Source of the DNA: an uncultured Gemmatimonadaceae bacterium
GTDB taxonomy: Bacteria; Gemmatimonadota; Gemmatimonadetes; Gemmatimonadales; Gemmatimonadaceae
NCBI GenBank assembly: GCA_963751275.1
Contig: CAVVTZ010000009.1
Span: forward strand, 544,001 to 608,000
Length of the DNA: 64,000 bases
Reading direction: 5' to 3'
Part shown: in pieces, positions 1-64,000 of the stretch
Numbering within the stretch: the first letter of the stretch is position 1
Layout: every line of letters starts with the position of its first letter
Made by a program: the position numbers and the translations under genes
The notes under the pieces: generated by a model
What the model was told of the DNA's origin: nothing
Databases searched by the model: none
The model's input: the letters and a program-made list of their open reading frames with translations, nothing else

Positions 1-60
1 TTCCCACGGATGGATCGCAGATCCACACGTTCATTGGAACGAAGATCGAAAGGAGGAAGC

Positions 61-3000
61 ATGGGACGTCTTGTCAAGTCAGTTCTCGCGATCGTTTGCG
101 CGCTGATCGCGTTGCCCGCATTGGCGGCAGCGCAGGAAGGCGCAACGATCAGCGGGCGCGTGACGAGTGAGGCCGGTGCACCACTGAATTCCGCCAACGT
201 GTTCCTCGAAGGGATGAACATCGGAACGCTGGCGAAGGAAGATGGCCGGTACACGTTCGTCGTGCCCGCAGCCCGCGTGAAGGGCCAGCAGGTGACAGTG
301 ACCGCCCGCTTGATCGGCTACCGCGCGAAGTCGGCGACGATCACGCTCGCGGCCGGTGCGATCACGCAGGATTTCGTGTTGGCGACCAATCCGCTCCGGC
401 TCGGCGAAGTCGTCGTGACGGGTGCCGGTACGGCCACCACGGTCGGCAAGCTTGGCGTCGTGATCAACAACGTCGACTCGACGGCGATCGCGAATTCGAG
501 CGAATACAACATCGTGAACGCGCTGGCGGCGAAGGCGCCGAACGTCAAGGTCAATAGCCAGGCGGGCGACCCGGGCGCTTCGTCGTACATCCAGATCCGC
601 GGGCTCCGGTCGCTGTCGGGCACGGGGCAGCCGCTGTTCGTGGTCGACGGCACGCCGATCGACAACCAGACGAACTCCACCACGGGCTCGACGGGCGGCA
701 CGGTGGCCCCGAACCGCGCGGCGGACATCGATCCGAACGACATCGAGTCGGTGGACATCCTGAAGGGTTCGGCGGCGGCCGCGATCTACGGTGCGGCGGC
801 GTCGGACGGCGCGATCCTGATCACGACGAAGTCCGGTAAGTCGGGCGCGACGCGCTTCAGCTTCTCGTCGCAGCTGCAGGTGAACGGTGTGAGCCACGAG
901 GTCCCGCTGCAGACGGACTACGCGCAGGGCAACGGCGGGGTGACCGATAAGTGCGCCGCGAACCTGACGACGGGCTGCACGGCGACCAGCATCTCCTACG
1001 GCGCGTCGCTCGCGGGCGGCACGACGACGTACGATCACTACACCGAGCTGTTCCGCGAAGGCGATCAGTGGAACAACAACCTGATGCTCTCCGGCGGCAA
1101 CGATCGGACCACGTACTACCTGTCGATGGGGTATTCGAATACCCAGGGTGTCATCACGGGCCCGAACAACTGGTACGACCAGTACAATCTGCGCGTGAAG
1201 GCGTCGCAGCGGCTGGCTGACCGCGTCGTGGTCAGCGGCAACATCGCGTACGTCGACACGCACGGGTCGTTCATTCAGCGTGGTTCCAACGTGTCCGGCC
1301 TCTTGCTCGGCGGATTGCGCACGCCGCCGGCGTTCAACAACCAGCCGTACCTCGACACGATCACCGGGTTGCAGCGCTCGTACCGGCATCCGGCGTACTG
1401 GCCGGGTTCGCAGGTGTCGTCGCGCGGCTACGACAATCCGTTCTTCGTGCTGAACTCCGATCCGGCGACGTCGCAATTGAATCGCGCGTTCGGCAATGTG
1501 GCCGTCGACTGGGAAGTCAACGACTGGCTGTCCGTCAAGGACAACCTGGGCGCGGACTACTACAACGACCAGCGCACGGAAGCGCTGGCGCAGTCGTCGT
1601 CCGGGTTCCCGACCGGTCTGGTGACCGTCGGCAACTATTCGGTCTACAGCATCGACAACTATCTGACCGCGACCGGCACGAAGACGTTCAATCCGGACTT
1701 CAGCGGGTCGTTGACGCTGGGCACGGACGTGCAGTCGAACAGCCAGACGCAGAACTTCACGCAGGGCCAGACGCTGGTCGCGCCGACGCCGTACGCGATC
1801 ACGAACACGGTGACCTACGTGCCCTCGACGTACAGTTCGCTCATCCATTCGCTCTCGTACTACGCGCATGCGACGGCGGACCTGTTCAATCAGCTGTATG
1901 TGACGCTCGGCGTTCGCCGCGACGGGTTCTCGACGTTCGGTGCGAGCGAGCCGTATGCCTGGTATCCGCAGGCCAACGTGGCGTGGACGTTCACGAACGC
2001 GTTGGGCAACACGGAACAGAAGGGTGTGCTGAGCTTCGGCAAGGTACGCGTCGGTTACGGCGAGACGGGCAAGCCGCCCGCTCCGTACTCCACGCAGACC
2101 GTGCTGGCGGCCGGCGCCTCGACGTTCTATGGGTCGGGCTACGGCGACTTCCTCCTCGGTTCGCAGAACGGGCATGGCGGTCTGTTGAGCGGGGCGAATC
2201 TGGGCAACGACAACATCCTGCCCGAGCGTGAGAAGGAACTGGAAGCCGGTCTTGATTTCGGCTTCTTCAACCAGACCGTCGATGCCGGCATCACGTGGTA
2301 CAAGGAGAACTCGACGGACGTCATTCAGGCGCTGCCGATCCCGCCGTCCACCGGCTACACGGGCGCGCTGTCGAACGCCGCGGCGATCGAGAACAAGGGC
2401 TTTGAAGTGACCGCGAATTGGCGTCCGCTGACCACGGCGAAGACGTCGCTGGAGTTCGGTGTCACGTGGGGCCAGAACTTCACGAACGCCACGAGTCTGG
2501 GCGGCGCGCAGTTCTACTACATCGCCGGCGGTACGTTCACCGGCGCCGTGGGTGCCATGTACCTGAACAACGGCATCGTGATGCAGGGGCAGGACTTCGT
2601 CCGCTGCGGTAAAGGTCTCGAGGATGCTACCGATCCGACCATCGCGTCGTACTGTGATGGCGCGCCCAAGAACGCGCTGTACATCGATGCGAACGGCTTC
2701 CCGATCACGGATCCGAACCAGCAGATCATCGCGAATCCGAATCCGAGCTGGATCGGTGGGTTCCATGGTTCGCTGCGCTTCGACAAGCTCACCGTGACGT
2801 TCCTGGTGGATCACAAGCAGGGCGGCCAGGTGTGGAACGGGACGCAGGGCGCACTCGAGTACTTCGGAACGCACAAGATCACGGATCTCCGCAACACGAA
2901 CCAGACGTTCGGTACGTCGGGCTGGTTCCCGGGCGCCGTCGTCGGTCCGGGCGCGGGCACGTCTGTGCTGATCGATCAGAATTGGTTCGAGGGCGACGGC

Positions 3001-3288
3001 TCAGGCTTCAGCGGTCCGTCGGCTCAGAACGTGGAAGACGGCACGTACACCAAGCTCCGCGAGATCGGCCTGCAGTACACGCTGGCCGGACGCTGGGTCA
3101 CGCACAATCTCGGTCTTTCGAGCGTGGACCTGCGCTTCGCGGGACGCAACCTGTACACCTGGACGAACTACACGGGCGTCGATCCCGAGACGAACCTCGG
3201 CGGAGCCGGCGTGACGTTCCAGGGCGTCGACTACTTCAACAGTCCGCAGACCAGGTCGTTCGTGTTTTCCATCGGCCTGAACCGCTAG
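61..3288 (+). CDS. SusC/RagA-family TonB-dependent outer membrane receptor (copy 1)
   Basis: GGAGG RBS before ATG61 and a signal peptide. Carboxypeptidase-regulatory-like N-domain, plug motifs PLFVVDG and DIDPNDIESVDILKG..AAAIYG, and a typical C-terminal barrel. Confidence 0.95.
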   Translation: MGRLVKSVLAIVCALIALPALAAAQEGATISGRVTSEAGAPLNSANVFLEGMNIGTLAKEDGRYTFVVPAARVKGQQVTVTARLIGYRAKSATITLAAGAITQDFVLATNPLRLGEVVVTGAGTATTVGKLGVVINNVDSTAIANSSEYNIVNALAAKAPNVKVNSQAGDPGASSYIQIRGLRSLSGTGQPLFVVDGTPIDNQTNSTTGSTGGTVAPNRAADIDPNDIESVDILKGSAAAAIYGAAASDGAILITTKSGKSGATRFSFSSQLQVNGVSHEVPLQTDYAQGNGGVTDKCAANLTTGCTATSISYGASLAGGTTTYDHYTELFREGDQWNNNLMLSGGNDRTTYYLSMGYSNTQGVITGPNNWYDQYNLRVKASQRLADRVVVSGNIAYVDTHGSFIQRGSNVSGLLLGGLRTPPAFNNQPYLDTITGLQRSYRHPAYWPGSQVSSRGYDNPFFVLNSDPATSQLNRAFGNVAVDWEVNDWLSVKDNLGADYYNDQRTEALAQSSSGFPTGLVTVGNYSVYSIDNYLTATGTKTFNPDFSGSLTLGTDVQSNSQTQNFTQGQTLVAPTPYAITNTVTYVPSTYSSLIHSLSYYAHATADLFNQLYVTLGVRRDGFSTFGASEPYAWYPQANVAWTFTNALGNTEQKGVLSFGKVRVGYGETGKPPAPYSTQTVLAAGASTFYGSGYGDFLLGSQNGHGGLLSGANLGNDNILPEREKELEAGLDFGFFNQTVDAGITWYKENSTDVIQALPIPPSTGYTGALSNAAAIENKGFEVTANWRPLTTAKTSLEFGVTWGQNFTNATSLGGAQFYYIAGGTFTGAVGAMYLNNGIVMQGQDFVRCGKGLEDATDPTIASYCDGAPKNALYIDANGFPITDPNQQIIANPNPSWIGGFHGSLRFDKLTVTFLVDHKQGGQVWNGTQGALEYFGTHKITDLRNTNQTFGTSGWFPGAVVGPGAGTSVLIDQNWFEGDGSGFSGPSAQNVEDGTYTKLREIGLQYTLAGRWVTHNLGLSSVDLRFAGRNLYTWTNYTGVDPETNLGGAGVTFQGVDYFNSPQTRSFVFSIGLNR

Positions 3289-3298
3289 GAGACCCCAG

Positions 3299-4717
3299 GT
3301 GCATAAACTCATAAAGATCACACTCGCGGCCGCGCTGCCCGTTGTCTGGGCAGCCGGTTGCAGCGACTTCCTGAAGGGCGGCGAGTTGACGAACAACCCC
3401 AACAACGCCACCCAGGGGAGCGCCACGAACGACAACCTGTTCATCCCGATCCAGGTGAACCAGATCGCGCAGCAGAATTCCGAGGTCGCGTGGGGGATCG
3501 CCCAGTGGTTGCAGTCGCTGTACGGGCACGCGCGGCAGCAGGTCGGGACGTACAACTATCTCAATGCACAGCTGGGTACGGCCGGGTGGGACAACGATTG
3601 GAACACCATCTGGACCGGAGGCGGGCTGACGGATATTCGCCAGCTCGAGGTGCAGGCTCTGGCCCAGAGCGTGCCGGACCACAAGTACAACGGCATCGCG
3701 CTCATCATGGAAGCCTGGATGATCGGCAACGGGGCTGACTGGTGGGGTGCTCTGCCGTACTCGCAGGCGAATAACTACTTCGTGTACCCGACCCCTGCGT
3801 TCGACTCGCAGCAGGTGGTGTACGACAGCGTCCTCTCGAAGCTCGATCAGGGTATCAGCGAGCTGGCGATTGGCGGTGTCGGTCCCGGACCCGGCGTAGA
3901 CCTCGTCTACAACGGGAGCTCGGCGAAGTGGACGGCGTTGGCGCACACGCTCAAGGCGCGCTTCATGCTGCACGAAGTGCTCGCCGGGGGCGCGACGTAT
4001 GCCAATGTGCTCACGGAAGCCAACCTGGGTATCGCGTCGAACGCGGGCGACTACAACTCGTACTTCGTCGACGGCATCCAGAACTCGTCGAACAACTGGT
4101 GGCAGGAAATGGATGGCGGCGGTGGCACGGGCCGGTCCGGCGACATCATCGCAGGCATTGCGACGTCCTCCCCGGGCGGCGTGGCGCATGACACGGCGAA
4201 GATCGTGAAGTTGCTCCGGGCCGCCAGCGATCCGCGTCTCCTCGAGTACTTCGACCCCGCCAATGACAACGAAGCTTTCCTGACTAAGTTCCGGCTCAGC
4301 GCTGGGTTCCCCCAGCCGCTGGTCACGTACAATGAGAACCTGCTCATCAAGGCCGAGGCGCAGTTGCACACCGGTGATGCTGCCGGCGCGCTGACGACGC
4401 TCAGGGCGGAGCAGGCGGCGTGGGCTGCTACTGGCGTGCCGTGGCATAACGCGCTCACCATCACGCCGGCGTCGGTCGCCAACGACAGCACCATCGGAAC
4501 GGAGAAGTACTTCACGCTGTTCCAGAACGTCGAGTCCTGGAACGACTGGAAGCGCCTCTGCTTCCCGAAGCTGCTTCCCGTTGCGGCGAATCCAACGTTC
4601 GGGAACACGATCCCGTCGCGTATCCTGTACCAGATCACGGAGCTCCAGACGAATCCGAACGTGCCGGCGAACGGTCCGTTCAACTGGAACGACACGCGTA
4701 AGGGTTGCACCAGCTGA
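3299..4717 (+). CDS. SusD/RagB-family lipoprotein (copy 1)
   Basis: Lipobox AAGC, NNPN motif, W..LAHTLKARF and ESWNDWKR; directly follows SusC. Confidence 0.92.
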   Translation: MHKLIKITLAAALPVVWAAGCSDFLKGGELTNNPNNATQGSATNDNLFIPIQVNQIAQQNSEVAWGIAQWLQSLYGHARQQVGTYNYLNAQLGTAGWDNDWNTIWTGGGLTDIRQLEVQALAQSVPDHKYNGIALIMEAWMIGNGADWWGALPYSQANNYFVYPTPAFDSQQVVYDSVLSKLDQGISELAIGGVGPGPGVDLVYNGSSAKWTALAHTLKARFMLHEVLAGGATYANVLTEANLGIASNAGDYNSYFVDGIQNSSNNWWQEMDGGGGTGRSGDIIAGIATSSPGGVAHDTAKIVKLLRAASDPRLLEYFDPANDNEAFLTKFRLSAGFPQPLVTYNENLLIKAEAQLHTGDAAGALTTLRAEQAAWAATGVPWHNALTITPASVANDSTIGTEKYFTLFQNVESWNDWKRLCFPKLLPVAANPTFGNTIPSRILYQITELQTNPNVPANGPFNWNDTRKGCTS

Positions 4718-4764
4718 CGGCAGGCGCTTAACAGCTGGCTGGTAGGGTAGTCGAAAAAGTAAGG

Positions 4765-4795
4765 CAGCCCGGCCCGGAACGTTCGGGCCGGGCTG
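4765..4795 (+). terminator. GC-rich hairpin after susD1
   Basis: cagcccggccc...gggccgggctg inverted repeat; no clear U-tract. Confidence 0.6.
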
Positions 4796-4902
4796 TCGTA
4801 CATCTAAGGGATGCGCCACACGCGCGGCATCGTGCCTTGACGAAGTGCCGCAACGTGAGCCAACTTCAAGCACCCGATATTCTTATCACCCCAAAGGATT
4901 CG

Positions 4903-5343
4903 ATGCGCCGATTCGCCCCGTTCGTCCTAATCGTGGCTTTGGCGGGTTGCTATACGTACGCGCCACTCACGCCGCCCACACTGACGCCGCCGCCAGGCAA
5001 GGATTTGCGCGTGCAGCTGACGCTCACCGGCGGCGATTCGCTCGCGCGCTTCGTGGGCCCCAATGTGGCCTCGATCGACGGGCGCCTCGTTCTCACGAAC
5101 GAGGACGGCCTCGAGATCGGCGTCAAGCAGGTGACGATGCACGACGGCATGGAGCAGTACTGGAAGGGGGAGACCGTCATGATCCCCAAGCAGTACATTG
5201 CATCGATCGAGGGAAGGAAGTTCTCGTGGCCGAAGACGGGGTTGCTCGCGGGGGTCGTGGTGGTGTCGCTGCTCGCGCTGCAGGCTTCGGGCGCGGTCAG
5301 CGGAGTATTCGGCAGCGGCGGCAGCGGCGGACAGCCCAAGTAG
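4903..5343 (+). CDS. Hypothetical lipoprotein with C-terminal hydrophobic segment
   Basis: MRRFAPFVLIVALAGC lipobox; coding-like codon usage. Confidence 0.75.
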   Translation: MRRFAPFVLIVALAGCYTYAPLTPPTLTPPPGKDLRVQLTLTGGDSLARFVGPNVASIDGRLVLTNEDGLEIGVKQVTMHDGMEQYWKGETVMIPKQYIASIEGRKFSWPKTGLLAGVVVVSLLALQASGAVSGVFGSGGSGGQPK

Positions 5344-5471
5344 CCGGCCGCGGAGCAGTCGGAGAACGTCCGGCCGGGATTTGACTTCCCGGGTAGGTTG
5401 CGAGTCTTAGGTATGGCTCCCGCCCTCGGTGGGGGGCCCTGTTCCGTTCCATTCCTGTTTGTGGAGGCCTC

Positions 5472-6692
5472 ATGCGCACGATGCGGTCGGGTGTCAGGCT
5501 CGTCGCCGGCGCACTTACGCTCCTGATCGGCGGCGCGTTGAGCGTTGCTGCACAGGCGCCTGAGGGAACCGGGATCACGCCGACGCCGTCCTATCCGGCG
5601 ACGCTCCGTTATGGCACCGGCCTGGTGGACATCCCCGTGGCCTGGATCTCTCCCTATAACGGCGACGTCTGGATCAACATCTCGGGCACGGACATCCCCG
5701 CATGCGGGAGCCCGTGCAATCTGAACGGTGATGAGAAGTGGAATTCGAACCTCTCGATCGAGACGCACTGGATGCAGCGTTTCTCGTTGGGGCTCTCGAT
5801 CTACAGCAATAATCCCGAATGGGGATTCTACGGGCAATTCCTGGCGCTCACCGAGAAGGAGGGAAGCGCCCGCCCCGCCATCGCGATCGGGTTCCGCAAT
5901 CTGGGCCCGTACACGCACGAGGAACGGCTGCTGATCGGTCACGACGTGGCCGTCGATTCGAACGGTGGCACGACGCCCATCAATCCGACATGGTCGGAGG
6001 GGTTCAAGACCGCACCGACCTTCTACGGGGTTGCGACGAAGAATTGGCACGTAGGCAGCACCGGCACGATCGGCGCGACGCTCGGGTACGGCACCGGCCT
6101 CTTCAGCGACAACGGGAATCTCGGCACGGCCTACAACGACAAGGGCACGATCGTGAAGGGACTCTTCCTGGGCGCGCGTTACGCGTTCCGCCCGTCGGAG
6201 AGCACCACGCTCAACTTCATGCTCGAGAACAATGGGTGGGACTGGAACGCCGGCGTCGTGGGCGACTGGAAGGGGATCTATCTCGGCTTCTACGCGACGG
6301 AGCTCGAAGAGGGCGGCATGTCGCCCACGAAGGGTGCGTTGTACCAGGTGTACAACTACACGAAGTTCAGCATCGAGATCGGGCTCTCGACCAACATCTT
6401 CCTCGCGAAGGAGGGGACGGTGCTGCGCTCGCAGGTGGCGGATCTGCAGCGCGAGCAGGCGCAGTTGAACGCGTCCATCGCGCAGAGTAACGCGAAGATC
6501 GAGGACCTGCAGAAGCAACTGACGAAGGCGCAAGCCGGCGGTCTCGCGGAGGTCTCGAAGCGGCGCGAGCAACTGGACGCGCAGATCCAGGAAGAGAAGG
6601 AATCGATCCGCCGGGCCGAAGAGCGGCTGCAGCAGTTGCAGGGCGCACAGAAACCGACCCCGCCGCCATCCGGCGGCACACCGCCGCGTTAA
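5472..6692 (+). CDS. Outer-membrane beta-barrel (YjbH-like N-terminus) with C-terminal coiled coil, paralog A
   Basis: GGAGG RBS, signal peptide, YGTGLVDIPVAW motif, aromatic-rich strands, about 70 aa heptad tail. Confidence 0.75.
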   Translation: MRTMRSGVRLVAGALTLLIGGALSVAAQAPEGTGITPTPSYPATLRYGTGLVDIPVAWISPYNGDVWINISGTDIPACGSPCNLNGDEKWNSNLSIETHWMQRFSLGLSIYSNNPEWGFYGQFLALTEKEGSARPAIAIGFRNLGPYTHEERLLIGHDVAVDSNGGTTPINPTWSEGFKTAPTFYGVATKNWHVGSTGTIGATLGYGTGLFSDNGNLGTAYNDKGTIVKGLFLGARYAFRPSESTTLNFMLENNGWDWNAGVVGDWKGIYLGFYATELEEGGMSPTKGALYQVYNYTKFSIEIGLSTNIFLAKEGTVLRSQVADLQREQAQLNASIAQSNAKIEDLQKQLTKAQAGGLAEVSKRREQLDAQIQEEKESIRRAEERLQQLQGAQKPTPPPSGGTPPR

Positions 6693-6704
6693 CCCAGGTG
6701 CACC

Positions 6705-7919
6705 ATGAATAGGAACGCGACGAATTTCACGGTGGGGGCGGCGCTCGTGGCGCTGGCGGCGTTCGCGCCGCGCGTGGGCGCTCAGTCCTACCCGCAAACG
6801 CTCTATTGGGGCGCGGGGCTGATCGACATCCCGGTGGCCTGGGTGGCGCCGGTGTCGGGAGACTTCGCGATCTCCTTCTCCGGGCAGACCTTCAACAGCG
6901 CGGTGGCCTCGCCGCAGCTCGCGGCGCTCGACGGCTTCAACACGAACGGCGCCTTCTCGCTGTCGTTGTGGAGCCGCCTCGAGCTCGGGTTCGCGATCTA
7001 CTCGAACAATCCCGAATGGGGATTCTTCGCGAGCGGCCTCGTGCTGAACGAGGAGAGCTACCGGATGAACACCGGCGCTTCGCACTGGATCCCGAGCCTC
7101 TCGCTGGGCGTCCGAAACGTGGGTCCATACGATCACGTGGACCGCTACACGATCGGGTACGAACTCTTCCCCGGGCCGCCGTCGGGACCGGCCGTGGTGC
7201 ATGAGCCCGACTCGCTGCACCAGAACTTCAAGACGGCGATGACGCTGTACGGCGTCGTCACGAAATCGTTCGCGCTCAACGAGATCAAGCCGACGTGGGG
7301 GATGACCAACATCAGCATCTCCCTCGGCTACGGCGACGGCCTTTTCTCCAATGATGGCGGCCTCGGCCGGGCATACTCCAACCAGTCCACCGGCGGCCTC
7401 TTCGGGGGCGTGAAGGTGGATCTCTATCCGACGTCGTCGAGCACGCTGTCGTTCCTGCTCGAGCAGAACGCGTGGCAGTGGAACCTGGGCGCGAACTACG
7501 ATTTCCGCGGGATCCGCATCGGCGCCTACTGGATGAACCTCTTCCCGGGCCAGGCGGACACGGGCGTCGCGGCGCAGCTGTACAACTACAGCAAGTTCGC
7601 GCTGTCGCTCAGCTGGCAGAGCAATCTCCTGGGCATCGTGCACGGCGACTTCCTGCAGAAACAGCAGGCGGAGCTGACCCAGCAGGTCGCGACGCTCAAC
7701 GGCGAGATCGCCGCGCGCCAGCAGCGCATCGCATCGCTCGAACTCGAGATCCAGCGCTACGAAGCGCAGAACCTGCTCGAGCTGGAGCAGCGGCGCGCCG
7801 CCGCGGAACAGGCGCTGCGCCAGGAGAAGGACGCGCTGCGCTCGCTCGAGGAGCGCCTGCAGAAACTGGAGCAGAACGCGCCGCCGCCCACGACCCCGGC
7901 GAAGCCGCCCCAGGGATGA
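6705..7919 (+). CDS. Outer-membrane beta-barrel with C-terminal coiled coil, paralog B
   Basis: Shares WGAGLIDIPVAW, IYSNNPEWGF, RNVGPY, GYGDGLFS and YNYSKF with the upstream gene; coiled-coil tail. Confidence 0.75.
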   Translation: MNRNATNFTVGAALVALAAFAPRVGAQSYPQTLYWGAGLIDIPVAWVAPVSGDFAISFSGQTFNSAVASPQLAALDGFNTNGAFSLSLWSRLELGFAIYSNNPEWGFFASGLVLNEESYRMNTGASHWIPSLSLGVRNVGPYDHVDRYTIGYELFPGPPSGPAVVHEPDSLHQNFKTAMTLYGVVTKSFALNEIKPTWGMTNISISLGYGDGLFSNDGGLGRAYSNQSTGGLFGGVKVDLYPTSSSTLSFLLEQNAWQWNLGANYDFRGIRIGAYWMNLFPGQADTGVAAQLYNYSKFALSLSWQSNLLGIVHGDFLQKQQAELTQQVATLNGEIAARQQRIASLELEIQRYEAQNLLELEQRRAAAEQALRQEKDALRSLEERLQKLEQNAPPPTTPAKPPQG

Positions 7920-8641
7920 GGATCCCCCCCGTGCACCTCCACGCAGTCTCGCGCGCTCTCCGCATTCTCGGCGTCGTCGTGCTCGTTCCGGCGGCGATGC
8001 CGGCCCAGCAGACCGACTCGTCGACCATGCAGCAGGCGTACGAACAGCGGCGCGTCGAGCTGCTGAAGGACCTGCAGCAGACGCAGGATTCGCTCGGCTC
8101 GCTGCGCTCGCAGCGCGTGCGCCTCGAGTCGCACATCGACAACGTGCTCGCGCAGAGCACCGAGCAGCGCGCGCAGCAGCTGCTCATCAGCGGCGACCTG
8201 AACGCGCTGCTGCAGCTGGACGCGGTGCTCGCGCAGGCGCAGGAGAACATGACCGCGCAGCGCGACCGGATGACCGCGCTCGGCGACGCCGTACGCAAGC
8301 GGGCCGGCGCGGTGCTGGTGGTGCTCTTTCGCGCCGACTCCTCGCCCGATGGCGCGGTGACGGCACTCGAGCTCTCGATCGACAACACCGGCGCGGCGAC
8401 CCGGGCGTACTCGCCGACGATGGCCCATGCGCTGAGCCAGGGCGCGGTGGATGAGCTGTATAACGCCGAGATGCTCCCCACGGTGCACACGGTGGAGGCC
8501 AAGACGACCGTGGGCGGCCAGCCGGTGACGGCGGCGCTCAACGTTCAGACGGCCGCGAACATGGTCACGTATGTCCAGTTCAGCGCGAAGGATGGCAAGG
8601 TGACCTCGTCGACGTGGACGAGCCAGGGCACGACTCCCTGA
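7916..8641 (+). CDS. Secreted coiled-coil plus beta-sandwich protein
   Basis: ATGA overlap with the previous stop, signal peptide, Q/E/L heptads followed by a beta-rich domain. Confidence 0.75.
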   Translation: MRIPPVHLHAVSRALRILGVVVLVPAAMPAQQTDSSTMQQAYEQRRVELLKDLQQTQDSLGSLRSQRVRLESHIDNVLAQSTEQRAQQLLISGDLNALLQLDAVLAQAQENMTAQRDRMTALGDAVRKRAGAVLVVLFRADSSPDGAVTALELSIDNTGAATRAYSPTMAHALSQGAVDELYNAEMLPTVHTVEAKTTVGGQPVTAALNVQTAANMVTYVQFSAKDGKVTSSTWTSQGTTP

Positions 8642-8658
8642 GCATCCGGCTGCGGTCC

Positions 8659-10863
8659 ATGCGCGTCCTGACGCTCTGTGCAGTCGTCGCGCTGGGAGCG
8701 GCGTCGCCGCTCCCCGCGCAGCAGCCTGCGCCGGCGCGTCCCGACAGCGCGCCCAAGCCCGCCGCCTCGAACGCCTCGCTGCTGCCGCCCGTCACTCCGG
8801 CGCCCGACCAGGCGCGCGGCGTGGACGCGGAACTGCGTGCGGCGCTCTTCGATCTCGTCGCGAACCGGCCGCTCACGGCGCTCAGCCGCCTCGAGTGGCT
8901 GTCGTCATCCAAGAACGCGATGAACGTGACGCCGGCCGCCGGCCAGCGCACCCGCGAGGACCTGCTCTTTCTCCTCGCCGAGTCGTACTACCGGCTGGGA
9001 CTGAGCGCGAGCTTCCGGAGCACCTCGGCGCAGTTGGTGAAGCTCGCGCCGGCCGGGCGCTATGTGCCGCTCATCCAGTTGCAGCTCACGCTCGATGCGT
9101 ATCGCCGTGGCGACTATGCGGGCGCGCGGGCGGAGGCGGCGAAGGCAGCGGGTGCTCCCGACGCGTCGCTCGCCGATTTCGTGGGCGGGCTGGCCGCGTA
9201 CCAGGGCGGTGACATCACGGCCGCGCGCGCATCGTTCGCGAAGGTGATCGCAGCGGCGGACCCGGCGTACGCGCCGTACGCGAAATACATGGATGCGATC
9301 GCCGCGATGCAGGGCGACACCGCGCGCGCGGCGGCGGCGCTCGAGGCGCTGCGCCCGCTCGCCGCCAGCGCGACGGGGCCGTTCGGCGACCAGCTGCGGC
9401 TTGCCGCGGCGCGGCTCGCCTTCCAGACGGGCCGGTTCGACGTCGCCGCGCAGCTCGCCGCGCAGGTGCCGGCCACGAGCGGGCTCGCGCCCGACGCGAC
9501 CCTGGCGCGCGCGTGGTCGCTGTACCGCGCCGGCCAGTACGATTCCGCGGCGGCGTTCTTCGCCGACTTTGCGACGAAGTGGCCGCAACTGCCCGGCCGC
9601 GATGAAGCGCGCCTGATGCACGGGCAGATCCTGCTCGAGCAGCATCACCCCGCCGACGCCGACGCGTACTTCACGCAGGTGGGCGATTCGCTCGGTGCCG
9701 AGGTCGTGGCGCTGCAGAGCAAGCTGAACGCCGCGATGGCGGCGGCCGCGCATGGCCTGGTCGCGGCCCGCGCGTCGGGCGCGCTCTTCGTGCGCGAGGC
9801 GGCGACGGGCAAGTCGATGGCGCTCGCCCCCGATGCCGGGGCGGAAGGGGCGGTGCTGGTGGCGGCCTTCGCCGGCGCGCCGGCGCCCGCGCGCGCCGAT
9901 TCGACGCCGCCGTCGCTCGTCACCGTGGGCGATCTCCAGGCGCGGTTCTCCACGGTGACGCCGGCACTGCCCGCCGACATCACGATGCGCCCGCTCTACG
10001 CGAACGCGTCGGCGCCTACGGCGTACGGCGATTTCCTGCAGCGCGACCAGAACCTGCTGGCGGCCGACCTCAATGCCGCCATCGCGCAGTATCGCCTCCG
10101 CGCGGCCACCGGCGACTACGCCATGCGCATCGCCGCGCTCAAGAACCTGCAGCTGCTGATCACCGAGGGGACCGCGAATCTCACGGAGATGAACAAGCAG
10201 ATCGCGTTCACCCAGGATTCGCTCACGCGGATGACCGCCCAGCTCGCCGCGGCGCGCGAGCAGATGCGGCGCGCGCTGCTCGTGCAGGCGGCGGCCACGG
10301 CCAGGGCGGCGACGGTGAACATGGCGCGGCTCGACAGCGTCAAGGCATCGCTGGACGGGAGCGTGAATCCCATCGACGCGGACATCCTCGCGACCGAGGC
10401 GCAGACCGCCGCCATCTACCGCCGGCTCGCGGACCAGGTGACGCGCAGCGCCGACTCGGCGATCGGGCGGCACCCGGCCTTCGCGCTCAAGGATTCGCTC
10501 GGCGTGCGGCTCGTGCGCGCGCGCGCCCTCTCCGCGCAGGGGCAGCAACTGCTGGCGGCGAACGGGGTGCTCGTGTCGGCGGAGCTGGTCCGGCTCAATG
10601 CCACCGAGGGCGACCGGACGCGCGGCGCGCGCCAGCAACTCTCGGCCGCGGAGCAGAGCCGCGCGATCGCCGAACTGCAGATGTTCTCGATGCTGGATAG
10701 CGAGTTGCGTGCGCGCGCCTCGCAGATGCTCGACGCGCTCAAGGCCAGCCGCGAAGCGGCGGACTACGGCTCCGCGAGCGCGGCGTTCTTCCTCGCGATC
10801 GACGCGAAGGCCTCCGGATCCGCTGGCGGATCCGCGGCGCCGGCCGCGTCGCCGGAGAAGTAG
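8659..10863 (+). CDS. Periplasmic TPR/coiled-coil protein
   Basis: Signal peptide MRVLTLCAVV..., TPR-like helices (LAESYYRLG, LARAWSLYRAGQY), coiled-coil C-terminal half. Confidence 0.8.
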   Translation: MRVLTLCAVVALGAASPLPAQQPAPARPDSAPKPAASNASLLPPVTPAPDQARGVDAELRAALFDLVANRPLTALSRLEWLSSSKNAMNVTPAAGQRTREDLLFLLAESYYRLGLSASFRSTSAQLVKLAPAGRYVPLIQLQLTLDAYRRGDYAGARAEAAKAAGAPDASLADFVGGLAAYQGGDITAARASFAKVIAAADPAYAPYAKYMDAIAAMQGDTARAAAALEALRPLAASATGPFGDQLRLAAARLAFQTGRFDVAAQLAAQVPATSGLAPDATLARAWSLYRAGQYDSAAAFFADFATKWPQLPGRDEARLMHGQILLEQHHPADADAYFTQVGDSLGAEVVALQSKLNAAMAAAAHGLVAARASGALFVREAATGKSMALAPDAGAEGAVLVAAFAGAPAPARADSTPPSLVTVGDLQARFSTVTPALPADITMRPLYANASAPTAYGDFLQRDQNLLAADLNAAIAQYRLRAATGDYAMRIAALKNLQLLITEGTANLTEMNKQIAFTQDSLTRMTAQLAAAREQMRRALLVQAAATARAATVNMARLDSVKASLDGSVNPIDADILATEAQTAAIYRRLADQVTRSADSAIGRHPAFALKDSLGVRLVRARALSAQGQQLLAANGVLVSAELVRLNATEGDRTRGARQQLSAAEQSRAIAELQMFSMLDSELRARASQMLDALKASREAADYGSASAAFFLAIDAKASGSAGGSAAPAASPEK

Positions 10864-10864
10864 C

Positions 10865-13800
10865 ATGATGCGCGCCCGGGTGATCACGGTCGCGGCGGCC
10901 GCCGCGCTGTCGGCGGCGCGCATCGCGCCGGCGCAGACGGCCGCGCCCGCGCCCGCGTCGGCGCAGCTCGCGAGCGCGAATCCCGCGCCGCCGGCGGCGC
11001 CGTTGGATAACGCGATCGAGAAGCTCACGACGTTCACCACGCGCTATCCCGCGAGCCCGCTCCGCCCGGACGCGCTCTTCCAGCTGGGCGAGCTGTTGAT
11101 CCGCCGCGCCGACGAGAATTTCGCGGCGTCGCAGCGCGCCTCATCGGGCGGCGCCGGAGCGCTCGACCGGCCGGACTACGACCCGGCGATCGCGCGCTAC
11201 GTGGAACTGATCACGAAGTATCCGAAGTTCGACCGGATCGACGCGGCCGAGTACACGCTCGGCACGCTGTACACCGCGATGCAGAGGTTCGCCGACGCGG
11301 CGAAGATGTTCACCGCGGTCACGATGCAGCCGGCGTCGCACTTCCGGCCCGAGTCGTTCTTCCGGCTGGGCGATGCGGACTTCGAGCTCGCCGCCAAGGC
11401 GCGCGGCGACGCGCGCAAGGCGCTCTTCGTGCAGGCCGCCACCGCCTACGACAGTGCGACGCACACCGCGCCCGCCGGCGGCGACATTCTACTTCCTGGC
11501 GCTCTACAAGCTGGGATGGTCGTACTACAACCAGGCGACCAAGGCGATGCAGCCGGAGTACTCGCAGGCCGTGGATGTCTTCGGCCGGCTGGTCACCGAG
11601 TACGACCAGCTGACGCCCGCGCAGCAGGCGCGGCTCGGCCTGCGCCGCGAGACCATCGATTACATGGCGGTATCGCTCACGCAGGTGGGCGGCGCGGCGG
11701 CGAGTGACAAGTACTTCGCGGCGCACCCGGCCGCGGGCACCACGTTGGAACTCACCGTGCTGCGGCGTCTCGCCGGCAGCCTGCGCGACCAGGGCGATTT
11801 CGGTAAGGCCGTGCTCGCGTACAAGGAGATCCAGCAGAAGGCGCCGCTCGACTCCACGGCGCTCGGGGTGCAGTCGGACATCATCGACATCTACCAGAAT
11901 CGCGTGCTCGAACCCGACAGCGCGCAGACCGCGCGCCTGGCGCTCGTGAACGACTTCGGGCCGAACACGGATTGGGCGAAGGCGAACCCGACCCTGGTCG
12001 CGGCAGCGAACGCGAAGCGGGAGCAGGCGCTGCGGCAGAGCGCGGAATACGCACTCTCGGTGGCGCAGCGCAAGAAGCCCAAGGACAAGGTGCCGGCGAA
12101 GACGCGCTACGCGGAAGCGGCCGCCCTCTACGGGCGCTACCTCACCGAGTTCGCGGCGTCGGACAGCGCGCAGGTCATGGCGTTCTACGAAGGCGAGGCG
12201 CTCTTCGGCGCGGGCGATTATCCGGCCGCCGGCCAGTCGTACTCGCTCGCCGCCTACTTCTACAAGACCGCGGACGCGAAGCTCGGCGACAAGGCGGGCC
12301 AGGACGCGATCGTCGCCTACGATTCCGCCACGGCGCACGGCCGCGGCGACCGCGTGCAGCAGGATTCGCTGTTCGCGAGCGTGGACCGCTACGTGAGCGC
12401 GTTCCCGGAGAGCCCGGTCGCGAAGACGGCGCTCATCCAGAAGGGCAAGCGCGCCTCCGAGTCGAAGCGCTGGGACGTGATGGAAGCGACGTTCCGCCAG
12501 TACGTGGACAAGTATCCCACCGACGCGTACGTCCCGACGGCGCAGAAGCTGATCGGTGACGCGATGTACAAGCAGGGCGAGTACGGCAAGGCGCAGGCGC
12601 AGTGGGAGGCGGCGGGCGCGCTCGCGATGAAGTCGGGCAAGAAGGCGCTGGCCGATTCGATCACGCGCATCAGCAACGCGGCCACGGTGTCGTTCGGCGA
12701 TTCGCTGGTGAAGGCGGGCGACTACAACCGCGCCGCCGAGGAAGTGTACATCGCCTACGCCGACCGGAATCCCAAGTCGGACAAGGCGCCGGACGCGCTG
12801 CGCAACGCGGTGGAAGTGTACATGCTGGCCGACAGCGCGGCGCGCGCGAAGAACGATGCGGCGGCGTCGCAGGCGGCGCGGGAGCACGCGCTCAACCTCG
12901 CCGATCGCATCACGCGCGATTACCCGGCGTACAAGTACAAGATCCAGTACCAGGCGCTGCAGGCGCAGCTGCTGGGCGAGCTCGGCCACCGCGACAGCGC
13001 GATCGTCGTGCTCTCCACGCTCGTGAAGGAGAACCCGTCGTGGCCGGGGCGCGCCGACGCCATGGTGCGCATCGCGGTGGATCTCGACTCGCTTGGCAAG
13101 AAGAAGGAAGCGGCCGACGCGTACGAGCGCTTCGCCGCGGCGTATCCCAAGGACAAGCGCGCTGCCGACGCGCAATACAACGCGGCGGCCACGTACCTCC
13201 AGGCGGGCGACAGCGCGAACGCCGCACGCGCCCTCGGCGGCTTCGCGCAGATGTACCCGCGCGACAAGCGCACGCCGGATGCGAACGCCGAGCGGATCGT
13301 GCTGCTGAAGGCGACGGGTGCGAACGCCGCGGCCGACGCCGAACTCGCGAAGCTCTGCGGCCATCCGACGGCGCCGCTCAAGGCCGAGTGCGCCTCGCGC
13401 GCCGGCGCGGCCGCGTTCGCGACGGGGCAGGCGCTGTGGGGCAAGTACCAGTCGCTCACGCTCGTGATCCCGAAGAAGATCAACCTGACGCGCGCGGGGG
13501 TGGCGCGTCTGTCGCAGCCCAAGAAGGATCTGCTCGCGAAGATGAACGGCGATTTCGCCAAGGCGATCGAGACCGGCTCCCCCGAGTGGGTGTCGGCGGG
13601 CAGCTACTATGCGGGGCTCGCCCAGTGGGAGTACGGCAACTTCCTCGCGAATGTAACGCTTCCGTCAGACTTGTCGCCCGAAGAGAGCCAGGCGGCGCAG
13701 GCGGGTGCGGCGAAGCAGGCGGAAGCGTACTATCAGGCGGCGAACAAACTCTGGAAGGCGCTCGTGGACAAGTCGGTGAAGGAGCAGTTCACGAACGCGT

Positions 13801-13922
13801 GGGTCGATCGCGCGAAGGCGGCGCTCACGGGCAAGGTGGACGCGGCGCCGGGTTCGACACCGGCGGCTCCGACACCGGCCGCGCCAGCGCCCGCGAAGCC
13901 GCCGGCGGGAGGTGGACGATGA
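10865..13922 (+). CDS. Large periplasmic TPR protein (GltD/AgmU-like); +1 frameshift near 11487
   Basis: ORFs 10598.. and 11373.. join as ...APAGGDI|YFLALYKLGWSYY; many YP.S..APDAL-type TPR motifs. Confidence 0.8.
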
Positions 13923-14698
13923 GCACCATGGCGCGGAGCCGAACCGTCGCGGTCGTGTCCGTCGTGCTGGCGCTCCTTGCCGCCGGCGCGCTGACGGCGC
14001 GCGCGCAGGGGCAGCAGCCGCCCGCGAAGAAGACGACGACGGGGCAGACGATCGAGATCCGCGGGCAGGCGCCCACGCCGCAGGTCGTGACCGTGCGTCC
14101 GCGCGAAGTGCCGGTGTACAAGCCGGCGGCGCTGCCGGGCGCCGTGATGACGTCGGGCGCGTGGCCCTCGGTGACCGCGGCCTACGCGATCACGCCGTCC
14201 GACCAGCTGGCCGGCCATCTGCCGATCGACACGTCGGCCGCGGGACTCGCCCGCGGCGGCGCGATGCTGGGCACCGTGGCGGTCACGGGCGCGGCGGCGC
14301 ACGGTGCGGCCGCCGGCGGCGCCGGCGCCGCGGGCGCCCCCGTGCCGGGCGGCAGCGCGGCGGAGATCGAAGCCATGCGCAAGGAGCTCGCGATGCGCCG
14401 GGCGCGCCTCGATTCGCTCCAGAGGGCGCTGAACGAGAACGCGAGCCGCCAGACCGAGCTGGGCGCGCCGCCGGTTGCCGCGGGTGCCGCGGGCGCCGCG
14501 CACGTGTCGGCCGCCGACTCGGCGGCCCGCGCGGCCGAGATCGACGCGATCCGGCGCGAGTTGAATTACCGGATGCAGCGGCTCGACTCGCTGCAGCGTG
14601 AAGTGAATACCCTGGGCCGGGCCAAGACGCTGCCGCCCGTGAAGGCCGACACCACGAAGAAGGCGCCGCCGGGCAATACGCCGCGCGGCTCCCGTTGA
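13919..14698 (+). CDS. Secreted protein with GltF/CglF-like N-terminal motif and two short coiled coils
   Basis: ATGA overlap, signal peptide, TIEIRGQAPTPQVVTVRPR motif, repeated AAEI.A.R.EL..R..RLDSLQR. Confidence 0.65.
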   Translation: MSTMARSRTVAVVSVVLALLAAGALTARAQGQQPPAKKTTTGQTIEIRGQAPTPQVVTVRPREVPVYKPAALPGAVMTSGAWPSVTAAYAITPSDQLAGHLPIDTSAAGLARGGAMLGTVAVTGAAAHGAAAGGAGAAGAPVPGGSAAEIEAMRKELAMRRARLDSLQRALNENASRQTELGAPPVAAGAAGAAHVSAADSAARAAEIDAIRRELNYRMQRLDSLQREVNTLGRAKTLPPVKADTTKKAPPGNTPRGSR

Positions 14699-14738
14699 AC
14701 CCTGACCGCGTTCGAAATCCTACGGAGGATCCGCGTCG

Positions 14739-15377
14739 ATGAACTTCATCCAGTATTTCCGGAACGGCGGCCCGATCATGTATCCCATCCTCCTGACCGC
14801 GATCGTGGGGGCTGCGATATTCTTCGAGCGCTTCTACACGATCGTGATCCGGTCGAAGATCAACGGCCGCGCCTTCATCGAGCGCGTGATCCAGCTCGTG
14901 CGAGCGGGCAAGACCGAGGATGCGATCAAGCTCTGCCAGCAGTCGAAGGCCGTGCTGCCGGACATGGGCATGCTCATCCTCCGCAGCCGGAGCCGCGATG
15001 AGGCGGATCTCCAGAACGTGGCCGACGCGGCCGCGCTCTCGGTGCTGCCGCGGCTGACGCGGCGGCTGCACTATCTACCGATGCTCGCGAACGTCGCGAC
15101 GCTCATCGGGCTGCTCGGCACGATCTTCGGCCTGCAGGCGGCCTTCGCGTCGGTGGGGCTGGCGAGTGCCGCGGCGCGCAGCGGCGAGCTGGCCAAGGGC
15201 ATCTCGGTGGCGCTCTACGCCACCGGCTTCGGGCTGCTCACCGCGATCCCGCTCTCCGTGGGGCACGCGTATCTCGTGAGCCAGGCGGAAGGGATCATCG
15301 AGCAGGTGGACGAGTTCCAGGTGCGGTTGATCAATGCGTTGATCGACCGGCCGGACGTGCGGATCGGGAACCGGTAA
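14739..15377 (+). CDS. MotA/TolQ/ExbB proton channel (AglR-like)
   Basis: GGPIMYPI, ATLIGLLGTIFGL and GISVALYATGFGL motifs. Confidence 0.95.
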   Translation: MNFIQYFRNGGPIMYPILLTAIVGAAIFFERFYTIVIRSKINGRAFIERVIQLVRAGKTEDAIKLCQQSKAVLPDMGMLILRSRSRDEADLQNVADAAALSVLPRLTRRLHYLPMLANVATLIGLLGTIFGLQAAFASVGLASAAARSGELAKGISVALYATGFGLLTAIPLSVGHAYLVSQAEGIIEQVDEFQVRLINALIDRPDVRIGNR

Positions 15378-15444
15378 TGACAGTGTGCACGCGCGGCCGC
15401 GGCCGGCGTCCCACTGTATGACGACTCACGTGAGCTGAGCCGAT

Positions 15445-15975
15445 ATGGCCTCGCTATTCCACCGATCCACGAACCGGCGCAAGGCGGCCGCGCCGTTGAC
15501 GGCGCACGGGAACATCAATCTCGTGCCGCTGGTGGACATCCTCACGTCCATCGTGTTCTTCTCGCTCATCACGCTGCAGAACGCGGACGTCGCCCAGCTG
15601 ACGAGCTTCGATCTTTCGCTGCCGCCGGTGGTGGTGACCACGCCGGAGCAGCTCAGCAAGCTCAAGGCCGACCAGGCGCTCGACCTGCTGCTCACGGTGC
15701 GCGTGGACAACGATCATCTGCTCATCGAGCATTCGGAGGAGGGCGGCTTCAAGCGGCAGATCAACGGGCTCGATTCGGCGTCGCTGGCGTCGCTGCAGGC
15801 GCTGATGACGGAGATCCGCCAGAAGTATCCGCAGAACAGCGATGTGACGGTGATCCCGGATGACGACGTGAGCTACGACAACATCGTGCACGTGCTGGAG
15901 CGGCTGAAGCTCGCGCGCTTCACGGGCATCTCGCTTGGCACCCGTTCGCGCGGCGCGGCCGCGCCGGGAGCGTAG
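15445..15975 (+). CDS. ExbD/TolR family protein 1
   Basis: INLVPLVDIL TM segment with the conserved Asp; PDDDVSYDNIVHVL. Confidence 0.92.
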   Translation: MASLFHRSTNRRKAAAPLTAHGNINLVPLVDILTSIVFFSLITLQNADVAQLTSFDLSLPPVVVTTPEQLSKLKADQALDLLLTVRVDNDHLLIEHSEEGGFKRQINGLDSASLASLQALMTEIRQKYPQNSDVTVIPDDDVSYDNIVHVLERLKLARFTGISLGTRSRGAAAPGA

Positions 15976-15976
15976 T

Positions 15977-16558
15977 ATGGCCGCCCGGGGCCGTGACGCC
16001 CGCGCGCAGCGGCGCGCTCAGCAGTTCGCGAAGTTCCGGATCACGGAACTGAATCTCGTGCCGCTGGTGGACACCTTCGTGTCGATCGTCTTCTTCGCGC
16101 TCACGAGCGCGACGGTGGGCGAACTGGCGCCGGTCGCACCCGGCGTGCGGCTCCCCGAGGCGTCGGTGGGCAGCAGCGCGCTCCAGGAACTCACGCTGGG
16201 CGTGGGCCGCGACATCACGCTGGGCGGCGCGCGCGTCACCGGCACGCTGGACGCGGCGGCCGCGGCGTCCAATGATCCGACGCAGCCGCTGCTCATCCCG
16301 GTGCTCCTCACCGCGCTCAAGGAAGCGGGCGATTCGATCAAGACCGCGCACGGGCTCGCCGCCGACCAGCCGGTGGATGCGCCGCTCGCGATCCAGGCCG
16401 ACAAGAGCATGCGCTACGATCTGCTCGCGCGGCTGATGCAGACATCGCGGCTCGCGGGATTCAAGAACATCTCGCTGCAGGTCAAGCGCACGGGCGAAGC
16501 GGCGCCCGTGGTGGACAGCACCGCCGCGCCGCCGGCGGCTCCGACGGGAGGGCGCTGA
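15977..16558 (+). CDS. ExbD/TolR family protein 2
   Basis: LNLVPLVDTF TM segment with Asp; IQADKSMRY...AGF. Confidence 0.92.
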   Translation: MAARGRDARAQRRAQQFAKFRITELNLVPLVDTFVSIVFFALTSATVGELAPVAPGVRLPEASVGSSALQELTLGVGRDITLGGARVTGTLDAAAAASNDPTQPLLIPVLLTALKEAGDSIKTAHGLAADQPVDAPLAIQADKSMRYDLLARLMQTSRLAGFKNISLQVKRTGEAAPVVDSTAAPPAAPTGGR

Positions 16559-16559
16559 G

Positions 16560-17507
16560 ATGAACAAGCCGCCGCCGCGCCCGCCGGACATCCGCAAGCG
16601 CGTGGACGAAGTCTCGTTCACGCGCAACATGCGCTTCGAGATCGCGGACGCCGAGGAGCGCGCGCTGATCTGGAGCTACGTGTTGGCCGTGTCGATGGGA
16701 TTGGTGTGGCTGCTGCTCGTCTGGTTCGGGCCGTCGCCGCAGGCATCGATCAGCCTGCTGCCGCCGGAGGAGACGCCGGTGGAGGTGAAGTTCGACGACG
16801 CGAAGCCGGCGCCCACGCCCACGGCGGCGCCCGCCGCGGCGCCGGCCGCGGCCGCCCCGAAGCCCGCGGGCGGCAATGAGGGCGCGAATCAGAAGAACAT
16901 CAAGAAGATGGGCGACGCGTTCGGCGGCGCCTCGAAGGGCGGCGGCGGCATGGTGGGCGACGTCTCCAACGCGCTGCGCGGCGTGGACGTGAGCTCGTCC
17001 AGCGGCGGTTCGCCGGGCATGCAGGGGAAGGCGGTGATCGGCTATGGCCAGGGCGGCCAGGGCTCGCGCACGCCGGGACGCGGCGGCCTCGGCACCGGAC
17101 TCGGCACCGGCGGCGGCGGGATCGGCGGCGTCGGCGGCAATGGCGTCGGCTACTCGGGCACGCTCGTCGGCGCGCCGCAGGTGATCCACGCGACGAACGC
17201 CGGCGGCCCGGGCCGCAACACGTCGGACCTCGGCAATTACGTGCGCGGCCGCGATTCGCAGCTGCGGTTCTGCTATGAGGAGTACGGCCTGAAGGTGAAT
17301 CCGTCGCTCGCGGGGTCCGTCACCGCGGCGGTGACGCTCACAGGGCAGGGGAACGTGACGGACGTCACGATCTCGGATCGCACCTGGAGCGGCGCTGGAT
17401 CATCCGAGGCGGAGAATTGCATCAAGCAGCGGATCGCGGGGTGGAGATTCCCGCCCTCGGAAGCAGGGGGAGGGACATACTCCTTCTCCTTCTCGTTCTC
17501 CAAGTAA
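16560..17507 (+). CDS. TonB-like energy transducer with AgmX/PglI-type C-terminal domain (GltG-like)
   Basis: Single TM helix, Pro/Ala then Gly-rich linker, C-terminal LRFCYE...PSLAGSV...CI...WRFP...FSF. Confidence 0.85.
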   Translation: MNKPPPRPPDIRKRVDEVSFTRNMRFEIADAEERALIWSYVLAVSMGLVWLLLVWFGPSPQASISLLPPEETPVEVKFDDAKPAPTPTAAPAAAPAAAAPKPAGGNEGANQKNIKKMGDAFGGASKGGGGMVGDVSNALRGVDVSSSSGGSPGMQGKAVIGYGQGGQGSRTPGRGGLGTGLGTGGGGIGGVGGNGVGYSGTLVGAPQVIHATNAGGPGRNTSDLGNYVRGRDSQLRFCYEEYGLKVNPSLAGSVTAAVTLTGQGNVTDVTISDRTWSGAGSSEAENCIKQRIAGWRFPPSEAGGGTYSFSFSFSK

Positions 17508-17526
17508 GTACGTAACTGCGTTCGTA

Positions 17527-17934
17527 GAACCCCGAACGCCGTGAGGCGCACCCCGAACGCCGTGAGGCGTGAGGCGTGCGAGGAACGGACTGTACGGCGT
17601 GAGCCGAACCCCTGACAGCGTGATTCGCGACCCACGCTCCGGCATTCGTCCCCCTAACGCCGGCGTGGGGTGCGCCTCACGCCTCACGCCCGTTCGTCGC
17701 ACGCCTCACGCCTCACGGCGTTCGTGCGCCTCACGCCTCACAGTCCGTTCGTCGCATGCCTCACGCCTCACGGCGTTCGGGGTGCGCCTCACGCCTCACA
17801 GTCCGTTCGTCGCACGACTCACGCCTCACGGCCTTCGGGGTGCGCCTCACGCCTCACAGTCCGTTCGTCGCATGCCTCACGCCTCACGGCGTTCGGGGGG
17901 ACGAACGACGGGGTTCGGGTCTCGCCTCACGCCG
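17527..17934. repeat. Composite repeat: inverted CCCGAACGCCGTGAGGCG units plus four tandem ~58-bp units built of CGCCTCA heptamers
   Basis: Units start at 17670, 17724, 17782 and 17840. The left part (about 17530-17600) is the reverse complement of the unit. Lies between convergent stop codons. Confidence 0.9.
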
Positions 17935-18534
17935 TCAGTCGTTGATCCGCAGCGTGTCCGTCCGGTCCGCGATGATCTCGACTCTCCGCGGCGTCCCGAC
18001 CGATTCTCCGCGCTTGCCGAGTGCGATGATCCACCATGTTCCGGCTCGCAGGGTGAGCAATGCTCGCTCATTCACGATCTTCGCGCGCGCGAGTTCCCGT
18101 CCGCCGGCCGCGGCTTCCTTCTCGAGTTCGCCCGTGTCGACCGCGCGCACCGGCCCCTCGTGGTGCCGCAGCGTATCCCGGCGGATCCGGAGACTCTCGG
18201 CATTCGCGGCATCGCGGGTGAACGCGGCGTACGCGTCCGCGTAGGCCGGTGTGCGGCGGTCGGTCTTGTCGAGGGAATCGGCGCGCGTGTTGAGCCGCGT
18301 GCGCGCTCGCTGGTACTCGGCGTTCAGCGAATCCGCGGCGTGATGCGCGGGGTCGTTCACAATGAGGAGCGAGGGATCCACCGGCGCGGCGAGCACTTCC
18401 ACGGCTCCCGGCACGGTGGTAGAATCCAACGTGACGCGCAGCGTGCCGCTGCGCGCGCACGCGACGGCCGCGAGGAGCACGACGGGAGCGGCGCGCCGCA
18501 GTCTCCCAACGAGGGCGCACACTGAGTGTGGCAT
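17935..18534 (-). CDS. Hypothetical exported protein or lipoprotein (start uncertain)
   Basis: C-terminal part of ORF 17935..19104 with a RRAAPVVLLAAVAC lipobox-like signal. Confidence 0.6.
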   Translation of the reverse strand: MPHSVCALVGRLRRAAPVVLLAAVACARSGTLRVTLDSTTVPGAVEVLAAPVDPSLLIVNDPAHHAADSLNAEYQRARTRLNTRADSLDKTDRRTPAYADAYAAFTRDAANAESLRIRRDTLRHHEGPVRAVDTGELEKEAAAGGRELARAKIVNERALLTLRAGTWWIIALGKRGESVGTPRRVEIIADRTDTLRIND

Positions 18535-19335
18535 AGAGCGCTGCAAGGTATCGGCGCCCTCTGGGTGCTGCAAGGCACGATGCCGGCGCTGCCGGAGCCT
18601 CGCGGCTACGTCAACGACTTCGCGAACGTCATCCCCGCGGAGCAGGCCGCGCGCATCGCGAGCATCATCGACGCCGTGCGCACGCAGTCGGGTGGCGAGA
18701 TCGTGGTGGTCACGCTGCCGAGCATCGGCGACGCGAGCGTGAACGACGTCGCGCTCCAGATCGGCCGGCAATGGAAGGTTGGGAAGAAAGCGGCGCCGGG
18801 CGATCCCGCGCGCAACACCGGCATCATCATCCTCGTGGTGCCGAAGGAGACGAGCGCCGACGGCCGCGGCCACGTCGCGATCGAGACGGGCTCCGGCACC
18901 GAGGGCTTCATCACGGATGGCGACGCCGGCCAGATCCGCGACGAGGCGATCCCGCTCTTCCAGGAACGCGATTACGGCGGCGCGATCCTGCTCATCACCT
19001 CGCGCGTCGCCGAACGTTATGCGTCGGAGTTCCACTTCTCGCTGGACTCGTCGCTCGCGATCACGCCGCCGCCCATCCGCATTCCCCGCCCGCAGATGCC
19101 CCACATCGATCCGATCTGGGTCTTCTTGGCGTTCATCGTTTTGGTTAACCTATTGCGGGTGCTTTCGGGCCGCGGCGGGTGCTTCGGCTGCGCCGCGCCG
19201 CTGTTCATCGGTGGCGGCCGCCGGGGCGGCTGGACCAGCGGCGGTGGCGGCGGCTTCGGCGGCGGTGGAGGAGGCTTCGGCGGTTTCGGTGGTGGCGGCG
19301 GGTTCAGCGGCGGCGGCGCAAGCGGGAGCTGGTGA
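18526..19335 (+). CDS. TPM-domain (YgcG-like) membrane protein
   Basis: YVNDFANVI, EIVVVTL, W.VG, IETG.G.EG.ITD; TM helix and GGFGGGGGFSGGGASGSW tail. Confidence 0.92.
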   Translation: MWHRALQGIGALWVLQGTMPALPEPRGYVNDFANVIPAEQAARIASIIDAVRTQSGGEIVVVTLPSIGDASVNDVALQIGRQWKVGKKAAPGDPARNTGIIILVVPKETSADGRGHVAIETGSGTEGFITDGDAGQIRDEAIPLFQERDYGGAILLITSRVAERYASEFHFSLDSSLAITPPPIRIPRPQMPHIDPIWVFLAFIVLVNLLRVLSGRGGCFGCAAPLFIGGGRRGGWTSGGGGGFGGGGGGFGGFGGGGGFSGGGASGSW

Positions 19336-19336
19336 C

Positions 19337-20053
19337 ATGGCCAAGATGACACTCGACGCACTCGTCTCCCAACTGAAGCTCGCCTTCGGCGCCGAGCTGC
19401 GCGCTGTGGTGCTATACGGCTCCGCGGTGCGCGAGCCGTCCGGCGCACTGCGCGGCGGCCACAACGTGCTCGTCGTGGTGGAGCACATCACGATGGACAC
19501 GCTCGCGCGTGAAGCCGCGATCGCGGCGGCGTGGACCGAGGCCGGCAATCCGCCGCTCCTCACCATGACCTCCGACGAGTTCCACGGATCGGCCGACATC
19601 TTCCCCATCGAATACGCCGACCTGCTCGACGCGCACCGCATCCTCCACGGCTCATTGGCCATCGACGGCATGCAGGTGGAGCGCAGCGACCTGCGGCTGC
19701 ATCTCGAGCACGAAGCGATGGGCAAGCTCCTTCGCTTGCGCCGCGGCATCCTCGCGGTGGGCGGCGACCGCAAGCGCCAGATCGCGTTGCTCGCCGAGAG
19801 CGTGGGCGCGTTCGTCGTGCTCTTTCGCGCATTGCTGCGCGTGCATGGCGATGCGCCGCCGGCCGACGCCGCGGCGCTCATCACCTCCGCGGCCGCGCGC
19901 GCCGGCTTCGACGCCGCCCCGTTCCAGGCGGCGCTGCATCACGCGCGCGGCGACGAGAAGATCCCCCCGGCCAACGCACCGGCCGTGCTGAACGCCTACC
20001 TCGCGGGCGCCACGCAACTGGCGCATCACATCGATCGCATGGGAGCATCATGA
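19337..20053 (+). CDS. Nucleotidyltransferase-fold protein
   Basis: VVLYGSA motif and DIFPIEY. Confidence 0.75.
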   Translation: MAKMTLDALVSQLKLAFGAELRAVVLYGSAVREPSGALRGGHNVLVVVEHITMDTLAREAAIAAAWTEAGNPPLLTMTSDEFHGSADIFPIEYADLLDAHRILHGSLAIDGMQVERSDLRLHLEHEAMGKLLRLRRGILAVGGDRKRQIALLAESVGAFVVLFRALLRVHGDAPPADAAALITSAAARAGFDAAPFQAALHHARGDEKIPPANAPAVLNAYLAGATQLAHHIDRMGAS

Positions 20054-20538
20054 AACGACTCGCGCTCTTCCCGCTGGCGCTCGGCTTCGCGCTCGTCCTC
20101 GCGGCCTGTCCCAAGGAGAAGCCCAAGCCCGCGCCGGTCGCGGCGGACACGACACCGCTCAACCTCGATTCCGTGAAGACGGCCATCGCCCCCGCGGCGC
20201 CGGACACCTTCACGCCGATCAAGGCGGCCGAGCAGATCCCGCCGGCGCCGCCGGCGCTGCTGGACGCGGTGCAGCGCGAGCAGTCGTTCAGCAAATTCTG
20301 CTACCAGGAATTCGGCCAGAAGGCGGATCCGTCGCTCGCGGGCGGCGTGGCGATGGTGGTGACCGTGGAGTCGAGCGGCATCACCGACGCGCACGTGCGC
20401 GCCGACTCGTGGACCTCCAAGGCGGGAAAGGCCGTGAACACTTGCCTCAATGAAAAGGCGCCGCTGGCGTGGAAGCCCGAGCCGGGATCCGTGAAACCGG
20501 GCCGCTACATCGTGCAACTCGCGTTCCGTCCATCGTGA
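20050..20538 (+). CDS. Lipoprotein with AgmX/PglI-type TonB-C domain
   Basis: LAAC lipobox; FCYQEFGQKADPSLAGGV matches the C-terminal domain of 16560..17507. Confidence 0.75.
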   Translation: MKRLALFPLALGFALVLAACPKEKPKPAPVAADTTPLNLDSVKTAIAPAAPDTFTPIKAAEQIPPAPPALLDAVQREQSFSKFCYQEFGQKADPSLAGGVAMVVTVESSGITDAHVRADSWTSKAGKAVNTCLNEKAPLAWKPEPGSVKPGRYIVQLAFRPS

Positions 20539-20576
20539 CCGACGCTCGCCCCATTCTCTGATCGGGAGACCGAACG

Positions 20577-21197
20577 ATGCGCAAGAATAGATGGCTGGTG
20601 CTGTTGCTCCCGCTCTCGCTCGCCGGCTGCGGCTACAACCGCATCCAGACGATGGATGAGGCGGCGAATTCCGCGCGCAGCCAGATCGAAGTGCAGCTGC
20701 AGCGGCGGGCGGACCTGATCCCGAATCTCGTGAGCACCGTGAAGGGCTACGCGGCGCACGAGGATGAAGTGTTCACCAAGGTGGCGGAAGCGCGCACCGC
20801 GCTGATCGGCGCCATCGGCACGCACGATCCCGAGCAGATGGCCGCGGCGAACGCGCAGACCACGAGCGCGCTCGGCCGGCTGCTCGCGATCTCGGAGAAC
20901 TATCCGAACCTGAAGGCCGACCAGAGTTTCATCCGGCTCCAGGACGAACTGACGGGCACCGAGAACCGGATCGCCGTCTCGCGCAGCGACTACAACCAGG
21001 CGGCGCAGGCGTACAACGCGTACATCCGCCAGTTCCCCATCGTGCTCACGGCGAAGGTGATCGGCGCGAAGGCGAAGCCGTACTTCGAGACGTTGACGCC
21101 CGGCGCCGCGACCGCGCCCACGGTGGATTTCTCGAAGCCGGGTGCGGCGCCGCCGGCGCCGCCAGCGCCCGCGCCGGCCCCGACGAAGGTTCCATAA
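20577..21197 (+). CDS. lemA: LemA family protein
   Basis: GCGYN, LQRRADLIPNLV.TVKGYA.HE, ENYPNLKA, ENRIAV.R..YN. Confidence 0.95.
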   Translation: MRKNRWLVLLLPLSLAGCGYNRIQTMDEAANSARSQIEVQLQRRADLIPNLVSTVKGYAAHEDEVFTKVAEARTALIGAIGTHDPEQMAAANAQTTSALGRLLAISENYPNLKADQSFIRLQDELTGTENRIAVSRSDYNQAAQAYNAYIRQFPIVLTAKVIGAKAKPYFETLTPGAATAPTVDFSKPGAAPPAPPAPAPAPTKVP

Positions 21198-21248
21198 TCA
21201 AAGAAGGGCATGCGTGAGGCGTGAGTCGTGCGTGACGGCGTGACTCGT

Positions 21249-21830
21249 ATGTGGTGCGTCAGGGCGTGCGCAACGGCGTTCGCGGCGGCGGTGATCGCCG
21301 CGTGCGCCGGAGGGCCGCCGCCGGGCTCCCCGGGCGCCCCGGCGCCGGTGATCAAGATCCTCTTCCCGCTCGTGATCGATTCGGTGCGCTTCACCAGCGG
21401 GTGGGGCGACGATCGCGAGGGCGGCCGCCTGCACCACGGGCAGGACATGTTCTGCCCGAAGTGGACGCCCATCATGGCGGTCGTGAACGGCACGGTGGAC
21501 TGGATCCTCACCTCGCCACCGAAGCAGCCGAAGGGATATCACATCCTGCTGCGCGGCGATGATGGCAACGTCTACCTGTATGAGCACCTGAACAACGACG
21601 ACCCCGGCACGAGCGACAACAAGGGGGCGCCGCGCTATGCGTACGCGCGCAATCTGAAGAACGGCGACCGCGTGGAGGCCGGCGACATCATCGGGTACGT
21701 CGGCGATTCCGGGAACGCCGAGAAGTGGGGGGCGCATCTCCACTTCGAGATCCATATCGGGAAGTGGGGCAACCCGATCGACCCCGCGCCCTCGTTGCGC
21801 GCCGCCCTGGCGCGCCGGCGCGCGAATTCG
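21249..21830 (+). CDS. M23 family peptidase lipoprotein; no in-frame stop before susC2, so the end is approximate
   Basis: HHGQD, YEHL, IGYVGDSGNA, HLHFEIH and IDP motifs. Confidence 0.8.
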
Positions 21831-21881
21831 GGGATTCTTAGGGAACCCTGTAGGGGATCCTTACAATATGTCGGGACGTTC

Positions 21882-21910
21882 TTGACAGCCTTGTTACGGG
21901 GCCGTAAGCT
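21882..21910 (+). promoter_or_regulatory. Sigma70-type promoter for susC2
   Basis: TTGACA-17 nt-TAAGCT. Confidence 0.6.
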
Positions 21911-22070
21911 CGCGCTGACAGACCCGCTCCAGGCCGATCGCTCGCGCCGGAAATCCCGGCGCGTTCGTCGTACTGGACCTTGGAAAGGGAGGTGCGGCGA
22001 ACTGGACTTGCTACACGAACGTTCCGCAAAGGTTCCGTCAGCAGCACGATCTCCAATTCAGGAGGCGCGT

Positions 22071-25000
22071 ATGAAGTGGCGAGTTCTGTCAGTACTCGCA
22101 GTCCTCGCGTTGATGCCGCTCGCGGCATCGGCGCAACAGCAGGAAGGCTTGATCACCGGGAAAGTGACCAGCGACGCCGGGGCCCCAGTGGCCGGCGCGC
22201 AGGTCTACATCGAGAAGATGAATCTCGGGACGCAGACCAAAGATGACGGCACGTACCGGATCGTGATCCCCGCCGGCCGCGCCAACGGCCAGCAGGCGTC
22301 GCTCAGCGTGAAGCTCATCGGCTTCAAGCCGAAGTCCATCCTGGTGTCGCTCAAGCCCACCACGCAGACCATGGACTTCGTGCTCGGCGCGCAGGCCGTG
22401 GTGCTGCAGCAGGTCGTGATCACCGGAGAAGGGATCATGACCACGAACGAGAAGCTCGGTGAGACCGTGAACACCGTGCACTCGGACGCGATCACGGGAT
22501 CGAATGAGTCGAACCTGACCAACGCACTGTCGGCGAAGGCGCCGAACGTGCAGGTGCAGTCGTCCTCGGGCGACCCGGGTTCCTCGACGTCGATCCAGAT
22601 CCGCGGCCTGAAGACGTTCTCGGGCGACGGCCAGCCGCTGTTCGTCGTGGACGGCGTGCCGCTGGACAATTCGTCGGTCGGCACCGACCAGTACGCCGTG
22701 GGCAACCAGGGGCAGGGTGTCGTCACCTCGAACCGCATTGCCGACGTCAATCCGAATGACATCGAGAGTGTGACGATCCTGAAGGGCGCCGCCGCGGCCG
22801 CGATCTACGGCGCGCGCGCGTCGCAGGGCGTCGTGCTGATCACCACCAAGAGCGGCAAGTCGGGACAGACGCGCTACTCGTTCACGAGTTCGCTGTCGCT
22901 GAACGACGTCACGCAGGGCTACCCGCTGCAGACGACGTACGGACTCGGCGCCAATGGCATTGCGGCCACCTGCGACGCGACCTCCCTCCCGGGCAGCACG
23001 GACGGGGGCAGCGACTGTCTCGTGAGCACCGCGCGTTCGTGGGGCCCGGCCTTCGCGTCGGGCACCACCACCTACGACCACTTCGGCGGAATGTTCACCA
23101 CGGGGACGCTGTGGGACAACATCCTGTCAATGTCGGGGGGCGATGACCGCCGGAGCTTCTACTTCTCGGCGGGCTACTCCGCCAACGCGGGCAATGTCAC
23201 CGGCAACCAGAACGACTACAATCGCGCGACGTTCAAGCTGAAGGGTTCGCAGATGGTCACGGACCAGATGCAGATCTCGGCGAACTTCAACTACGTGAAC
23301 GTCACCGGCAATTTCATCCAGCGCGGCGACAACGTGGACGGCATCATGCTCGGCTCGCTGCGCACGCCCGCGAACTTCAACAACTTCGTCTATCTGGACA
23401 GCGCGTCCGGCCTGCAGCGGTCGTACCGTTATCCGAACCCGAGCGCATTCTCGACGACCACCAGCCGCGGATTCGACAACCCGATCTGGGTGGCGAACTC
23501 GATGCCGGCGACGCAGGACCTGAACCGGTTCTACGGCAACTTCATGTTCAACTGGACGCCGCAGGACTACCTGACCGTCCAGTGGACCCCGGGCGTCGAC
23601 TATTACGCCGACCAGCGCCTGGAAGCGTTCCCGCAGACGTCCTCGGGCTTCCCAACGGGGCAGATCTTCCGCACCGACATGAACAGCTTCATCGTGTCGA
23701 GCCTGCTCACGGTGATCGGGTCGCACACGTTCAACCCGAATTTCTCGGGCACGTTGACCCTCGGCAACGAGCTCAACAGCCAGCAGTTCAACCAGAACTT
23801 CGTGCAGGGCTTCACGCTCATCACGCCGCAGCCCTACACGATCTCCAACACGGTCAGCTGGTTCCCGAACGACGATGAGACGCTGGTGCACCGCCAGTCG
23901 TACTTCGCCCAGGCGACCGCGGACCTGTTCGACCAGCTCTACCTGACGCTGGCGATCCGCAACGACGGCTTCTCGACCTTCGCCCAGAACGATCCGCGGG
24001 CGTGGTACCCGAAGGCCAGCGCCGCGTGGACGTTCACCAAGACCACGGGCGCCACCAACTGGCTCCAATACGGGAAGATCCGCGCGGCGTACGGCGAGAC
24101 GGGGAAGGAGCCGCAGGCGTACTCGACGCTCAACAACTATCAGGTCAACAAGATCTACGAGTACGGCGGCGTCGGGTTCCTGAACAGCGTGTATGAAGGG
24201 ATCCCCGGCCTCACGTCGTCGACCCGCGTCGGCAACGATGCGCTGCAGCCGGAGCGCTCCAAGGAGTGGGAAACGGGCTTCGACCTGGGCTTCTTCAATG
24301 GCATGTCGGACCTGAGCTTCTCGTACTACAACAGCAACACCACGCAGGTGATCTTCCAGGTGCCGCTGCCGCCCTCGAGCGGTTACCAGAGCCAGGTGCA
24401 GAACGGCGCCACGATCTCGAACAAGGGTTACGAGGTCCAGCTGAACTTCAACTCACAGGCGCAGGCGAAGCTGCAGTGGTCGCTCGGTCTGCTCTGGGCC
24501 CAGAACCGGAACAACGTCGAGGCCATCAACGGCGCATCCATCGTCTTCCTGCCGAATTCGATCGTGAATGCGGTGGCGAAGGTCGGTTCGCCGGTGGGTT
24601 CGATCTACGGATATGACTTCTACCGCTGCGGCAAAGGCGAGACCGTTGCCGGCGTCGACATCGACACCACGCCGACGACTGGCGGCGGCTGCGGCTCGGG
24701 CTACGCCAAGAACGCCATGTACATCGGCGCCGACGGCTTCCCGATCATCAACACCGATTCCAATATCGTGCTGGGCAGCGCGCAGCCGAACTGGACGGGC
24801 GCGATCCGCGGCTCGATCACGCCGTACAAGAACCTCCAGTTCTCCTTTCTGTTCGACATTCGCAACGGGAGCCAGGCCTACAACGGCACCCGCGGCGCGC
24901 TGTACGTGTACGGCACGCACAAGGACACCGAGGTCCGCGGCCAGCACCTGGTCTTCGGCACCTCGATCGATCCGGGCGCCGTGGCCGGACCGGGCGCGGG

Positions 25001-25329
25001 GTCGGCCGTGCTCATCGAATGCGAACTGGTTCCAGGGCGACGGCGGGTCGTTCGGCAACAACACCGCCAGCTTCGTGGAAGACGCCGGATTCACCAAGCT
25101 CCGTGAGATCGCCCTCGCGTACACGTGGGACGGACGCTGGGTGACGCACAATCTCGGCCTGAGCAGCCTCCAGCTGCGCGTGGCCGGCCGCAATCTCTAC
25201 ACCTGGACCAAGTACACCGGCATCGACCCCGAATTCAATCTCGAGGGCGTGGCGCTGGTGCAGGGGGTGGACTGGTTCAGCAATCCGCAGACGCGCTCCT
25301 TCGTCATGTCCATCACTCTCAACCGCTAA
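22071..25329 (+). CDS. SusC/RagA TonB-dependent receptor (copy 2); +1 frameshift near 25018
   Basis: GGAGG RBS and MKWRVLSVL signal. Paralogous to copy 1 throughout; the C-terminus continues in ORF 24568..25329 (NWFQGDG...ITLNR). Confidence 0.93.
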
Positions 25330-25344
25330 CCAGAGGTGAGCACA

Positions 25345-26799
25345 ATGAAGAAGCAACTCAAGCTCGCACTGGCGGCGGCGACTTCGGTGCTGCTGCTGGC
25401 AGGCTGCACGGACTTCCTCAAGGGTCCCGGCCTGAGCACCAACCCCAACGTGCCGACGACCGCTTCGGCCGACCAGCTGTGGGTCGGATCGCAGGTGGCC
25501 GTGATGGCGCAGTGGGAGAATTACCCGTTCATGCTGTTCTTCCTGTGGGCGCAGCAGATCTCCGGCGTGAACCGGCAGTGGCAGAACTACGCCCGCTTCC
25601 AGGCCGGGACCGATCAGAACGCCGCCGACGGCGCCTTCAACCAGACGTACGGCCCCGGCGGGCTCGTGGATCTGCGGCAGGTGGATACAATGGCCACGCA
25701 TGCCGGCAATATGAAGATGCGTGGTGAATCGGAAGTGCTCGAAGCGCTGTACATCGGAACGGCCGCCGATATCTTCGGCTCCGTCCCGTACAGCACCGCG
25801 CTCACTCCCGTGCCGACGTACGACACGCAGGCGGACGTGTATGATGAGGTGCAGACGACGCTGAACAACGCGATCAACGACCTCAACAGCGCGCCGTCAT
25901 CGACGAACGCCGGTCCGGTGGCCGACTTCTTCTTCGGGAACGACTACACGAAGTGGATCGCGGCCGCGAACACGCTCAAGGCGCGGTTCTTCATGCACAC
26001 CGCGCGCACGGGCGCCACGACGTACAGCGCCACGATCCTCGACTCCGTGATCAAGTACACGCAGATCGGGATCTCGAGCTCGGCCGGTGATCTGTCCACG
26101 ACCCACACGGGCACGCCGGGGGAGCAGAATCTGTTCTACAGCTTCCTCTTCAGCCGCGCGGGCGACGTGGAACCGGCCGCGATGCACATCAATCTGTCCA
26201 AGCAGGCGGGCGAGGCGGCGATGCTCACCCAGTATTACCTGCCGAACTCGATCGACAGCATCGTCGGTTCCGGCCCGGATGCTTCATCGCCGGGCGTTTC
26301 CGCGTTCGCTACGCAGCCCACGACGCCGGTGCCGATCGTGACCTACGTCGAGAACCAGATGCTGCTGGCGGAAGCCAACCTCATCAACGGGACCTCCGTT
26401 GGCGGGACGCCGCTGGCGATCCTGAACGCGTATCGCGCGACGGTGGGTGCGGCGGCGCTCGGTTCCTCGGGCGCGGTGCTCCACCAGAATATCATCCGCG
26501 AGAAGTACATCCACATCTTCTTCAATATCGAAGTGTGGGATGACTATCTCCGGACCTGCTATCCGAACGTTCCGATGACGGCTCAAATGCAGTCGCCCGG
26601 CGGAAGCGCGGGGCCGTACGTGCCCGCGCGGCTGCCGATCGGCATCACGGAACAGTCGGCGAACCCGAACGTCCCGGCGACCATCCCGGGCGGCCAGCCA
26701 ATGAACGGCAACGACGCCGCGAACCCGACCAATCCAAAGAATCTGGTGGATCTGGTAGGGGCCGCGTGCGCCGGACAAGTGAATCGGCCGGGGACTTGA
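25345..26799 (+). CDS. SusD/RagB lipoprotein (copy 2)
   Basis: LAGC lipobox, TNPNVP, KWIAAANTLKARF. Confidence 0.92.
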   Translation: MKKQLKLALAAATSVLLLAGCTDFLKGPGLSTNPNVPTTASADQLWVGSQVAVMAQWENYPFMLFFLWAQQISGVNRQWQNYARFQAGTDQNAADGAFNQTYGPGGLVDLRQVDTMATHAGNMKMRGESEVLEALYIGTAADIFGSVPYSTALTPVPTYDTQADVYDEVQTTLNNAINDLNSAPSSTNAGPVADFFFGNDYTKWIAAANTLKARFFMHTARTGATTYSATILDSVIKYTQIGISSSAGDLSTTHTGTPGEQNLFYSFLFSRAGDVEPAAMHINLSKQAGEAAMLTQYYLPNSIDSIVGSGPDASSPGVSAFATQPTTPVPIVTYVENQMLLAEANLINGTSVGGTPLAILNAYRATVGAAALGSSGAVLHQNIIREKYIHIFFNIEVWDDYLRTCYPNVPMTAQMQSPGGSAGPYVPARLPIGITEQSANPNVPATIPGGQPMNGNDAANPTNPKNLVDLVGAACAGQVNRPGT

Positions 26800-26821
26800 T
26801 ACTCCCGACGGTTGCCTGACG

Positions 26822-26862
26822 TGAAGAAGCCCGGGTCAATGTCGACCCGGGCTTCTTCATTT
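26822..26862 (+). terminator. Intrinsic terminator after susD2
   Basis: tgaagaagcccgggtc-loop-gacccgggcttcttca followed by ttt. Confidence 0.8.
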
Positions 26863-26889
26863 CCGCAACGCCAGGTCCGTACTTGGTGC

Positions 26890-27642
26890 CCCGAACGCCG
26901 TGAGTCACGAGGCGTACGTCGAACTGACTGTGCGGCGTGACTCGCAACCCGAACACCGTGAGTCGAGACCCGAGAGCCGTGACTCGTACCCCCAACGCCG
27001 CGAGTCACTCGTCAGCCCTCGGCGTGGGCGGGAGCGGGGGCTTCCCGGGACTTGCGGAGCATCACGCGCAGGATGCGCGAGATCGCCGAGTGGAGGCCAA
27101 TGCGCGAGTTCGCGACGGAGGGACTCAGTTGGTCGCGTGCGCGGTAGTACCACTCGCGGGACTCGCGCGCCGAACCGAGCGCATACTCGTAGAAGCGGGC
27201 GCGGTCGCGGCGGCCGAGTCGGCTGTATCCTTCGGCGATGTTCACGCCGCTCGATGCCGTGGCGCGTTTGAGTTGGTCCGCGACCTGCGCGGACTGGGGA
27301 TGCGCAATCAGTCGCTCCGCGTCCCGTGCCCCGAGCTCCGCGGCGTAGAGCGCGGCACGGTAAACGCGCATCCCCCAGATCGCATCACCACGGATCGCGA
27401 CTGGCACCAATGCTTCCCACATCTCGTATTTCACCGCTCGCCTCCGTACACGCAGGGGGCGGAACGATCGTGACGGACTGCCTACTCGCCATCACCGATT
27501 CGTTTCAACCGGAATCCCCCCGCCGCACTCACGGCGTTGGGGGTTCGAGTCACGGCTCTCGGGTGTCGACTCACGGTGTTCGGGTTGCGAGTCACGCCGT
27601 ACAGTCAGTTCGACGTACGCCTCATGACTCACGGCCTTCGGG
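26890..27642. mobile_element. Inverted-repeat cassette 1: 116-bp arms enclosing a four-helix-bundle gene
   Basis: Arms 26890-27005 and 27527-27642 are reverse complements with 6 mismatches and internal 21-bp subrepeats. Mobility is inferred. Confidence 0.7.
27012..27434 (-). CDS. Four-helix-bundle protein (23S rRNA IVS protein / bAvd-like family)
   Basis: RVY..A, DQLKRA..S...NIAEGY.R, RFYEYALGSARE; GGAGG RBS before GTG. Confidence 0.92.
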   Translation of the reverse strand: MKYEMWEALVPVAIRGDAIWGMRVYRAALYAAELGARDAERLIAHPQSAQVADQLKRATASSGVNIAEGYSRLGRRDRARFYEYALGSARESREWYYRARDQLSPSVANSRIGLHSAISRILRVMLRKSREAPAPAHAEG

Positions 27643-27643
27643 T

Positions 27644-28529
27644 CTAGTCCGGGATAGCGGTTCCCGGGAGAACGTACGTCAACGGGTCCACCGCGCGGCC
27701 GTTCACGTGGATCTCGTAATGCGAGATGCGGCCCCGTCGAGAGCCCCGTGTTGCCGATGTTCGCGATCACCTGGCCGCGCTTCACCTTCTGGCCGACCCG
27801 CACGACGATGCGCGAGCAGTGCGCGTACTTCGTGGTGATCCCGAAGCCGTGGTCGATCTCGAGCACGTTGCCGTAGCCCGTTTCCTTGCGCACGGCCGTG
27901 ACGACGCCGCCGGCGGGGGCGACGATCGGCGCGCCCATGGGCGCGCTCACGTCGATCCCCTCGTGCGGGCGCGCAATGTGCAGAATGGGATGGAAGCGCG
28001 AACGGCTGAACGTGCTCGAGAGCCAGCCGGCGGTGGGCATGATGCTCGGGATCGACTGGAATTTCGCGGCACCGGCGCGCAGCGTATCGGAGACCTCGGC
28101 GAAGCTCGCCGAGAGTGTTTTGGCGCGCGCGATCATGCCGTCGATGTCGGGCTCATCGCTGGCGAGTCCCAGCGCGGTGAGATCCCGCCTCGTGGAATCG
28201 TGGCGCGCGGCGTAGGTGTCATCCGAGGACAGCCCCGCGAGCAGGCGGATCTCCGTGTCGCGGCGGTCGATCTCCTCGAGCGTGGTGCTCAGCGTGTCGA
28301 TCTGCGCGCGGAGGGTGCCGACGGCCACGCGAAGGCTCGCGTCGTCCTGGCCGCGCAGGTAGCGCGAAATGGAATACGCCCCGATCCCGAGCCCGACCAG
28401 CGCCAGGACCGCCAGCGTTCCCACGCCATACATGGCCCAACGCGCGCCCCGCTCCGAGACATGGAGCTGGCGCGGCGAATCGGCCCCATGGGGGACGAGG
28501 AGGAGGGTCCAGCGGAGGGGAGAGGGCAA
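27644..28529 (-). CDS. M23 family metallopeptidase with TM helix and coiled coil; frameshift near 27722
   Basis: PSIMP..G, HEGID, YAH, GNTGLSTGPHL|HYEIHVNG..VDP; corrected stop TAG at 27644-27646. Confidence 0.9.
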
Positions 28530-28532
28530 AGG

Positions 28533-28662
28533 ACTTGGGAGTCGGGAGTCGGGAATCGAGGGTCTAAACCTACCCCTTTAAGACTCCCGGCGGGAGAGTG
28601 CCGTCACGGCCCTAATTGGGGTCCGAAGGCGCAGTTCCCGATTCCCGACTCCCGATTCCCGA
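28533..28662. repeat. Inverted pair of short heptamer tandem repeats (GGGAGTC / GACTCCC-type)
   Basis: gggagtcgggagtcgggaatcg versus ttcccgattcccgactcccgattcccg. Confidence 0.7.
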
Positions 28663-28671
28663 ACTTTACGC

Positions 28672-29340
28672 CTACTGGTAAAGCGCGGGAAACTCTTTCT
28701 TCAGCGCCTCGACCTTGGGTATGTCGTTGTAGACGATGTACGGCTGGTCCGGGTGCTTATCCAGGTAGCCCTGATGGTAGTCCTCGGCCGCGTAGAACTT
28801 CTTGAGCTGGGAGACTTCCGTCACGATCGGCGCCGGGTAGACCTTCGCGGCAGTGAGCTGCGCGATGTACGCCTTCGCGAGCTTTGCCTGCTCGGCGTTC
28901 GTGTAGAAGATGGCCGAGCGGTACTGCGTGCCGTGGTCGGGGCCCTGGTAGTTGAGCTCGGTGGGGTTATGCGCGACCGAGAAGAAGACCTTGAGCAGTT
29001 CGCCGTAGGTGATCTTGCTCGGATCGTAGATGACCTGCACCGATTCGGCGTGGCCGGTGGTGCCGGTGCTCACGAGTTCGTAGCCCGGGTCGCTCACTGT
29101 GCCGCCGGCGTAGCCGGAGGTGGAGGAGATGACGCCCTTCACATGCTCGAACACGGCCTGAACGCCCCAGAAGCAGCCGCCGGCGAACACGGCGGTGTCG
29201 CGCGCGGGGGCGGAGGCGAGGGCCGCATTCTGCTCGGGATCGGGCACAGGAACCGTCGCGCCAGCGTTGCCGCAGGCGATGGCGAGAGCAAGGGGGAGCA
29301 TCGCGATCATCATCGCGAGGTGGGGAATCGTGCCGCGCAT
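28672..29340 (-). CDS. msrA: Peptide-methionine (S)-S-oxide reductase, exported
   Basis: FAGGCFWG, TGHAE, QYRSAIF, AEDYHQ; N-terminal lipoprotein-like signal. Confidence 0.97.
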   Translation of the reverse strand: MRGTIPHLAMMIAMLPLALAIACGNAGATVPVPDPEQNAALASAPARDTAVFAGGCFWGVQAVFEHVKGVISSTSGYAGGTVSDPGYELVSTGTTGHAESVQVIYDPSKITYGELLKVFFSVAHNPTELNYQGPDHGTQYRSAIFYTNAEQAKLAKAYIAQLTAAKVYPAPIVTEVSQLKKFYAAEDYHQGYLDKHPDQPYIVYNDIPKVEALKKEFPALYQ

Positions 29341-29417
29341 GGTAGGTCTCCTTCGGTGGTGTGTTCAAGTTCATTGAACCAATACTTCGTGATCATGCGA
29401 GTTCCGTGACTGCGAAC

Positions 29418-30101
29418 CCCGAACTCCGTACTTGGTCACCCGAACTCCGCCATTGGCAACTGAGGCATGGTCACGGCTCAGGCGGTGCTAGCAAGGGGCG
29501 GGCGCGTGGGGGAATGCGATGTCGCGTGAAATGGGACGGTGATGAGAGGGGGTCGGCGATACGTGATCATCATTCATCGTCGGCCGGAGGAATCAGTGAG
29601 CTACGAAGCGTGGGAAATGTCGGTGCCCGAACACATCAAGACCGATCCGTTGTGGGGACTTCGCGTTTATCGTGCTGCCATGTACGCCGCCGAGGTCGGG
29701 CGGCGCGACTCGGCGTGGCTGGCGAGAAAACAGGGATTCGAGGAACTGGCGCAACAACTGAGACGATCGACGTCATCGATCCCCGCGAACATGGCGGAGG
29801 GCTACAGCCGCAATGGTAAGCGCGATCGGAATCGCTTCTACGAATACGCCCTGGGCTCCGCGCGCGAATCGCGCACTTGGTACTATCAAGCGCGTGATGT
29901 GCTCGGCCCCAACGCCACGCACTCCCGCATCGCCCTGCACACCACCATCGCCCGCATTCTCGCAGTCCTTGTTCGCCGAGACCGCGAGGCAGCCGTGCCC
30001 ATCACCGAACCCGAACCATAACGATTCCCATATCCGCACAAGCCGTGACTACGCCTCAGTTGCCAATGGCGGAGTTAGGGTGACCAAGTACGGCGTTCGG
30101 G
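29418..30101. mobile_element. Inverted-repeat cassette 2: 61-bp arms enclosing a four-helix-bundle gene
   Basis: Arms 29418-29478 and 30041-30101 with 4 mismatches; sits between msrB and msrA. Confidence 0.7.
29596..30021 (+). CDS. Four-helix-bundle protein, paralog of 27012..27434
   Basis: GGAGG RBS and GTG29596 align with the paralog's start; QQLRRS..SIPANMAEGYSR and RFYEYALGSARESR.WYY. Confidence 0.92.
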   Translation: MSYEAWEMSVPEHIKTDPLWGLRVYRAAMYAAEVGRRDSAWLARKQGFEELAQQLRRSTSSIPANMAEGYSRNGKRDRNRFYEYALGSARESRTWYYQARDVLGPNATHSRIALHTTIARILAVLVRRDREAAVPITEPEP

Positions 30102-30102
30102 T

Positions 30103-30705
30103 CTAGGAAGTCTTCACGAACTTGAGAGCGACCGAATTGATGCAGTATCGAAGCCCCGTGGGTTTCGGCCCGTCTTCGAATACATGCCCTTGATGCGCAT
30201 CGCACCGCTTGCATTTGATCTCCGCCTTCGCGCCGTAGCCGGTGTACGGCGTCTCGAGCACGTTGTCCTGCGCGATCGGCTGCCAGAAGCTCGGCCAGCC
30301 GGTGCCGGAGTCGAACTTGGCGGCCGAGCTGAACAGCGCGGTATCGCAACAGATGCACCGGTAGATCCCGGCGTCGTGGAATTCGTCGTACTGGCCGGTG
30401 AAGGCGCGCTCGGTGCCTTCCTGCCGCGTGATGTAGTACGATTCCGGCGACAGCTGCGCTTTCCATTCCGCGTCGGTCTTCATGATCTTCGGCACCTTCT
30501 TCGCGCCGAGGTTCTTGCCGGCGGCGGAGAATTCGACGATGAGCACGTCGGTCATGGCAGTCATTGCGTCGAGGGGCGGGAGGTTCGTCTTGCGGCGGAA
30601 GGCGGCGAGCATCGCGGTGGCGGCGGCGACGCCGCCGGCCGCGAGGAACGCGCGCCGCGAACTGGGCGCGAACATGAAGTCGCTCCCCGGATCGGTCTTG
30701 GTCAT
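30103..30705 (-). CDS. msrB: Peptide-methionine (R)-S-oxide reductase with Tat signal
   Basis: [32 protein letters not shown], two CxxC motifs; SRRAFL Tat motif. Confidence 0.97.
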
Positions 30706-30803
30706 GGTTGCGTTGGGTTGTGGTGCCGGTACGCCATATGAACCTGTACGCGCCGAATTGGTTCCCGGATTGACATTAAGCGAACTTCCTCCGAAATCAT
30801 ACC

Positions 30804-32039
30804 ATGCAGATTAGAATCGGAACCATCGCCGTAGCGCTGTGGCTGGCCGCGGGCACGAGTCCGTCCCTCGCACAGACCCCGCCGGCAACAGTCGCCAGTC
30901 GACAGTCGACGTCTGCCGTTGTCGTTCTCGCATTCGACGGCTTCGCCCGCCGTTACCTGGACCAGGACTCCGCGCCCACCTTCCACATGCTGGCGCGCGA
31001 GGGGGTGCTGGCCGACGCGATGATCCCCAGCTTCCCGACTCTCACCTTCCCGAATTTCTACACACTCGCCACGGGATTGTACCCCGCGCATACGGGGATC
31101 GTGAACAACCGATTTTGGGACCCGTCGTTCAACGCGATGTTCATCTACACGGGGGCGATGGCCAAGGAGGCGCGATGGTGGGGCGGGGAACCGATCTGGG
31201 CCACCGCGCAGAAGCAGGGGCTGCGCAGCGCGTCGATGTTCTGGGTGGGGAGCGAGGCGCCGATCGAGGGGATCCAGCCGACGATCTTCATTCCCTTCGA
31301 CAAGCGGATCCAGTTCGAGTCGCGCGTGGTGCAGATGCTCAGCTGGCTGTCGCTGCCGGATTCCGTGCGGCCGAACCTGATCATGGGGTACTTCGAGGAG
31401 CCCGACCATACGGGGCACGACTTCGGCCCCGACGCGCCGGAGACGGCAGCGCAGGTGCTGCGCGCGGACAGCATGCTCGCGATGTTCGTGAACGGGCTGC
31501 GCGCGCGCGGGCTGTACGACAAGGTGAATCTCCTCGTGCTCGCCGACCACGGGATGGCCACGATCTCCAAGGATCGCGTGCTGTATCTGGACGACGCGGT
31601 CGATTCCGCGAGCGTGCGGGTGGTGGGAGAGACGAGCCCCGTGCTCACGATCAGCGCGCGCGATGGGAATGATTCTGCGCTCGTGCGGCAGCTTCGCACA
31701 CTGCCCCATCTCACCGTGTGGCCCAAGGACAGCATTCCCTCGCGGCTGCATTTCTGCTGCAACGCGCGCATCACTTCGGTGGTCGCGGTGACGGACGACG
31801 GCTGGAGCATCACGTGGCGGCACGCGAAGCCATCGAAGCAGCGGGGCGCGCACGGCTATGACAACGCGGACCCGAACATGCGGGCGCTGTTCATCGCGCA
31901 CGGGCCGGCGTTCAAGGCGGGCACGACTCTGCCGGCGTTCGAGAATGTGAATGTCTACTCGCTGATCGCGGATCTGCTCGGTGTGACGCCGGCGCCGAAT
32001 GACGGGAGCCTGGCGCCGTTCGCGGCAGTATTGAAGTAG
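30804..32039 (+). CDS. Type I nucleotide pyrophosphatase/phosphodiesterase
   Basis: [40 protein letters not shown]. Confidence 0.95.
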
Positions 32040-32237
32040 AGAAATAGCTGATAGCGATTCTCATGTAGCGGCAGGGGCGGGCGCCGTTCCTATGATCGGC
32101 CGGATCCCCCCAGCGCCCGCGCCTCGGGCCCACGCGGCTGCTCTGGGCGCCTTGGCGCGCGTTCTCGCGGCGATATGGGGGCGCTTGAGCTTGGACCGCT
32201 GAGGCGTCTCCAATGCGCGCCGGGAGTATTGCCAAAG

Positions 32238-32275
32238 TAGCACAATAGTGCTATGTTTGTAGCACTATTGTGCCA
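32238..32275. promoter_or_regulatory. Operator palindrome upstream of the TA operon
   Basis: gcacaatagtgcta-tgtttg-tagcactattgtgc, a perfect 14-bp inverted repeat. Confidence 0.75.
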
Positions 32276-32295
32276 CGCATTCGAGGAACGTCACG

Positions 32296-32524
32296 ATGAT
32301 CCGTGAGATCAAATTGCGGCAGGTCGGCGGATCGATCGGCGCCACGCTGCCGAAGGACATGGCCGAGCGCCTTCATCTGGAGGCGGGCGACCGGGTGCTG
32401 GTCATCGAGACGGAGCGGGGGATCCTGCTCAGTCCGTACGACGCGAACGTCGAGCGCGCGCTGGCGATCGCCGCGGAGGCATTCGAAGAAGTACCGGAAC
32501 GCACTGCACGAACTCGCGAAGTAG
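32296..32524 (+). CDS. AbrB/MazE-type antitoxin; frameshift near 32482
   Basis: KLRQVGGSIGATLPK; the corrected C-terminus reads KKYRNALHELAK*. Confidence 0.88.
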
Positions 32525-32527
32525 AGA

Positions 32528-32920
32528 GTGCGCGAGCCCGTCTGGGTGCCGCGTCTCGTGCTGGAGGCGGTGCATCTCGATCAGCTCCGCGAGCACGGCG
32601 GACTCGCGGAGCTGCGCGACGAGAACGCGCTGGAAGCCGCGCTCAATCGCCCCCGGCAGAAGTGGCACTACGATCCGAAGGCGGATCTCGCCTCGCTCGC
32701 CGCGGCGTACTGTTTCGGCATCGCGCGCGATCACCCGTGGCGCGACGGCAACAAGCGGATCGCGTTCCTTGCGATGGTCATCTTTCTGGGACTGAACGGG
32801 CGGGAGCTGAAGGCGACGGAGACGGAGGTCGTCACGGTCATGCTGCGCGTCGCCTCAGGCGCTTCGACGGAAGCTGACCTGGAGAAATGGGTGCGCGGCC
32901 GGCTGGACACGCGCCGATAG
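32528..32920 (+). CDS. Death-on-curing (Doc/Fic) toxin
   Basis: HPWRDGNKR Fic-like motif; HGG...LRD...LE.AL.RP. Confidence 0.93.
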   Translation: MREPVWVPRLVLEAVHLDQLREHGGLAELRDENALEAALNRPRQKWHYDPKADLASLAAAYCFGIARDHPWRDGNKRIAFLAMVIFLGLNGRELKATETEVVTVMLRVASGASTEADLEKWVRGRLDTRR

Positions 32921-32938
32921 GCCGCGCGGCCGGCCGAG

Positions 32939-34453
32939 TTACGCCTTCGGGGCGGTCTCCAGCTTTGGGAACAGCGCGTCGCCCTTCTTCACCCGCCAAC
33001 CCTTCGGCTCGATGCGCGCGCTGAGCGACCCCGGCTCGTCCACCTCGCCCGGTGCGCCAAGTTGCTTCCAGAGCTCGGCGGCCTTCTCGGGGATGAACGG
33101 CGACATGCACCGCGCCACGCTCGCGATCACGTAGATCAAGGTCGCGAGGGTCTCCTCGAGCTCGGCGCGCTTCGCGGGGTCCTTCGCGAGCTTCCAGGGC
33201 GCCTGCTGGTCGACGTACTGGTTCATCGCGGCCGCGCGTGACATCAGATTCGCGAGACCCTCGTGCAGCATCAGGGAATCCATCGCGGCGTCGTAGTGCT
33301 CGAAGCTGCGCTTGGCGTTCACGGGCACCACACCGTCGCAGTACTTCTCGACCATCGCGATGGTGCGGCTCGCGAGATTGCCCAGCGCGTTCGCGAGGTC
33401 GGCGTTGTAGCGGTCGTCGAAGCGCTCCCAGCTGAAATTGCCATCGGTGTCGAACGGCACTTCGCGCATCAGGAAATATCGGAACGCATCGGCGCCGTAC
33501 TTGTCGATCGCTTCGCCCAGATCGAGCTTCACGCCGCTGCTCTTGGAGAATTTCTCGCCGGCGAGCTGCACGAAGCCGTGGGCCCACACCTTCTCGGGCA
33601 GCGGGAGACCGGCGGCCATGAGCATCGCGGGCCAGATCACGCAGTGGAACCGCGTGATGTCCTTGCCAATGACATGCAATTGCGCCGGCCAGCGCGCCTC
33701 GAAACCCGCGGCGGGGAAGCCGGTGGCGGTGAGATAGTTCGGCAGCGCGTCGAACCAGACGTACGTGGTCTGCCGGTCGCCATCGCTCGTGGGGCGGGGG
33801 AAGGGCACACCCCACTTGAGACGCGAGCGGCTCGCCGAGATGTCGTCGAGCCCGCCGCGCAGCAGCGCGAGGATCTCGTTGCGGCGGCTTTCGGGCTGGA
33901 CGAATTCCGGGCGCATCTCGATATGGGCGAGAATGCGATCCGTGTACGCGCTCAGCTTGAAGAACCAGTTCTTCTCCTCGACCCATTCCAGCGTGAGCGT
34001 GGGATGGAGCACGCACTTCCCGTCCTTGATCTCGGCGTCCTGCTTGAAGCTCTCGCAGCCCACGCAATAGTTGCCGGCGTACGCCTTCTCGTAGAAATCG
34101 CCGGGGTTGGTCTGGAAGATCCGCTCGATGAGCGCCTGCACGCCCTTCACATGCGCGGGCGCGGTGGTGCGCATGAACTGATCGTAGGACACATTGAGCC
34201 GCTTCCACATCGCCTGGAATTTCTCGGCGATGCGATCGGTCTGCTGCTGCGGCGTGACTCCCGCGGCCGCGGCGGCCTGCTCCACCTTCTGACCGTGCTC
34301 GTCCATGCCGATGAGCAGCCACACATCATCACCCTTGAGCCGGTGATACCGTGCGATCACATCGGCCGCGATCTTCTCATAGGCGTGCCCGATGTGCGGC
34401 TCGCCATTCGAATAATCGATCGCTGTGGTGACGTAGAACTTACTCTTAGCCAC
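32939..34453 (-). CDS. metG: Methionine-tRNA ligase (short form)
   Basis: TTAIDY.NG.PHIGH, YVWFDAL.NY, GKDITRFH, KFSKS. Confidence 0.97.
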   Translation of the reverse strand: MAKSKFYVTTAIDYSNGEPHIGHAYEKIAADVIARYHRLKGDDVWLLIGMDEHGQKVEQAAAAAGVTPQQQTDRIAEKFQAMWKRLNVSYDQFMRTTAPAHVKGVQALIERIFQTNPGDFYEKAYAGNYCVGCESFKQDAEIKDGKCVLHPTLTLEWVEEKNWFFKLSAYTDRILAHIEMRPEFVQPESRRNEILALLRGGLDDISASRSRLKWGVPFPRPTSDGDRQTTYVWFDALPNYLTATGFPAAGFEARWPAQLHVIGKDITRFHCVIWPAMLMAAGLPLPEKVWAHGFVQLAGEKFSKSSGVKLDLGEAIDKYGADAFRYFLMREVPFDTDGNFSWERFDDRYNADLANALGNLASRTIAMVEKYCDGVVPVNAKRSFEHYDAAMDSLMLHEGLANLMSRAAAMNQYVDQQAPWKLAKDPAKRAELEETLATLIYVIASVARCMSPFIPEKAAELWKQLGAPGEVDEPGSLSARIEPKGWRVKKGDALFPKLETAPKA

Positions 34454-34458
34454 GCGCG

Positions 34459-35595
34459 CTAGGCGGAGGGTGGCGACGGAGGCGCGTTGCCCGACGGCGG
34501 CGTGCCGCCGCTCCCGCCTTCACGGCGTCCGCCGCGGCGGCCGCGACGGCGGCGGCGGGGACCACTGGGTCCCTCGGACGGGGTGGAGCCTTCGGGGCGG
34601 GGAGGACGCGACGCAGCCTTCGACTGCGGACTGGCGACTGTCGGCTGGCGACTGTCGGTGCCTGCGGAACTGCCTTCCTCCTCGAGGATCGAGTCGCCAT
34701 CGGCTACCACTGGGTACGTGCCGGTGTCTTCGCGCTCCTCTTCCGCCGCGGCGGGCTGCGTGACGCCGGCGATCTCGGCTTTGTATTCCACGAGCGTGAT
34801 GATGCGCGTCTCACCTTCGGCGTTCCGCAGCGTCACGCGGTCGTTGAAAATATCATTGAGCACGATCTTCTCTTCGCCGAGCGCGGTGGTGACGACCTTC
34901 CCCTCCTTCGGGAATCGCTTGCGCGCGGCGGCGTAGAATTCGTGCTCGTAGCGCAGGCAGCACATGAGGCGGCCGCAGGCGCCGCTGATCTGGCTGGGGT
35001 TGAGCGACAGCTTCTGATCCTTCGCGGCCTGCAGGTTCACCGGACGCAGATCCGGCAGCCAGCTGGCCGAGCAGTAATCGCGGCCGCAGCGGCCAATGCC
35101 GCCGAGTCGCTTGGCTTCGTCGCGCACGCCGATCTGCTTGAGTTCGATGCGGGTACGGAAGAGTCCCGCGAGATCGCGCACGAGCGCGCGGAAATCCACG
35201 CGCTTCTCGGCGGTGAAATACAGCGTGATCTTCCGCTTGTCCCACTGCCACTCGGCGTCGCTGATCTTCATCTGCAGCTTGTGCACGCGCACGCGGTCGG
35301 CGGCTTTGCGGCGGGCTTCATCATCGAGGGCGCGGAGTTCGGCGTGCTTGCGTTCGTCTTCGCCGGAAGCGGTGCGGAGCACCTTGTGCGCCGGCGTGGG
35401 AGTGGCGCCGAGTCCGTGCGCGCAGCCGGCGCAGCGTTTCTCGGCGGCTTCGCCGGTGGCGTGGACTTTGCCGAGATCCTCGCCGCGATCGACCTCCACG
35501 ATCACGCTGGCGCGTGGCGCGAGAGGCTGTTCGCCCTCCCAGAGGAAGAATTCCTTGCGGTTGCCCTTGAAGGCAACTTCGGTAAGATGCGGCAT
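34459..35595 (-). CDS. PSP1/RicT (YaaT) family protein
   Basis: YFTAEKRVDFR.LVRDLA, GGIGRCGR..C, KDQ.LSLNP..ISGACGRLMCCLRYE. Confidence 0.95.
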   Translation of the reverse strand: MPHLTEVAFKGNRKEFFLWEGEQPLAPRASVIVEVDRGEDLGKVHATGEAAEKRCAGCAHGLGATPTPAHKVLRTASGEDERKHAELRALDDEARRKAADRVRVHKLQMKISDAEWQWDKRKITLYFTAEKRVDFRALVRDLAGLFRTRIELKQIGVRDEAKRLGGIGRCGRDYCSASWLPDLRPVNLQAAKDQKLSLNPSQISGACGRLMCCLRYEHEFYAAARKRFPKEGKVVTTALGEEKIVLNDIFNDRVTLRNAEGETRIITLVEYKAEIAGVTQPAAAEEEREDTGTYPVVADGDSILEEEGSSAGTDSRQPTVASPQSKAASRPPRPEGSTPSEGPSGPRRRRRGRRGGRREGGSGGTPPSGNAPPSPPSA

Positions 35596-35634
35596 TAACT
35601 ACAATCTACTAGCGCGGGTTGAAAACCGGGCGTA

Positions 35635-35796
35635 CCCCTAACCACGTACTTGGTCCCCCGAACGCCGTGTTTGGCAGGGGAGGCGTGGCAACGGAACACG
35701 GCGTCCTTGGTATTGAAAACCCCAAGGACGCTAGAGCCGTTACCACCACTCAGTTGCCAAACACGGGGTTCGGGGGACCAAATACGCCGTACAGGG
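35635..35796. repeat. Empty hairpin element of the IR-cassette family
   Basis: cgtacttggtcccccgaacgccgtgtttggca ... tgccaaacacggggttcgggggaccaaatacg. Confidence 0.85.
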
Positions 35797-35801
35797 AGTC
35801 G

Positions 35802-36764
35802 TTATTCGGTGACCATCCCCATGCGCAAGAACTTTTCCCTGCGCCGCCGGACCAATTTGTCCGGCTTTACGCGCCGCAGATCATCCAACGCGCTGGTGAG
35901 CGCGCCTTGGAGCGACTTCGCCGCGGCGGCCTGGTCGATATGCGCACCACCGAGCGGCTCAGGGACGATCTCGTCGATCACGCCGAACTCGAGCAGGTCG
36001 GTGGCCGTGATCCGCAGCGCCTTGGCGGCGCGCTCCTTCATCTCCACGCTCTTGCCGTCCTTCCACAGGATGGCGGCGCAGCCTTCCACGGTGATCACGG
36101 AGTAGATCGCGTTCTCGAGCATCAGCACGCGGTCCGCGACGCCGAGGGCCAGCGCGCCACCGGATCCGCCCTCGCCGATGACCGTGGCGACGATCGGCAC
36201 TTCGAGGCGGCTCATCTCGAGGAGGTTCCGCGCGATCGCCTCGCTCTGTCCGCGCTCCTCGGCGCCCAATCCGGCCCACGCGCCCGGGGTGTCGATGAGC
36301 GTGAGCACCGGCACCTGGAATTTCTCGGCGAGCTTCATCAGGCGCAGCGCCTTGCGGTACCCCTCGGGGTGCGGCATGCCGAAGTTGCGGCGGAGATTCT
36401 CCTTCGTGTCGCGGCCGCGCTGGTGGCCGATGACCATCACCGTCTCGCCGTCGAGCCGCGCCCAGCCGCCGACGATCGCGGGGTCCTCGCGGAAGGCGCG
36501 GTCGCCATGCAACTCGATGAAATCGGTGAAGGCGAGCGCGATGTAGTCGAGCGTGAAGGGGCGCTTGGAATTGCGCGCGACCTGCACGCGCTGCAGCGGC
36601 GAGAGGTTCCCATAGACGATGCGGCGCAGCTCGTCGAGCTTCGCCTCGAGCGGGGCGATCTCGGCGTCCATGTTCACCTGCCCCTGCGCGCCGGTCTTCC
36701 GGAGCTCCTCGATCTGCTTCTCGAGCTCGAGGATCGGCCGTTCGAACTCCATCGTCGAACCCAT
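35802..36764 (-). CDS. accA: Acetyl-CoA carboxylase carboxyltransferase alpha subunit
   Basis: ELHGDR, NFGMPHPEGYRKA, IDTPGA, GEGGSGGAL. Confidence 0.98.
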   Translation of the reverse strand: MGSTMEFERPILELEKQIEELRKTGAQGQVNMDAEIAPLEAKLDELRRIVYGNLSPLQRVQVARNSKRPFTLDYIALAFTDFIELHGDRAFREDPAIVGGWARLDGETVMVIGHQRGRDTKENLRRNFGMPHPEGYRKALRLMKLAEKFQVPVLTLIDTPGAWAGLGAEERGQSEAIARNLLEMSRLEVPIVATVIGEGGSGGALALGVADRVLMLENAIYSVITVEGCAAILWKDGKSVEMKERAAKALRITATDLLEFGVIDEIVPEPLGGAHIDQAAAAKSLQGALTSALDDLRRVKPDKLVRRRREKFLRMGMVTE

Positions 36765-36765
36765 G

Positions 36766-40254
<3,489 letters not shown>

Positions 40255-40393
40255 AGCTCGATGCTCGCGGGGGGCTGGGAGCTATATTATAGCTCGATGT
40301 TAAGGAGAGGGTGAGATGAGGTCTAACGGCTAGCGTCGACGTGAGCCGTTAGAACGGCACCGTTCCGAACGCAAACGACTAACCACTGGATAC

Positions 40394-42106
40394 ATGCGAT
40401 TCTCTGCGATAGCCGCCACCGCCACGATCCTCGCGACGGCCGCCTGCAGCAGTTCCGGCTCGACCGCCACGACGGACACCTGCTCCGGCGCGGTCATCAC
40501 GCTGAACCCGGATGAGGTCACCACGGTGCCGGCCACCGACGCGGCGTGCGTGTCGGCGCCCGCGGACGGATCCACGTACATCGTGTCGCCGCAGTTCAGC
40601 GGCAGCAGCGGGACCGCCACGGTGAACTATGAGATGGGCTCCCAACCGGCGACGCAGCAGGACGTGTCGCCATACCTTGCGAGCGGCAATGGCGTGCGCG
40701 CATTCCCCGCGAATCACCGGGTGCGCGGTCTGCAGCAGAGCTTCGACTACATGCTGCGACAGAAGGAGCGCCTGCTCGCGGGCGCGGGGGGCAAACAGGT
40801 TCGGTCGCAGCAGAACGTCATCTCGGCGGGACCGCCGCCGCTCGGCTCGACCCGCATCTTCCAGGTCTGCGGCGGCCTCGACTGCAATCCGAGCGCGTTC
40901 AAGACGGACACGGCGATCGCGCAGTACGTCGGGACCAAGATCGCGATCTACGTCAGCCAGCGGACGCCGTCGGGCGGATTCACCGCCGGGGACATCACCG
41001 CGATGGGGAACACCTTCGATCAGGACCTGTATCCGATCGACGTGAACGCGTTCGGCGCGCCGTCCGACCTCGATGCGAACGGCATCGTGATCGTGCTCAT
41101 GACGCCGTACGTCAATGCGATCACGCCGTCTTCCGAGTGTGCGACGCTCGGCTACGTCGCCGGGTTCTTCTACGGCAACGATCTCACGAACGGGCAGAAT
41201 TCGAATCACGGCGAGATCTTCTACTCGATGGTCCCGGATCCGACGGGCAGCTTCAGCTGTCCCCACGCCACATCGAGCGTCGGGCCGATCGTGCTGCCGA
41301 CGTTCATCCACGAGTTCCAGCACATGATCTCGTGGAACCAGCATGTGATCCTGCGCCCGAGCCCCGGTACGCCCGAAGAGACGTGGCTCAACGAGGGGAT
41401 GAGCCACATGGCCGAAGAACTCGGCTCGCTCTACTATGAGAACAAGTATCCGCCGCCGACGGGGCGCACCGATCCGTCGCAGCTCTTCCCGGATTCGTCG
41501 CAGGGGTTCATTGGCGGGGACCTGTTCAACTCCTACTCGTACCTCGAGAACTCGGGCGCCTCGTCGATCACCGTGTTCGCGAACTCGGGCTCGCTCGAGG
41601 AACGCGGGGGCGCATGGCTCTTCCTGCGCTGGCTCACCGATCTCAAGGGGCAGTCGATCCTGGCCGCGCTCGACCAGACGTCGCTCACCGGCGTCGCGAA
41701 CGTCGCCGCGCAGGCGGGAGAACCGTTCAACGGACTGTTCGGTGATTTCACGGCGGCCGTGTTCGGCGACAGCCTGCCTGGCTTCCCGCGCACGACCGTC
41801 ACGGCGCGCGACCGGTTCCAGTCGCGCAATCTGCGGCAGATCTACAACCGCATCTATACCACATCGCTGGGCGGCACGAATCCGCTGCCCACGCCGTTCC
41901 CGGTGGTGGCGATGACGCTGCCGGTGGGCGCGAAGAGCACGTCGAGTATGCTGATCGGGACGATGGAATACTGGAAGCTCACGATGCCGTCGTCGGGAAC
42001 CGAGATGCGCTTGCATTTCCAGAAGCAGGGGGGCGGGAGCTTCCCGTCGAGTTACGGCGCTCAGTTGAGCGTGCTGCGCTGCCCCTCGGCGTCGGCGTGC
42101 CCGTGA
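40394..42106 (+). CDS. Lipoprotein zinc metallopeptidase (M30-like)
   Basis: TAAC lipobox; HEFQH...WLNEG motif. Confidence 0.75.
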   Translation: MRFSAIAATATILATAACSSSGSTATTDTCSGAVITLNPDEVTTVPATDAACVSAPADGSTYIVSPQFSGSSGTATVNYEMGSQPATQQDVSPYLASGNGVRAFPANHRVRGLQQSFDYMLRQKERLLAGAGGKQVRSQQNVISAGPPPLGSTRIFQVCGGLDCNPSAFKTDTAIAQYVGTKIAIYVSQRTPSGGFTAGDITAMGNTFDQDLYPIDVNAFGAPSDLDANGIVIVLMTPYVNAITPSSECATLGYVAGFFYGNDLTNGQNSNHGEIFYSMVPDPTGSFSCPHATSSVGPIVLPTFIHEFQHMISWNQHVILRPSPGTPEETWLNEGMSHMAEELGSLYYENKYPPPTGRTDPSQLFPDSSQGFIGGDLFNSYSYLENSGASSITVFANSGSLEERGGAWLFLRWLTDLKGQSILAALDQTSLTGVANVAAQAGEPFNGLFGDFTAAVFGDSLPGFPRTTVTARDRFQSRNLRQIYNRIYTTSLGGTNPLPTPFPVVAMTLPVGAKSTSSMLIGTMEYWKLTMPSSGTEMRLHFQKQGGGSFPSSYGAQLSVLRCPSASACP

Positions 42107-42131
42107 TCGCGTGAGCGAACGCCCGAAAGAC

Positions 42132-42165
42132 GGAGCCCGGCGGCACGAGTCGCCGGGCTCCTTCT
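42132..42165 (+). terminator. Hairpin after the peptidase
   Basis: ggagcccggcg...cgccgggctcc followed by ttct. Confidence 0.6.
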
Positions 42166-42179
42166 CATCCTGGCGCCGC

Positions 42180-43242
42180 GTGTGGCGCTGGGCCTGGTGC
42201 GCGGCACTGGTGCTGCTCGCGGCGCTCATCCTGTTCGCGGCCGCGACCCCGATGGGGCGGTATCTCGCGCGCGCGGGCTGGGCCGAGGCGCACATCCTCG
42301 CACGGCGCCGCCCCATCGCGGCGCTCGTGACGGATCCCGCGACCGATGCCCGCACGCGCGCGAAGCTCGGCCTCGTGCTCGCGGCGCGCGGCTTCGCGGC
42401 GGACTCGCTGCATCTGGATGCGCGCGAGAGCTTCACGACGTACAGCGCGCTCGATCATGACACGCTCGTGCTGGTGGTATCGGCCGCGTACCGCGACACG
42501 CTCGCGTTCCACACGTGGTGGTTCCCCATCGTGGGGAGCGTGCCGTACAAGGGATACTTCCGCGCCGCGGACGCGCTCGCGGAAGCGGCGTCGCTCGAAC
42601 GCGCGGGCTACGACACGATCGTGCGGCCGGCGTCGGCGTTCAGCACGCTGGGATGGTTCAACGACCCGCTGCTCTCGACCACGCTCGCGGAGGACAGCGC
42701 GTCGCTCGCGAACACGGTGATCCACGAGCTGCTGCACAACACGTTCTATGCGCCCGGCTCATCCGCCTTCAACGAAAGCTTCGCGAACTTCGTGGGCTCG
42801 CGCGGCGCCGAGCGATTCTTCCTGGAGCGCGGCGACAGTGTGCAGGCGGCGAAGGAGCGGCTGGACTGGGAGCGGGAGAAATTCCTGGGGCGGTTCTGGA
42901 GCGGCGTGTATCGCGCGGTGGATTCCGCGTTCAAGGCGCATCCCGGGGACCGGGCGGCGCGGCTGGCGGCGCGTGACACGGTGTTCGCGCGCACGCGCAT
43001 CTGACTTCGAGCGTGAGGTGAAACCCAACGTACCGGGGCTGCCGCCGGGCGCGCCGCTCTTGCTGCGGCTCGACAACGTGATGGTGATGTCGCGGCGCCT
43101 CTACCGCACGGGGCTCGACGATTTCGACGCGGTGTACGCGCGCGAAGGGAACGATCTCAACAAGGCGATCGCGAAGATCATCGAGCTGGCGCGCGCGAAC
43201 CCGAAGGATCCGTTCGCCGCGGTGCGCGAATCGCTGAGATAA
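42180..43242 (+). CDS. Putative zinc aminopeptidase; frameshift near 43001, start uncertain
   Basis: WWFPIVG.VPYKGYF, AFSTLGWF.DP, IHELLH, FNESFA; C-terminus continues in ORF 42748..43242. Confidence 0.85.
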
Positions 43243-43244
43243 GG

Positions 43245-43390
43245 CGCGTGTGGGGCCTCGTACCGCTCGAACGGCGCGTCTGGGAGGCAGCGTGTGGTAC
43301 GGCTCTGCGGGAGTGGTACTACTCACGCCGAGCGGTACTACACGCTGCCTCCCAGACGCGCCGTTCGAGCGGTACGAGGCCCCACATGCG
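43245..43390. repeat. About 146-bp near-perfect palindrome between convergent genes
   Basis: Perfect 47-bp arms at 43249-43295 and 43340-43386, extending inward with a few mismatches. Confidence 0.92.
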
Positions 43391-43393
43391 TAG

Positions 43394-45433
43394 TCAGGTA
43401 CTGAAGCGCCCGCGGAGCAACGCGCGCAGGTCCACCGGCTCACCGGTGAGTGGCGCGGCGGGCGCGCCGGGGCCGGGCAGCACATCGGGCGCGGCGGCGA
43501 CGCGCGTCATCAGTTCGCGCACGCCGGGATCGATGAAGCGGCTCAGCTGGTCCACCGAATACTCCGTGCCGAAGCGCGACTGATAGGCGTTCAGCGGATA
43601 GACCGCGTGCAGGTGTTTCCGCGCGCGCGTCATCGCGACGTACATCAGGCGGCGTTCTTCTTCGGTGTCCTCGTCGGAGCCGAGCGAGCGGTTGGAGGGG
43701 AACCAGCCATCGGCGGCCCAGATGATGAACACGGCATCCCACTCGCGCCCTTTCGCACTGTGCGCGGTGCTGAGGATGAGCGCGTCGTCCTCCGTGTCGG
43801 GGCCGCTCGAGAAGTCCTGTGTCTTGGACGGCGGCTCGAGGGCGAGCTCGCTCAGGAACGCCGCGCGGTTCGGGAACGAACCGGCGATCACTTCGAGCTG
43901 CGCGAGGTCGGCGAGCCGCGGCTCGGCGCGGTCGTAGCGTTCGCGGAGAATGTCGTCGTACATCGCGCGGAGCGCGGCGATCTCTTCGCTCACCGTGCGC
44001 TCTCCGCCCGCGGGGTCTGGCTTGCTCAACACCGTGAGCAGCAGCGAGAGCGACGCATGCGCGAGCCGCGCGCGCGGCGGCGGCGTCCACGCGGCGAACG
44101 CTGCCGGATCCCACGACCGCTCGGCCATGAGCGCGAGCGCCTGGCGCGCGGTGATGTCGCCGATGCCGGGGAGAAGCGTGAGCACGCGGAACCAGCTCAC
44201 CTCGTCGCGCGGATTCTCGAGGATGCGAAGAAAAGCGAGCACGTCCTTCACGTGCGCCGCCTCGAGGAACTTGATGCCGCCCCACTTCTCGAAGGGGATC
44301 TGGCGGTTCGTGAGCTCGATCTCGAGGTCGGCCGACATGTAACCGGCGCGGAAGAGCACGGCGATCTCGCGCAGCGGCGTGCCGGCTTCGTGCAGTTCGA
44401 GCACGCGGTCCACCACGTACTGGGTCTGCTCGTGCTCGTCGCGCGCGGCCACGAGCAGCGGGCGTTCGCCCCCGGTGCGCGTGGTGAACAGCTGCTTCGT
44501 GTAACGCTGCCGCGCGCGGGCAATGAGCGCATTGCTCACGTCGAGCACCGGCTGCGTTGAGCGGTAGTTCTGCTCGAGCGTCACGATCGTCGCGCCCGGA
44601 AACTGCTTGGGGAAGTCGAGCATGTTGCGCACCGTGGCGCCGCGGAAGCTGTAGATGCTCTGCGCATCGTCGCCGACGACGGTGATGTTCTTGTGCGTCG
44701 CGGCCATGCCGCGCAGGATGCGCGCCTGCAGGACGTTGGTATCCTGGTACTCATCCACCAGCACGTGATCGTAGAGCGAGGAGATCCGCGCGCCGAGCTC
44801 GGGGGCCTGCTCGAGCATGAGCGCCCAGAGGAGGAGCAGGTCGTCGTAGTCGAGGAGATTGCGCTCGGCCTTGCGCGCCGTATAGTCGGCGAACGTGCGG
44901 ATGATGTCGGGGATGTCGGCTTCGAACTGCGGGAACTCATCGCGCACGATCGCGTCCACGGCGAGCTCGGTGTTCACGTGGCGCGAGTAGATGTGGTGCA
45001 GCGTCTCCTTCTTGGGGAAACGCGATTTGCGCTGCGCGAAGCCGAGGTGCGCGCGCGACATGCCGGTGAGATCCTCGGCGTCGCTCTGATCGAGGATCGT
45101 GAAGTCCTTCGCGATGCCGGCGTGCTGGCCGTAGGCGCGGAGGAGGCGGTGCGCGGTGGCGTGGAAGGTGCCGCCGTGAACGCGGCCGGTGGCGCTGCCG
45201 ACCAAGCGCTCGGCGCGCGCGAGCATCTCCTGCGCGGAGCGGCGAGTGAACGTCAGCAGCAGAATGCGATCGGGGCGCACGCCGCGGCCGATGAGATGGG
45301 CGACGCGGTACACTAAGGCGCGAGTCTTTCCGGTGCCCGCTCCGGCCACAATGAGGAGTGGGCCATCTCCATGAGTTGCGGCGGCCAGTTGGCCGGGGTT
45401 CAACTCGGAGGAGAAATCAGGAGCGGGGGACAT
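43394..45433 (-). CDS. UvrD/PcrA/Rep family helicase
   Basis: AGAGTGKT, VDEYQDTN, VGDDAQSIYSFRGA, LEQNYRS, EERRLMYVAMTRA. Confidence 0.96.
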   Translation of the reverse strand: MSPAPDFSSELNPGQLAAATHGDGPLLIVAGAGTGKTRALVYRVAHLIGRGVRPDRILLLTFTRRSAQEMLARAERLVGSATGRVHGGTFHATAHRLLRAYGQHAGIAKDFTILDQSDAEDLTGMSRAHLGFAQRKSRFPKKETLHHIYSRHVNTELAVDAIVRDEFPQFEADIPDIIRTFADYTARKAERNLLDYDDLLLLWALMLEQAPELGARISSLYDHVLVDEYQDTNVLQARILRGMAATHKNITVVGDDAQSIYSFRGATVRNMLDFPKQFPGATIVTLEQNYRSTQPVLDVSNALIARARQRYTKQLFTTRTGGERPLLVAARDEHEQTQYVVDRVLELHEAGTPLREIAVLFRAGYMSADLEIELTNRQIPFEKWGGIKFLEAAHVKDVLAFLRILENPRDEVSWFRVLTLLPGIGDITARQALALMAERSWDPAAFAAWTPPPRARLAHASLSLLLTVLSKPDPAGGERTVSEEIAALRAMYDDILRERYDRAEPRLADLAQLEVIAGSFPNRAAFLSELALEPPSKTQDFSSGPDTEDDALILSTAHSAKGREWDAVFIIWAADGWFPSNRSLGSDEDTEEERRLMYVAMTRARKHLHAVYPLNAYQSRFGTEYSVDQLSRFIDPGVRELMTRVAAAPDVLPGPGAPAAPLTGEPVDLRALLRGRFST

Positions 45434-45478
45434 TCTCAGGAATGTAACGCTCGGGACTCGGGACTCGGGACTCGCGAA

Positions 45479-46246
45479 CTACACCTTGATCAGGATCGAG
45501 AGACAGGTCGGGCCGCCCTCGGCTTTCTGGAGTTCCGAGAGATCGAGGGTGCGGCATTGGAAGCCGGCGCGTTCGAGGACGGCGCGAGTGGCGGGGAAAC
45601 TCGCGGGCATGACAAGTGTGCCGTTCACATCCAGAACACTCGCGCCCCAGGGTTCGTGCTTCGGGACGTCGATCACGCGCAGATCCTTGAACGCGGCGAG
45701 GTCCGTCCATTCGGGATTCGCGAGCACGGTATTGCGGCCGGCGTACGTCACGGCGGTCTTCAGGTGCAGCGCGCCCTTCACGGCGACGGGGACCACCGTG
45801 TAGCCGAGTGGAGTGAGGAGCGCGTGGAGCTGCTCGAGGCCGGCGGGGTTCGTGCGCTTGGAGAGTCCGACGTACACCGTGCGGCCGGCCTGGATGACAT
45901 CGCCGCCGTCGAGCGTGGCGGGGGGCGCGAGGCGCTGAAGCAGGCGGTAGCGCTTGAGCGTGTCGGTGAGCAGCTCGCCCTCGGCGGCGCGCGACGGTGC
46001 GCCGGGGGTCGTGATCACCGCGCATTCATCGACGACCACCGCGGCGTCCTCGACGAACACGGCGTCGGGGAATTCATCGCGAGCGGGAAGGTGCACGATC
46101 GTGGCGCCGAGCGATTCGAGGGCCTCCTCGTAGGCGCGATGCTGCTGGCGCGCGAGCTTGAGGTCGATCGGCTCGCGCTGCTTGTACGTCAACTGACCTT
46201 CGTCGAGGGTCGAGCTGACGCCGCGGGTGACGGCGATTAAGGGCAA
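45479..46246 (-). CDS. Dimethylarginine dimethylaminohydrolase (amidinotransferase fold)
   Basis: PDAVFVED, LDGGDV, LHLKT, GGPTCLS. Confidence 0.92.
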   Translation of the reverse strand: MPLIAVTRGVSSTLDEGQLTYKQREPIDLKLARQQHRAYEEALESLGATIVHLPARDEFPDAVFVEDAAVVVDECAVITTPGAPSRAAEGELLTDTLKRYRLLQRLAPPATLDGGDVIQAGRTVYVGLSKRTNPAGLEQLHALLTPLGYTVVPVAVKGALHLKTAVTYAGRNTVLANPEWTDLAAFKDLRVIDVPKHEPWGASVLDVNGTLVMPASFPATRAVLERAGFQCRTLDLSELQKAEGGPTCLSILIKV

Positions 46247-46342
46247 GGGGAAACGGGAAACGGGAAACGATGAATTGCTTACGTGCTTGAAGCTAACGAA
46301 ATCGCACCTCTCAGAATCGGCTTTCTCGCTGCGACCGGCAGC

Positions 46343-46559
46343 TCACTACAACTGCCTGGAGGCAGATGACGCGGATGACGCGGAAAATCGCGGACCGCTC
46401 CTTGCGGCGTACGAGCACCTGGGGCGGCGGCGAACCGCCTACTTGCTGTTTACAACAAAGACAAGAACTGTCCAGCGACTCGCTGAATGTCGAGCGAGCG
46501 CGGAACGATCTGCGTTCTCCGCGCCCTCCGCGTCATCCGCGTACAAGCAGTTGTGGTGA
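46343..46559. repeat. Spaced inverted repeat built from 9-mer units (ACGCGGATG)
   Basis: tcactacaactgc/gcagttgtggtga and acgcggatgacgcgga/tccgcgtcatccgcgt. Confidence 0.75.
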
Positions 46560-46596
46560 ACCAAACGCGAGACTCATCTGACCCGGACGGCGCGAT

Positions 46597-47322
46597 CTAC
46601 TTCGTCTTCGACTCCGACCGCATCTTGTTGATCATCGCCTGCGAGATGGACATCCCGCCGTACCGCTCCTCGGTCCACGGATCGCCGCGCATGTGGTAGC
46701 CGTTCTGCTCCCAGAAGCCGGGGAGGTCGAAGTCGAGCAGTTCGAGGCCGCGCACCCATTTCGCGCTCTTCCAGAAATAGAGATGCGGCACGAGGAGGCG
46801 CAGCGGCCAGCCGTGGTCGGGGGAGAGCGGCATGCCGTTGTGCGCCCAGGTGAGCAGGTTCTCGGGGCGGTCGAGATCGCTGAGGGGCAGGTTGGTGGTG
46901 AAGCCCTGCTCGGCGTGCACCAGTACGTGCGACGCATTCGGCTTCACGCCGGCGCGCTTCAACAAGTCGGAGACGGACACACCCGTGAATCGGTTGTCGA
47001 GCCGGCTCCAGCGCGTCACGCAGTGGATGTCACACAGCGTCTCCCTGTGCGGGAGCGCCATGAGTTCGTCGTAGGTCAGCGAGAACGGCTGCTCGACGAG
47101 GCCCTTGATCTCGAACGTCCAGTTCTTGAGATCGACGCGCGGCACGTCGCCGTAGTGGAGCACGGGCCATTTCTCGGTCTTCACCTGGCGCGGCGGCACG
47201 CGATCGCGATCGGTGGGGCGCGCGTCGACGACGGGATCTTTGTCGGCCACGGGGATCTCCAGGCGCGGAGGGCGAGTGCCGGTGCGGCCGATCAACCAGC
47301 CGCTCAGACGATCGAATACCAT
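46597..47322 (-). CDS. Sulfite-oxidase-like molybdopterin oxidoreductase
   Basis: DIHCVTRWS, HGWPLRL.VP.LYFWKSAKW, GFWE.NGYH..GDPW.EERY. Confidence 0.93.
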   Translation of the reverse strand: MVFDRLSGWLIGRTGTRPPRLEIPVADKDPVVDARPTDRDRVPPRQVKTEKWPVLHYGDVPRVDLKNWTFEIKGLVEQPFSLTYDELMALPHRETLCDIHCVTRWSRLDNRFTGVSVSDLLKRAGVKPNASHVLVHAEQGFTTNLPLSDLDRPENLLTWAHNGMPLSPDHGWPLRLLVPHLYFWKSAKWVRGLELLDFDLPGFWEQNGYHMRGDPWTEERYGGMSISQAMINKMRSESKTK

Positions 47323-47368
47323 AACTACAAACTAATCGCGGCACGAATCACCACGAACGTCAGTGGCA

Positions 47369-47510
47369 CCCCGGACTCCGTATTTGGTCCCCCGAACGCC
47401 GTTGATAGCAATTGAGGCGTGGTCACGGCTAAGGCGTTCCTAGAAACGCCCTAGCCGTGACCACGCCTCAATTGCTATCGACGGCGTTCGGGGACTAAGT
47501 ACGCAGTTCG
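47369..47510. repeat. Empty hairpin element, a close relative of the cassette 2 arms
   Basis: Arms at about 47379-47431 and 47452-47503; aligns with 29418-29490. Confidence 0.9.
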
Positions 47511-47525
47511 TAGTGCGATGCAAGT

Positions 47526-47555
47526 CGCCCCCGGCCAAGGAATCGGCCGGGGGCG
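47526..47555 (-). terminator. Hairpin downstream of hsp20
   Basis: cgcccccggcc/ggccgggggcg. Confidence 0.6.
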
Positions 47556-47578
47556 TTTCACGATCTGATCCGTTGAAC

Positions 47579-48037
47579 TCAGTTGCTCTTGATCGGGATC
47601 AGCCGGTCCTTCGCTTCCGCTGTCTTCGGCAGGTGGATCGTGAGCACGCCGTTCGAGAACGTGGCGTTCACCTTGTCCGCGCTGACGTTGGTCGGGAGCG
47701 AGAACGAACGGGAGAACGACCCGTAGTTCCGCTCATAGACCAGATACCGCTTCGTGTCGCTCTCTTCCTTCCGCTCCTCTTTCTTCTCGCCGCGGATCGT
47801 GAGCACGTTGTTCTGCAGCACGATCTCGACGTCCTCTTTGACCATCCCCGGGAGCTCGCAGCTCACGATGATGTCCTCGCCCTTCTCCGTCACTTCCACG
47901 CTCGGCACCCAGCCCACGCTCGGCGCGAACGCGTCCGAGAACGAGTCGCCGAACAGGGTGCGGAAACGCGCCGGCATCGAGCTGAGCGGGCTGTAGCTCT
48001 CGAGGGACGGGATGCGGGTCATCAGTTTGGTCGACAT
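47579..48037 (-). CDS. Hsp20/alpha-crystallin small heat-shock protein
   Basis: ELPG, LTIRGEK, ER.YGSF.RSF.LP, NGVLTI.LPK; AGGAGG RBS. Confidence 0.96.
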   Translation of the reverse strand: MSTKLMTRIPSLESYSPLSSMPARFRTLFGDSFSDAFAPSVGWVPSVEVTEKGEDIIVSCELPGMVKEDVEIVLQNNVLTIRGEKKEERKEESDTKRYLVYERNYGSFSRSFSLPTNVSADKVNATFSNGVLTIHLPKTAEAKDRLIPIKSN

Positions 48038-48456
48038 AAGGCCTCCTGGCCTGGCGATCATCCGGGCGGCGGCCCAAACCGCGCCGCGCGCTGGACGATC
48101 CATACGATTCATTGTCGTCGAAGACATAGTACCAAAAGGTGCAAGCCCGCGCAGTGGCGAAATCGCTTACGTCACGATTACCCCCTCCTGTACGCCAATG
48201 CCCTCGCCAACGGCCCGCCCGCGGCCCAAATTCCGGCGAACGCGGACGGAAAGTGAGGGAATTCCCGACAACGCCGCATTCCCCTCGCCCGTACCCTCCC
48301 AAGTAACGCCATGGCAGTGATTTCCGGTCGCTCCGTGAACCCGCTCTCGAGGGAAGCACCTCTGTCCAACGCCGCCTTTCCAGCGCGACACTCGCCGTCG
48401 AATGTCTCGGCGTCGCGCATCGGTTTGGTTCGAAGTGGGCGCTGCGCGGCGTCACC

Positions 48457-49080
48457 ATGACCCTCGGCGCCGGCGAGATCATCGCCCTCGTCGGCAAGAA
48501 TGGGAGCGGGAAGAGCACGCTGGTTCGCGCGATCGCGACGGCGCTCCGTCCCACCAAGGGCACGATCCGCGTCTATGGCAACGACACGCGCGCCGATCCC
48601 GGCGCGGTGCGCGAGACCTGCGCGATCGTCGGCCACGCCACCGGCGTGTACGAGGATCTCACGGTCATCGAGAACCTCCGCTTCGCGTGCAGGATGGCGG
48701 GCGAACCGCACGACGACGCGCGCCTCCTTGCCGTGCTCGAACGCGTGAACCTCGCGCACGAAGCGAACGCGCGCGGCCGCGAGCTCTCGGCCGGCCAGCA
48801 GCGCCGCATCGCGCTCTCGCGCGTGTTGCTGCGCCCGGTGCGGCTGCTGCTGCTCGATGAGCCGTACACGAGCTTCGACGATGATGGCGTCGCGAACGTG
48901 AACGACATGCTGGTGGATCTGCGCGCGCGCGGCGGCTCGGCCATCGTGATCACGCACGAGATGGAGCGTGTGCGCGGGATCATCGATCGCACCGTGCGCC
49001 TCGACGCCGGCCTCGTCTTCGAGCCCTCGCTCACCCCCACCGGCGCGATGCCGGCCTTCAAGGCGGTGCGCCATGGCTGA
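48457..49080 (+). CDS. ccmA: Heme export ABC ATPase CcmA (true start probably about 70-120 bp upstream)
   Basis: GKNGSGKS, LSAGQQRR, LLLDEP; the frame is open upstream (LAVECLGVAHRFG). Confidence 0.9.
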   Translation: MTLGAGEIIALVGKNGSGKSTLVRAIATALRPTKGTIRVYGNDTRADPGAVRETCAIVGHATGVYEDLTVIENLRFACRMAGEPHDDARLLAVLERVNLAHEANARGRELSAGQQRRIALSRVLLRPVRLLLLDEPYTSFDDDGVANVNDMLVDLRARGGSAIVITHEMERVRGIIDRTVRLDAGLVFEPSLTPTGAMPAFKAVRHG

Positions 49081-49768
49081 GCGCGTTTGGGCGCGCGAGT
49101 TCTCGCGGATGGGCGCGGTGGCCTGGAAGGACATGGCGGTGGAGCGCCGCACGAAGGCCAATTTCAATTCGGTGGTCTTCTTCGCCGTGCTCACGCTGCT
49201 GCTCTTCGGCTTCGCGCTGGGCGCCGACACCGACGCGCTCAAGGCGGCGAGCGCCGGCGTGCTTTGGCTGACGGTGCTCTTCTCCGGCGTGCTCGTGTTC
49301 AACCGGTCGTACCAGACCGAGCTCGAGACGGGCGCCCTCGAGATCCTACTATTATATCCCGGCGAGCGCTGGGCGATCTTCGCCGGCAAGCTCCTCGCGA
49401 ACCTCGCCTTCGTGGTGCTCGTGGAGATCGTGATCCTGCCGGTGGCGGTGGTGCTGTACCACATGCCGCTCGGCCGCGCGCCGTTCGCGGTGGCCGGCGT
49501 GATGCTGCTCGGCACCTTCGGGTTCGTCACGCTCGGCACGTTCTACGCGGCGATGGCGAGCCGCCTCCGCTCGCGCGAAGTGCTGCTGCCGCTGTTGCTC
49601 TTCCCCATGCTGGTGCCGGTGTTGATCGCGGCCGTGCAGTCCACGGCGGCGTATCTGAACGGCGATGCGATGGGTGACAGTGCCACCTGGGTCCGTTTGC
49701 TGATCCTCTTTGATGCCATCTTCCTCGTCGCCGCACTGCTGGCGTTCGAGCACGTGATCGAGGGCTAA
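49073..49768 (+). CDS. ccmB: Heme exporter CcmB
   Basis: Hydrophobic protein; LLPLLLFP..VP.LI. Confidence 0.92.
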   Translation: MAERVWAREFSRMGAVAWKDMAVERRTKANFNSVVFFAVLTLLLFGFALGADTDALKAASAGVLWLTVLFSGVLVFNRSYQTELETGALEILLLYPGERWAIFAGKLLANLAFVVLVEIVILPVAVVLYHMPLGRAPFAVAGVMLLGTFGFVTLGTFYAAMASRLRSREVLLPLLLFPMLVPVLIAAVQSTAAYLNGDAMGDSATWVRLLILFDAIFLVAALLAFEHVIEG

Positions 49769-49770
49769 CG

Positions 49771-50481
49771 ATGACCGATGTGAATACCGGACCGGCGGCG
49801 GTGTCCCGCGGGAAGATGTTCGCGGCGGGCGCGGCGACGCTGGTGATCCTCGCCGCCACGCAGACGTGGGCGATCATGAACTCGCCGCCCGACCGTGACA
49901 TGGGGAACCTGCAGAAGATCATGTACGTGCACGTGCCGAGCGCGTGGAGCTTCTTCATCGCGTTCTTCGTGGTGCTGGTGGCGAGCGTGATGTACCTCGC
50001 GACGCGCGAGGAGAAATACGACCTGATCGCCGCGAGCGCCGCCGAGGCGGGCGCGCTCTTGACCGCGTTGGCGCTGCTCACGGGATCGATCTGGGGGCGG
50101 GAGACGTGGGGCGCGTGGTGGACGTGGGACGCGCGGCTCACGAGCACCGCGATCCTTTTGCTCATCTACATCGGGTACCTTTCGCTGCGGGCCGCGACGG
50201 AGGATCCGGAGCGGCGCGCGCGGTGGAGCGCGGCGGTGGGGATCCTGGGCGCGATCAACGTGCCGATCGTGTACATGTCCGTGCGCTGGTGGCGCACGTT
50301 GCATCAAGTGCAATCGAGCCCGAGCACCGTGGCGGGTTCATACGTCGCCGGCTTGCGGATCAATGCGGTGGCGATGCTGCTGGTCACCGTGTGGTTCATC
50401 GTGGCGCGCTACCGCGCCGCGGTGATCGAGCGCGCCGGCGCGGAGCTGGCGGAGAATGCGGCCCTGGGCGGGAGAGCGTGA
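49771..50481 (+). CDS. ccmC: Heme exporter CcmC
   Basis: YVHVP, WG..WG.WW.WD.RLT, WWRTLHQ. Confidence 0.95.
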   Translation: MTDVNTGPAAVSRGKMFAAGAATLVILAATQTWAIMNSPPDRDMGNLQKIMYVHVPSAWSFFIAFFVVLVASVMYLATREEKYDLIAASAAEAGALLTALALLTGSIWGRETWGAWWTWDARLTSTAILLLIYIGYLSLRAATEDPERRARWSAAVGILGAINVPIVYMSVRWWRTLHQVQSSPSTVAGSYVAGLRINAVAMLLVTVWFIVARYRAAVIERAGAELAENAALGGRA

Positions 50482-50642
50482 TGCCGACTATCAATGAATG
50501 GAACTACATCATCGCGGCGTACGCGGCCGTGTGGGTGGGATTCATCGTGTACTACATCCGGCTCGCGCGGCTGTCGCGGCGCGCCGAAGAAGCCTATCAC
50601 GCGGCACGCGGGCATTCGGGCTCGCCAGGGAGGGTAGTCTGA
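50481..50642 (+). CDS. ccmD: CcmD-like small membrane protein
   Basis: YIIAAY..VW hydrophobic helix with basic tail, between ccmC and ccmE. Confidence 0.75.
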   Translation: MPTINEWNYIIAAYAAVWVGFIVYYIRLARLSRRAEEAYHAARGHSGSPGRVV

Positions 50643-51095
50643 TGGGCGCAAAGAGTACGAAGCGCACCGTGATCATCGCCGGCGCGCTGGTGTTCGTGGC
50701 CGCCTTCGCGTACCTGCTGTTCGGCGGCATCGGGAACAACCTCGTGTACTTCCTCACGCCGAGTGAGCTCTTGGCCAAGGGAACGGCGGTGTACGACACA
50801 CCGGTGAGGCTGGGCGGCCAGGTGGTGCCGGGGAGCGTGAAGTGGGACGCGGCGAACGTGGACCTGCGATTCATGATGCAGGACGGCAAGGCGCAGGTGG
50901 CGGTGCATTCGCACGGCGCACCTCCGCAGAATGTTCCGCGATGGGATCGGCGTGGTGGTGGAGGGCCGGTACAGCGCGAGCGGCACGTTCGACGCGACGA
51001 ATCTCCTGGTGAAGCACTCGAATGAGTACAAGCCGCCGAAGCCGGGCCAACAGCCCGAGGAAATGTACAAGTCACTGATGAAGGGAGCGCCATAA
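50642..51095 (+). CDS. ccmE: Heme chaperone CcmE; frameshift near 50930
   Basis: YFLTP, RLGG.V..GS, PPQ|MFRDG.GVVVEG, LVKHSNEY. Confidence 0.9.
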
Positions 51096-53131
51096 TGCTG
51101 AATGCGATCGGTTCGAGCGCGCTGATGGTGGCGCTGGCGATCTCCGTGCTGGGGCTGGTGACGGCGGCGGTGGGCGGCCGGCGGCGCGATGCCGCGTGGA
51201 TCCGCGGTGCGTACGCGGCCGCGTACGTGAATTTCGCGCTGTTGATCATCGCGTCGGCCGCGATGGTGACCGCGCTGGTCACGCATGATTTCAGCGTCAG
51301 CTACGTGGCGCAGGTGGGGAGCCGCTCCACGCCGCTCTTCTATACGATCATCTCGCTCTGGGGCGCGCTCGAGGGATCGATCCTGCTCTGGGGACTCGTG
51401 CTCACCGGCTATACGGCGGCCGTCGTGTATTTCAACCGCCAGCGCGCGGGGCAGTTGATGCCGTACGCCGCGGCGACGCTGTTCGGGATCGCGACGTTCT
51501 TCCTGATCCTGCTCGTGGGCCCGGCGAACCCGTTCCATACAGTGTTCCCGGTGCCGTTCGACGGACCGGGACCGAATCCGCTGCTGCAGAACCATCCGCT
51601 CATGGCGGTGCATCCGCCGTTCCTGTATCTCGGCTACGTCGGGATGTCGGTGCCGTTCGCGTTCGCGATCGGCGCGCTGCTCTCCGGCGAGACCGGCGGC
51701 GACTGGATCCGGATCACGCGCCGCTGGACAATGGTCGCGTGGGGCTTCCTCGGCTTCGCGATCGTGGCCGGCATGTGGTGGAGCTACGACGTGCTCGGCT
51801 GGGGCGGCTACTGGGCGTGGGATCCGGTAGAGAACGCGAGCTTCATGCCGTGGCTCACGGCCACGGCGTTCATCCACTCGGAACTCGTGGAAGAGCGGCG
51901 CGGGATGCTCCGCGTGTGGAACATGACGCTGGTGGTCGCGACGTTCGTGCTCACGATCCTCGGCACCTTCCTCACGCGCAGCGGGATCCTCAGCTCCGTG
52001 CACGCGTTCGCCGAAGGGGTGGTCGGCTACTACTTCCTGGGCTTCATCGCGCTGGTGCTGGTGGGCTCGATGGTGCTGCTGGCGGGGCGCAGCACGTCGC
52101 TCAAGAGCACGGGGAATCTGGATTCGCTCTGGAGCCGCGAGACCGTCATCCTGTTCAACAATCTGCTGCTCTGCGGATTCATGTTCACTGTGCTGCTGGG
52201 CACGCTCTTCCCGCTCGTGGCGGAGGCGGTGCGCGGCGAGAAGTTCAAGGTGAGCGTGGGGGCGCCGTTCTTCAACACGATGACGCTGCCGATCTGCGCG
52301 GCGCTGCTGCTGTTGATGGGCGTGGGGCCGGCGCTGCCGTGGCGCAGCGCGAGCAACGAGCAACTGAAGAAACAACTGATCCCGCCCACCGTGGTGGCGC
52401 TCATCGTCGCCGTGGGATCGATGGTCGCGGGGTTGCGGCAGCCGTACGCGATCGCGGCGTTCGCGTTCGGCGCGTTCGCGATCGTGGCGAACCTGCGCGA
52501 GTACTGGCGCGGCGCGCGGGCGCGGATGCGGTCGCTGGGCGAGAACTTCTTCGTCGCGCTCTCGCAGCTGTTCCGCGTGAACCGCCGGCGCTACGGCGGC
52601 TATCTCGCGCACCTTGGTGTGCTGGTGCTGGCGCTTGGCGTGACCGGCAGCAGCGCGTTCCGCATGGAGCGCGAGGCGACGATCGCACCGGGCGGCACCA
52701 TCACGCTGGGCGGCTACACCGTGCGCATGAACCAGATGTGGGGGCGCGAGGAACCGCAGCGCGTGGTGGTGGGCGCTGATCTGTGGGTCGAGCGCGGGGG
52801 CAAGCGGGTGGGCTCGCTGGATCCGCGGCTCAACTATTACCGGACGTCGGACCAGCCGATCGCGACGCCGGCGGTGCGCAGCCGCGGTGACGCGGATCTG
52901 TACGTGAATCTGATGGCGTTCGAGCGCGACGGCTCGTCGGCGACGCTGCGCGTGCTGGTGGAACCGCTGGTCGCGTGGATCTGGTTCGGCGGCATGGTCG
53001 TGGCGCTGGGTGCGCTCATTTGCGTGTGGCCGGTGGGCAAGGGACCGCGCAGTGCGCGCGCGCCGCGCAGCGGAACGCTCGACATGGCGGAGGACGAGGA
53101 GCTGGCCGTCGCGGCCGGAGGGGCGCAATGA
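51095..53131 (+). CDS. ccmF: Heme lyase CcmF
   Basis: NPLLQ, HPP.LYLGY, LGWGGYWAWDPVENASFMPW, SVHAF. Confidence 0.97.
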   Translation: MLNAIGSSALMVALAISVLGLVTAAVGGRRRDAAWIRGAYAAAYVNFALLIIASAAMVTALVTHDFSVSYVAQVGSRSTPLFYTIISLWGALEGSILLWGLVLTGYTAAVVYFNRQRAGQLMPYAAATLFGIATFFLILLVGPANPFHTVFPVPFDGPGPNPLLQNHPLMAVHPPFLYLGYVGMSVPFAFAIGALLSGETGGDWIRITRRWTMVAWGFLGFAIVAGMWWSYDVLGWGGYWAWDPVENASFMPWLTATAFIHSELVEERRGMLRVWNMTLVVATFVLTILGTFLTRSGILSSVHAFAEGVVGYYFLGFIALVLVGSMVLLAGRSTSLKSTGNLDSLWSRETVILFNNLLLCGFMFTVLLGTLFPLVAEAVRGEKFKVSVGAPFFNTMTLPICAALLLLMGVGPALPWRSASNEQLKKQLIPPTVVALIVAVGSMVAGLRQPYAIAAFAFGAFAIVANLREYWRGARARMRSLGENFFVALSQLFRVNRRRYGGYLAHLGVLVLALGVTGSSAFRMEREATIAPGGTITLGGYTVRMNQMWGREEPQRVVVGADLWVERGGKRVGSLDPRLNYYRTSDQPIATPAVRSRGDADLYVNLMAFERDGSSATLRVLVEPLVAWIWFGGMVVALGALICVWPVGKGPRSARAPRSGTLDMAEDEELAVAAGGAQ

Positions 53132-53712
53132 GCTGGGGCCGGGCACTGATCGCGGCGGTGGCGGCGGGCGTCATCATCGCGCTGCTGGCGTTCGGGATGA
53201 CGCGCGATCCGCGCTCCATCCCGAGTCCGCTGCCGGGGCAGGTCGCGCCGCACTTCGCGCTCGCGGTGTTCTCCTTCCCGTCGAACGGCCCGCAACCGCC
53301 GGCGGCGGTGACCACGCAGCTGCGCGACACCATCCGGCTCGACTCGCTCAAGGGGAAAGTGGTGGTGCTGAACTTCTGGGCGAGCTGGTGCCTGGCGTGC
53401 CGCGACGAACATGTGGCGCTCTCGGCCGCCGCTGAGGCGCTCAAGGGGACCGACGCGCACTTCTACGGCGTGCTCTACCAGGACATCCCGCAGAACGGAC
53501 GCGACTGGATCGCGAAGATGGGCGGGCAGTCGTACCCGGGCTTGTACGACCCGGATTCGCGCACCGCGATCGACTATGGATTGTACGGCGTGCCGGAGAC
53601 CTTCTTCATCGGGCGCAACGGCAAGGTCCGTTACAAATACGTGGGCGCGGTCACGACCGACATCCTGATGGACACCGTGCGGGCGATGCTCGCGGAGAAA
53701 TCGGCGCCATGA
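53128..53712 (+). CDS. ccmG: CcmG/DsbE thiol:disulfide oxidoreductase
   Basis: NFWASWCLAC; YGVPETF. Confidence 0.92.
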   Translation: MSWGRALIAAVAAGVIIALLAFGMTRDPRSIPSPLPGQVAPHFALAVFSFPSNGPQPPAAVTTQLRDTIRLDSLKGKVVVLNFWASWCLACRDEHVALSAAAEALKGTDAHFYGVLYQDIPQNGRDWIAKMGGQSYPGLYDPDSRTAIDYGLYGVPETFFIGRNGKVRYKYVGAVTTDILMDTVRAMLAEKSAP

Positions 53713-54155
53713 GGAATGCGCTGAGGATCGCGTGCATCACGCTCGCGCTCGCGGCGGCGCAGTTAGCCCCCGCCCAGGGGCCGGAAGCGTCGGGGAAAAT
53801 AATTCCAGGGTCAGGGGATTCCCGACTGGACGACTCGGTCCGCGCCGTATCTTCCCAGCTACGATGCCCGGTCTGCCAGGGCGAATCGATCCAGGAATCA
53901 CCGGCGGAGCTGGCGAAGGAGATGCGGGACGTGGTTCGCGAGCAACTCGCGGCCGGCCGCTCGAGCGATGAAGTGAAGGCGTATTTCGTGAGCAAGTATG
54001 GCGAGTGGATCCTGCTGAAACCGGAAGCGCACGGAGCGAATCTCGCCGTCTATTTGTTGCCGTTGGCGTTGTTGTTGGGTGGGGCGGTGCTGATCGTCGT
54101 CGCAGTCCGGCGGTGGATCCGCCCGCGTTCGGAAGGACAAGTAGACTCGCCATAA
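53709..54155 (+). CDS. ccmH: CcmH/CycL
   Basis: LRCPVCQGESI.ES; YGEWILL.P. Confidence 0.93.
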   Translation: MRNALRIACITLALAAAQLAPAQGPEASGKIIPGSGDSRLDDSVRAVSSQLRCPVCQGESIQESPAELAKEMRDVVREQLAAGRSSDEVKAYFVSKYGEWILLKPEAHGANLAVYLLPLALLLGGAVLIVVAVRRWIRPRSEGQVDSP

Positions 54156-54208
54156 TCCACCGGTCTCATGGGCGAGTCCTCGGTGAACGGTCAAAGGGAG
54201 AAGCGGCC

Positions 54209-55687
54209 ATGAGAGTGCCAAGTCATTCGGGCTGGATGCGGTTGATGGTGACGGTCGCGGCGGGCGCGGGACTGCTCGGCTGCACCGACACTGTCTACAA
54301 GGATTTCCCGGGATTCGCGCCGCCGCCCGCGGCCGCTGGATCGTATCTCGGTTATACGAGCAGCTCGGGGAAGCTCCCCGTCTGCGGCAATTGCCATGCG
54401 AGCCATCAGGCGCTGTGGAGCACCGCGAAGCACTCGACCGCGTGGGCCGATCTGCAAGCGAGCGGCCATGCGGGCCCGACGTGCAACGCGTGTCACTCCG
54501 TGAACAGCCTGGGCAATGACACCGGCACCGCGAAGAACGGCTATATCGGCTCGCCGACCGAGCGCTACCAGGACGTGCAGTGTGAAGCCTGCCACGGCCC
54601 CGGCCAGAACCATGTCGACAATCCGGAGACTATCGCGAGCCAGCCGGTGCCTTCGCTGTACGTTGGCGTGGGCGTGAACACGAGCTGCGGCGGCTGCCAC
54701 ACGGGCACGCACGAACCGTTCGTGGAGGAGTGGTCGCAGTCGGCGCACGGGATCGTGCCTGACTTCGCGGCCGGCGCGGGCAACACGTCCTGCCAGCCCT
54801 GTCACACAGGCCAGGTGGCCCTGAAGGCGACGATGGGCGTGACGACCACCTACAAGGAAATGAACAACCCGCTCACGACGCAGGGACCGAACGGCGCCCT
54901 CACGATCGTTTGCGCGGTCTGCCATGATCCGCACGGCAGCCCGAACAAGGGTCAGACCCGCTTCCCGGTGGACACCGTGGACGTCGCGACGAACCTGTGC
55001 GCGCGCTGCCACAACCGGAACGCGGCGCCGAACGCGAGCACCACGACCCGTGGGCCGCACGCGCCGGAAGGCCCGCTCCTCATCGGCGACAACAATGTGG
55101 GCTGGCGGCCGCCGAACATGACCGTGGACAACATCCATGGTACGCACGGCGACACGACGAAGAATACCGCGCTGTGCGCGACGTGCCACGTCTTCAAGAG
55201 CACATCCACTGACTCGAATGGCATCCAGTTCTTCTCGACGGGCCACCTCTTCCTGGCGATCCCGTGCACGGATGTCAACGGCAAGCCGATCCCGGGCGAC
55301 TGCACCGAGACGAGCCGCACGTTCAGTGCGTGCGCGTCGTCGACCTGCCATTCGTCGGGCGCGGTGGCGAAGAGCCTGATGGACAATGAAGTCGTCCAGA
55401 TCAACGCGCTGCTCAACACGCTGTACGGGTTGCTGACGAACCAGACCAAGGTCCCGTGCACGGCGTACACGTCGACGACCGGTTCCCCCTGGACCACTGC
55501 GCGTGGAGCACGCTTCAACTATCTGCTGGCCGCGCAGGCGGGAACGGCGGTAGCGGGGCAGATGTGCGGAAGCAACCTCGCGCTGCCTCCCGCAGTCAGC
55601 AAGCTTGGATCCGCGGTGCACAACGTGCCGCTGATGGAGCAGTTGCTGCAGAACAGCATCACGCAGGTGCAGCACGACTACCCGTAA
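54209..55687 (+). CDS. Multiheme cytochrome c lipoprotein (8 CxxCH plus 1 CX4CH)
   Basis: LLGC lipobox; CGNCH, CNACH, CEACH, CGGCH, CQPCH, CAVCH, CARCH, CATCH and CASSTCH. Confidence 0.92.
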   Translation: MRVPSHSGWMRLMVTVAAGAGLLGCTDTVYKDFPGFAPPPAAAGSYLGYTSSSGKLPVCGNCHASHQALWSTAKHSTAWADLQASGHAGPTCNACHSVNSLGNDTGTAKNGYIGSPTERYQDVQCEACHGPGQNHVDNPETIASQPVPSLYVGVGVNTSCGGCHTGTHEPFVEEWSQSAHGIVPDFAAGAGNTSCQPCHTGQVALKATMGVTTTYKEMNNPLTTQGPNGALTIVCAVCHDPHGSPNKGQTRFPVDTVDVATNLCARCHNRNAAPNASTTTRGPHAPEGPLLIGDNNVGWRPPNMTVDNIHGTHGDTTKNTALCATCHVFKSTSTDSNGIQFFSTGHLFLAIPCTDVNGKPIPGDCTETSRTFSACASSTCHSSGAVAKSLMDNEVVQINALLNTLYGLLTNQTKVPCTAYTSTTGSPWTTARGARFNYLLAAQAGTAVAGQMCGSNLALPPAVSKLGSAVHNVPLMEQLLQNSITQVQHDYP

Positions 55688-55743
55688 GCCGAACTCGCTG
55701 GACAGGAAGGGAGGCGACCTGTAGTCATAGAGTCGGGAATGGA

Positions 55744-55770
55744 CACCGGGGGGCGATCTGCCCCCCGGTG
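55744..55770 (+). terminator. Intergenic GC hairpin (terminator or mRNA stabiliser)
   Basis: caccggggggc-gatct-gccccccggtg. Confidence 0.55.
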
Positions 55771-55802
55771 CATGTCCGGAACCCGCTCACCGAAGGGGTC
55801 AC

Positions 55803-57653
55803 GTGATCCAACAGCTGCCGCATACGATACCCGATTCCGTCCGCGACACCGCCGTGGTGAAGACACCGCTCCCCGGCGGCGTTGGCGTATTCGTGCGCTG
55901 GCTCATGAACCTGCCGTCGTGGATCCAGGCGACTGGCGCCGCGGTGGGCGCCGCGATTGGCATCGCGGTGGTCTGGTTCCTCTGGAAACACCGCAAGGCG
56001 ATCTGGGCGTGGCTCACCACGCGCTCGCGCGGGATGAAGATCGCGCTGGCGTCGGTGGCGTTCGTGGTGGTCGCCGGCGCCGTGGCGTTCGGGATGGTCA
56101 GCTGGCATTACATGATGCACAACAACGATTTCTGCGTCAGCTGCCACGTGATGACGAACGCGTACTCGCGCTTCCAGCACAGCGAGCACAACAAGCTCCA
56201 GTGCCACGACTGCCACCAGCAGTCGCTGTACGCGAGCATGCGGCAGCTCGTGCTCTGGGTGGCGGAGAAGCCGCAGGCGATCCCGCCGCACGCGAAGGTG
56301 CCGAACAACGTCTGCGGCAATTGTCATATCCGGGGTCCGGGGCAGGACAGCGTCTGGAAGGAGATCAGCGCGACGGCGGGTCACCGCGTGCATTTCACGT
56401 CGGATTCCGCGAGCCTCAAGAACCTCCAGTGCACGAAGTGCCACGGCCTGGAGGTCCATCACTTCGTGCCGGTGGATTCATCGTGCGGCCAATCGGGATG
56501 CCATCAGAACCTCCCGATGAAGATCGCGAAGATGAAGGACCAGACGTCGCTGCATTGCACCAAGTGCCACCAGTTCACGCGCGCGGTGGCGGAGAACATC
56601 CCGAACGATTCGGCCAAGCGCATGCTGCACCCGACGTTCGACCAGTGCCTCGGCTGCCACGAGATGAAGAAGGTGCTGGGCGAGTACGACCAGTCGAAGG
56701 ATCCGCACAAGGGCGTCTGCGGCTCGTGCCACAACCCGCACACCCAGGCGACGCCGCAGGTGGCGTGGACGAGCTGCCAGAACTCGGGGTGTCACGCGAA
56801 GCCGGAGACGCTCACGCCGTTCCACCGCGGCATCACGGTGGCGGCCCTGGACAAGTGCGAGACGTGCCACCAGGCGCACACGTGGACCGTGAGCGGCGAC
56901 AAGTGTCTCGTCTGTCACAAGAGCATCTTCGAAGACCGCCCGCCCGGCACGAAGTCGCTCGCCGGCGTGACCCCCGCGCAGCTCACCGCGTTCGGCGGCC
57001 AGTCGGGAGCGGCCGGCACCGGTTACACCGGTTCGGAACCGTTCTCGCACCGGCGCCATCGCGACCTGCAGTGCACCTCGTGCCACGGCACGGGTAAGGC
57101 GCACGGCGCGCTGCTGGTGAAGACGAAATCGGATTGCCAGAGCTGCCACCACGCGAACGCGAAGGTCACGGCGAGCGGATCCGTGTCGGGCCCGTCGTCG
57201 GCGAAGTGCACCGTGTGCCACACCACCGTGGGACTCCGGCAGGCGATCCCCGACACGTTGATGGTCAAGCTCTCCGTGTGGAAGGAGCCGCGCACCAAAG
57301 TGCTCTCCTTCCGCCATGACCAGCACGGTTTCGCGGATTGCCTCACGTGCCACGGCACGCCCGTGACGATGGTGGTGCCCGCCGACAAGAGCTGTGAGAG
57401 TTGCCACGCGAAGCACCATGTGGTGGACGCGTCGTGCCGCGCGTGTCACGCGACGCCCAAGGCGGCGCACACGCGCGAGGCGCATCTCGGATGTGAAGGT
57501 TCGCAATGTCACGCGCCGCAGACCGTCGCGGCGCTGCAGCCGAAACGGAACGTCTGCCTTACCTGTCACTCGGATAAGGTGACGCACAAGCAGGGCAAGG
57601 AGTGCGCGGCATGCCACCAAGTGCAGTGGCTCACCCAGCAGAAGGGCACATGA
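55803..57653 (+). CDS. Inner-membrane-anchored multiheme cytochrome c with NapC/NirT-like N-terminus (17 CxxCH plus 3 CX4CH)
   Basis: Two TM helices, then FCVSCHVM...S.H...CHDCH, followed by a long heme chain. Confidence 0.92.
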   Translation: MIQQLPHTIPDSVRDTAVVKTPLPGGVGVFVRWLMNLPSWIQATGAAVGAAIGIAVVWFLWKHRKAIWAWLTTRSRGMKIALASVAFVVVAGAVAFGMVSWHYMMHNNDFCVSCHVMTNAYSRFQHSEHNKLQCHDCHQQSLYASMRQLVLWVAEKPQAIPPHAKVPNNVCGNCHIRGPGQDSVWKEISATAGHRVHFTSDSASLKNLQCTKCHGLEVHHFVPVDSSCGQSGCHQNLPMKIAKMKDQTSLHCTKCHQFTRAVAENIPNDSAKRMLHPTFDQCLGCHEMKKVLGEYDQSKDPHKGVCGSCHNPHTQATPQVAWTSCQNSGCHAKPETLTPFHRGITVAALDKCETCHQAHTWTVSGDKCLVCHKSIFEDRPPGTKSLAGVTPAQLTAFGGQSGAAGTGYTGSEPFSHRRHRDLQCTSCHGTGKAHGALLVKTKSDCQSCHHANAKVTASGSVSGPSSAKCTVCHTTVGLRQAIPDTLMVKLSVWKEPRTKVLSFRHDQHGFADCLTCHGTPVTMVVPADKSCESCHAKHHVVDASCRACHATPKAAHTREAHLGCEGSQCHAPQTVAALQPKRNVCLTCHSDKVTHKQGKECAACHQVQWLTQQKGT

Positions 57654-59113
57654 GCCTTCGCGTCCGGGCCGCCGCCGCGCTGCTCGCGGCGCTCGCCGCC
57701 GCGATGCCGGCCGCGGCGCAGGAAGTCCGCGTCGGCGGCTCCACGGTGGGGCAGGTCGTCCAGCTCCCGACGCTCATCCTCGACAGCATTCCCGTCGGCC
57801 AGACCACCGGCACCGGCACCTACCGCCAGACGCCGCAGGGCTACGTCGCGTATTGCCAGACCGGCTTCCCCTACTGCCTGTACCAGCGTTCCGGTCCGAC
57901 GATCACCACGGAGCCGCTCACGCAGGACATCGAGGTGAACGCATTCGGTTTCGGCCAGGGGCTGCGCTTCTACGGCGACGTGCGCTTCCGCACGACGGGC
58001 GGCAACCAGGCGTGGCCGTTGGCGTCACAGACATTCTCGGCGCTCGCGGTGTTCCTCGAATACGACCGCAGCGACTGGCGCGGGCGCCTCGGAAGGCAGT
58101 TCACGCAGAACGGGCTGGGCTACTACAACTACGACGGACTCTCGGTGCTCTGGCGCGCGAAGCCGTGGATCGACGCCGAACTCTACGGCGGCGGCGCACT
58201 CATGGAAGGCGTGAACGCGCCGTACACGAACACGGTGATCACGGATCCGCAGGATCCGCCGGTGCCGAACAACAACGCGTGGCTGGTGGGCGCGCAGGTG
58301 CGCGCGCACTGGCAGGATGGGTCGTCGGTGTCCGGCATCTTCCAGCTCATCGACCGCGACGACCTGCACGGCATTTACTCCGAACGGCTCGCGATCAACG
58401 GCGCGTTCCACGCCGGCAAGACGGCGATCACGGCGGACCTGCAGAACGATTTCGCGACGCAGCAGGTGAACCTCTTCCAGGCGCGCGGGACCTACCCGCT
58501 GCAGAACGGAACGGGAGTGTTCCTGGAAGTGCGCCACTACGTTCCCGTGTTCGAGCTGTATTCCATCTGGAGCGTGTTCGCGCCGGTGGGCTACAACGAG
58601 CTCACGGGCGGCGCGTTCTGGGCGGCGCGCGGCGGCGTGTTGTCGGCGCAGCTCTCGGGCGGCTACCGCGACTACCTGAACCCGAACGCGGGCACGGGCG
58701 CGCTGCGCACGCAGGGCTGGCGCGTGGGTGCGGACCTCACGTGGCAGGCGGCGCGCGAGTGGATCGTGCGCGGCGGCTACCATTACGACATCGGCCCGGG
58801 TGCGGCGGAGAGCGACGGCAGCTTCTCCGCGCGCTGGGAGCCGAGCGCGGACGTGTACGCCGGCGTCTTCGGCACGGCGTTCCAGACGGCGTACGAATAC
58901 GAGCAGGGATTCGGCAACGTGATCGGCGGCGGCGTGACCGCGGGCGTGAAGCTCAGCGATTGGGGACACCTGGGCGCCGATGTGGCCGAGTACCGGAACA
59001 CGTACGGCGGCAACGCGCCGCAGTCGGACTGGAATCAATTGCGCGCGACGCTGCGCTTCGACTTCCTCGTGGGACGCGAGCCCGGCTATTCGGGCGGTGG
59101 GGTGGTGCGATGA
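57650..59113 (+). CDS. Outer-membrane beta-barrel (porin) inside the cytochrome cluster
   Basis: Signal peptide, RLGRQ motif, alternating aromatic strands, no heme motif; ATGA-coupled on both sides. Confidence 0.8.
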   Translation: MSLRVRAAAALLAALAAAMPAAAQEVRVGGSTVGQVVQLPTLILDSIPVGQTTGTGTYRQTPQGYVAYCQTGFPYCLYQRSGPTITTEPLTQDIEVNAFGFGQGLRFYGDVRFRTTGGNQAWPLASQTFSALAVFLEYDRSDWRGRLGRQFTQNGLGYYNYDGLSVLWRAKPWIDAELYGGGALMEGVNAPYTNTVITDPQDPPVPNNNAWLVGAQVRAHWQDGSSVSGIFQLIDRDDLHGIYSERLAINGAFHAGKTAITADLQNDFATQQVNLFQARGTYPLQNGTGVFLEVRHYVPVFELYSIWSVFAPVGYNELTGGAFWAARGGVLSAQLSGGYRDYLNPNAGTGALRTQGWRVGADLTWQAAREWIVRGGYHYDIGPGAAESDGSFSARWEPSADVYAGVFGTAFQTAYEYEQGFGNVIGGGVTAGVKLSDWGHLGADVAEYRNTYGGNAPQSDWNQLRATLRFDFLVGREPGYSGGGVVR

Positions 59114-60642
59114 GCCGGCGGATGCTCCTTCCCTCGATCGCGGCCGCGGTGTGCGCGCTCGCGCTCGCCTTCGGGCCGGCCCGCGCGCAACAGGCCGACA
59201 GCTTCCCGCACAGCGCGCACGCGAAGGTGTTCCCATCGTGCACCGGCTGCCACGCCGGCATCGTGAGCGGCGACGCGAGCACCACATTCCCCGCGCCCAG
59301 CGCCTGCGCGGGCTGCCATGATGGGCAGCAGCGCTACGAAGGCCGCGTGCTGAAGGCGGTCACGTACAAGGGCGGCAGCTATCCGGCGACGAACCTGAAG
59401 TTCTCGCACGTCGAGCACGCGAAGGTGACGAACACCGCGGGCAGCACGCGCGCGTGCGTGGCGTGCCACCAGCGGCCGGGCGACACCGCGTTCATGGCGG
59501 TGGCGGGACCCGCGCCGGCGCTCTGTCTCGATTGCCACGAGCACGCGGCGCCGACGCACCTCGCCGAGTCGGCGAACTGCCGCACCTGCCACGTGCCGCT
59601 CGCGCAGGCGACCGCGCTCACCGCGGCCTCGATCGCGAAGTTCCCGAAGCCGGCCTCGCACGACGACAAGGACTGGCTGCTCTCGCACGCGCCGGCCGAC
59701 AGCGCCGCCGTGGCGCGCTGCGCCATGTGCCACACGCAGGAGAGCTGCGCGCGCTGCCACATCACGCCCGCGTCCACCAACGCGATCACGGCGCTCGGCA
59801 GCAATCCCACCGTGGCCGTGGCGCTCGCGGGCAAGGCCGCCAACTATCCGGTGCCGCCCAGCCATGCGGCGCCCGATTTCAAGGCGGCGCACGGGAAGGC
59901 GGCCAAGGAGAACCCGGCGACCTGCGCGAGTTGTCACGCGCAGCAGAGTTGTGAGACCTGCCATTTGAAGCGCGGGGCGGGCGGCGTGATCGCCAAGCTC
60001 CCCGTGCCGCACGCGGGCGGTGCGCAGGGCGTGCAGCTGCGCAGCGCGAGCGACTTCTCGCTCTTCGCGGCGGTGGCGTTCCGCGCGCCGGGATCGGGCC
60101 CGGTGAAGGGGCGCCCCGACGTGTGGAGCGTACGCGTGCACGACCCCGGCTTCGCGAAGAACCACCGCGCCGAGGCGTCGTCGGCGGCGCCCAACTGCCT
60201 GGGCTGTCACCAGAAGGTGTACTGCGCCGACTGTCACGACGGCGTGGGCCGCCTCAAGTACCACACCGCGGACTACGTGCAGGGGCACGCATCGAGCGCG
60301 TACGGCCGCGAGCAGGAATGCTCCGCCTGCCACAATACGCAGGCGTTCTGCCTCAGCTGCCACCAGAAGACCGGACTCGCGGCGAACGGCTCGATGACCG
60401 GCGTGATGCACAACCAGTCACCGAACTGGCTGCTCGATCATGGGGAAGCGGCGCGGCTCTCGCTGCCGAATTGCATCAGCTGCCACAAGCAGTCCGACTG
60501 CATCAAGTGCCACTCGACCACCACGTGGGGGATCAACCCGCACGGGCCGAACTTCGATGCCGACCGGATGGCGAAGCTGAACACCCAGATCTGCTACTAC
60601 TGCCACGTCACGAACCCGGTGAGCGGAAGCCGGACGCACTGA
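59110..60642 (+). CDS. Secreted 16-heme cytochrome c
   Basis: Signal peptide, F.H..H c3-like motifs, 16 CxxCH including paired CxxCH-x4-CxxCH units. Confidence 0.92.
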   Translation: MSRRMLLPSIAAAVCALALAFGPARAQQADSFPHSAHAKVFPSCTGCHAGIVSGDASTTFPAPSACAGCHDGQQRYEGRVLKAVTYKGGSYPATNLKFSHVEHAKVTNTAGSTRACVACHQRPGDTAFMAVAGPAPALCLDCHEHAAPTHLAESANCRTCHVPLAQATALTAASIAKFPKPASHDDKDWLLSHAPADSAAVARCAMCHTQESCARCHITPASTNAITALGSNPTVAVALAGKAANYPVPPSHAAPDFKAAHGKAAKENPATCASCHAQQSCETCHLKRGAGGVIAKLPVPHAGGAQGVQLRSASDFSLFAAVAFRAPGSGPVKGRPDVWSVRVHDPGFAKNHRAEASSAAPNCLGCHQKVYCADCHDGVGRLKYHTADYVQGHASSAYGREQECSACHNTQAFCLSCHQKTGLAANGSMTGVMHNQSPNWLLDHGEAARLSLPNCISCHKQSDCIKCHSTTTWGINPHGPNFDADRMAKLNTQICYYCHVTNPVSGSRTH

Positions 60643-60663
60643 CCGGGTTCGTGAGGGCCGGGC

Positions 60664-61119
60664 TCAGGTGCTCGGCGGCTTGGGCGCGGGCGGGGCGGTG
60701 TGCGCCTTCTTCATCAGGCTGTCGGTGAACACCTCTTGGCCGTTCGACGCGCGTGCGCTGAACGCCGCCATCGCGCTGTCCGCGAGCTGCTTGTTGCCGA
60801 GCTTGTCGGCGGCCATGTAGACGCCGTAGTAGGGCGCCGCGTTCGCGGGCGCGTACTTCACGGCGAGCTCGTACTTCGCCAGCGCCCCTTCATAGTTCCC
60901 CGCCTTGTACAGCACGTTGCCGCTGTCGAGCGCCGCCTTGGCGTTGGGCGACAGCAGCACGTGCGGATTGTTCATGCGCGCGGCGGCGGATGTGTCCACC
61001 GTGATCTGGCCGGGCTGCGCGCCGTCCGCGTCGCCCAACGGATGCTTGGGCGGCTCTTTGGACTGGCATGCCGCGGCGGCCAGCGCCGCGAGGATGATCC
61101 CGATACGTCTATGTGACAC
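60664..61119 (-). CDS. TPR lipoprotein
   Basis: AAAC lipobox; GN.LYKAGNYEGAL..Y TPR. Confidence 0.8.
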   Translation of the reverse strand: MSHRRIGIILAALAAAACQSKEPPKHPLGDADGAQPGQITVDTSAAARMNNPHVLLSPNAKAALDSGNVLYKAGNYEGALAKYELAVKYAPANAAPYYGVYMAADKLGNKQLADSAMAAFSARASNGQEVFTDSLMKKAHTAPPAPKPPST

Positions 61120-61327
61120 GATCCTGTCTCCCGTGTTGGATTCGAAGTGCCGACCTGGACTGAACTTGCCTCCGGAATGGTCGCCTCCGGAAGCCCGGCA
61201 GACTGTCAGGAAAATGCCGCATCCCTGCCCGGCGAATTTCCGCTATTGAAAGGCTGGCCCGGCGCCAAGTTGCACTGGTCGTGGAGGACCTCGTTCGTAG
61301 GCCACACTGCCGGTCCCCGGAGGCTAC

Positions 61328-62465
61328 ATGTACCAAACTCTGATGCCCTGGTCTGCCGATGAAGGACTCGCGGCGAACCTGGAGCGGCGAGGGGTCAATC
61401 GCCGCGATTTCCTCGCGTACTGCGCCGAGCTCGCTGCGATCCTCGGCCTTTCGGCGGCAATGACCCCGCGGATCGCCGAAGCGCTCGAGAAGCTCAAGCG
61501 CCCCCCCGTCATCTGGCTGCAGCTGCAGGAATGCACCGGCTGTGTCGAGAGCGTGATCCGCACGTCGGATCCGACGATCGGTGATCTCCTGCTCGACACG
61601 ATCTCCCTGGACTTCCAGGAGACGCTGATGGCCGCCGCCGGCGATGCCGCCGAGCGTGCGAAAGAGCAGTCGATGAAAGACAACTATGGAAAGTACATCC
61701 TGCTCGTGACCGGCTCCGTGCCGCTCGGAGCGGATGGGATCTACACCACCATCGGCGGACGCACGGCCAAGGACCATCTCGAGACCGCGGCGAAGGGCGC
61801 GGCGGCGATCGTCGCGATCGGCGCGTGCGCGCATTTCGGCAGCGTGCAGAGCGCGAAGCCGAATCCGACGGGCGCGGTGGGCGTGGACCAGGTCATCAAG
61901 GACAAGCCGGTGGTGAACATCGCGGGCTGTCCGCCGATCGCCGAAGTGATCACGGGCACGCTCGTGCACTTCCTGACGTTCGGCCGGCTCCCCGAGCTCG
62001 ATGGCGACGGGCGTCCGCTCTTCGCGTACGGTTCGCGCATCCACGACCAGTGCCCGCGCCGCGCGAAATTCGACGCCGGCCAGTTCGTGCAGGCGTTCGA
62101 CGATGAGGGCGCGCGGAAGGGCTACTGCCTCTACCATGTCGGCTGTAAGGGACCGGCGACGTTCTCGCCGTGCCCGATCTTCATGTGGAACGGCCACACG
62201 AACTTCCCGATCGGCGCCGGGCACCCGTGCATCGGGTGCACCGAGCGGCATTTCTGGGACACGATGAGTCCCTTCTATACGCGCCTGCCGGATGTGTACG
62301 GCGTGGGCGTGGAGCGCACCGCCGACACTCTGGGTGCGGCATTGGCGATCGGCGCAGTAGCCGGCGTGGCGGCGCATGCCGCGGCGACGGGAATCCATCA
62401 GATCCAGACCCGCCGGCGCGAAGCCGCGGCGACTACGGGCGCCCCGGGCGCGGGAGGAAAGGGCA

Positions 62466-62473
<8 letters not shown>
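61328..62473 (+). CDS. Group 1 [NiFe]-hydrogenase small subunit
   Basis: NRRDFL Tat motif, ECTGC, GCPP, HDQCPRR, GCKGP, GHPCIGC; C-terminal TM anchor with His. Confidence 0.97.

Positions 62474-64000
<1,527 letters not shown>

Follow-up and report, generated by a model that had tools for sequence, protein, structure and literature searches.

How does a small gene for a four-helix-bundle (4HB) protein come to lie between a susD gene (PF12771) and an M23 peptidase gene, packed inside long inverted repeats? We approached this in a window of 64,000 nt, that is, the whole stretch of DNA analysed, from an uncultured Gemmatimonadaceae bacterium (GCA_963751275.1, contig CAVVTZ010000009.1, positions 544,001 to 608,000). 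An earlier note on this DNA had likened the locus to the intervening sequences (IVSs) of 23S rRNA and proposed that it might be a self-contained mobile or excisable module of RNA and protein.

The cassette and its protein

The arms that flank the gene had been described as 116 nt long and composed of 21-nt subunits, and a repeat search combined with a mismatch script bears this out (Table 1). They are 95% complementary, with exactly 6 mismatches, and are separated by 521 nt, which gives a cassette of 753 nt in total. The subunits are real, since direct-repeat spacings of 58, 21, and 21 nt are found in each arm, together with one 58-nt unit. Allowing ≤3 mismatches, the motif CCCGAACRCCGTGAGTC is found 19 times in the window, whereas 0.95 occurrences would be expected; 0 of 100 shuffles reaches this count.

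Table 1. Coordinates within the window of the two cassettes, their surroundings, and related gene-less hairpins
Feature	Position	Strand	Description
Cassette 1 5' arm	27527..27642	-	116 nt; one 58-nt unit and 21-nt units; upstream of gene c1
Cassette 1 leader	27435..27526	-	92 nt between 5' arm and GTG; GGAGG 6 nt before start
Four-helix-bundle gene c1	27012..27434	-	140 aa, GTG start, pI 10.2, PF05635 / TIGR02436
Cassette 1 3' arm	26890..27005	-	Begins 6 nt past c1 stop codon
Extra 21-nt unit, CGTACTTGGTG type	26868..26889	.	Outside left arm; right side without mirror copy
M23 peptidase TAG stop	27644..27646	-	One base past arm end (...TTCGGG T CTA)
Perfect 16-bp hairpin and T-run	26822..26859	+	Outside cassette; kept in sister genomes
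Cassette 2 5' arm	29418..29485	+	68 nt, 90% complementary to partner arm
Four-helix-bundle gene c2	29596..30021	+	141 aa from GTG; PF05635 E 4e-16
Cassette 2 3' arm	30034..30101	+	Begins 12 nt past c2 stop codon
Gene-less hairpin array, c1 arm family	17540..17898	.	58-nt and 21-nt units
Gene-less hairpin, c2 arm family	35645..35786	.	Shares cassette 2 arm type
Gene-less hairpin, c2 arm family	47366..47516	.	TTGGCAA..TGAGGCGTGGTCACGGCT common to cassette 2 arms
Gene-less perfect palindrome, c6 arm family	43245..43390	.	73-nt arms

Within the loop of cassette 1, c1 is the sole Pfam-supported gene found, and the earlier observation that it contains no transposase or recombinase holds. No target-site duplication is evident at 26868-26890 or 27642-27650, and an Rfam search over 26000-31000 returned neither rRNA nor any other family at the gathering score. 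The leader carries a putative promoter for c1; the sigma-70 consensus, which is not informative for this phylum, gave 0 hits between 26700 and 30300. Since c1 points in the same direction as the M23 gene upstream of it, a read-through transcript would span both arms. The junction between arm and stop codon at the M23 gene is the same as that at the msrB stop codon (30103-30105), and the perfect hairpin outside the cassette is probably the susD terminator.

To our knowledge, TIGR02436/PF05635 is a very large family without an assigned function, known only from the rRNA IVSs in which it was first recognised and, via homology, from the Avd protein of diversity-generating retroelements (DGRs). Nor do we know of any DNA-cleaving chemistry in a four-helix bundle, or of a catalytic motif in a protein of this kind of ~140 aa. 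The assignment of c1 to PF05635 was confirmed (E 2.4e-12, 47.4 bits against a cut-off of 33.8) by a partial match over positions 28-82 of 106, and c1 scores 52.9 bits against TIGR02436 (cut-off 24). Its AlphaFold2 model (pLDDT 94.4) has four long helices and, when compared with known structures using Foldseek, resembles 2rld_E (E 3.7e-4, TMt 0.90) and 2gsc (TMt 0.84). The relation to bAvd named in the earlier note is likewise recovered in the model, which superimposes on 4DWL with a TMt of 0.81 and an rmsd of 1.9 Å at a weak E-value. The family motif RxxxSxxxNxxEG is present in c1 as R57, S61, N65, E68, and G69; of these, S61 and G69 do not vary among 22 sequences, in which N65 and E68 are at least 90% conserved, and a PF05635 consensus of GxxRxxxSxxxNxxE is given in PMC3936711. 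The 4HB proteins are under purifying selection (dN/dS of 0.015-0.15 in 14 pairs of ORFs). PADLOC returned no match for c1, c2, or c3.

Gene-bearing and gene-less copies of the arms

A second cassette (29418-30101) lies 2 kb away from the first, and its gene c2 is syntenically fixed in all four genomes of the genus set, namely G000 (this metagenome-assembled genome, or MAG), G002, G004, and G005, the last a single contig. The expectation that other family members would be flanked in the same manner is upheld in this MAG: all six PF05635 genes lie within inverted-repeat loops of 448-575 nt, and a seventh, frameshifted copy at C2:57227-58139 is enclosed by inverted repeats as well. With a nucleotide identity of just 68-73%, this last copy was ruled out as the source of a recent duplication leading to c1.

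The layout extends well beyond one genome. All 32 PF05635 loci analysed in the genus have an inverted-repeat score of at least 24.5, and in the order, represented by the best locus per genome, 24 of 29 score at least 18 (shifted controls, 1/106). Across at least 12 phylum-level groups the same threshold is reached by 62 of 80 loci and by 0 of 422 shifted controls, the 80 being the best relatives of one query protein and thus not a random sample of the family; within the c1-type subfamily it is reached by 16 of 18. Flanking inverted repeats are therefore the majority state among the family loci sampled, and the tandem units of the arms are conserved across phyla in the form nGGGAnn.

The arms also occur on their own. 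Those of cassette 1 are copies of a genome-wide repeat, the commonest repeat family of the genome, and for every one of the six cassettes the arms match 19-146 further places. Hairpin loci number 353 in this genome and total 55.6 kb (~1.8% of it); 154 belong to the six cassette arm families, among them 26 sharing the arms of c1, 48 those of c2, and 41 those of c6. The word "self-contained" is too strong for such a module, because its arms belong to large families of gene-less repeats. For three families that are gene-less in this genome (GGGACTC, GGGAAAC, and GACGGCG..TGTGAC), sister genomes have copies with a gene. The loops of a 59-copy ACAGGAT hairpin family contain another small cargo, a PD-(D/E)XK gene (PF13366). 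Several other genes bracketed by inverted repeats were rejected as cassettes, being ordinary genes between two complete hairpins. By eye, several array ends read AGTAGC or AGTGGC ahead of the first unit; a position-weight logo of the 21-nt unit was discarded, chance CCGAAC matches having swamped the signal.

When the susD-M23 site is compared across relatives, the cassette proves not to be fixed there. G002 and G005 carry a gene-less hairpin of the cassette 1 arm family, G004 carries a different tandem array, and the gene is present in G000 only; the M23 stop codon also varies by genome (TAG here, TGA or TAA in the sisters). The reverse case is found at C11:13727-13947, where G000 has a gene-less hairpin and both G002 and G004 hold a gene. 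With inverted repeats in the family majority and an unfixed site, the earlier note's proposal is not refuted on the grounds that it had named. The gene c1 has no close relative, the best match being 69% identical in amino acids among 121 family genomes, and the cassette may have arrived at susD-M23 in this lineage or have been lost in three others.

Loop orientation relative to the flanking genes differs at three of eight shared sites. In close ortholog pairs (L079/L086, L076/L083, and the C11_6k trio) identity is 92-99% in the arms and 81-89% in the leader, and between L066 and L072 all three heptamers change in concert in both arms (GGGAAGC versus GGGACTC). Decaying cassette copies exist, and one cassette coincides with a break in synteny.

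DNA-level and RNA-level readings

We give a probability of about one-half to the reading that the locus is a DNA-level, transposase-less hairpin element, a gene-bearing copy comparable to RAYT among REPINs. The RNA stem, on this view, would be a by-product that is tolerated or has an insulating effect. At the same sites, sister genomes have versions that lack the gene or are flipped, which points to a mobile type of element. Sense-strand arm mismatches (32 G-U, 32 A-C, and 80 others in 1522 pairs) show no G-U bias, which together with the loop flips argues for DNA-level rather than RNA-level dynamics.

The cassette consists of a tandem-unit 5' arm, a leader of ~90 nt, an ORF for a basic 4HB protein of the Avd/S23p type, and a complementary 3' arm abutting the stop codon. 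In the dozens of gene-less hairpins of the genome, such arms enclose just a short loop, and the cassette would stand to these hairpins as the autonomous element stands to MITEs. The 4HB gene would be transcribed from the leader promoter, and its product, probably an oligomer, may bind the repeat units of its own arm family and act in maintenance or spread. The elements themselves would spread or be exchanged at the DNA level, through recombination driven by hairpins or arm homology, or through template switching. In read-through RNA the long stem would let RNase III trim it, as in 23S rRNA IVSs, and such trimming would make insertions tolerable inside transcripts. One should keep in mind that the high conservation of the arms could result from gene conversion among many copies and not from a reader protein. 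Among the genomes compared we saw neither a transposition event nor a target duplication or excision product.

Known systems offer partial parallels. In REPIN-RAYT systems many short intergenic palindromes accompany a rare gene that has inverted copies of its own repeat type on either side, several such pairs of gene and family may share a genome, and the repeats bear a conserved 5' GTAG tag. A dispersed palindromic family and a gene flanked by inverted copies are both present here; however, RAYT is a Y1/HUH transposase (PF01797) with repeats that form a single GTAG-tagged stem-loop, whereas the present gene encodes a PF05635 four-helix bundle and its arms are tandem 7- or 21-nt units. PF01797, the one transposase family for which whole genomes were searched, had 0 matches in G000, G002, G004, and G005 (controls matched in 6 of 14 genomes). 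Marker genes put the completeness of these four genomes at 63-89%, so that an enzyme acting in trans could have escaped detection. Copy number tracks the gene in one tested family but not in the other: the three genomes with a GGGAAGC-armed 4HB gene contain 184, 122, and 116 GGGAAGC dimers, as against 15 in G000, in which we found no such gene, yet in G005, with 68 dimers of GGGACTC, a gene with GGGACTC arms was not found. We treat this as anecdotal. MITEs, too, are short gene-less derivatives that far outnumber the gene-bearing copies with which they share terminal sequences, and the gene-less forms here do the same. The full-length copy, in contrast, has no transposase, no target-site duplication was recognised, and the whole arm, itself internally tandem, is repeated rather than the tip alone.

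As to DGRs, the fold is homologous to that of bAvd and the protein is likewise basic (4DWL, 8UB7; PMC10053308), the titles of the 8UB7 entry placing Avd in a ribonucleoprotein with reverse transcriptase. The differences are that the Avd model NF033474 has no match in c1 (and gives 21 bits for c3 against a cut-off of 80), that PF00078 (reverse transcriptase) had 0 matches in the four genus genomes, and that the inverted arms surround the gene itself in place of a TR/VR pair.

The IVSs of 23S rRNA bring in a first alternative, in which the locus is an intervening sequence of the RNA: the arms would be selected as a double-stranded stem for RNase III, whose cut frees the 4HB mRNA while the host transcript stays functional, and the gene-less hairpins would be cargo-free instances of this processing or stabilising signal. 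The folding expected by the earlier note is reproduced in silico, a 773-nt sense transcript keeping the full arm-arm stem (-503 kcal/mol, z = -24), and the orientation of c1 places both arms in any read-through from M23. The claimed IVS-like layout also agrees with the stem-ORF-stem order of ORF-bearing 23S rRNA IVSs, the terminal stem of which is reported to be cut by RNase III in vitro (PMC4990558). As described there for Coxiella burnetii (S23p in helix 45) and Leptospira, these IVSs share PF05635 and terminal inverted repeats around an ORF of ~120-140 aa, and they fall in the same size class (428-759 nt reported versus 753 nt here); they have also been proposed to be element-like and selfish (PMC4990558). 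PF05635 genes are also reported in rRNA inserts and between cas genes (PMC3936711, PMC11270868).

IVSs differ in lying within the 23S gene (helix 9, 25, or 45), and the stem reported for Coxiella is 28 bp, whereas the arms of cassette 1 are four times longer and made of tandem units of a dispersed gene-less family. Moreover, the 4HB proteins here are under purifying selection, whereas the abstract of the Coxiella paper suggests that S23p is not made in vivo (PMC4990558). Pairing alone would require neither conserved tandem units nor arms better conserved than the leader, and it is at odds with the even split of G-U and A-C mismatches and with the flipping loops. In addition, c2 is divergent from msrA and therefore needs a promoter of its own, so that its expression is independent of the upstream gene's transcript. 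We regard selection on an RNA stem as an unlikely account of the locus.

A second alternative would have the hairpins form an independent REP-like system, serving the host or moved by a factor in trans, with the 4HB and PD-(D/E)XK genes as selfish passengers that home into loops or are captured by arm-arm recombination. A gain into an existing hairpin would fit the susD-M23 site, which is occupied by a gene-less hairpin or array in all genomes of the genus set but G000. Large gene-less families do occur without a gene copy in the same genome, two unrelated types of cargo are found in loops, and one ACAGGAT-type gene-less hairpin of G000 matches the site of a GGCCATC-armed 4HB cassette in G002. 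What leaves us doubtful of passengers is that arm type follows protein lineage: 21-nt GAAC..CG..TGG units are common to c1, c2, and c6, which belong to one protein subfamily; the canonical proteins come with heptamer arms; and one clade of Planctomycetota proteins shares AGGTC-type units. Orthologs retain their arms, and the 3' arm abuts or overlaps the 4HB stop codon, often encoding the C-terminus, which makes gene and arms one unit. A "heptamer code" read by the protein is not claimed; the tree shows 33 label changes, barely fewer than in shuffles (mean 36.1, minimum 33), and the near-identical proteins L148 and L189 have arms that differ in the seventh base (AGGGAAC versus AGGGAAT).

It is far less probable that the arms are iteron-like operators through which the 4HB protein autoregulates or silences read-through, as part of a domesticated, immobile regulatory unit. 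The basic c1 protein, the repetition of units at a 21-nt period or as heptamers, the fixation of c2 in four genomes, and the purifying selection are all consistent with such a unit, but it leaves unexplained at least 154 gene-less copies, the site polymorphism, flips, and decaying copies, and the reported occurrence in rRNA and cas operons (PMC11270868, PMC3936711).

An assembly artefact or chance inverted repeat has a negligible probability: the MAG does appear to hold indel errors (e.g., an M23 frameshift at about 27722), but the layout recurs in every genus locus and in most of the 80 loci of other assemblies, and positions 27142-27421 and 27412-27563 recur, with 0-1 differences, in independent contigs from metagenomes. 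A search of sequencing runs for this stretch turned up no RNA run. The four DNA runs used, from soil or rhizosphere, yielded short low-depth contigs, none bridging or skipping the cassette; a single contig joint of the "skips 1431" kind was disregarded, its 21-nt side having <95% likeness.

What the cassettes mean for the family

In the openly accessible literature searched, we found no account of a 4HB cassette outside rRNA or of its tie to dispersed hairpins. What is new here is that the arms of the cassettes are members of dispersed gene-less hairpin families, with turnover and flips at their sites.

Taken beyond this locus, the hairpin-element reading has a tentative extension. PF05635/TIGR02436 proteins may be the repeat-recognising factor of very widespread transposase-less hairpin mobile elements, of which the gene-less hairpins would be REPIN-like non-autonomous progeny and the ORF-bearing 23S IVSs copies that landed in rRNA, while parallel hairpin families would use the small PD-(D/E)XK protein.

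For a family of this size, a cassette design that is near-constant across phyla suggests a function, the binding of tandem 7- or 21-nt units, and the tie to abundant gene-less hairpins, where no RAYT was found, likewise suggests repeat binding. It offers a possible origin for rRNA IVSs, and it would account for ~1.8% of the genome and for local rearrangements such as the loop inversions and the synteny break at one cassette. If it is true that the protein mediates spread without a classical transposase, this would be a new mode of mobility.

Architecture and conservation of the armed cassettes

The four-helix-bundle (4HB) gene c1, at the susD-M23 site, lies between two inverted arms of 116 nt each that are 95% complementary and separated by 521 nt (repeat search). 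Such arms had been read from the sequence in the earlier note, with six mismatches and 21-bp subunits; a scripted comparison returns exactly 6 mismatches, and three direct-repeat families within each arm recur at start-to-start spacings of 58, 21, and 21 nt, the 58-nt spacing being additional to the description. With up to 3 mismatches allowed, the window contains 19 copies of the unit motif CCCGAACRCCGTGAGTC, versus 0.95 expected; 0 of 100 shuffles gave as many.

Features of the window, and PF13366 genes elsewhere that lie in the loops of similar arms
Feature	Position	Strand	Remark
Left inverted arm, cassette 1	26890-27005		repeat search
Right inverted arm, cassette 1	27527-27642		repeat search
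4HB gene c1	27012-27434	minus	sole supported gene in cassette 1 loop
Arms, cassette 2	29418-29485 and 30034-30101		68 nt each; repeat search
4HB gene c2	29596-30021	plus	second PF05635 gene, 2 kb from c1
Gene-less hairpin	17540-17898		
Gene-less hairpin	35645-35786		
Gene-less hairpin	43245-43390		
Gene-less hairpin	47366-47516		inner arm sequence common to cassette 2
PF13366 gene	C7:952020-952538		ACAGGAT/ACATGAT-type arms; contig of the genome holding the window
PF13366 gene	C7:943262-943597		ACAGGAT/ACATGAT-type arms; same contig
PF13366 gene	L192		ACAGGAT/ACATGAT-type arms; locus in sister genome G005

The c1 product (140 aa, pI 10.2; GTG start with GGAGG 6 nt upstream) scores 47.4 bits against PF05635 (cut-off 33.8) and 52.9 bits against TIGR02436, "four helix bundle protein" (cut-off 24). 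An AlphaFold2 model made with an alignment of 22 relatives has four long helices at a pLDDT of 94.4, and its top structural matches in Foldseek are BT_0352 (2RLD, TMt 0.90) and Xcc0516 (2GSC, TMt 0.84). The kinship to bAvd, the accessory protein of diversity-generating retroelements, that had been cited for the family is visible in this predicted model (TMt 0.81 and rmsd 1.9 Å against 4DWL and 8UB7), yet the Foldseek E-value is weak, at ~0.5. PADLOC gave no match for c1, c2, or the paralog c3, and no Rfam family reaches threshold in 26000-31000.

Cassette 1 is asymmetric, with a 92-nt leader between the 5′ arm and the start codon and a 3′ arm that begins 6 nt past the stop. By eye, many c1-type leaders have a GATGA or GGTGATG-like word ~55-85 nt upstream of the start (e.g., 27470-27500, 29535-29560, and loci L092-L110), a candidate promoter or regulatory element.

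The window lies within contig C9 of G000, a metagenome-assembled genome (MAG) of 3.1 Mb in 14 contigs that is 83% complete. A whole-genome profile search finds six PF05635 genes, each set in a loop of 448-575 nt between inverted arms that measure 27-116 nt, and comparing the whole genome with itself adds a frameshifted seventh copy at C2:57227-58139 with arms of up to ~190 nt. The same self-comparison gives 35 inverted repeat (IR) pairs whose loops measure 250-1300 nt, or about 30 loci, of which six hold a PF05635 gene and one a PF13366 gene. At least two of the others were rejected as cassettes on inspection, being ordinary genes flanked by two complete hairpins.

The earlier note proposed examining the flanks of all 4HB genes, and the IR-armed layout proves to be a conserved cassette design. 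We scored each locus by the best local alignment of the 300-350 nt upstream of the gene with the reverse complement of an equal length downstream, and scored windows shifted 800-1900 nt inside the same loci identically as controls. Within the genus, all 32 loci (26 from three sister genomes and the six of G000) score at least 24.5; three of 29 match rows were left out, L087 and L090 being second pieces of L085 and L074, and L089 falling under the Pfam cut-off. Within the order (29 best-per-genome loci out of 40 relatives), 24/29 score at least 18 versus 1/106 controls, and three loci have no IR. A wider set was drawn from contigs that represent each species by one genome; it comprises the best 80 relatives of a single query, the canonical paralog c3, and is not a random family sample. 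In it, 62/80 loci reach 18 (controls 0/422) and 68/80 reach 15 (controls 4/422), so that most loci show the layout without its being universal. The loci belong to Gemmatimonadota, Acidobacteriota, Planctomycetota, Chloroflexota, Alpha- and Gammaproteobacteria, Actinomycetota, Bacteroidota, and others; the arms are almost all of period 7, the sense-strand 5′ arm being nGGGAnn or a kindred G-rich heptamer. The c1-type subfamily, recognized by an N-terminal YxxWE extension and present in 31 of 121 family genomes, has longer and more varied units, and 16 of its 18 analysable loci score at least 18. Among 32 loci with an IR, the Pfam match begins 56-261 nt past the end of the 5′ arm, and the 3′ arm starts near the stop codon (offset from stop to arm -124 to +68 nt, mostly within 25 nt either way), often overlapping it.

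The 4HB protein is under selection: dN/dS is 0.015-0.15 in 14 ortholog or paralog pairs, and the proteins are therefore functional. When the nearest orthologs are compared (L079/L086, L076/L083, and the C11_6k trio), identity is 92-99% in the arms and 81-89% in the leader; in pairs further apart the arms do not exceed the leader in this way. Between L066 and L072, two loci of sister genome G002 with homologous flanks, all three heptamers of each arm differ together (GGGAAGC versus GGGACTC) while the framework is unchanged. Both come from one MAG (63% complete, 3% contamination) and may have arisen by duplication or stem from two strains in the same bin. A base-by-base recognition code between protein and arm heptamers was rejected, with 33 label changes on the tree versus a shuffled mean of 36.1 and minimum of 33.

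Gene-less hairpins and a second cargo

Cassettes share their arm families with dispersed gene-less hairpins. By BLAST against their own genome, the six G000 cassettes give 19-146 matches each, nearly all in the arms. Hairpin loci, defined as inverted repeats with a loop of ≤150 nt and a span of ≥50 nt, number 353 in G000 (median length 151 nt, total 55.6 kb), and 154 can be assigned to the six cassette arm types (c2 48, c6 41, c1 26, c5 19, c3 17, c4 3). Single-linkage clustering puts the c1, c2, and c6 types in a common superfamily, with 118 loci, in agreement with their proteins forming one subfamily.

Some G000 hairpin families have no gene copy in the assembly, and sister-genome cassettes bear their arms: GGGACTC (17 loci; L072), GACGGCG..TGTGAC (17; L078, L080, and L081), and GGGAAAC (11; L069). 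GGGAAGC dimers number 116-184 in the three genomes with a GGGAAGC-armed gene and 15 in G000. G005 has 68 GGGACTC dimers, yet no GGGACTC-armed gene was found there, which opposes a strict master-progeny model.

Two sets of hairpins are linked instead to PD-(D/E)XK genes (PF13366, 128.8 bits): the 59 of ACAGGAT type, which cluster with c3-type hairpins in one 76-locus component, and the 20 loci of a CGCGGAT family. The four genus genomes have eight intact PF13366 genes, of which three lie inside IR loops and five adjoin a complete hairpin; this gene is a second cargo type for this kind of cassette. An inverted repeat at 46343-46559 (45-nt arms of GATGACGCGGA-type units, 127-nt loop) has the appearance of a CGCGGAT-family hairpin.

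Orthologous sites across the genus

The same sites hold gene-bearing, gene-less, and flipped states. Comparison of susD-M23 loci, also proposed earlier, finds flanks that are 82-87% identical among genomes and an interval that differs: the 753-nt cassette in G000 only, in both G002 and G005 a gene-less hairpin of ~250 nt whose units belong to the 21/58-nt family of the cassette, and in G004 (L032:590-1170) an asymmetric array of ~590 nt with related units of ~37-49 nt. That array has ~5 unit copies on one side and ~11 on the other, indicating rapid unit expansion at this site. Directly after the last M23 codon (GAC) comes TAG in G000, TGA in both G002 and G005, and TAA in G004; the junction has therefore been remade. 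For each of the two window cassettes, a single base separates the outer arm end from the neighbor's TAG (...TTCGGG T CTA).

The M23 frame (minus strand, 27716-27728) is broken by one extra base at about 27722-27723 (HLHYEIHVNG...IPD, then a stop); it is intact in G004, metagenome contig X3 omits one base at 27723, and the break is probably an assembly indel or strain difference. The C-terminal barrel segment of the SusC/TonB receptor gene (~24900-25330) continues in another frame (ORF 24568-25329), a second apparent frameshift that suggests indel errors in the MAG.

The msrA-msrB site of c2 is occupied in all four genus genomes, the G005 copy being degraded (32 bits, 57-aa open frame) with arms altered on both sides and still complementary. 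When the flanks of every cassette in the genus are placed on G000, eight sites prove common to at least two genomes, and at three (the c4 site, C2:57 kb, and C11:13.8 kb) gene orientation is opposite between genomes. C11:13727-13947 is a gene-less hairpin in G000 and holds a gene in G002 and G004; at C7:447.5 kb, G002 has a cassette and G000 a gene-less hairpin of another family. The right flank of the c6 cassette (L005, C10:15327-16026), as found in L079, L084, and L086 of the three sister genomes, maps in G000 to C11:340.7 kb rather than C10, the result of a rearrangement or else of a join made at the cassette during assembly. The best c1 relative among the 121 family genomes is 69% identical, and c1 shares 68-73% nucleotide identity with the clade at the C2 site.

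Known systems and the nature of the unit

The closest described system is the ORF-bearing intervening sequence of 23S rRNA, whose defining feature is its place within rRNA; cassette 1, unlike it, lies outside rRNA. In REPIN-RAYT systems the transposase is the defining component. The cassette has their architecture, with a four-helix bundle in place of that transposase. No match to PF01797 (RAYT/Y1) or PF00078 (reverse transcriptase) was found in G000, G002, G004, and G005, whose completeness by marker genes is 63-89%, and the result is therefore not proof of absence; G005 is a single 3.3-Mb contig, and control genomes gave matches in both searches. PF05635 genes are described within rRNA inserts of CPR bacteria (PMC11270868) and, in 18 cases, between cas genes (PMC3936711), and PF05635 proteins as Avd homologs (PMC10053308). 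The open literature searched contains no description of the armed PF05635 cassette or its hairpin families.

In silico, any transcript that reads through the locus is predicted to fold into the long stem claimed earlier (-503 kcal/mol, z = -24), and in rRNA copies the stem is described as cut by RNase III (PMC4990558). Arm mismatches show no wobble excess on the sense strand (32 G-U, 32 A-C, and 80 other among 1522 paired positions in 32 cassettes; binomial p = 1). Because of this, the sequence-level conservation of units, and the orientation flips, and because c2, being divergent from msrA, must have a promoter of its own, we regard the RNA stem as the feature by which insertions become tolerable and not as the chief function under selection.

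The cassette would instead behave as a unit of DNA, in which a basic, probably oligomeric four-helix bundle may recognize the repeated arm units. Genes would be gained or lost inside a hairpin, recombination between the arms could invert the loop, and the gene-less hairpins would be non-autonomous relatives of the gene-bearing cassette.

Follow-up and report, generated by a model that had tools for sequence, protein, structure and literature searches.

Cassette 2, a 684-bp segment (29418..30101) holding a hairpin-enclosed gene between msrB and msrA, raises the question of what keeps a small gene and two long complementary arms together at one site, and whether the resulting stem matters to the msr transcript, to the DNA or to the encoded protein. 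Here we address the locus within the window, i.e. the whole 64,000-nt stretch of DNA that was analysed, and in related genomes; the features are collected in Table 1.

A repeat search of the window delimits two arms of 68 nt each, 90% complementary and separated by 548 nt, within which BLAST aligns 61 nt with 4 mismatches (93.4%, E 9e-22). This reproduces the 61-bp arms that the initial annotation had described around a gene with a paralogue in cassette 1, the two proteins being 58.5% identical. Its description of the orientation was likewise accurate, as the enclosed gene is antisense to both msrB and msrA. The left arm is composed of 21-nt (3 x 7) units (CCCGAAC TCCGTAC TTGGTCA, CCCGAAC TCCGCCA TTGGCAA and so on), and the part of the cassette that is absent from gene-less copies of the same hairpin family is the gene module at the apex.

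Table 1. Cassette 2, its neighbours and related elements, in coordinates of the window
Feature	Position	Strand	Remarks
Left arm, cassette 2	29418..29485	.	5' of the enclosed gene; 68 nt
Gene module at hairpin apex	29498..30024	+	Leader, ORF and a few bases past the stop; limits approximate, inferred from where likeness to gene-less copies ends
Four-helix-bundle gene, cassette 2	29539..30021	+	Mechanical ORF of 160 aa; PF05635/TIGR02436
Right arm, cassette 2	30034..30101	.	Ends 1 nt short of the msrB stop codon (30103-30105)
msrA	28672..29340	-	PF01625
msrB	30103..30705	-	PF01641 SelR
Cassette 1	26890..27642	-	Arms 26890-27005 and 27527-27642 around the paralogue ORF
Paralogue ORF, cassette 1	27012..27434	-	RFYEYALGSARESREWYY
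Gene-less hairpin, another heptamer family (GGGAGTC GGGAGTC GGGAATC)	28531..28660	.	Flanked by the M23 peptidase gene and msrA; about 79 nt of loop
Gene-less hairpin, cassette-2 arm family	47390..47493	.	52-nt arms, 94% complementary, no loop
Gene-less hairpin, same superfamily	35645..35786	.	50-nt arms, 84%, loop 42; starts with CGTACTTGGT
Compound gene-less palindrome, same superfamily	17518..17943	.	CCCGAACGCCGTGAGGCG units

The ORF translates to RFYEYALGSARESRTWYY, of which the true protein probably starts at GTG 29596 (141 aa, MSYEAWE...): GGAGGA at 29586-29591 lies just ahead of this codon, the start agrees with that of the paralogue (MKYEMWE), relatives align from residue 17-20 on, and residues 1-20 are modelled with low pLDDT. 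The gene encodes the 'S23p' protein of 23S-rRNA intervening sequences (IVS), with 59.6 bits against PF05635 (curated cut-off 33.8) and 65.3 bits against TIGR02436 (curated cut-off 24), and its fold is as in Avd of diversity-generating retroelements (DGR). As the PF05635 match spans only profile positions 29-82 of 106, the protein represents a divergent subfamily. An AlphaFold2 model computed from 36 sequences (pLDDT 89.7) places helices at 42-62, 68-90, 94-117 and 124-151, and Foldseek relates it to 2gsc (TMt 0.84, E 5e-4; also matched at the sequence level, E 8e-5) and to 2rld, labelled 'S23 ribosomal protein family' (TMt 0.91), congruent with a predicted four-helix-bundle fold as in these solved members. 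Avd itself (4dwl, TMt 0.78) and a DGR ribonucleoprotein (8ub8, TMt 0.68) are recovered with weak E-values of 0.25-0.35. The enclosed gene is under purifying selection, with a dN/dS of 0.10 between the source genome (G000) and the orthologue of a related species (G002).

Since its discovery in the intervening sequences of rRNA in the early 1990s, the very large S23p four-helix-bundle family has, to our knowledge, been given no function. For the cassette-2 protein, the class of function that we would predict as most likely is nucleic-acid binding, with its own repeat arms as the target. For XCC0516, an S23p-family protein, a homopentameric ring is reported (PMC4990558, citing Lin et al. 2006).

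Profile searches identify the neighbours as msrA, msrB, an M23 peptidase and a phosphodiesterase, and the msrA ATG is preceded 7 nt away by a Shine-Dalgarno motif (AAGGAG) in the 77-nt spacer 29341-29417. In silico folding yields a long stem on both RNA strands (z -7.9 on the plus and -12.9 on the minus strand, 0/20 shuffles as good). Scanning cassette 2 for promoters and terminators returned no sigma-70-like and no terminator-like site, and Rfam and tRNA scans of the whole window returned no match, rRNA included. None of the contigs from four public DNA runs spans the cassette-2 region, and the summed depth at the arm bin is very high, because the arm is a repeat. One contig in each of three of the four runs joins 29449 to 30070 with a shorter side of only 33 nt; these junctions were not counted as excision, the simplest origin being a copy without a gene, be it located elsewhere or in another organism.

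The stem belongs to a genome-wide hairpin family

The stem of cassette 2 belongs to a family of palindromic repeats that occur throughout the genome and have a 7/21-nt periodicity, and its arms, taken at first for the cassette's own, are one copy of this dispersed family. The cassette-2 arm matches 56 loci in the source genome, and each of the six other cassette arms matches 16-35; genome-wide matches to cassette 2 cover only query positions 8-97 and 626-707, i.e. not the interior. In total, the hairpin loci number 309 and occupy 1.6% of the genome, nearly all of them being without a gene. The largest cluster, of 105 loci with 7/21-nt periodicity, is matched by the arms of cassette 1, cassette 2 and the cassettes at two other sites (C10 and C2), while clusters of 19, 16, 14, 12, 9 and others hold no cassette in this 83%-complete assembly. 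The cassette-2 arms are 90-94% identical to gene-less copies in the same genome, and these copies have the same stem and nothing of the cassette interior, also upon alignment by eye with 12 of them. That the gene-less hairpins are deletion derivatives of a cassette, as in miniature inverted-repeat elements (MITE), was rejected, as no remnant of the interior is left in them.

The window itself contains several such elements (Table 1), of which the hairpin at 28531..28660 belongs to an 8-member family and is present at the same site in G002 and in a further related species, G005. Hairpin arms can also lengthen neighbouring ORFs, as seen for the M23 peptidase gene. For annotation, the 'hypothetical' genes and the arms around them should be regarded as one unit.

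Cassette 1 is built in a similar way, with arms of 116 nt that are 95% complementary and consist of CCCGAACNCCGTGAGTC units and CGTCGAACTGACTG, of the same repeat superfamily as the cassette-2 arms, around a protein that scores 47.4 bits against PF05635 (cut-off 33.8) and 52.9 bits against TIGR02436 (cut-off 24). The arms of each cassette match their partner far better than they match the other cassette, as stated in the initial annotation, since only about 24-25 nt align between cassettes, at 83-88%. Its observation of CGTACTTGGT inside the cassette-2 arms and just outside cassette 1 also holds: this motif is present 4 times in the window, where 0.02 would be expected, at 29427 and 30083 (minus strand), at 26878, which is 3 nt outside the cassette-1 arm, and at 35645 in a gene-less hairpin. 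A second motif, CCCGAACNCCG, occurs 15 times against 0.43 expected.

Placement between arms is the rule for the PF05635 family in this genome and its genus, and it also prevails among the relatives sampled from other phyla. The source genome has six PF05635 matches and one frameshifted copy, and all seven lie between arms that are not palindromic in themselves. Within the genus 26 of 30 loci are bracketed, three of the four misses being cut by contig ends, and among relatives 61 of 75 evaluable loci are (52/66 outside Gemmatimonadaceae), as compared to 13 of 300 random targets (4%). The median arm length is 56.5 nt in the genus versus 27 nt in other phyla. A limited literature search on PF05635, TIGR02436 and S23p with inverted repeats outside rRNA returned no account of such an arrangement, nor did a limited search on palindromic repeats in Gemmatimonadetes.

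The msr site across related species

All four genomes of the genus in which the region was recovered (G000, G002, G004 and G005, compared as metagenome assemblies) carry the msr-site cassette in the same orientation. The cassette in the msrB-msrA spacer thus predates the split of the four sampled species. In other genera, seven of eight msr loci have one msr gene only, and the remaining one has the reversed order, msrA then msrB; with four of four genus genomes filled and the eight other loci single or reversed, no uninterrupted msrB-msrA junction was found among them. These loci do not demonstrate that cassette 2 interrupts an msrB-msrA pair. Neither an inversion, nor an empty site, nor a gene-less form was seen at the msr site among the four species.

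Pairing of the arms, on the other hand, is actively maintained, as supported by covariation across the four orthologous cassettes. Both partners have changed in 22 of 62 stem pairs, and 91.7% of cells are paired, against 34-42% when partner columns are slid; none of 500 shuffles attains the observed values. This agrees with the original proposal that pairing is maintained within each copy. Between species the arms of orthologous cassettes (G000 versus G002 and G004) are only 60-80% identical, while each copy's own arms are 83-93% complementary.

The type of arm also follows the genome in which it resides. Matches to CCCGAAC-type arms number 61, 37, 60 and 5 in G000, G004, G002 and G005, and those to CGCTAAC-type arms 0, 3, 41 and 57 in the same order; G005, the only genome poor in the CCCGAAC type, has CGCTAAC-type arms at its msr site. 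The arm type at the msr site hence matches the hairpin family abundant in the same genome, a link that consists of one switch (G005) among four related genomes. The msr-site gene carries at least three frame shifts in the G005 copy and one in the G004 copy, and therefore either the arms can outlast an intact gene or the assemblies contain errors. Replacement of the G005 cassette by a C10-type paralogue was considered and ruled out by the tree, which places it in the msr-site clade on a long branch.

Other cassettes occupy conserved sites across species as well, consistent with vertical inheritance, and their contents vary. At the sister site C9:147k the interior is inverted relative to its flanks in G002, G004 and G005 as compared to G000, and the gene is 75-78% conserved between species whose arms are unrelated, each species having arms of its own. 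The C10 site is filled in four genomes and empty in another, G001. At the site of cassette 1, G002 and G005 have a palindrome of the same modules with no gene in it, and in G004 the modules are expanded in tandem. With G000 as outgroup to the three other species carrying the msr-site cassette, and with cassette 1 grouping in the tree with the C2-site lineage at a depth of about that of the species split, this difference may have arisen in either direction.

Maintenance of the arms

The explanation we favour, at a probability of roughly 0.55, is that cassette 2 resembles an IVS and occupies the apex of a hairpin that is itself mobile, its arms being kept alike by exchange at the DNA level. Complementarity would then be preserved mainly by conversion or recombination between the inverted arms, and between cassette 2 and the dispersed copies, rather than by slow compensatory change in an RNA stem. 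Arms common to many loci would provide portable homology, with gene modules gained, lost, flipped and re-armed at hairpin sites. RNase III would not cut the cassette from the msr transcript as it does in rRNA, because the lineage appears to be without the enzyme, and msrA would rely on a ribosome-binding site of its own, and perhaps on a promoter as well, within the conserved 77 nt beside the cassette. We infer maintenance at the level of DNA rather than RNA; of the two routes initially offered for the maintained pairing, selection on the stem or regeneration of one arm from the other, the latter is at least as plausible as the former.

Compatible with this explanation, and possible in our estimation if tentative, is a partnership of the REPIN/RAYT kind, where the protein would recognise, propagate or protect its cognate hairpin family, the gene copy being a vertically inherited master locus and the gene-less hairpins non-autonomous. 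Such a relation is suggested by the seven of seven genes flanked by arms also found at 16-56 gene-less loci, by the conservation of cassette sites and by the switch of the msr-site arm type along with the hairpin population, and no Y1/RAYT transposase was found in G000 to account for the repeats. Furthermore, subfamily relatives in other phyla have arms of CGT-containing heptamers so alike that 32 of 225 swapped-flank pairs still match. A short repeat-flanked gene, gene-repeat specificity and vertical inheritance are all traits described for RAYTs (PMC3337134; 10.1101/2022.05.22.493013). However, the protein has no recognisable catalytic domain, one repeat superfamily is common to four cassettes and at least six families are without any, the gene at C9:147k is conserved between species with unrelated arms, and G005 retains complementary arms around a frameshifted gene.

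We judge it rather unlikely that the arms are instead maintained as an RNA-level element, the transcript of which must form a long double-stranded stem that insulates or stabilises the enclosed mRNA, or that is cut by a double-strand-specific nuclease to separate cassette RNA and msrB from msrA. The architecture is that of ORF-bearing rRNA intervening sequences, with inverted repeats and an S23p ORF in the loop (PMC4990558), the stem folds in silico on both strands, and the covariation is strong. Moreover, arm mismatches comprise 50 transitions and 74 transversions as compared to 149 and 368 among substitutions at fourfold sites in genes nearby (odds ratio 1.67, p 0.017, from related and hence non-independent genomes), a mild transition excess of the kind that G-U or G-T tolerance in a folded hairpin would give. 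An argument against RNA-level selection from the surplus of transversions in the arms was withdrawn, as the fourfold-site baseline is even richer in transversions. Wobble-type mismatches, on the other hand, show no bias towards the sense strand (29 versus 21 antisense, p 0.32), the arms of G005 changed wholesale, both direct repeats and both arms together, and gene-less copies with no or a very short loop are equally complementary.

The nuclease that such processing would employ was not recovered either. RNase III (TIGR02191) was found in none of 31 genomes of the family, i.e. G000 and 30 others, and in a phylum sample in none of 46 genomes of the class (G000 and 45 others), as opposed to 14 of 15 genomes belonging to the phylum's other classes. 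PF14622 gave no match over the cut-off in the 31 family genomes, PF00636 none in five genomes, four of which are single-contig, and tblastn with three RNase III proteins from the same phylum a best E of 1.5. One sub-cut-off PF14622 match in the window (57321-57596, 18.9 bits) was dismissed as spurious, lying on the opposite strand of a multihaem cytochrome ORF. A limited literature search returned no explicit statement on RNase III in Gemmatimonadetes. As the gene was not found in the class, excision of cassette 2 in the rRNA manner is unlikely; absence here means no match in the sampled genomes, and the class may possess another double-strand RNA nuclease. The early suggestion that the stem could loop the insert out of the msr transcript is not sustained by these data, nor is a cutting out of the insert, considering the missing RNase III and the Shine-Dalgarno motif that msrA has of its own, although the stem can form in silico on the msr-sense RNA.

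Far less probable is that the arms are operators or iterons, i.e. inverted arrays of a protein-binding motif for autoregulation, with complementarity as a by-product. Most families do have a 7-nt (or 21-nt) periodicity, and the mirror identity of the arms is raised to 0.45-0.46 at shifts of 7 and 14, against about 0.27 (about 0.25-0.32 at other shifts). Nevertheless, the identity in register (median 0.865) is far above that at shifts of 7, 14 and 21 nt, the heptamers that make up the cassette-2 arms differ from one another, each of them being mirrored position by position, and hundreds of gene-less hairpins have nothing to regulate. Chance placement of an ordinary small gene, with independent copies of a common intergenic repeat on its two sides, can be practically dismissed, for although ordinary genes (cupin, DUF3761, alpha/beta hydrolase, lipoprotein-like ORFs) do occur between hairpins in G000 and 13 of 300 random targets are bracketed, each flank of those genes is a complete palindrome while cassette arms are half-hairpins, and bracketing of 7/7, 26/30 and 61/75 loci in genome, genus and elsewhere compares to 4% of random targets.

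The locus, read together with its genome and genus, offers a testable lead on the function of the S23p four-helix-bundle family. The stem-gene-stem design is general and occurs outside rRNA, its stems are part of dispersed hairpin populations that shift in step with the cassette arms, and at fixed hairpin sites gain, loss, inversion and exchange appear to affect both gene modules and arms. The layout moreover persists in a lineage where RNase III was not found. Together these points direct the search for function to interactions at the DNA level or between protein and hairpin, rather than to processing in the rRNA manner alone.

Relation to known systems

Several known elements share single traits with cassette 2. 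The gene-less hairpins resemble MITE and REP, BIME or ERIC-like repeats in being short palindromes between genes, with tens of copies in each family. Of the MITE traits, inverted arms are present and a target-site duplication was unreadable at the one filled/empty pair; unlike for MITEs, no mobilising transposase was found, Y1 being the one type searched. An integron cassette, considered by description, has a single attC at one end versus two mirrored arms here, and was set aside. Avd of diversity-generating retroelements, which acts on nucleic acid with a partner enzyme, has its fold and superfamily in common with the cassette-2 protein; however, the reverse transcriptase profile PF00078 has no match in G000 and flanking hairpin arms are not a DGR feature, and both points speak against such a role.

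The likeness to REPIN-RAYT systems is more extensive, as there, too, a short gene lies between repeats that are spread over the genome in the form of non-coding hairpins, with conserved and vertically inherited loci where repeat type and gene locus change together (PMC3337134). Identity with RAYT is nevertheless ruled out, as the gene is of PF05635 and Y1 transposase (PF01797) has no match in G000, an assembly that is 83% complete. The protein is a four-helix bundle without HUH/Y1 (IS200-like) motifs, several paralogous cassettes exist per genome, some on one repeat superfamily, the arms are long 7/21-nt arrays rather than 20-40-nt REPs, and the gene resides inside one split hairpin instead of beside complete REPINs.

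Closest are the ORF-bearing 23S rRNA intervening sequences of Coxiella burnetii (helix 45) and Leptospira, units of about 0.4-0.7 kb with the same PF05635 gene in a stem loop; cassette 2 equally has complementary borders, which pair into a stable stem and leave the S23p ORF in the loop. These sequences have long been suspected to be selfish or mobile, with the idea of an ORF serving mobility going back to Ralph and McClelland 1993, and excision by RNase III is shown for Coxiella (both as given in PMC4990558). Cassette 2 differs in being located between protein-coding genes, in antisense, rather than in a 23S rRNA helix, in its arms of 68 nt versus 28 bp in Coxiella, in the membership of these arms in a dispersed family of repeats, hundreds of which have no gene, and in that RNase III, which excises the intervening sequences, was not found in its lineage. 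A broader and still speculative proposition is that PF05635 proteins and inverted oligomer-repeat hairpins form one unrecognised, phylum-spanning element, where a non-catalytic nucleic-acid-binding protein at the apex of one member would maintain or spread the hairpin family as RAYT does REPINs. The arms would be landing pads at which recombination copies, flips, loses or re-arms the gene module, and loss of RNase III would have allowed the very long arms of this lineage. The intervening sequences of 23S rRNA would then represent a special case resident in rRNA, and it is on the question of their origin that the layout of cassette 2 bears.

The cassette 2 gene and its surroundings

A repeat search of the window returned the arms of cassette 2, the inverted repeats that together form a hairpin stem around its gene, with 90% complementarity over 68 nt; the central 61 nt hold 4 mismatches (93.4%, E 9e-22), exactly as described in the initial annotation. 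Congruent with the orientation given there, the single ORF found by an ORF scan of the interior is antisense to both msrB and msrA. The ORF matches PF05635 ('23S rRNA-intervening sequence protein') at 59.6 bits (curated cut-off 33.8) and TIGR02436 ('four helix bundle protein') at 65.3 bits (curated cut-off 24). A confident AlphaFold2 model generated from 36 relatives (pLDDT 89.7) displays four long helices, with XCC0516 (2gsc) and BT_0352 'S23 ribosomal protein family' (2rld) as the closest folds and the DGR protein Avd as a weaker structural match. Translation likely starts at GTG 29596, since the cassette 1 paralogue begins with MKYEMWE at the equivalent position, alignments of relatives begin at residue 17-20, and the model has low confidence over residues 1-20; GGAGGA at 29586-29591 precedes this codon.

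The right arm ends 1 base before the msrB stop codon, while 77 nt separate the left arm from the start of msrA, which is preceded by an AAGGAG of its own. In an alignment of four species this spacer (29341-29417) exhibits conserved GAGTTCC and ACACTT blocks, reading GGAACTC ... TTGGTTCAAT on the msrA strand. Judged from its sequence, the motif is a possible candidate for an ECF-type or extended -10 promoter of msrA; a sigma-70 scan did not flag the spacer.

Cassette 1 has 116-nt arms with 95% complementarity, and its protein is 58.5% identical to that of cassette 2, confirming the previously noted paralogy of the enclosed genes. The two arm motifs named in the initial annotation are also real, with counts in the window far above chance. 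The neighbouring M23 peptidase ORF (27492..28529, minus strand) enters a cassette 1 arm for about 50 codons (27492-27720). Its annotated C-terminus is probably an arm-encoded read-through, or the original stop was displaced by the arm, since orthologues align only up to residue 269 of 345.

Cassettes, msr genes and gene-less hairpins in the window
Feature	Position	Strand	Remark
Left arm of cassette 2	29418-29485		68 nt
Right arm of cassette 2	30034-30101		68 nt
Cassette 2 interior, between the arms			548 nt
Single ORF of the cassette 2 interior	29539..30021	+	ORF scan
msrA	28672..29340	-	
msrB	30103..30705	-	
Cassette 1 paralogue ORF	27012..27434	-	between 116-nt arms
Gene-less hairpin	17518-17943		cassette-arm superfamily
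Gene-less hairpin	35645-35786		cassette-arm superfamily
Gene-less hairpin	47390-47493		cassette-arm superfamily
Gene-less hairpin	28531-28660		another heptamer family; between M23 peptidase gene and msrA

Occupancy and arm pairing at the msr site

Aligning the region across msrA, cassette and msrB revealed cassette 2 in unchanged orientation in three further genomes of the genus, G002, G004 and G005, with arms of 98, 68 and 64 nt, respectively; the remaining two, both from fragmented assemblies, yielded no match to the msr genes. Judged by synonymous divergence, the window's genome, G000, is the outgroup to these three (msrA dS about 0.64-0.68 vs 0.25-0.40). Between the G000 and G002 copies of the enclosed gene, dN/dS is 0.10, indicating purifying selection. 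The G004 copy carries one frame shift and the G005 copy, on a long branch, at least three, which may represent real decay or assembly errors.

It had been proposed that the cassette interrupts an msrB-msrA pair. No empty junction was found among four genus genomes and eight loci from other genera, one of the latter (L011) from G012, a genome flagged as unpublished. Seven of the eight have only one msr gene and the last, L007, has msrA followed by msrB; the other match coordinates fall into the same two patterns. Thus, interruption of a pre-existing pair is not demonstrated.

The proposal that pairing is maintained is supported. In the four-way alignment, 91.7% of the cells of the 62 stem pairs are paired, and 22 of the 62 pairs have changed on both sides, although these covariations rest on four related sequences and hence few independent events. 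None of 500 shuffles reached the observed values, and sliding the partner by 1-3 columns lowered pairing to 34-42%. Orthologous arms are less alike: left arms are 77-80% and right arms about 60% identical between G000 and G002/G004, and G005 arms 31-49% identical to those of close relatives, as compared to an own-arm complementarity of 83-93% in each copy. At such neutral divergence, arms would be expected to pair far less well without maintenance.

Changes in the arms are concerted and not spread at random: in the left arm of G005, CCCGAAC has become CGCTAAC in both direct repeats, and the right arm is altered correspondingly. Arm matches of the CCCGAAC type number 61 in G000, 37 in G004, 60 in G002 and 5 in G005, and those of the CGCTAAC type 0, 3, 41 and 57, respectively. 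The arm type at the msr site thus follows the hairpin population of its genome, a suggestive pattern resting on one switch among four related genomes. Analogously, the G000 cassette 2 arms are nearer to gene-less copies in the same genome (up to 94%) than to their orthologues.

A dispersed hairpin population with gene-bearing members

Beyond the coordinates of the initial annotation, the point of greater interest is that cassette 2 is a gene-bearing member of a hairpin population. Its arm matches 56 loci in G000 at up to 94% identity, and for arms of the other six G000 cassettes the number of matching loci ranges from 16 to 35. A census of closely spaced inverted pairs yielded 309 hairpin loci, equivalent to 1.6% of the genome, with 15 families of two or more members. 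The largest, of 105 loci with 7- and 21-nt periodicity, is matched by arms of four cassettes, namely cassette 1, cassette 2 and the sister cassettes on contigs C10 and C2. A 65-member family with 9-nt periodicity, grouped by single linkage, has members matched by the arms of the C9:82k cassette. Two or more families may be chained together in this cluster (C2:93084-93171 and 64 others), whose representative sequence is AT-richer (CATCATGTCCATCATGTAAATCCTGTC...). For several families, there is no cassette in the G000 assembly (3.1 Mb, 14 contigs, 83% complete).

Gene-less hairpins of the cassette 2 type have the entire stem in common, as far as GGCGGTGCT / CCGC.C.AGCC, followed by a short variable apex, and the cassette 2 interior is absent from these G000 copies. 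Hence the gene module (about 29498-30024) occupies the apex of a hairpin of which many gene-less copies exist. Recent deletion from cassette 2 as the origin of the gene-less copies was rejected, as none of the interior is retained. Complementarity depends on position: when an arm is compared with the reverse complement of its partner, median identity reaches 0.865 in register but drops to 0.45 if the alignment is shifted by 7, and to about 0.25-0.32 for other shifts. This identifies the arms as mirror copies and not merely two arrays of one motif.

This layout is the rule for the PF05635 gene family. G000 has six matches and one frameshifted copy on contig C2, and all seven are enclosed by inverted arms, whose lengths range from 27 to about 200 nt. 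These arms are half-hairpins, neither being palindromic alone, which distinguishes the cassettes from ordinary G000 genes located between two complete hairpin elements (cupin, DUF3761 protein, alpha/beta hydrolase and lipoprotein-like ORFs). Among loci fetched from six genomes of the genus, 26/30 are bracketed; three of the four others end at a contig edge, leaving L041 as the only true exception. With identical criteria, 13/300 random 300-nt targets in G000 were bracketed. We also collected 80 loci of subfamily relatives by the pattern RFYEYALG, spanning Chloroflexota, Poribacteria, Rhodothermales, Planctomycetota, Verrucomicrobiota and Acidobacteriota, among others; titles of the closest relatives name uncultured Gemmatimonadaceae. 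Five loci were cut, and 61 of the 75 evaluable ones are bracketed (52/66 outside Gemmatimonadaceae), mostly by arrays of CGT-containing heptamers. When the left flank of one locus was combined with the right flank of another, 32/225 still matched, so arms of this subfamily bear a resemblance across taxa. Median arm length is 56.5 nt in the genus (n 26) and 27 nt in other phyla (n 52), a roughly two-fold difference that may relate to the missing RNase III. Two split hairpins in G000, L019 (C1:45898-47161) and L029 (C9:615156-616398), have arms of 65 and 84 nt and loops of 645 and 875 nt with ORFs lacking a Pfam match, one a predicted membrane protein of 160 aa; they may be apices carrying other cargo.

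The sister cassettes illustrate how such sites change. The cassette 1 site, between the M23 peptidase gene and one encoding a SusD-like protein, is a closed gene-less palindrome of the same modules in G002 and G005, and in G004 the arm modules are tandem-expanded with no gene (L013, about 2890-3460); the arrays have a period of about 37 nt, with about 4 copies to one side and, in inverted orientation, about 11 to the other. The C10 cassette is present in G000, G002, G004 and G005; in G001 an 85-nt spacer of unrelated sequence connects the flanks, containing a small terminator-like hairpin but lacking arms. Abutting the right arm of the C10 cassette (L061 1733-1797), G002, G004 and G005 hold about 3.7-4.2 kb absent from G000, the indel boundary coinciding with the hairpin arm. 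At C9:147k, the interior has the opposite orientation to that in G000, with respect to the flanks, in G002, G004 and G005; its arms are unrelated in sequence between species, and the gene is 75-78% identical. All or most genomes have a cassette at the C9:82k and C9:285k sites, where divergence is faster in the interiors and arms than in the flanks. Thus, cassettes are mostly inherited at fixed sites, but their modules and arms undergo gain or loss, inversion and re-arming.

Level of arm maintenance and comparison with known systems

The initial annotation also suggested that the insert could be looped out of the msr transcript by its stem, which is not supported, as no RNase III was found in the genomes of the class that were searched. 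TIGR02191 gave no match in G000, in 31 family genomes (G012 among them) or in 45 further genomes of the class, each with a completeness of at least 90%, and PF14622 none over cut-off in the same 31; PF00636 was likewise negative in five genomes, four of them single-contig, and a local tblastn search using three RNase III sequences from the phylum reached a best E of 1.5. The contrast within the phylum is sharp: 46 genomes of the class, including G000, lack a match, compared with TIGR02191 matches in 14/15 genomes from other classes. Our literature search found no explicit statement of this absence in the class. The only RNase-III-like match in the window is sub-threshold and lies on the strand opposite a 616-aa ORF with many CxxCH motifs (multihaem cytochrome, 55803-57653).

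Arm mismatches of the wobble type, counted over 26 cassettes, number 29 on the gene-sense strand and 21 on the antisense strand (p 0.32), hence no strand signature is visible; the others comprise 74 transversions and 32 gaps. The excess of transversions is even greater at fourfold sites in neighbouring genes (149 transitions vs 368 transversions), so transition-type mismatches are mildly enriched in the arms (odds ratio 1.67, p 0.017), and we withdrew the transversion excess as evidence against an RNA stem. The enrichment is compatible with G-T or G-U pairs being tolerated to some degree when either strand folds into a hairpin.

Aggregated, we tentatively favour a DNA-level process behind arm maintenance, because arms switched wholesale and resemble copies in the same genome, and in view of the inversion, the closed gene-less hairpins that pair equally well and the missing RNase III. 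The arms would then be kept alike by conversion or recombination, both within an arm pair and among the copies dispersed in the genome. Profile searches of the 83%-complete assembly found neither a reverse transcriptase nor a Y1/RAYT transposase.

In our literature search, PF05635 genes were neither described between inverted repeats outside rRNA nor linked to dispersed hairpins. By protein family and design, ORF-bearing rRNA intervening sequences are closest to cassette 2; these are cut by RNase III within the stem (PMC4990558). Cassette 2 however lacks their defining location in 23S rRNA, and probably also does without RNase III excision. In REPIN-RAYT systems, a short gene is flanked by genome-populating repeats, with specific association and vertical inheritance (PMC3337134; 10.1101/2022.05.22.493013). 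Although their defining transposase is absent from cassette 2, it is these systems that the cassettes resemble in population structure.
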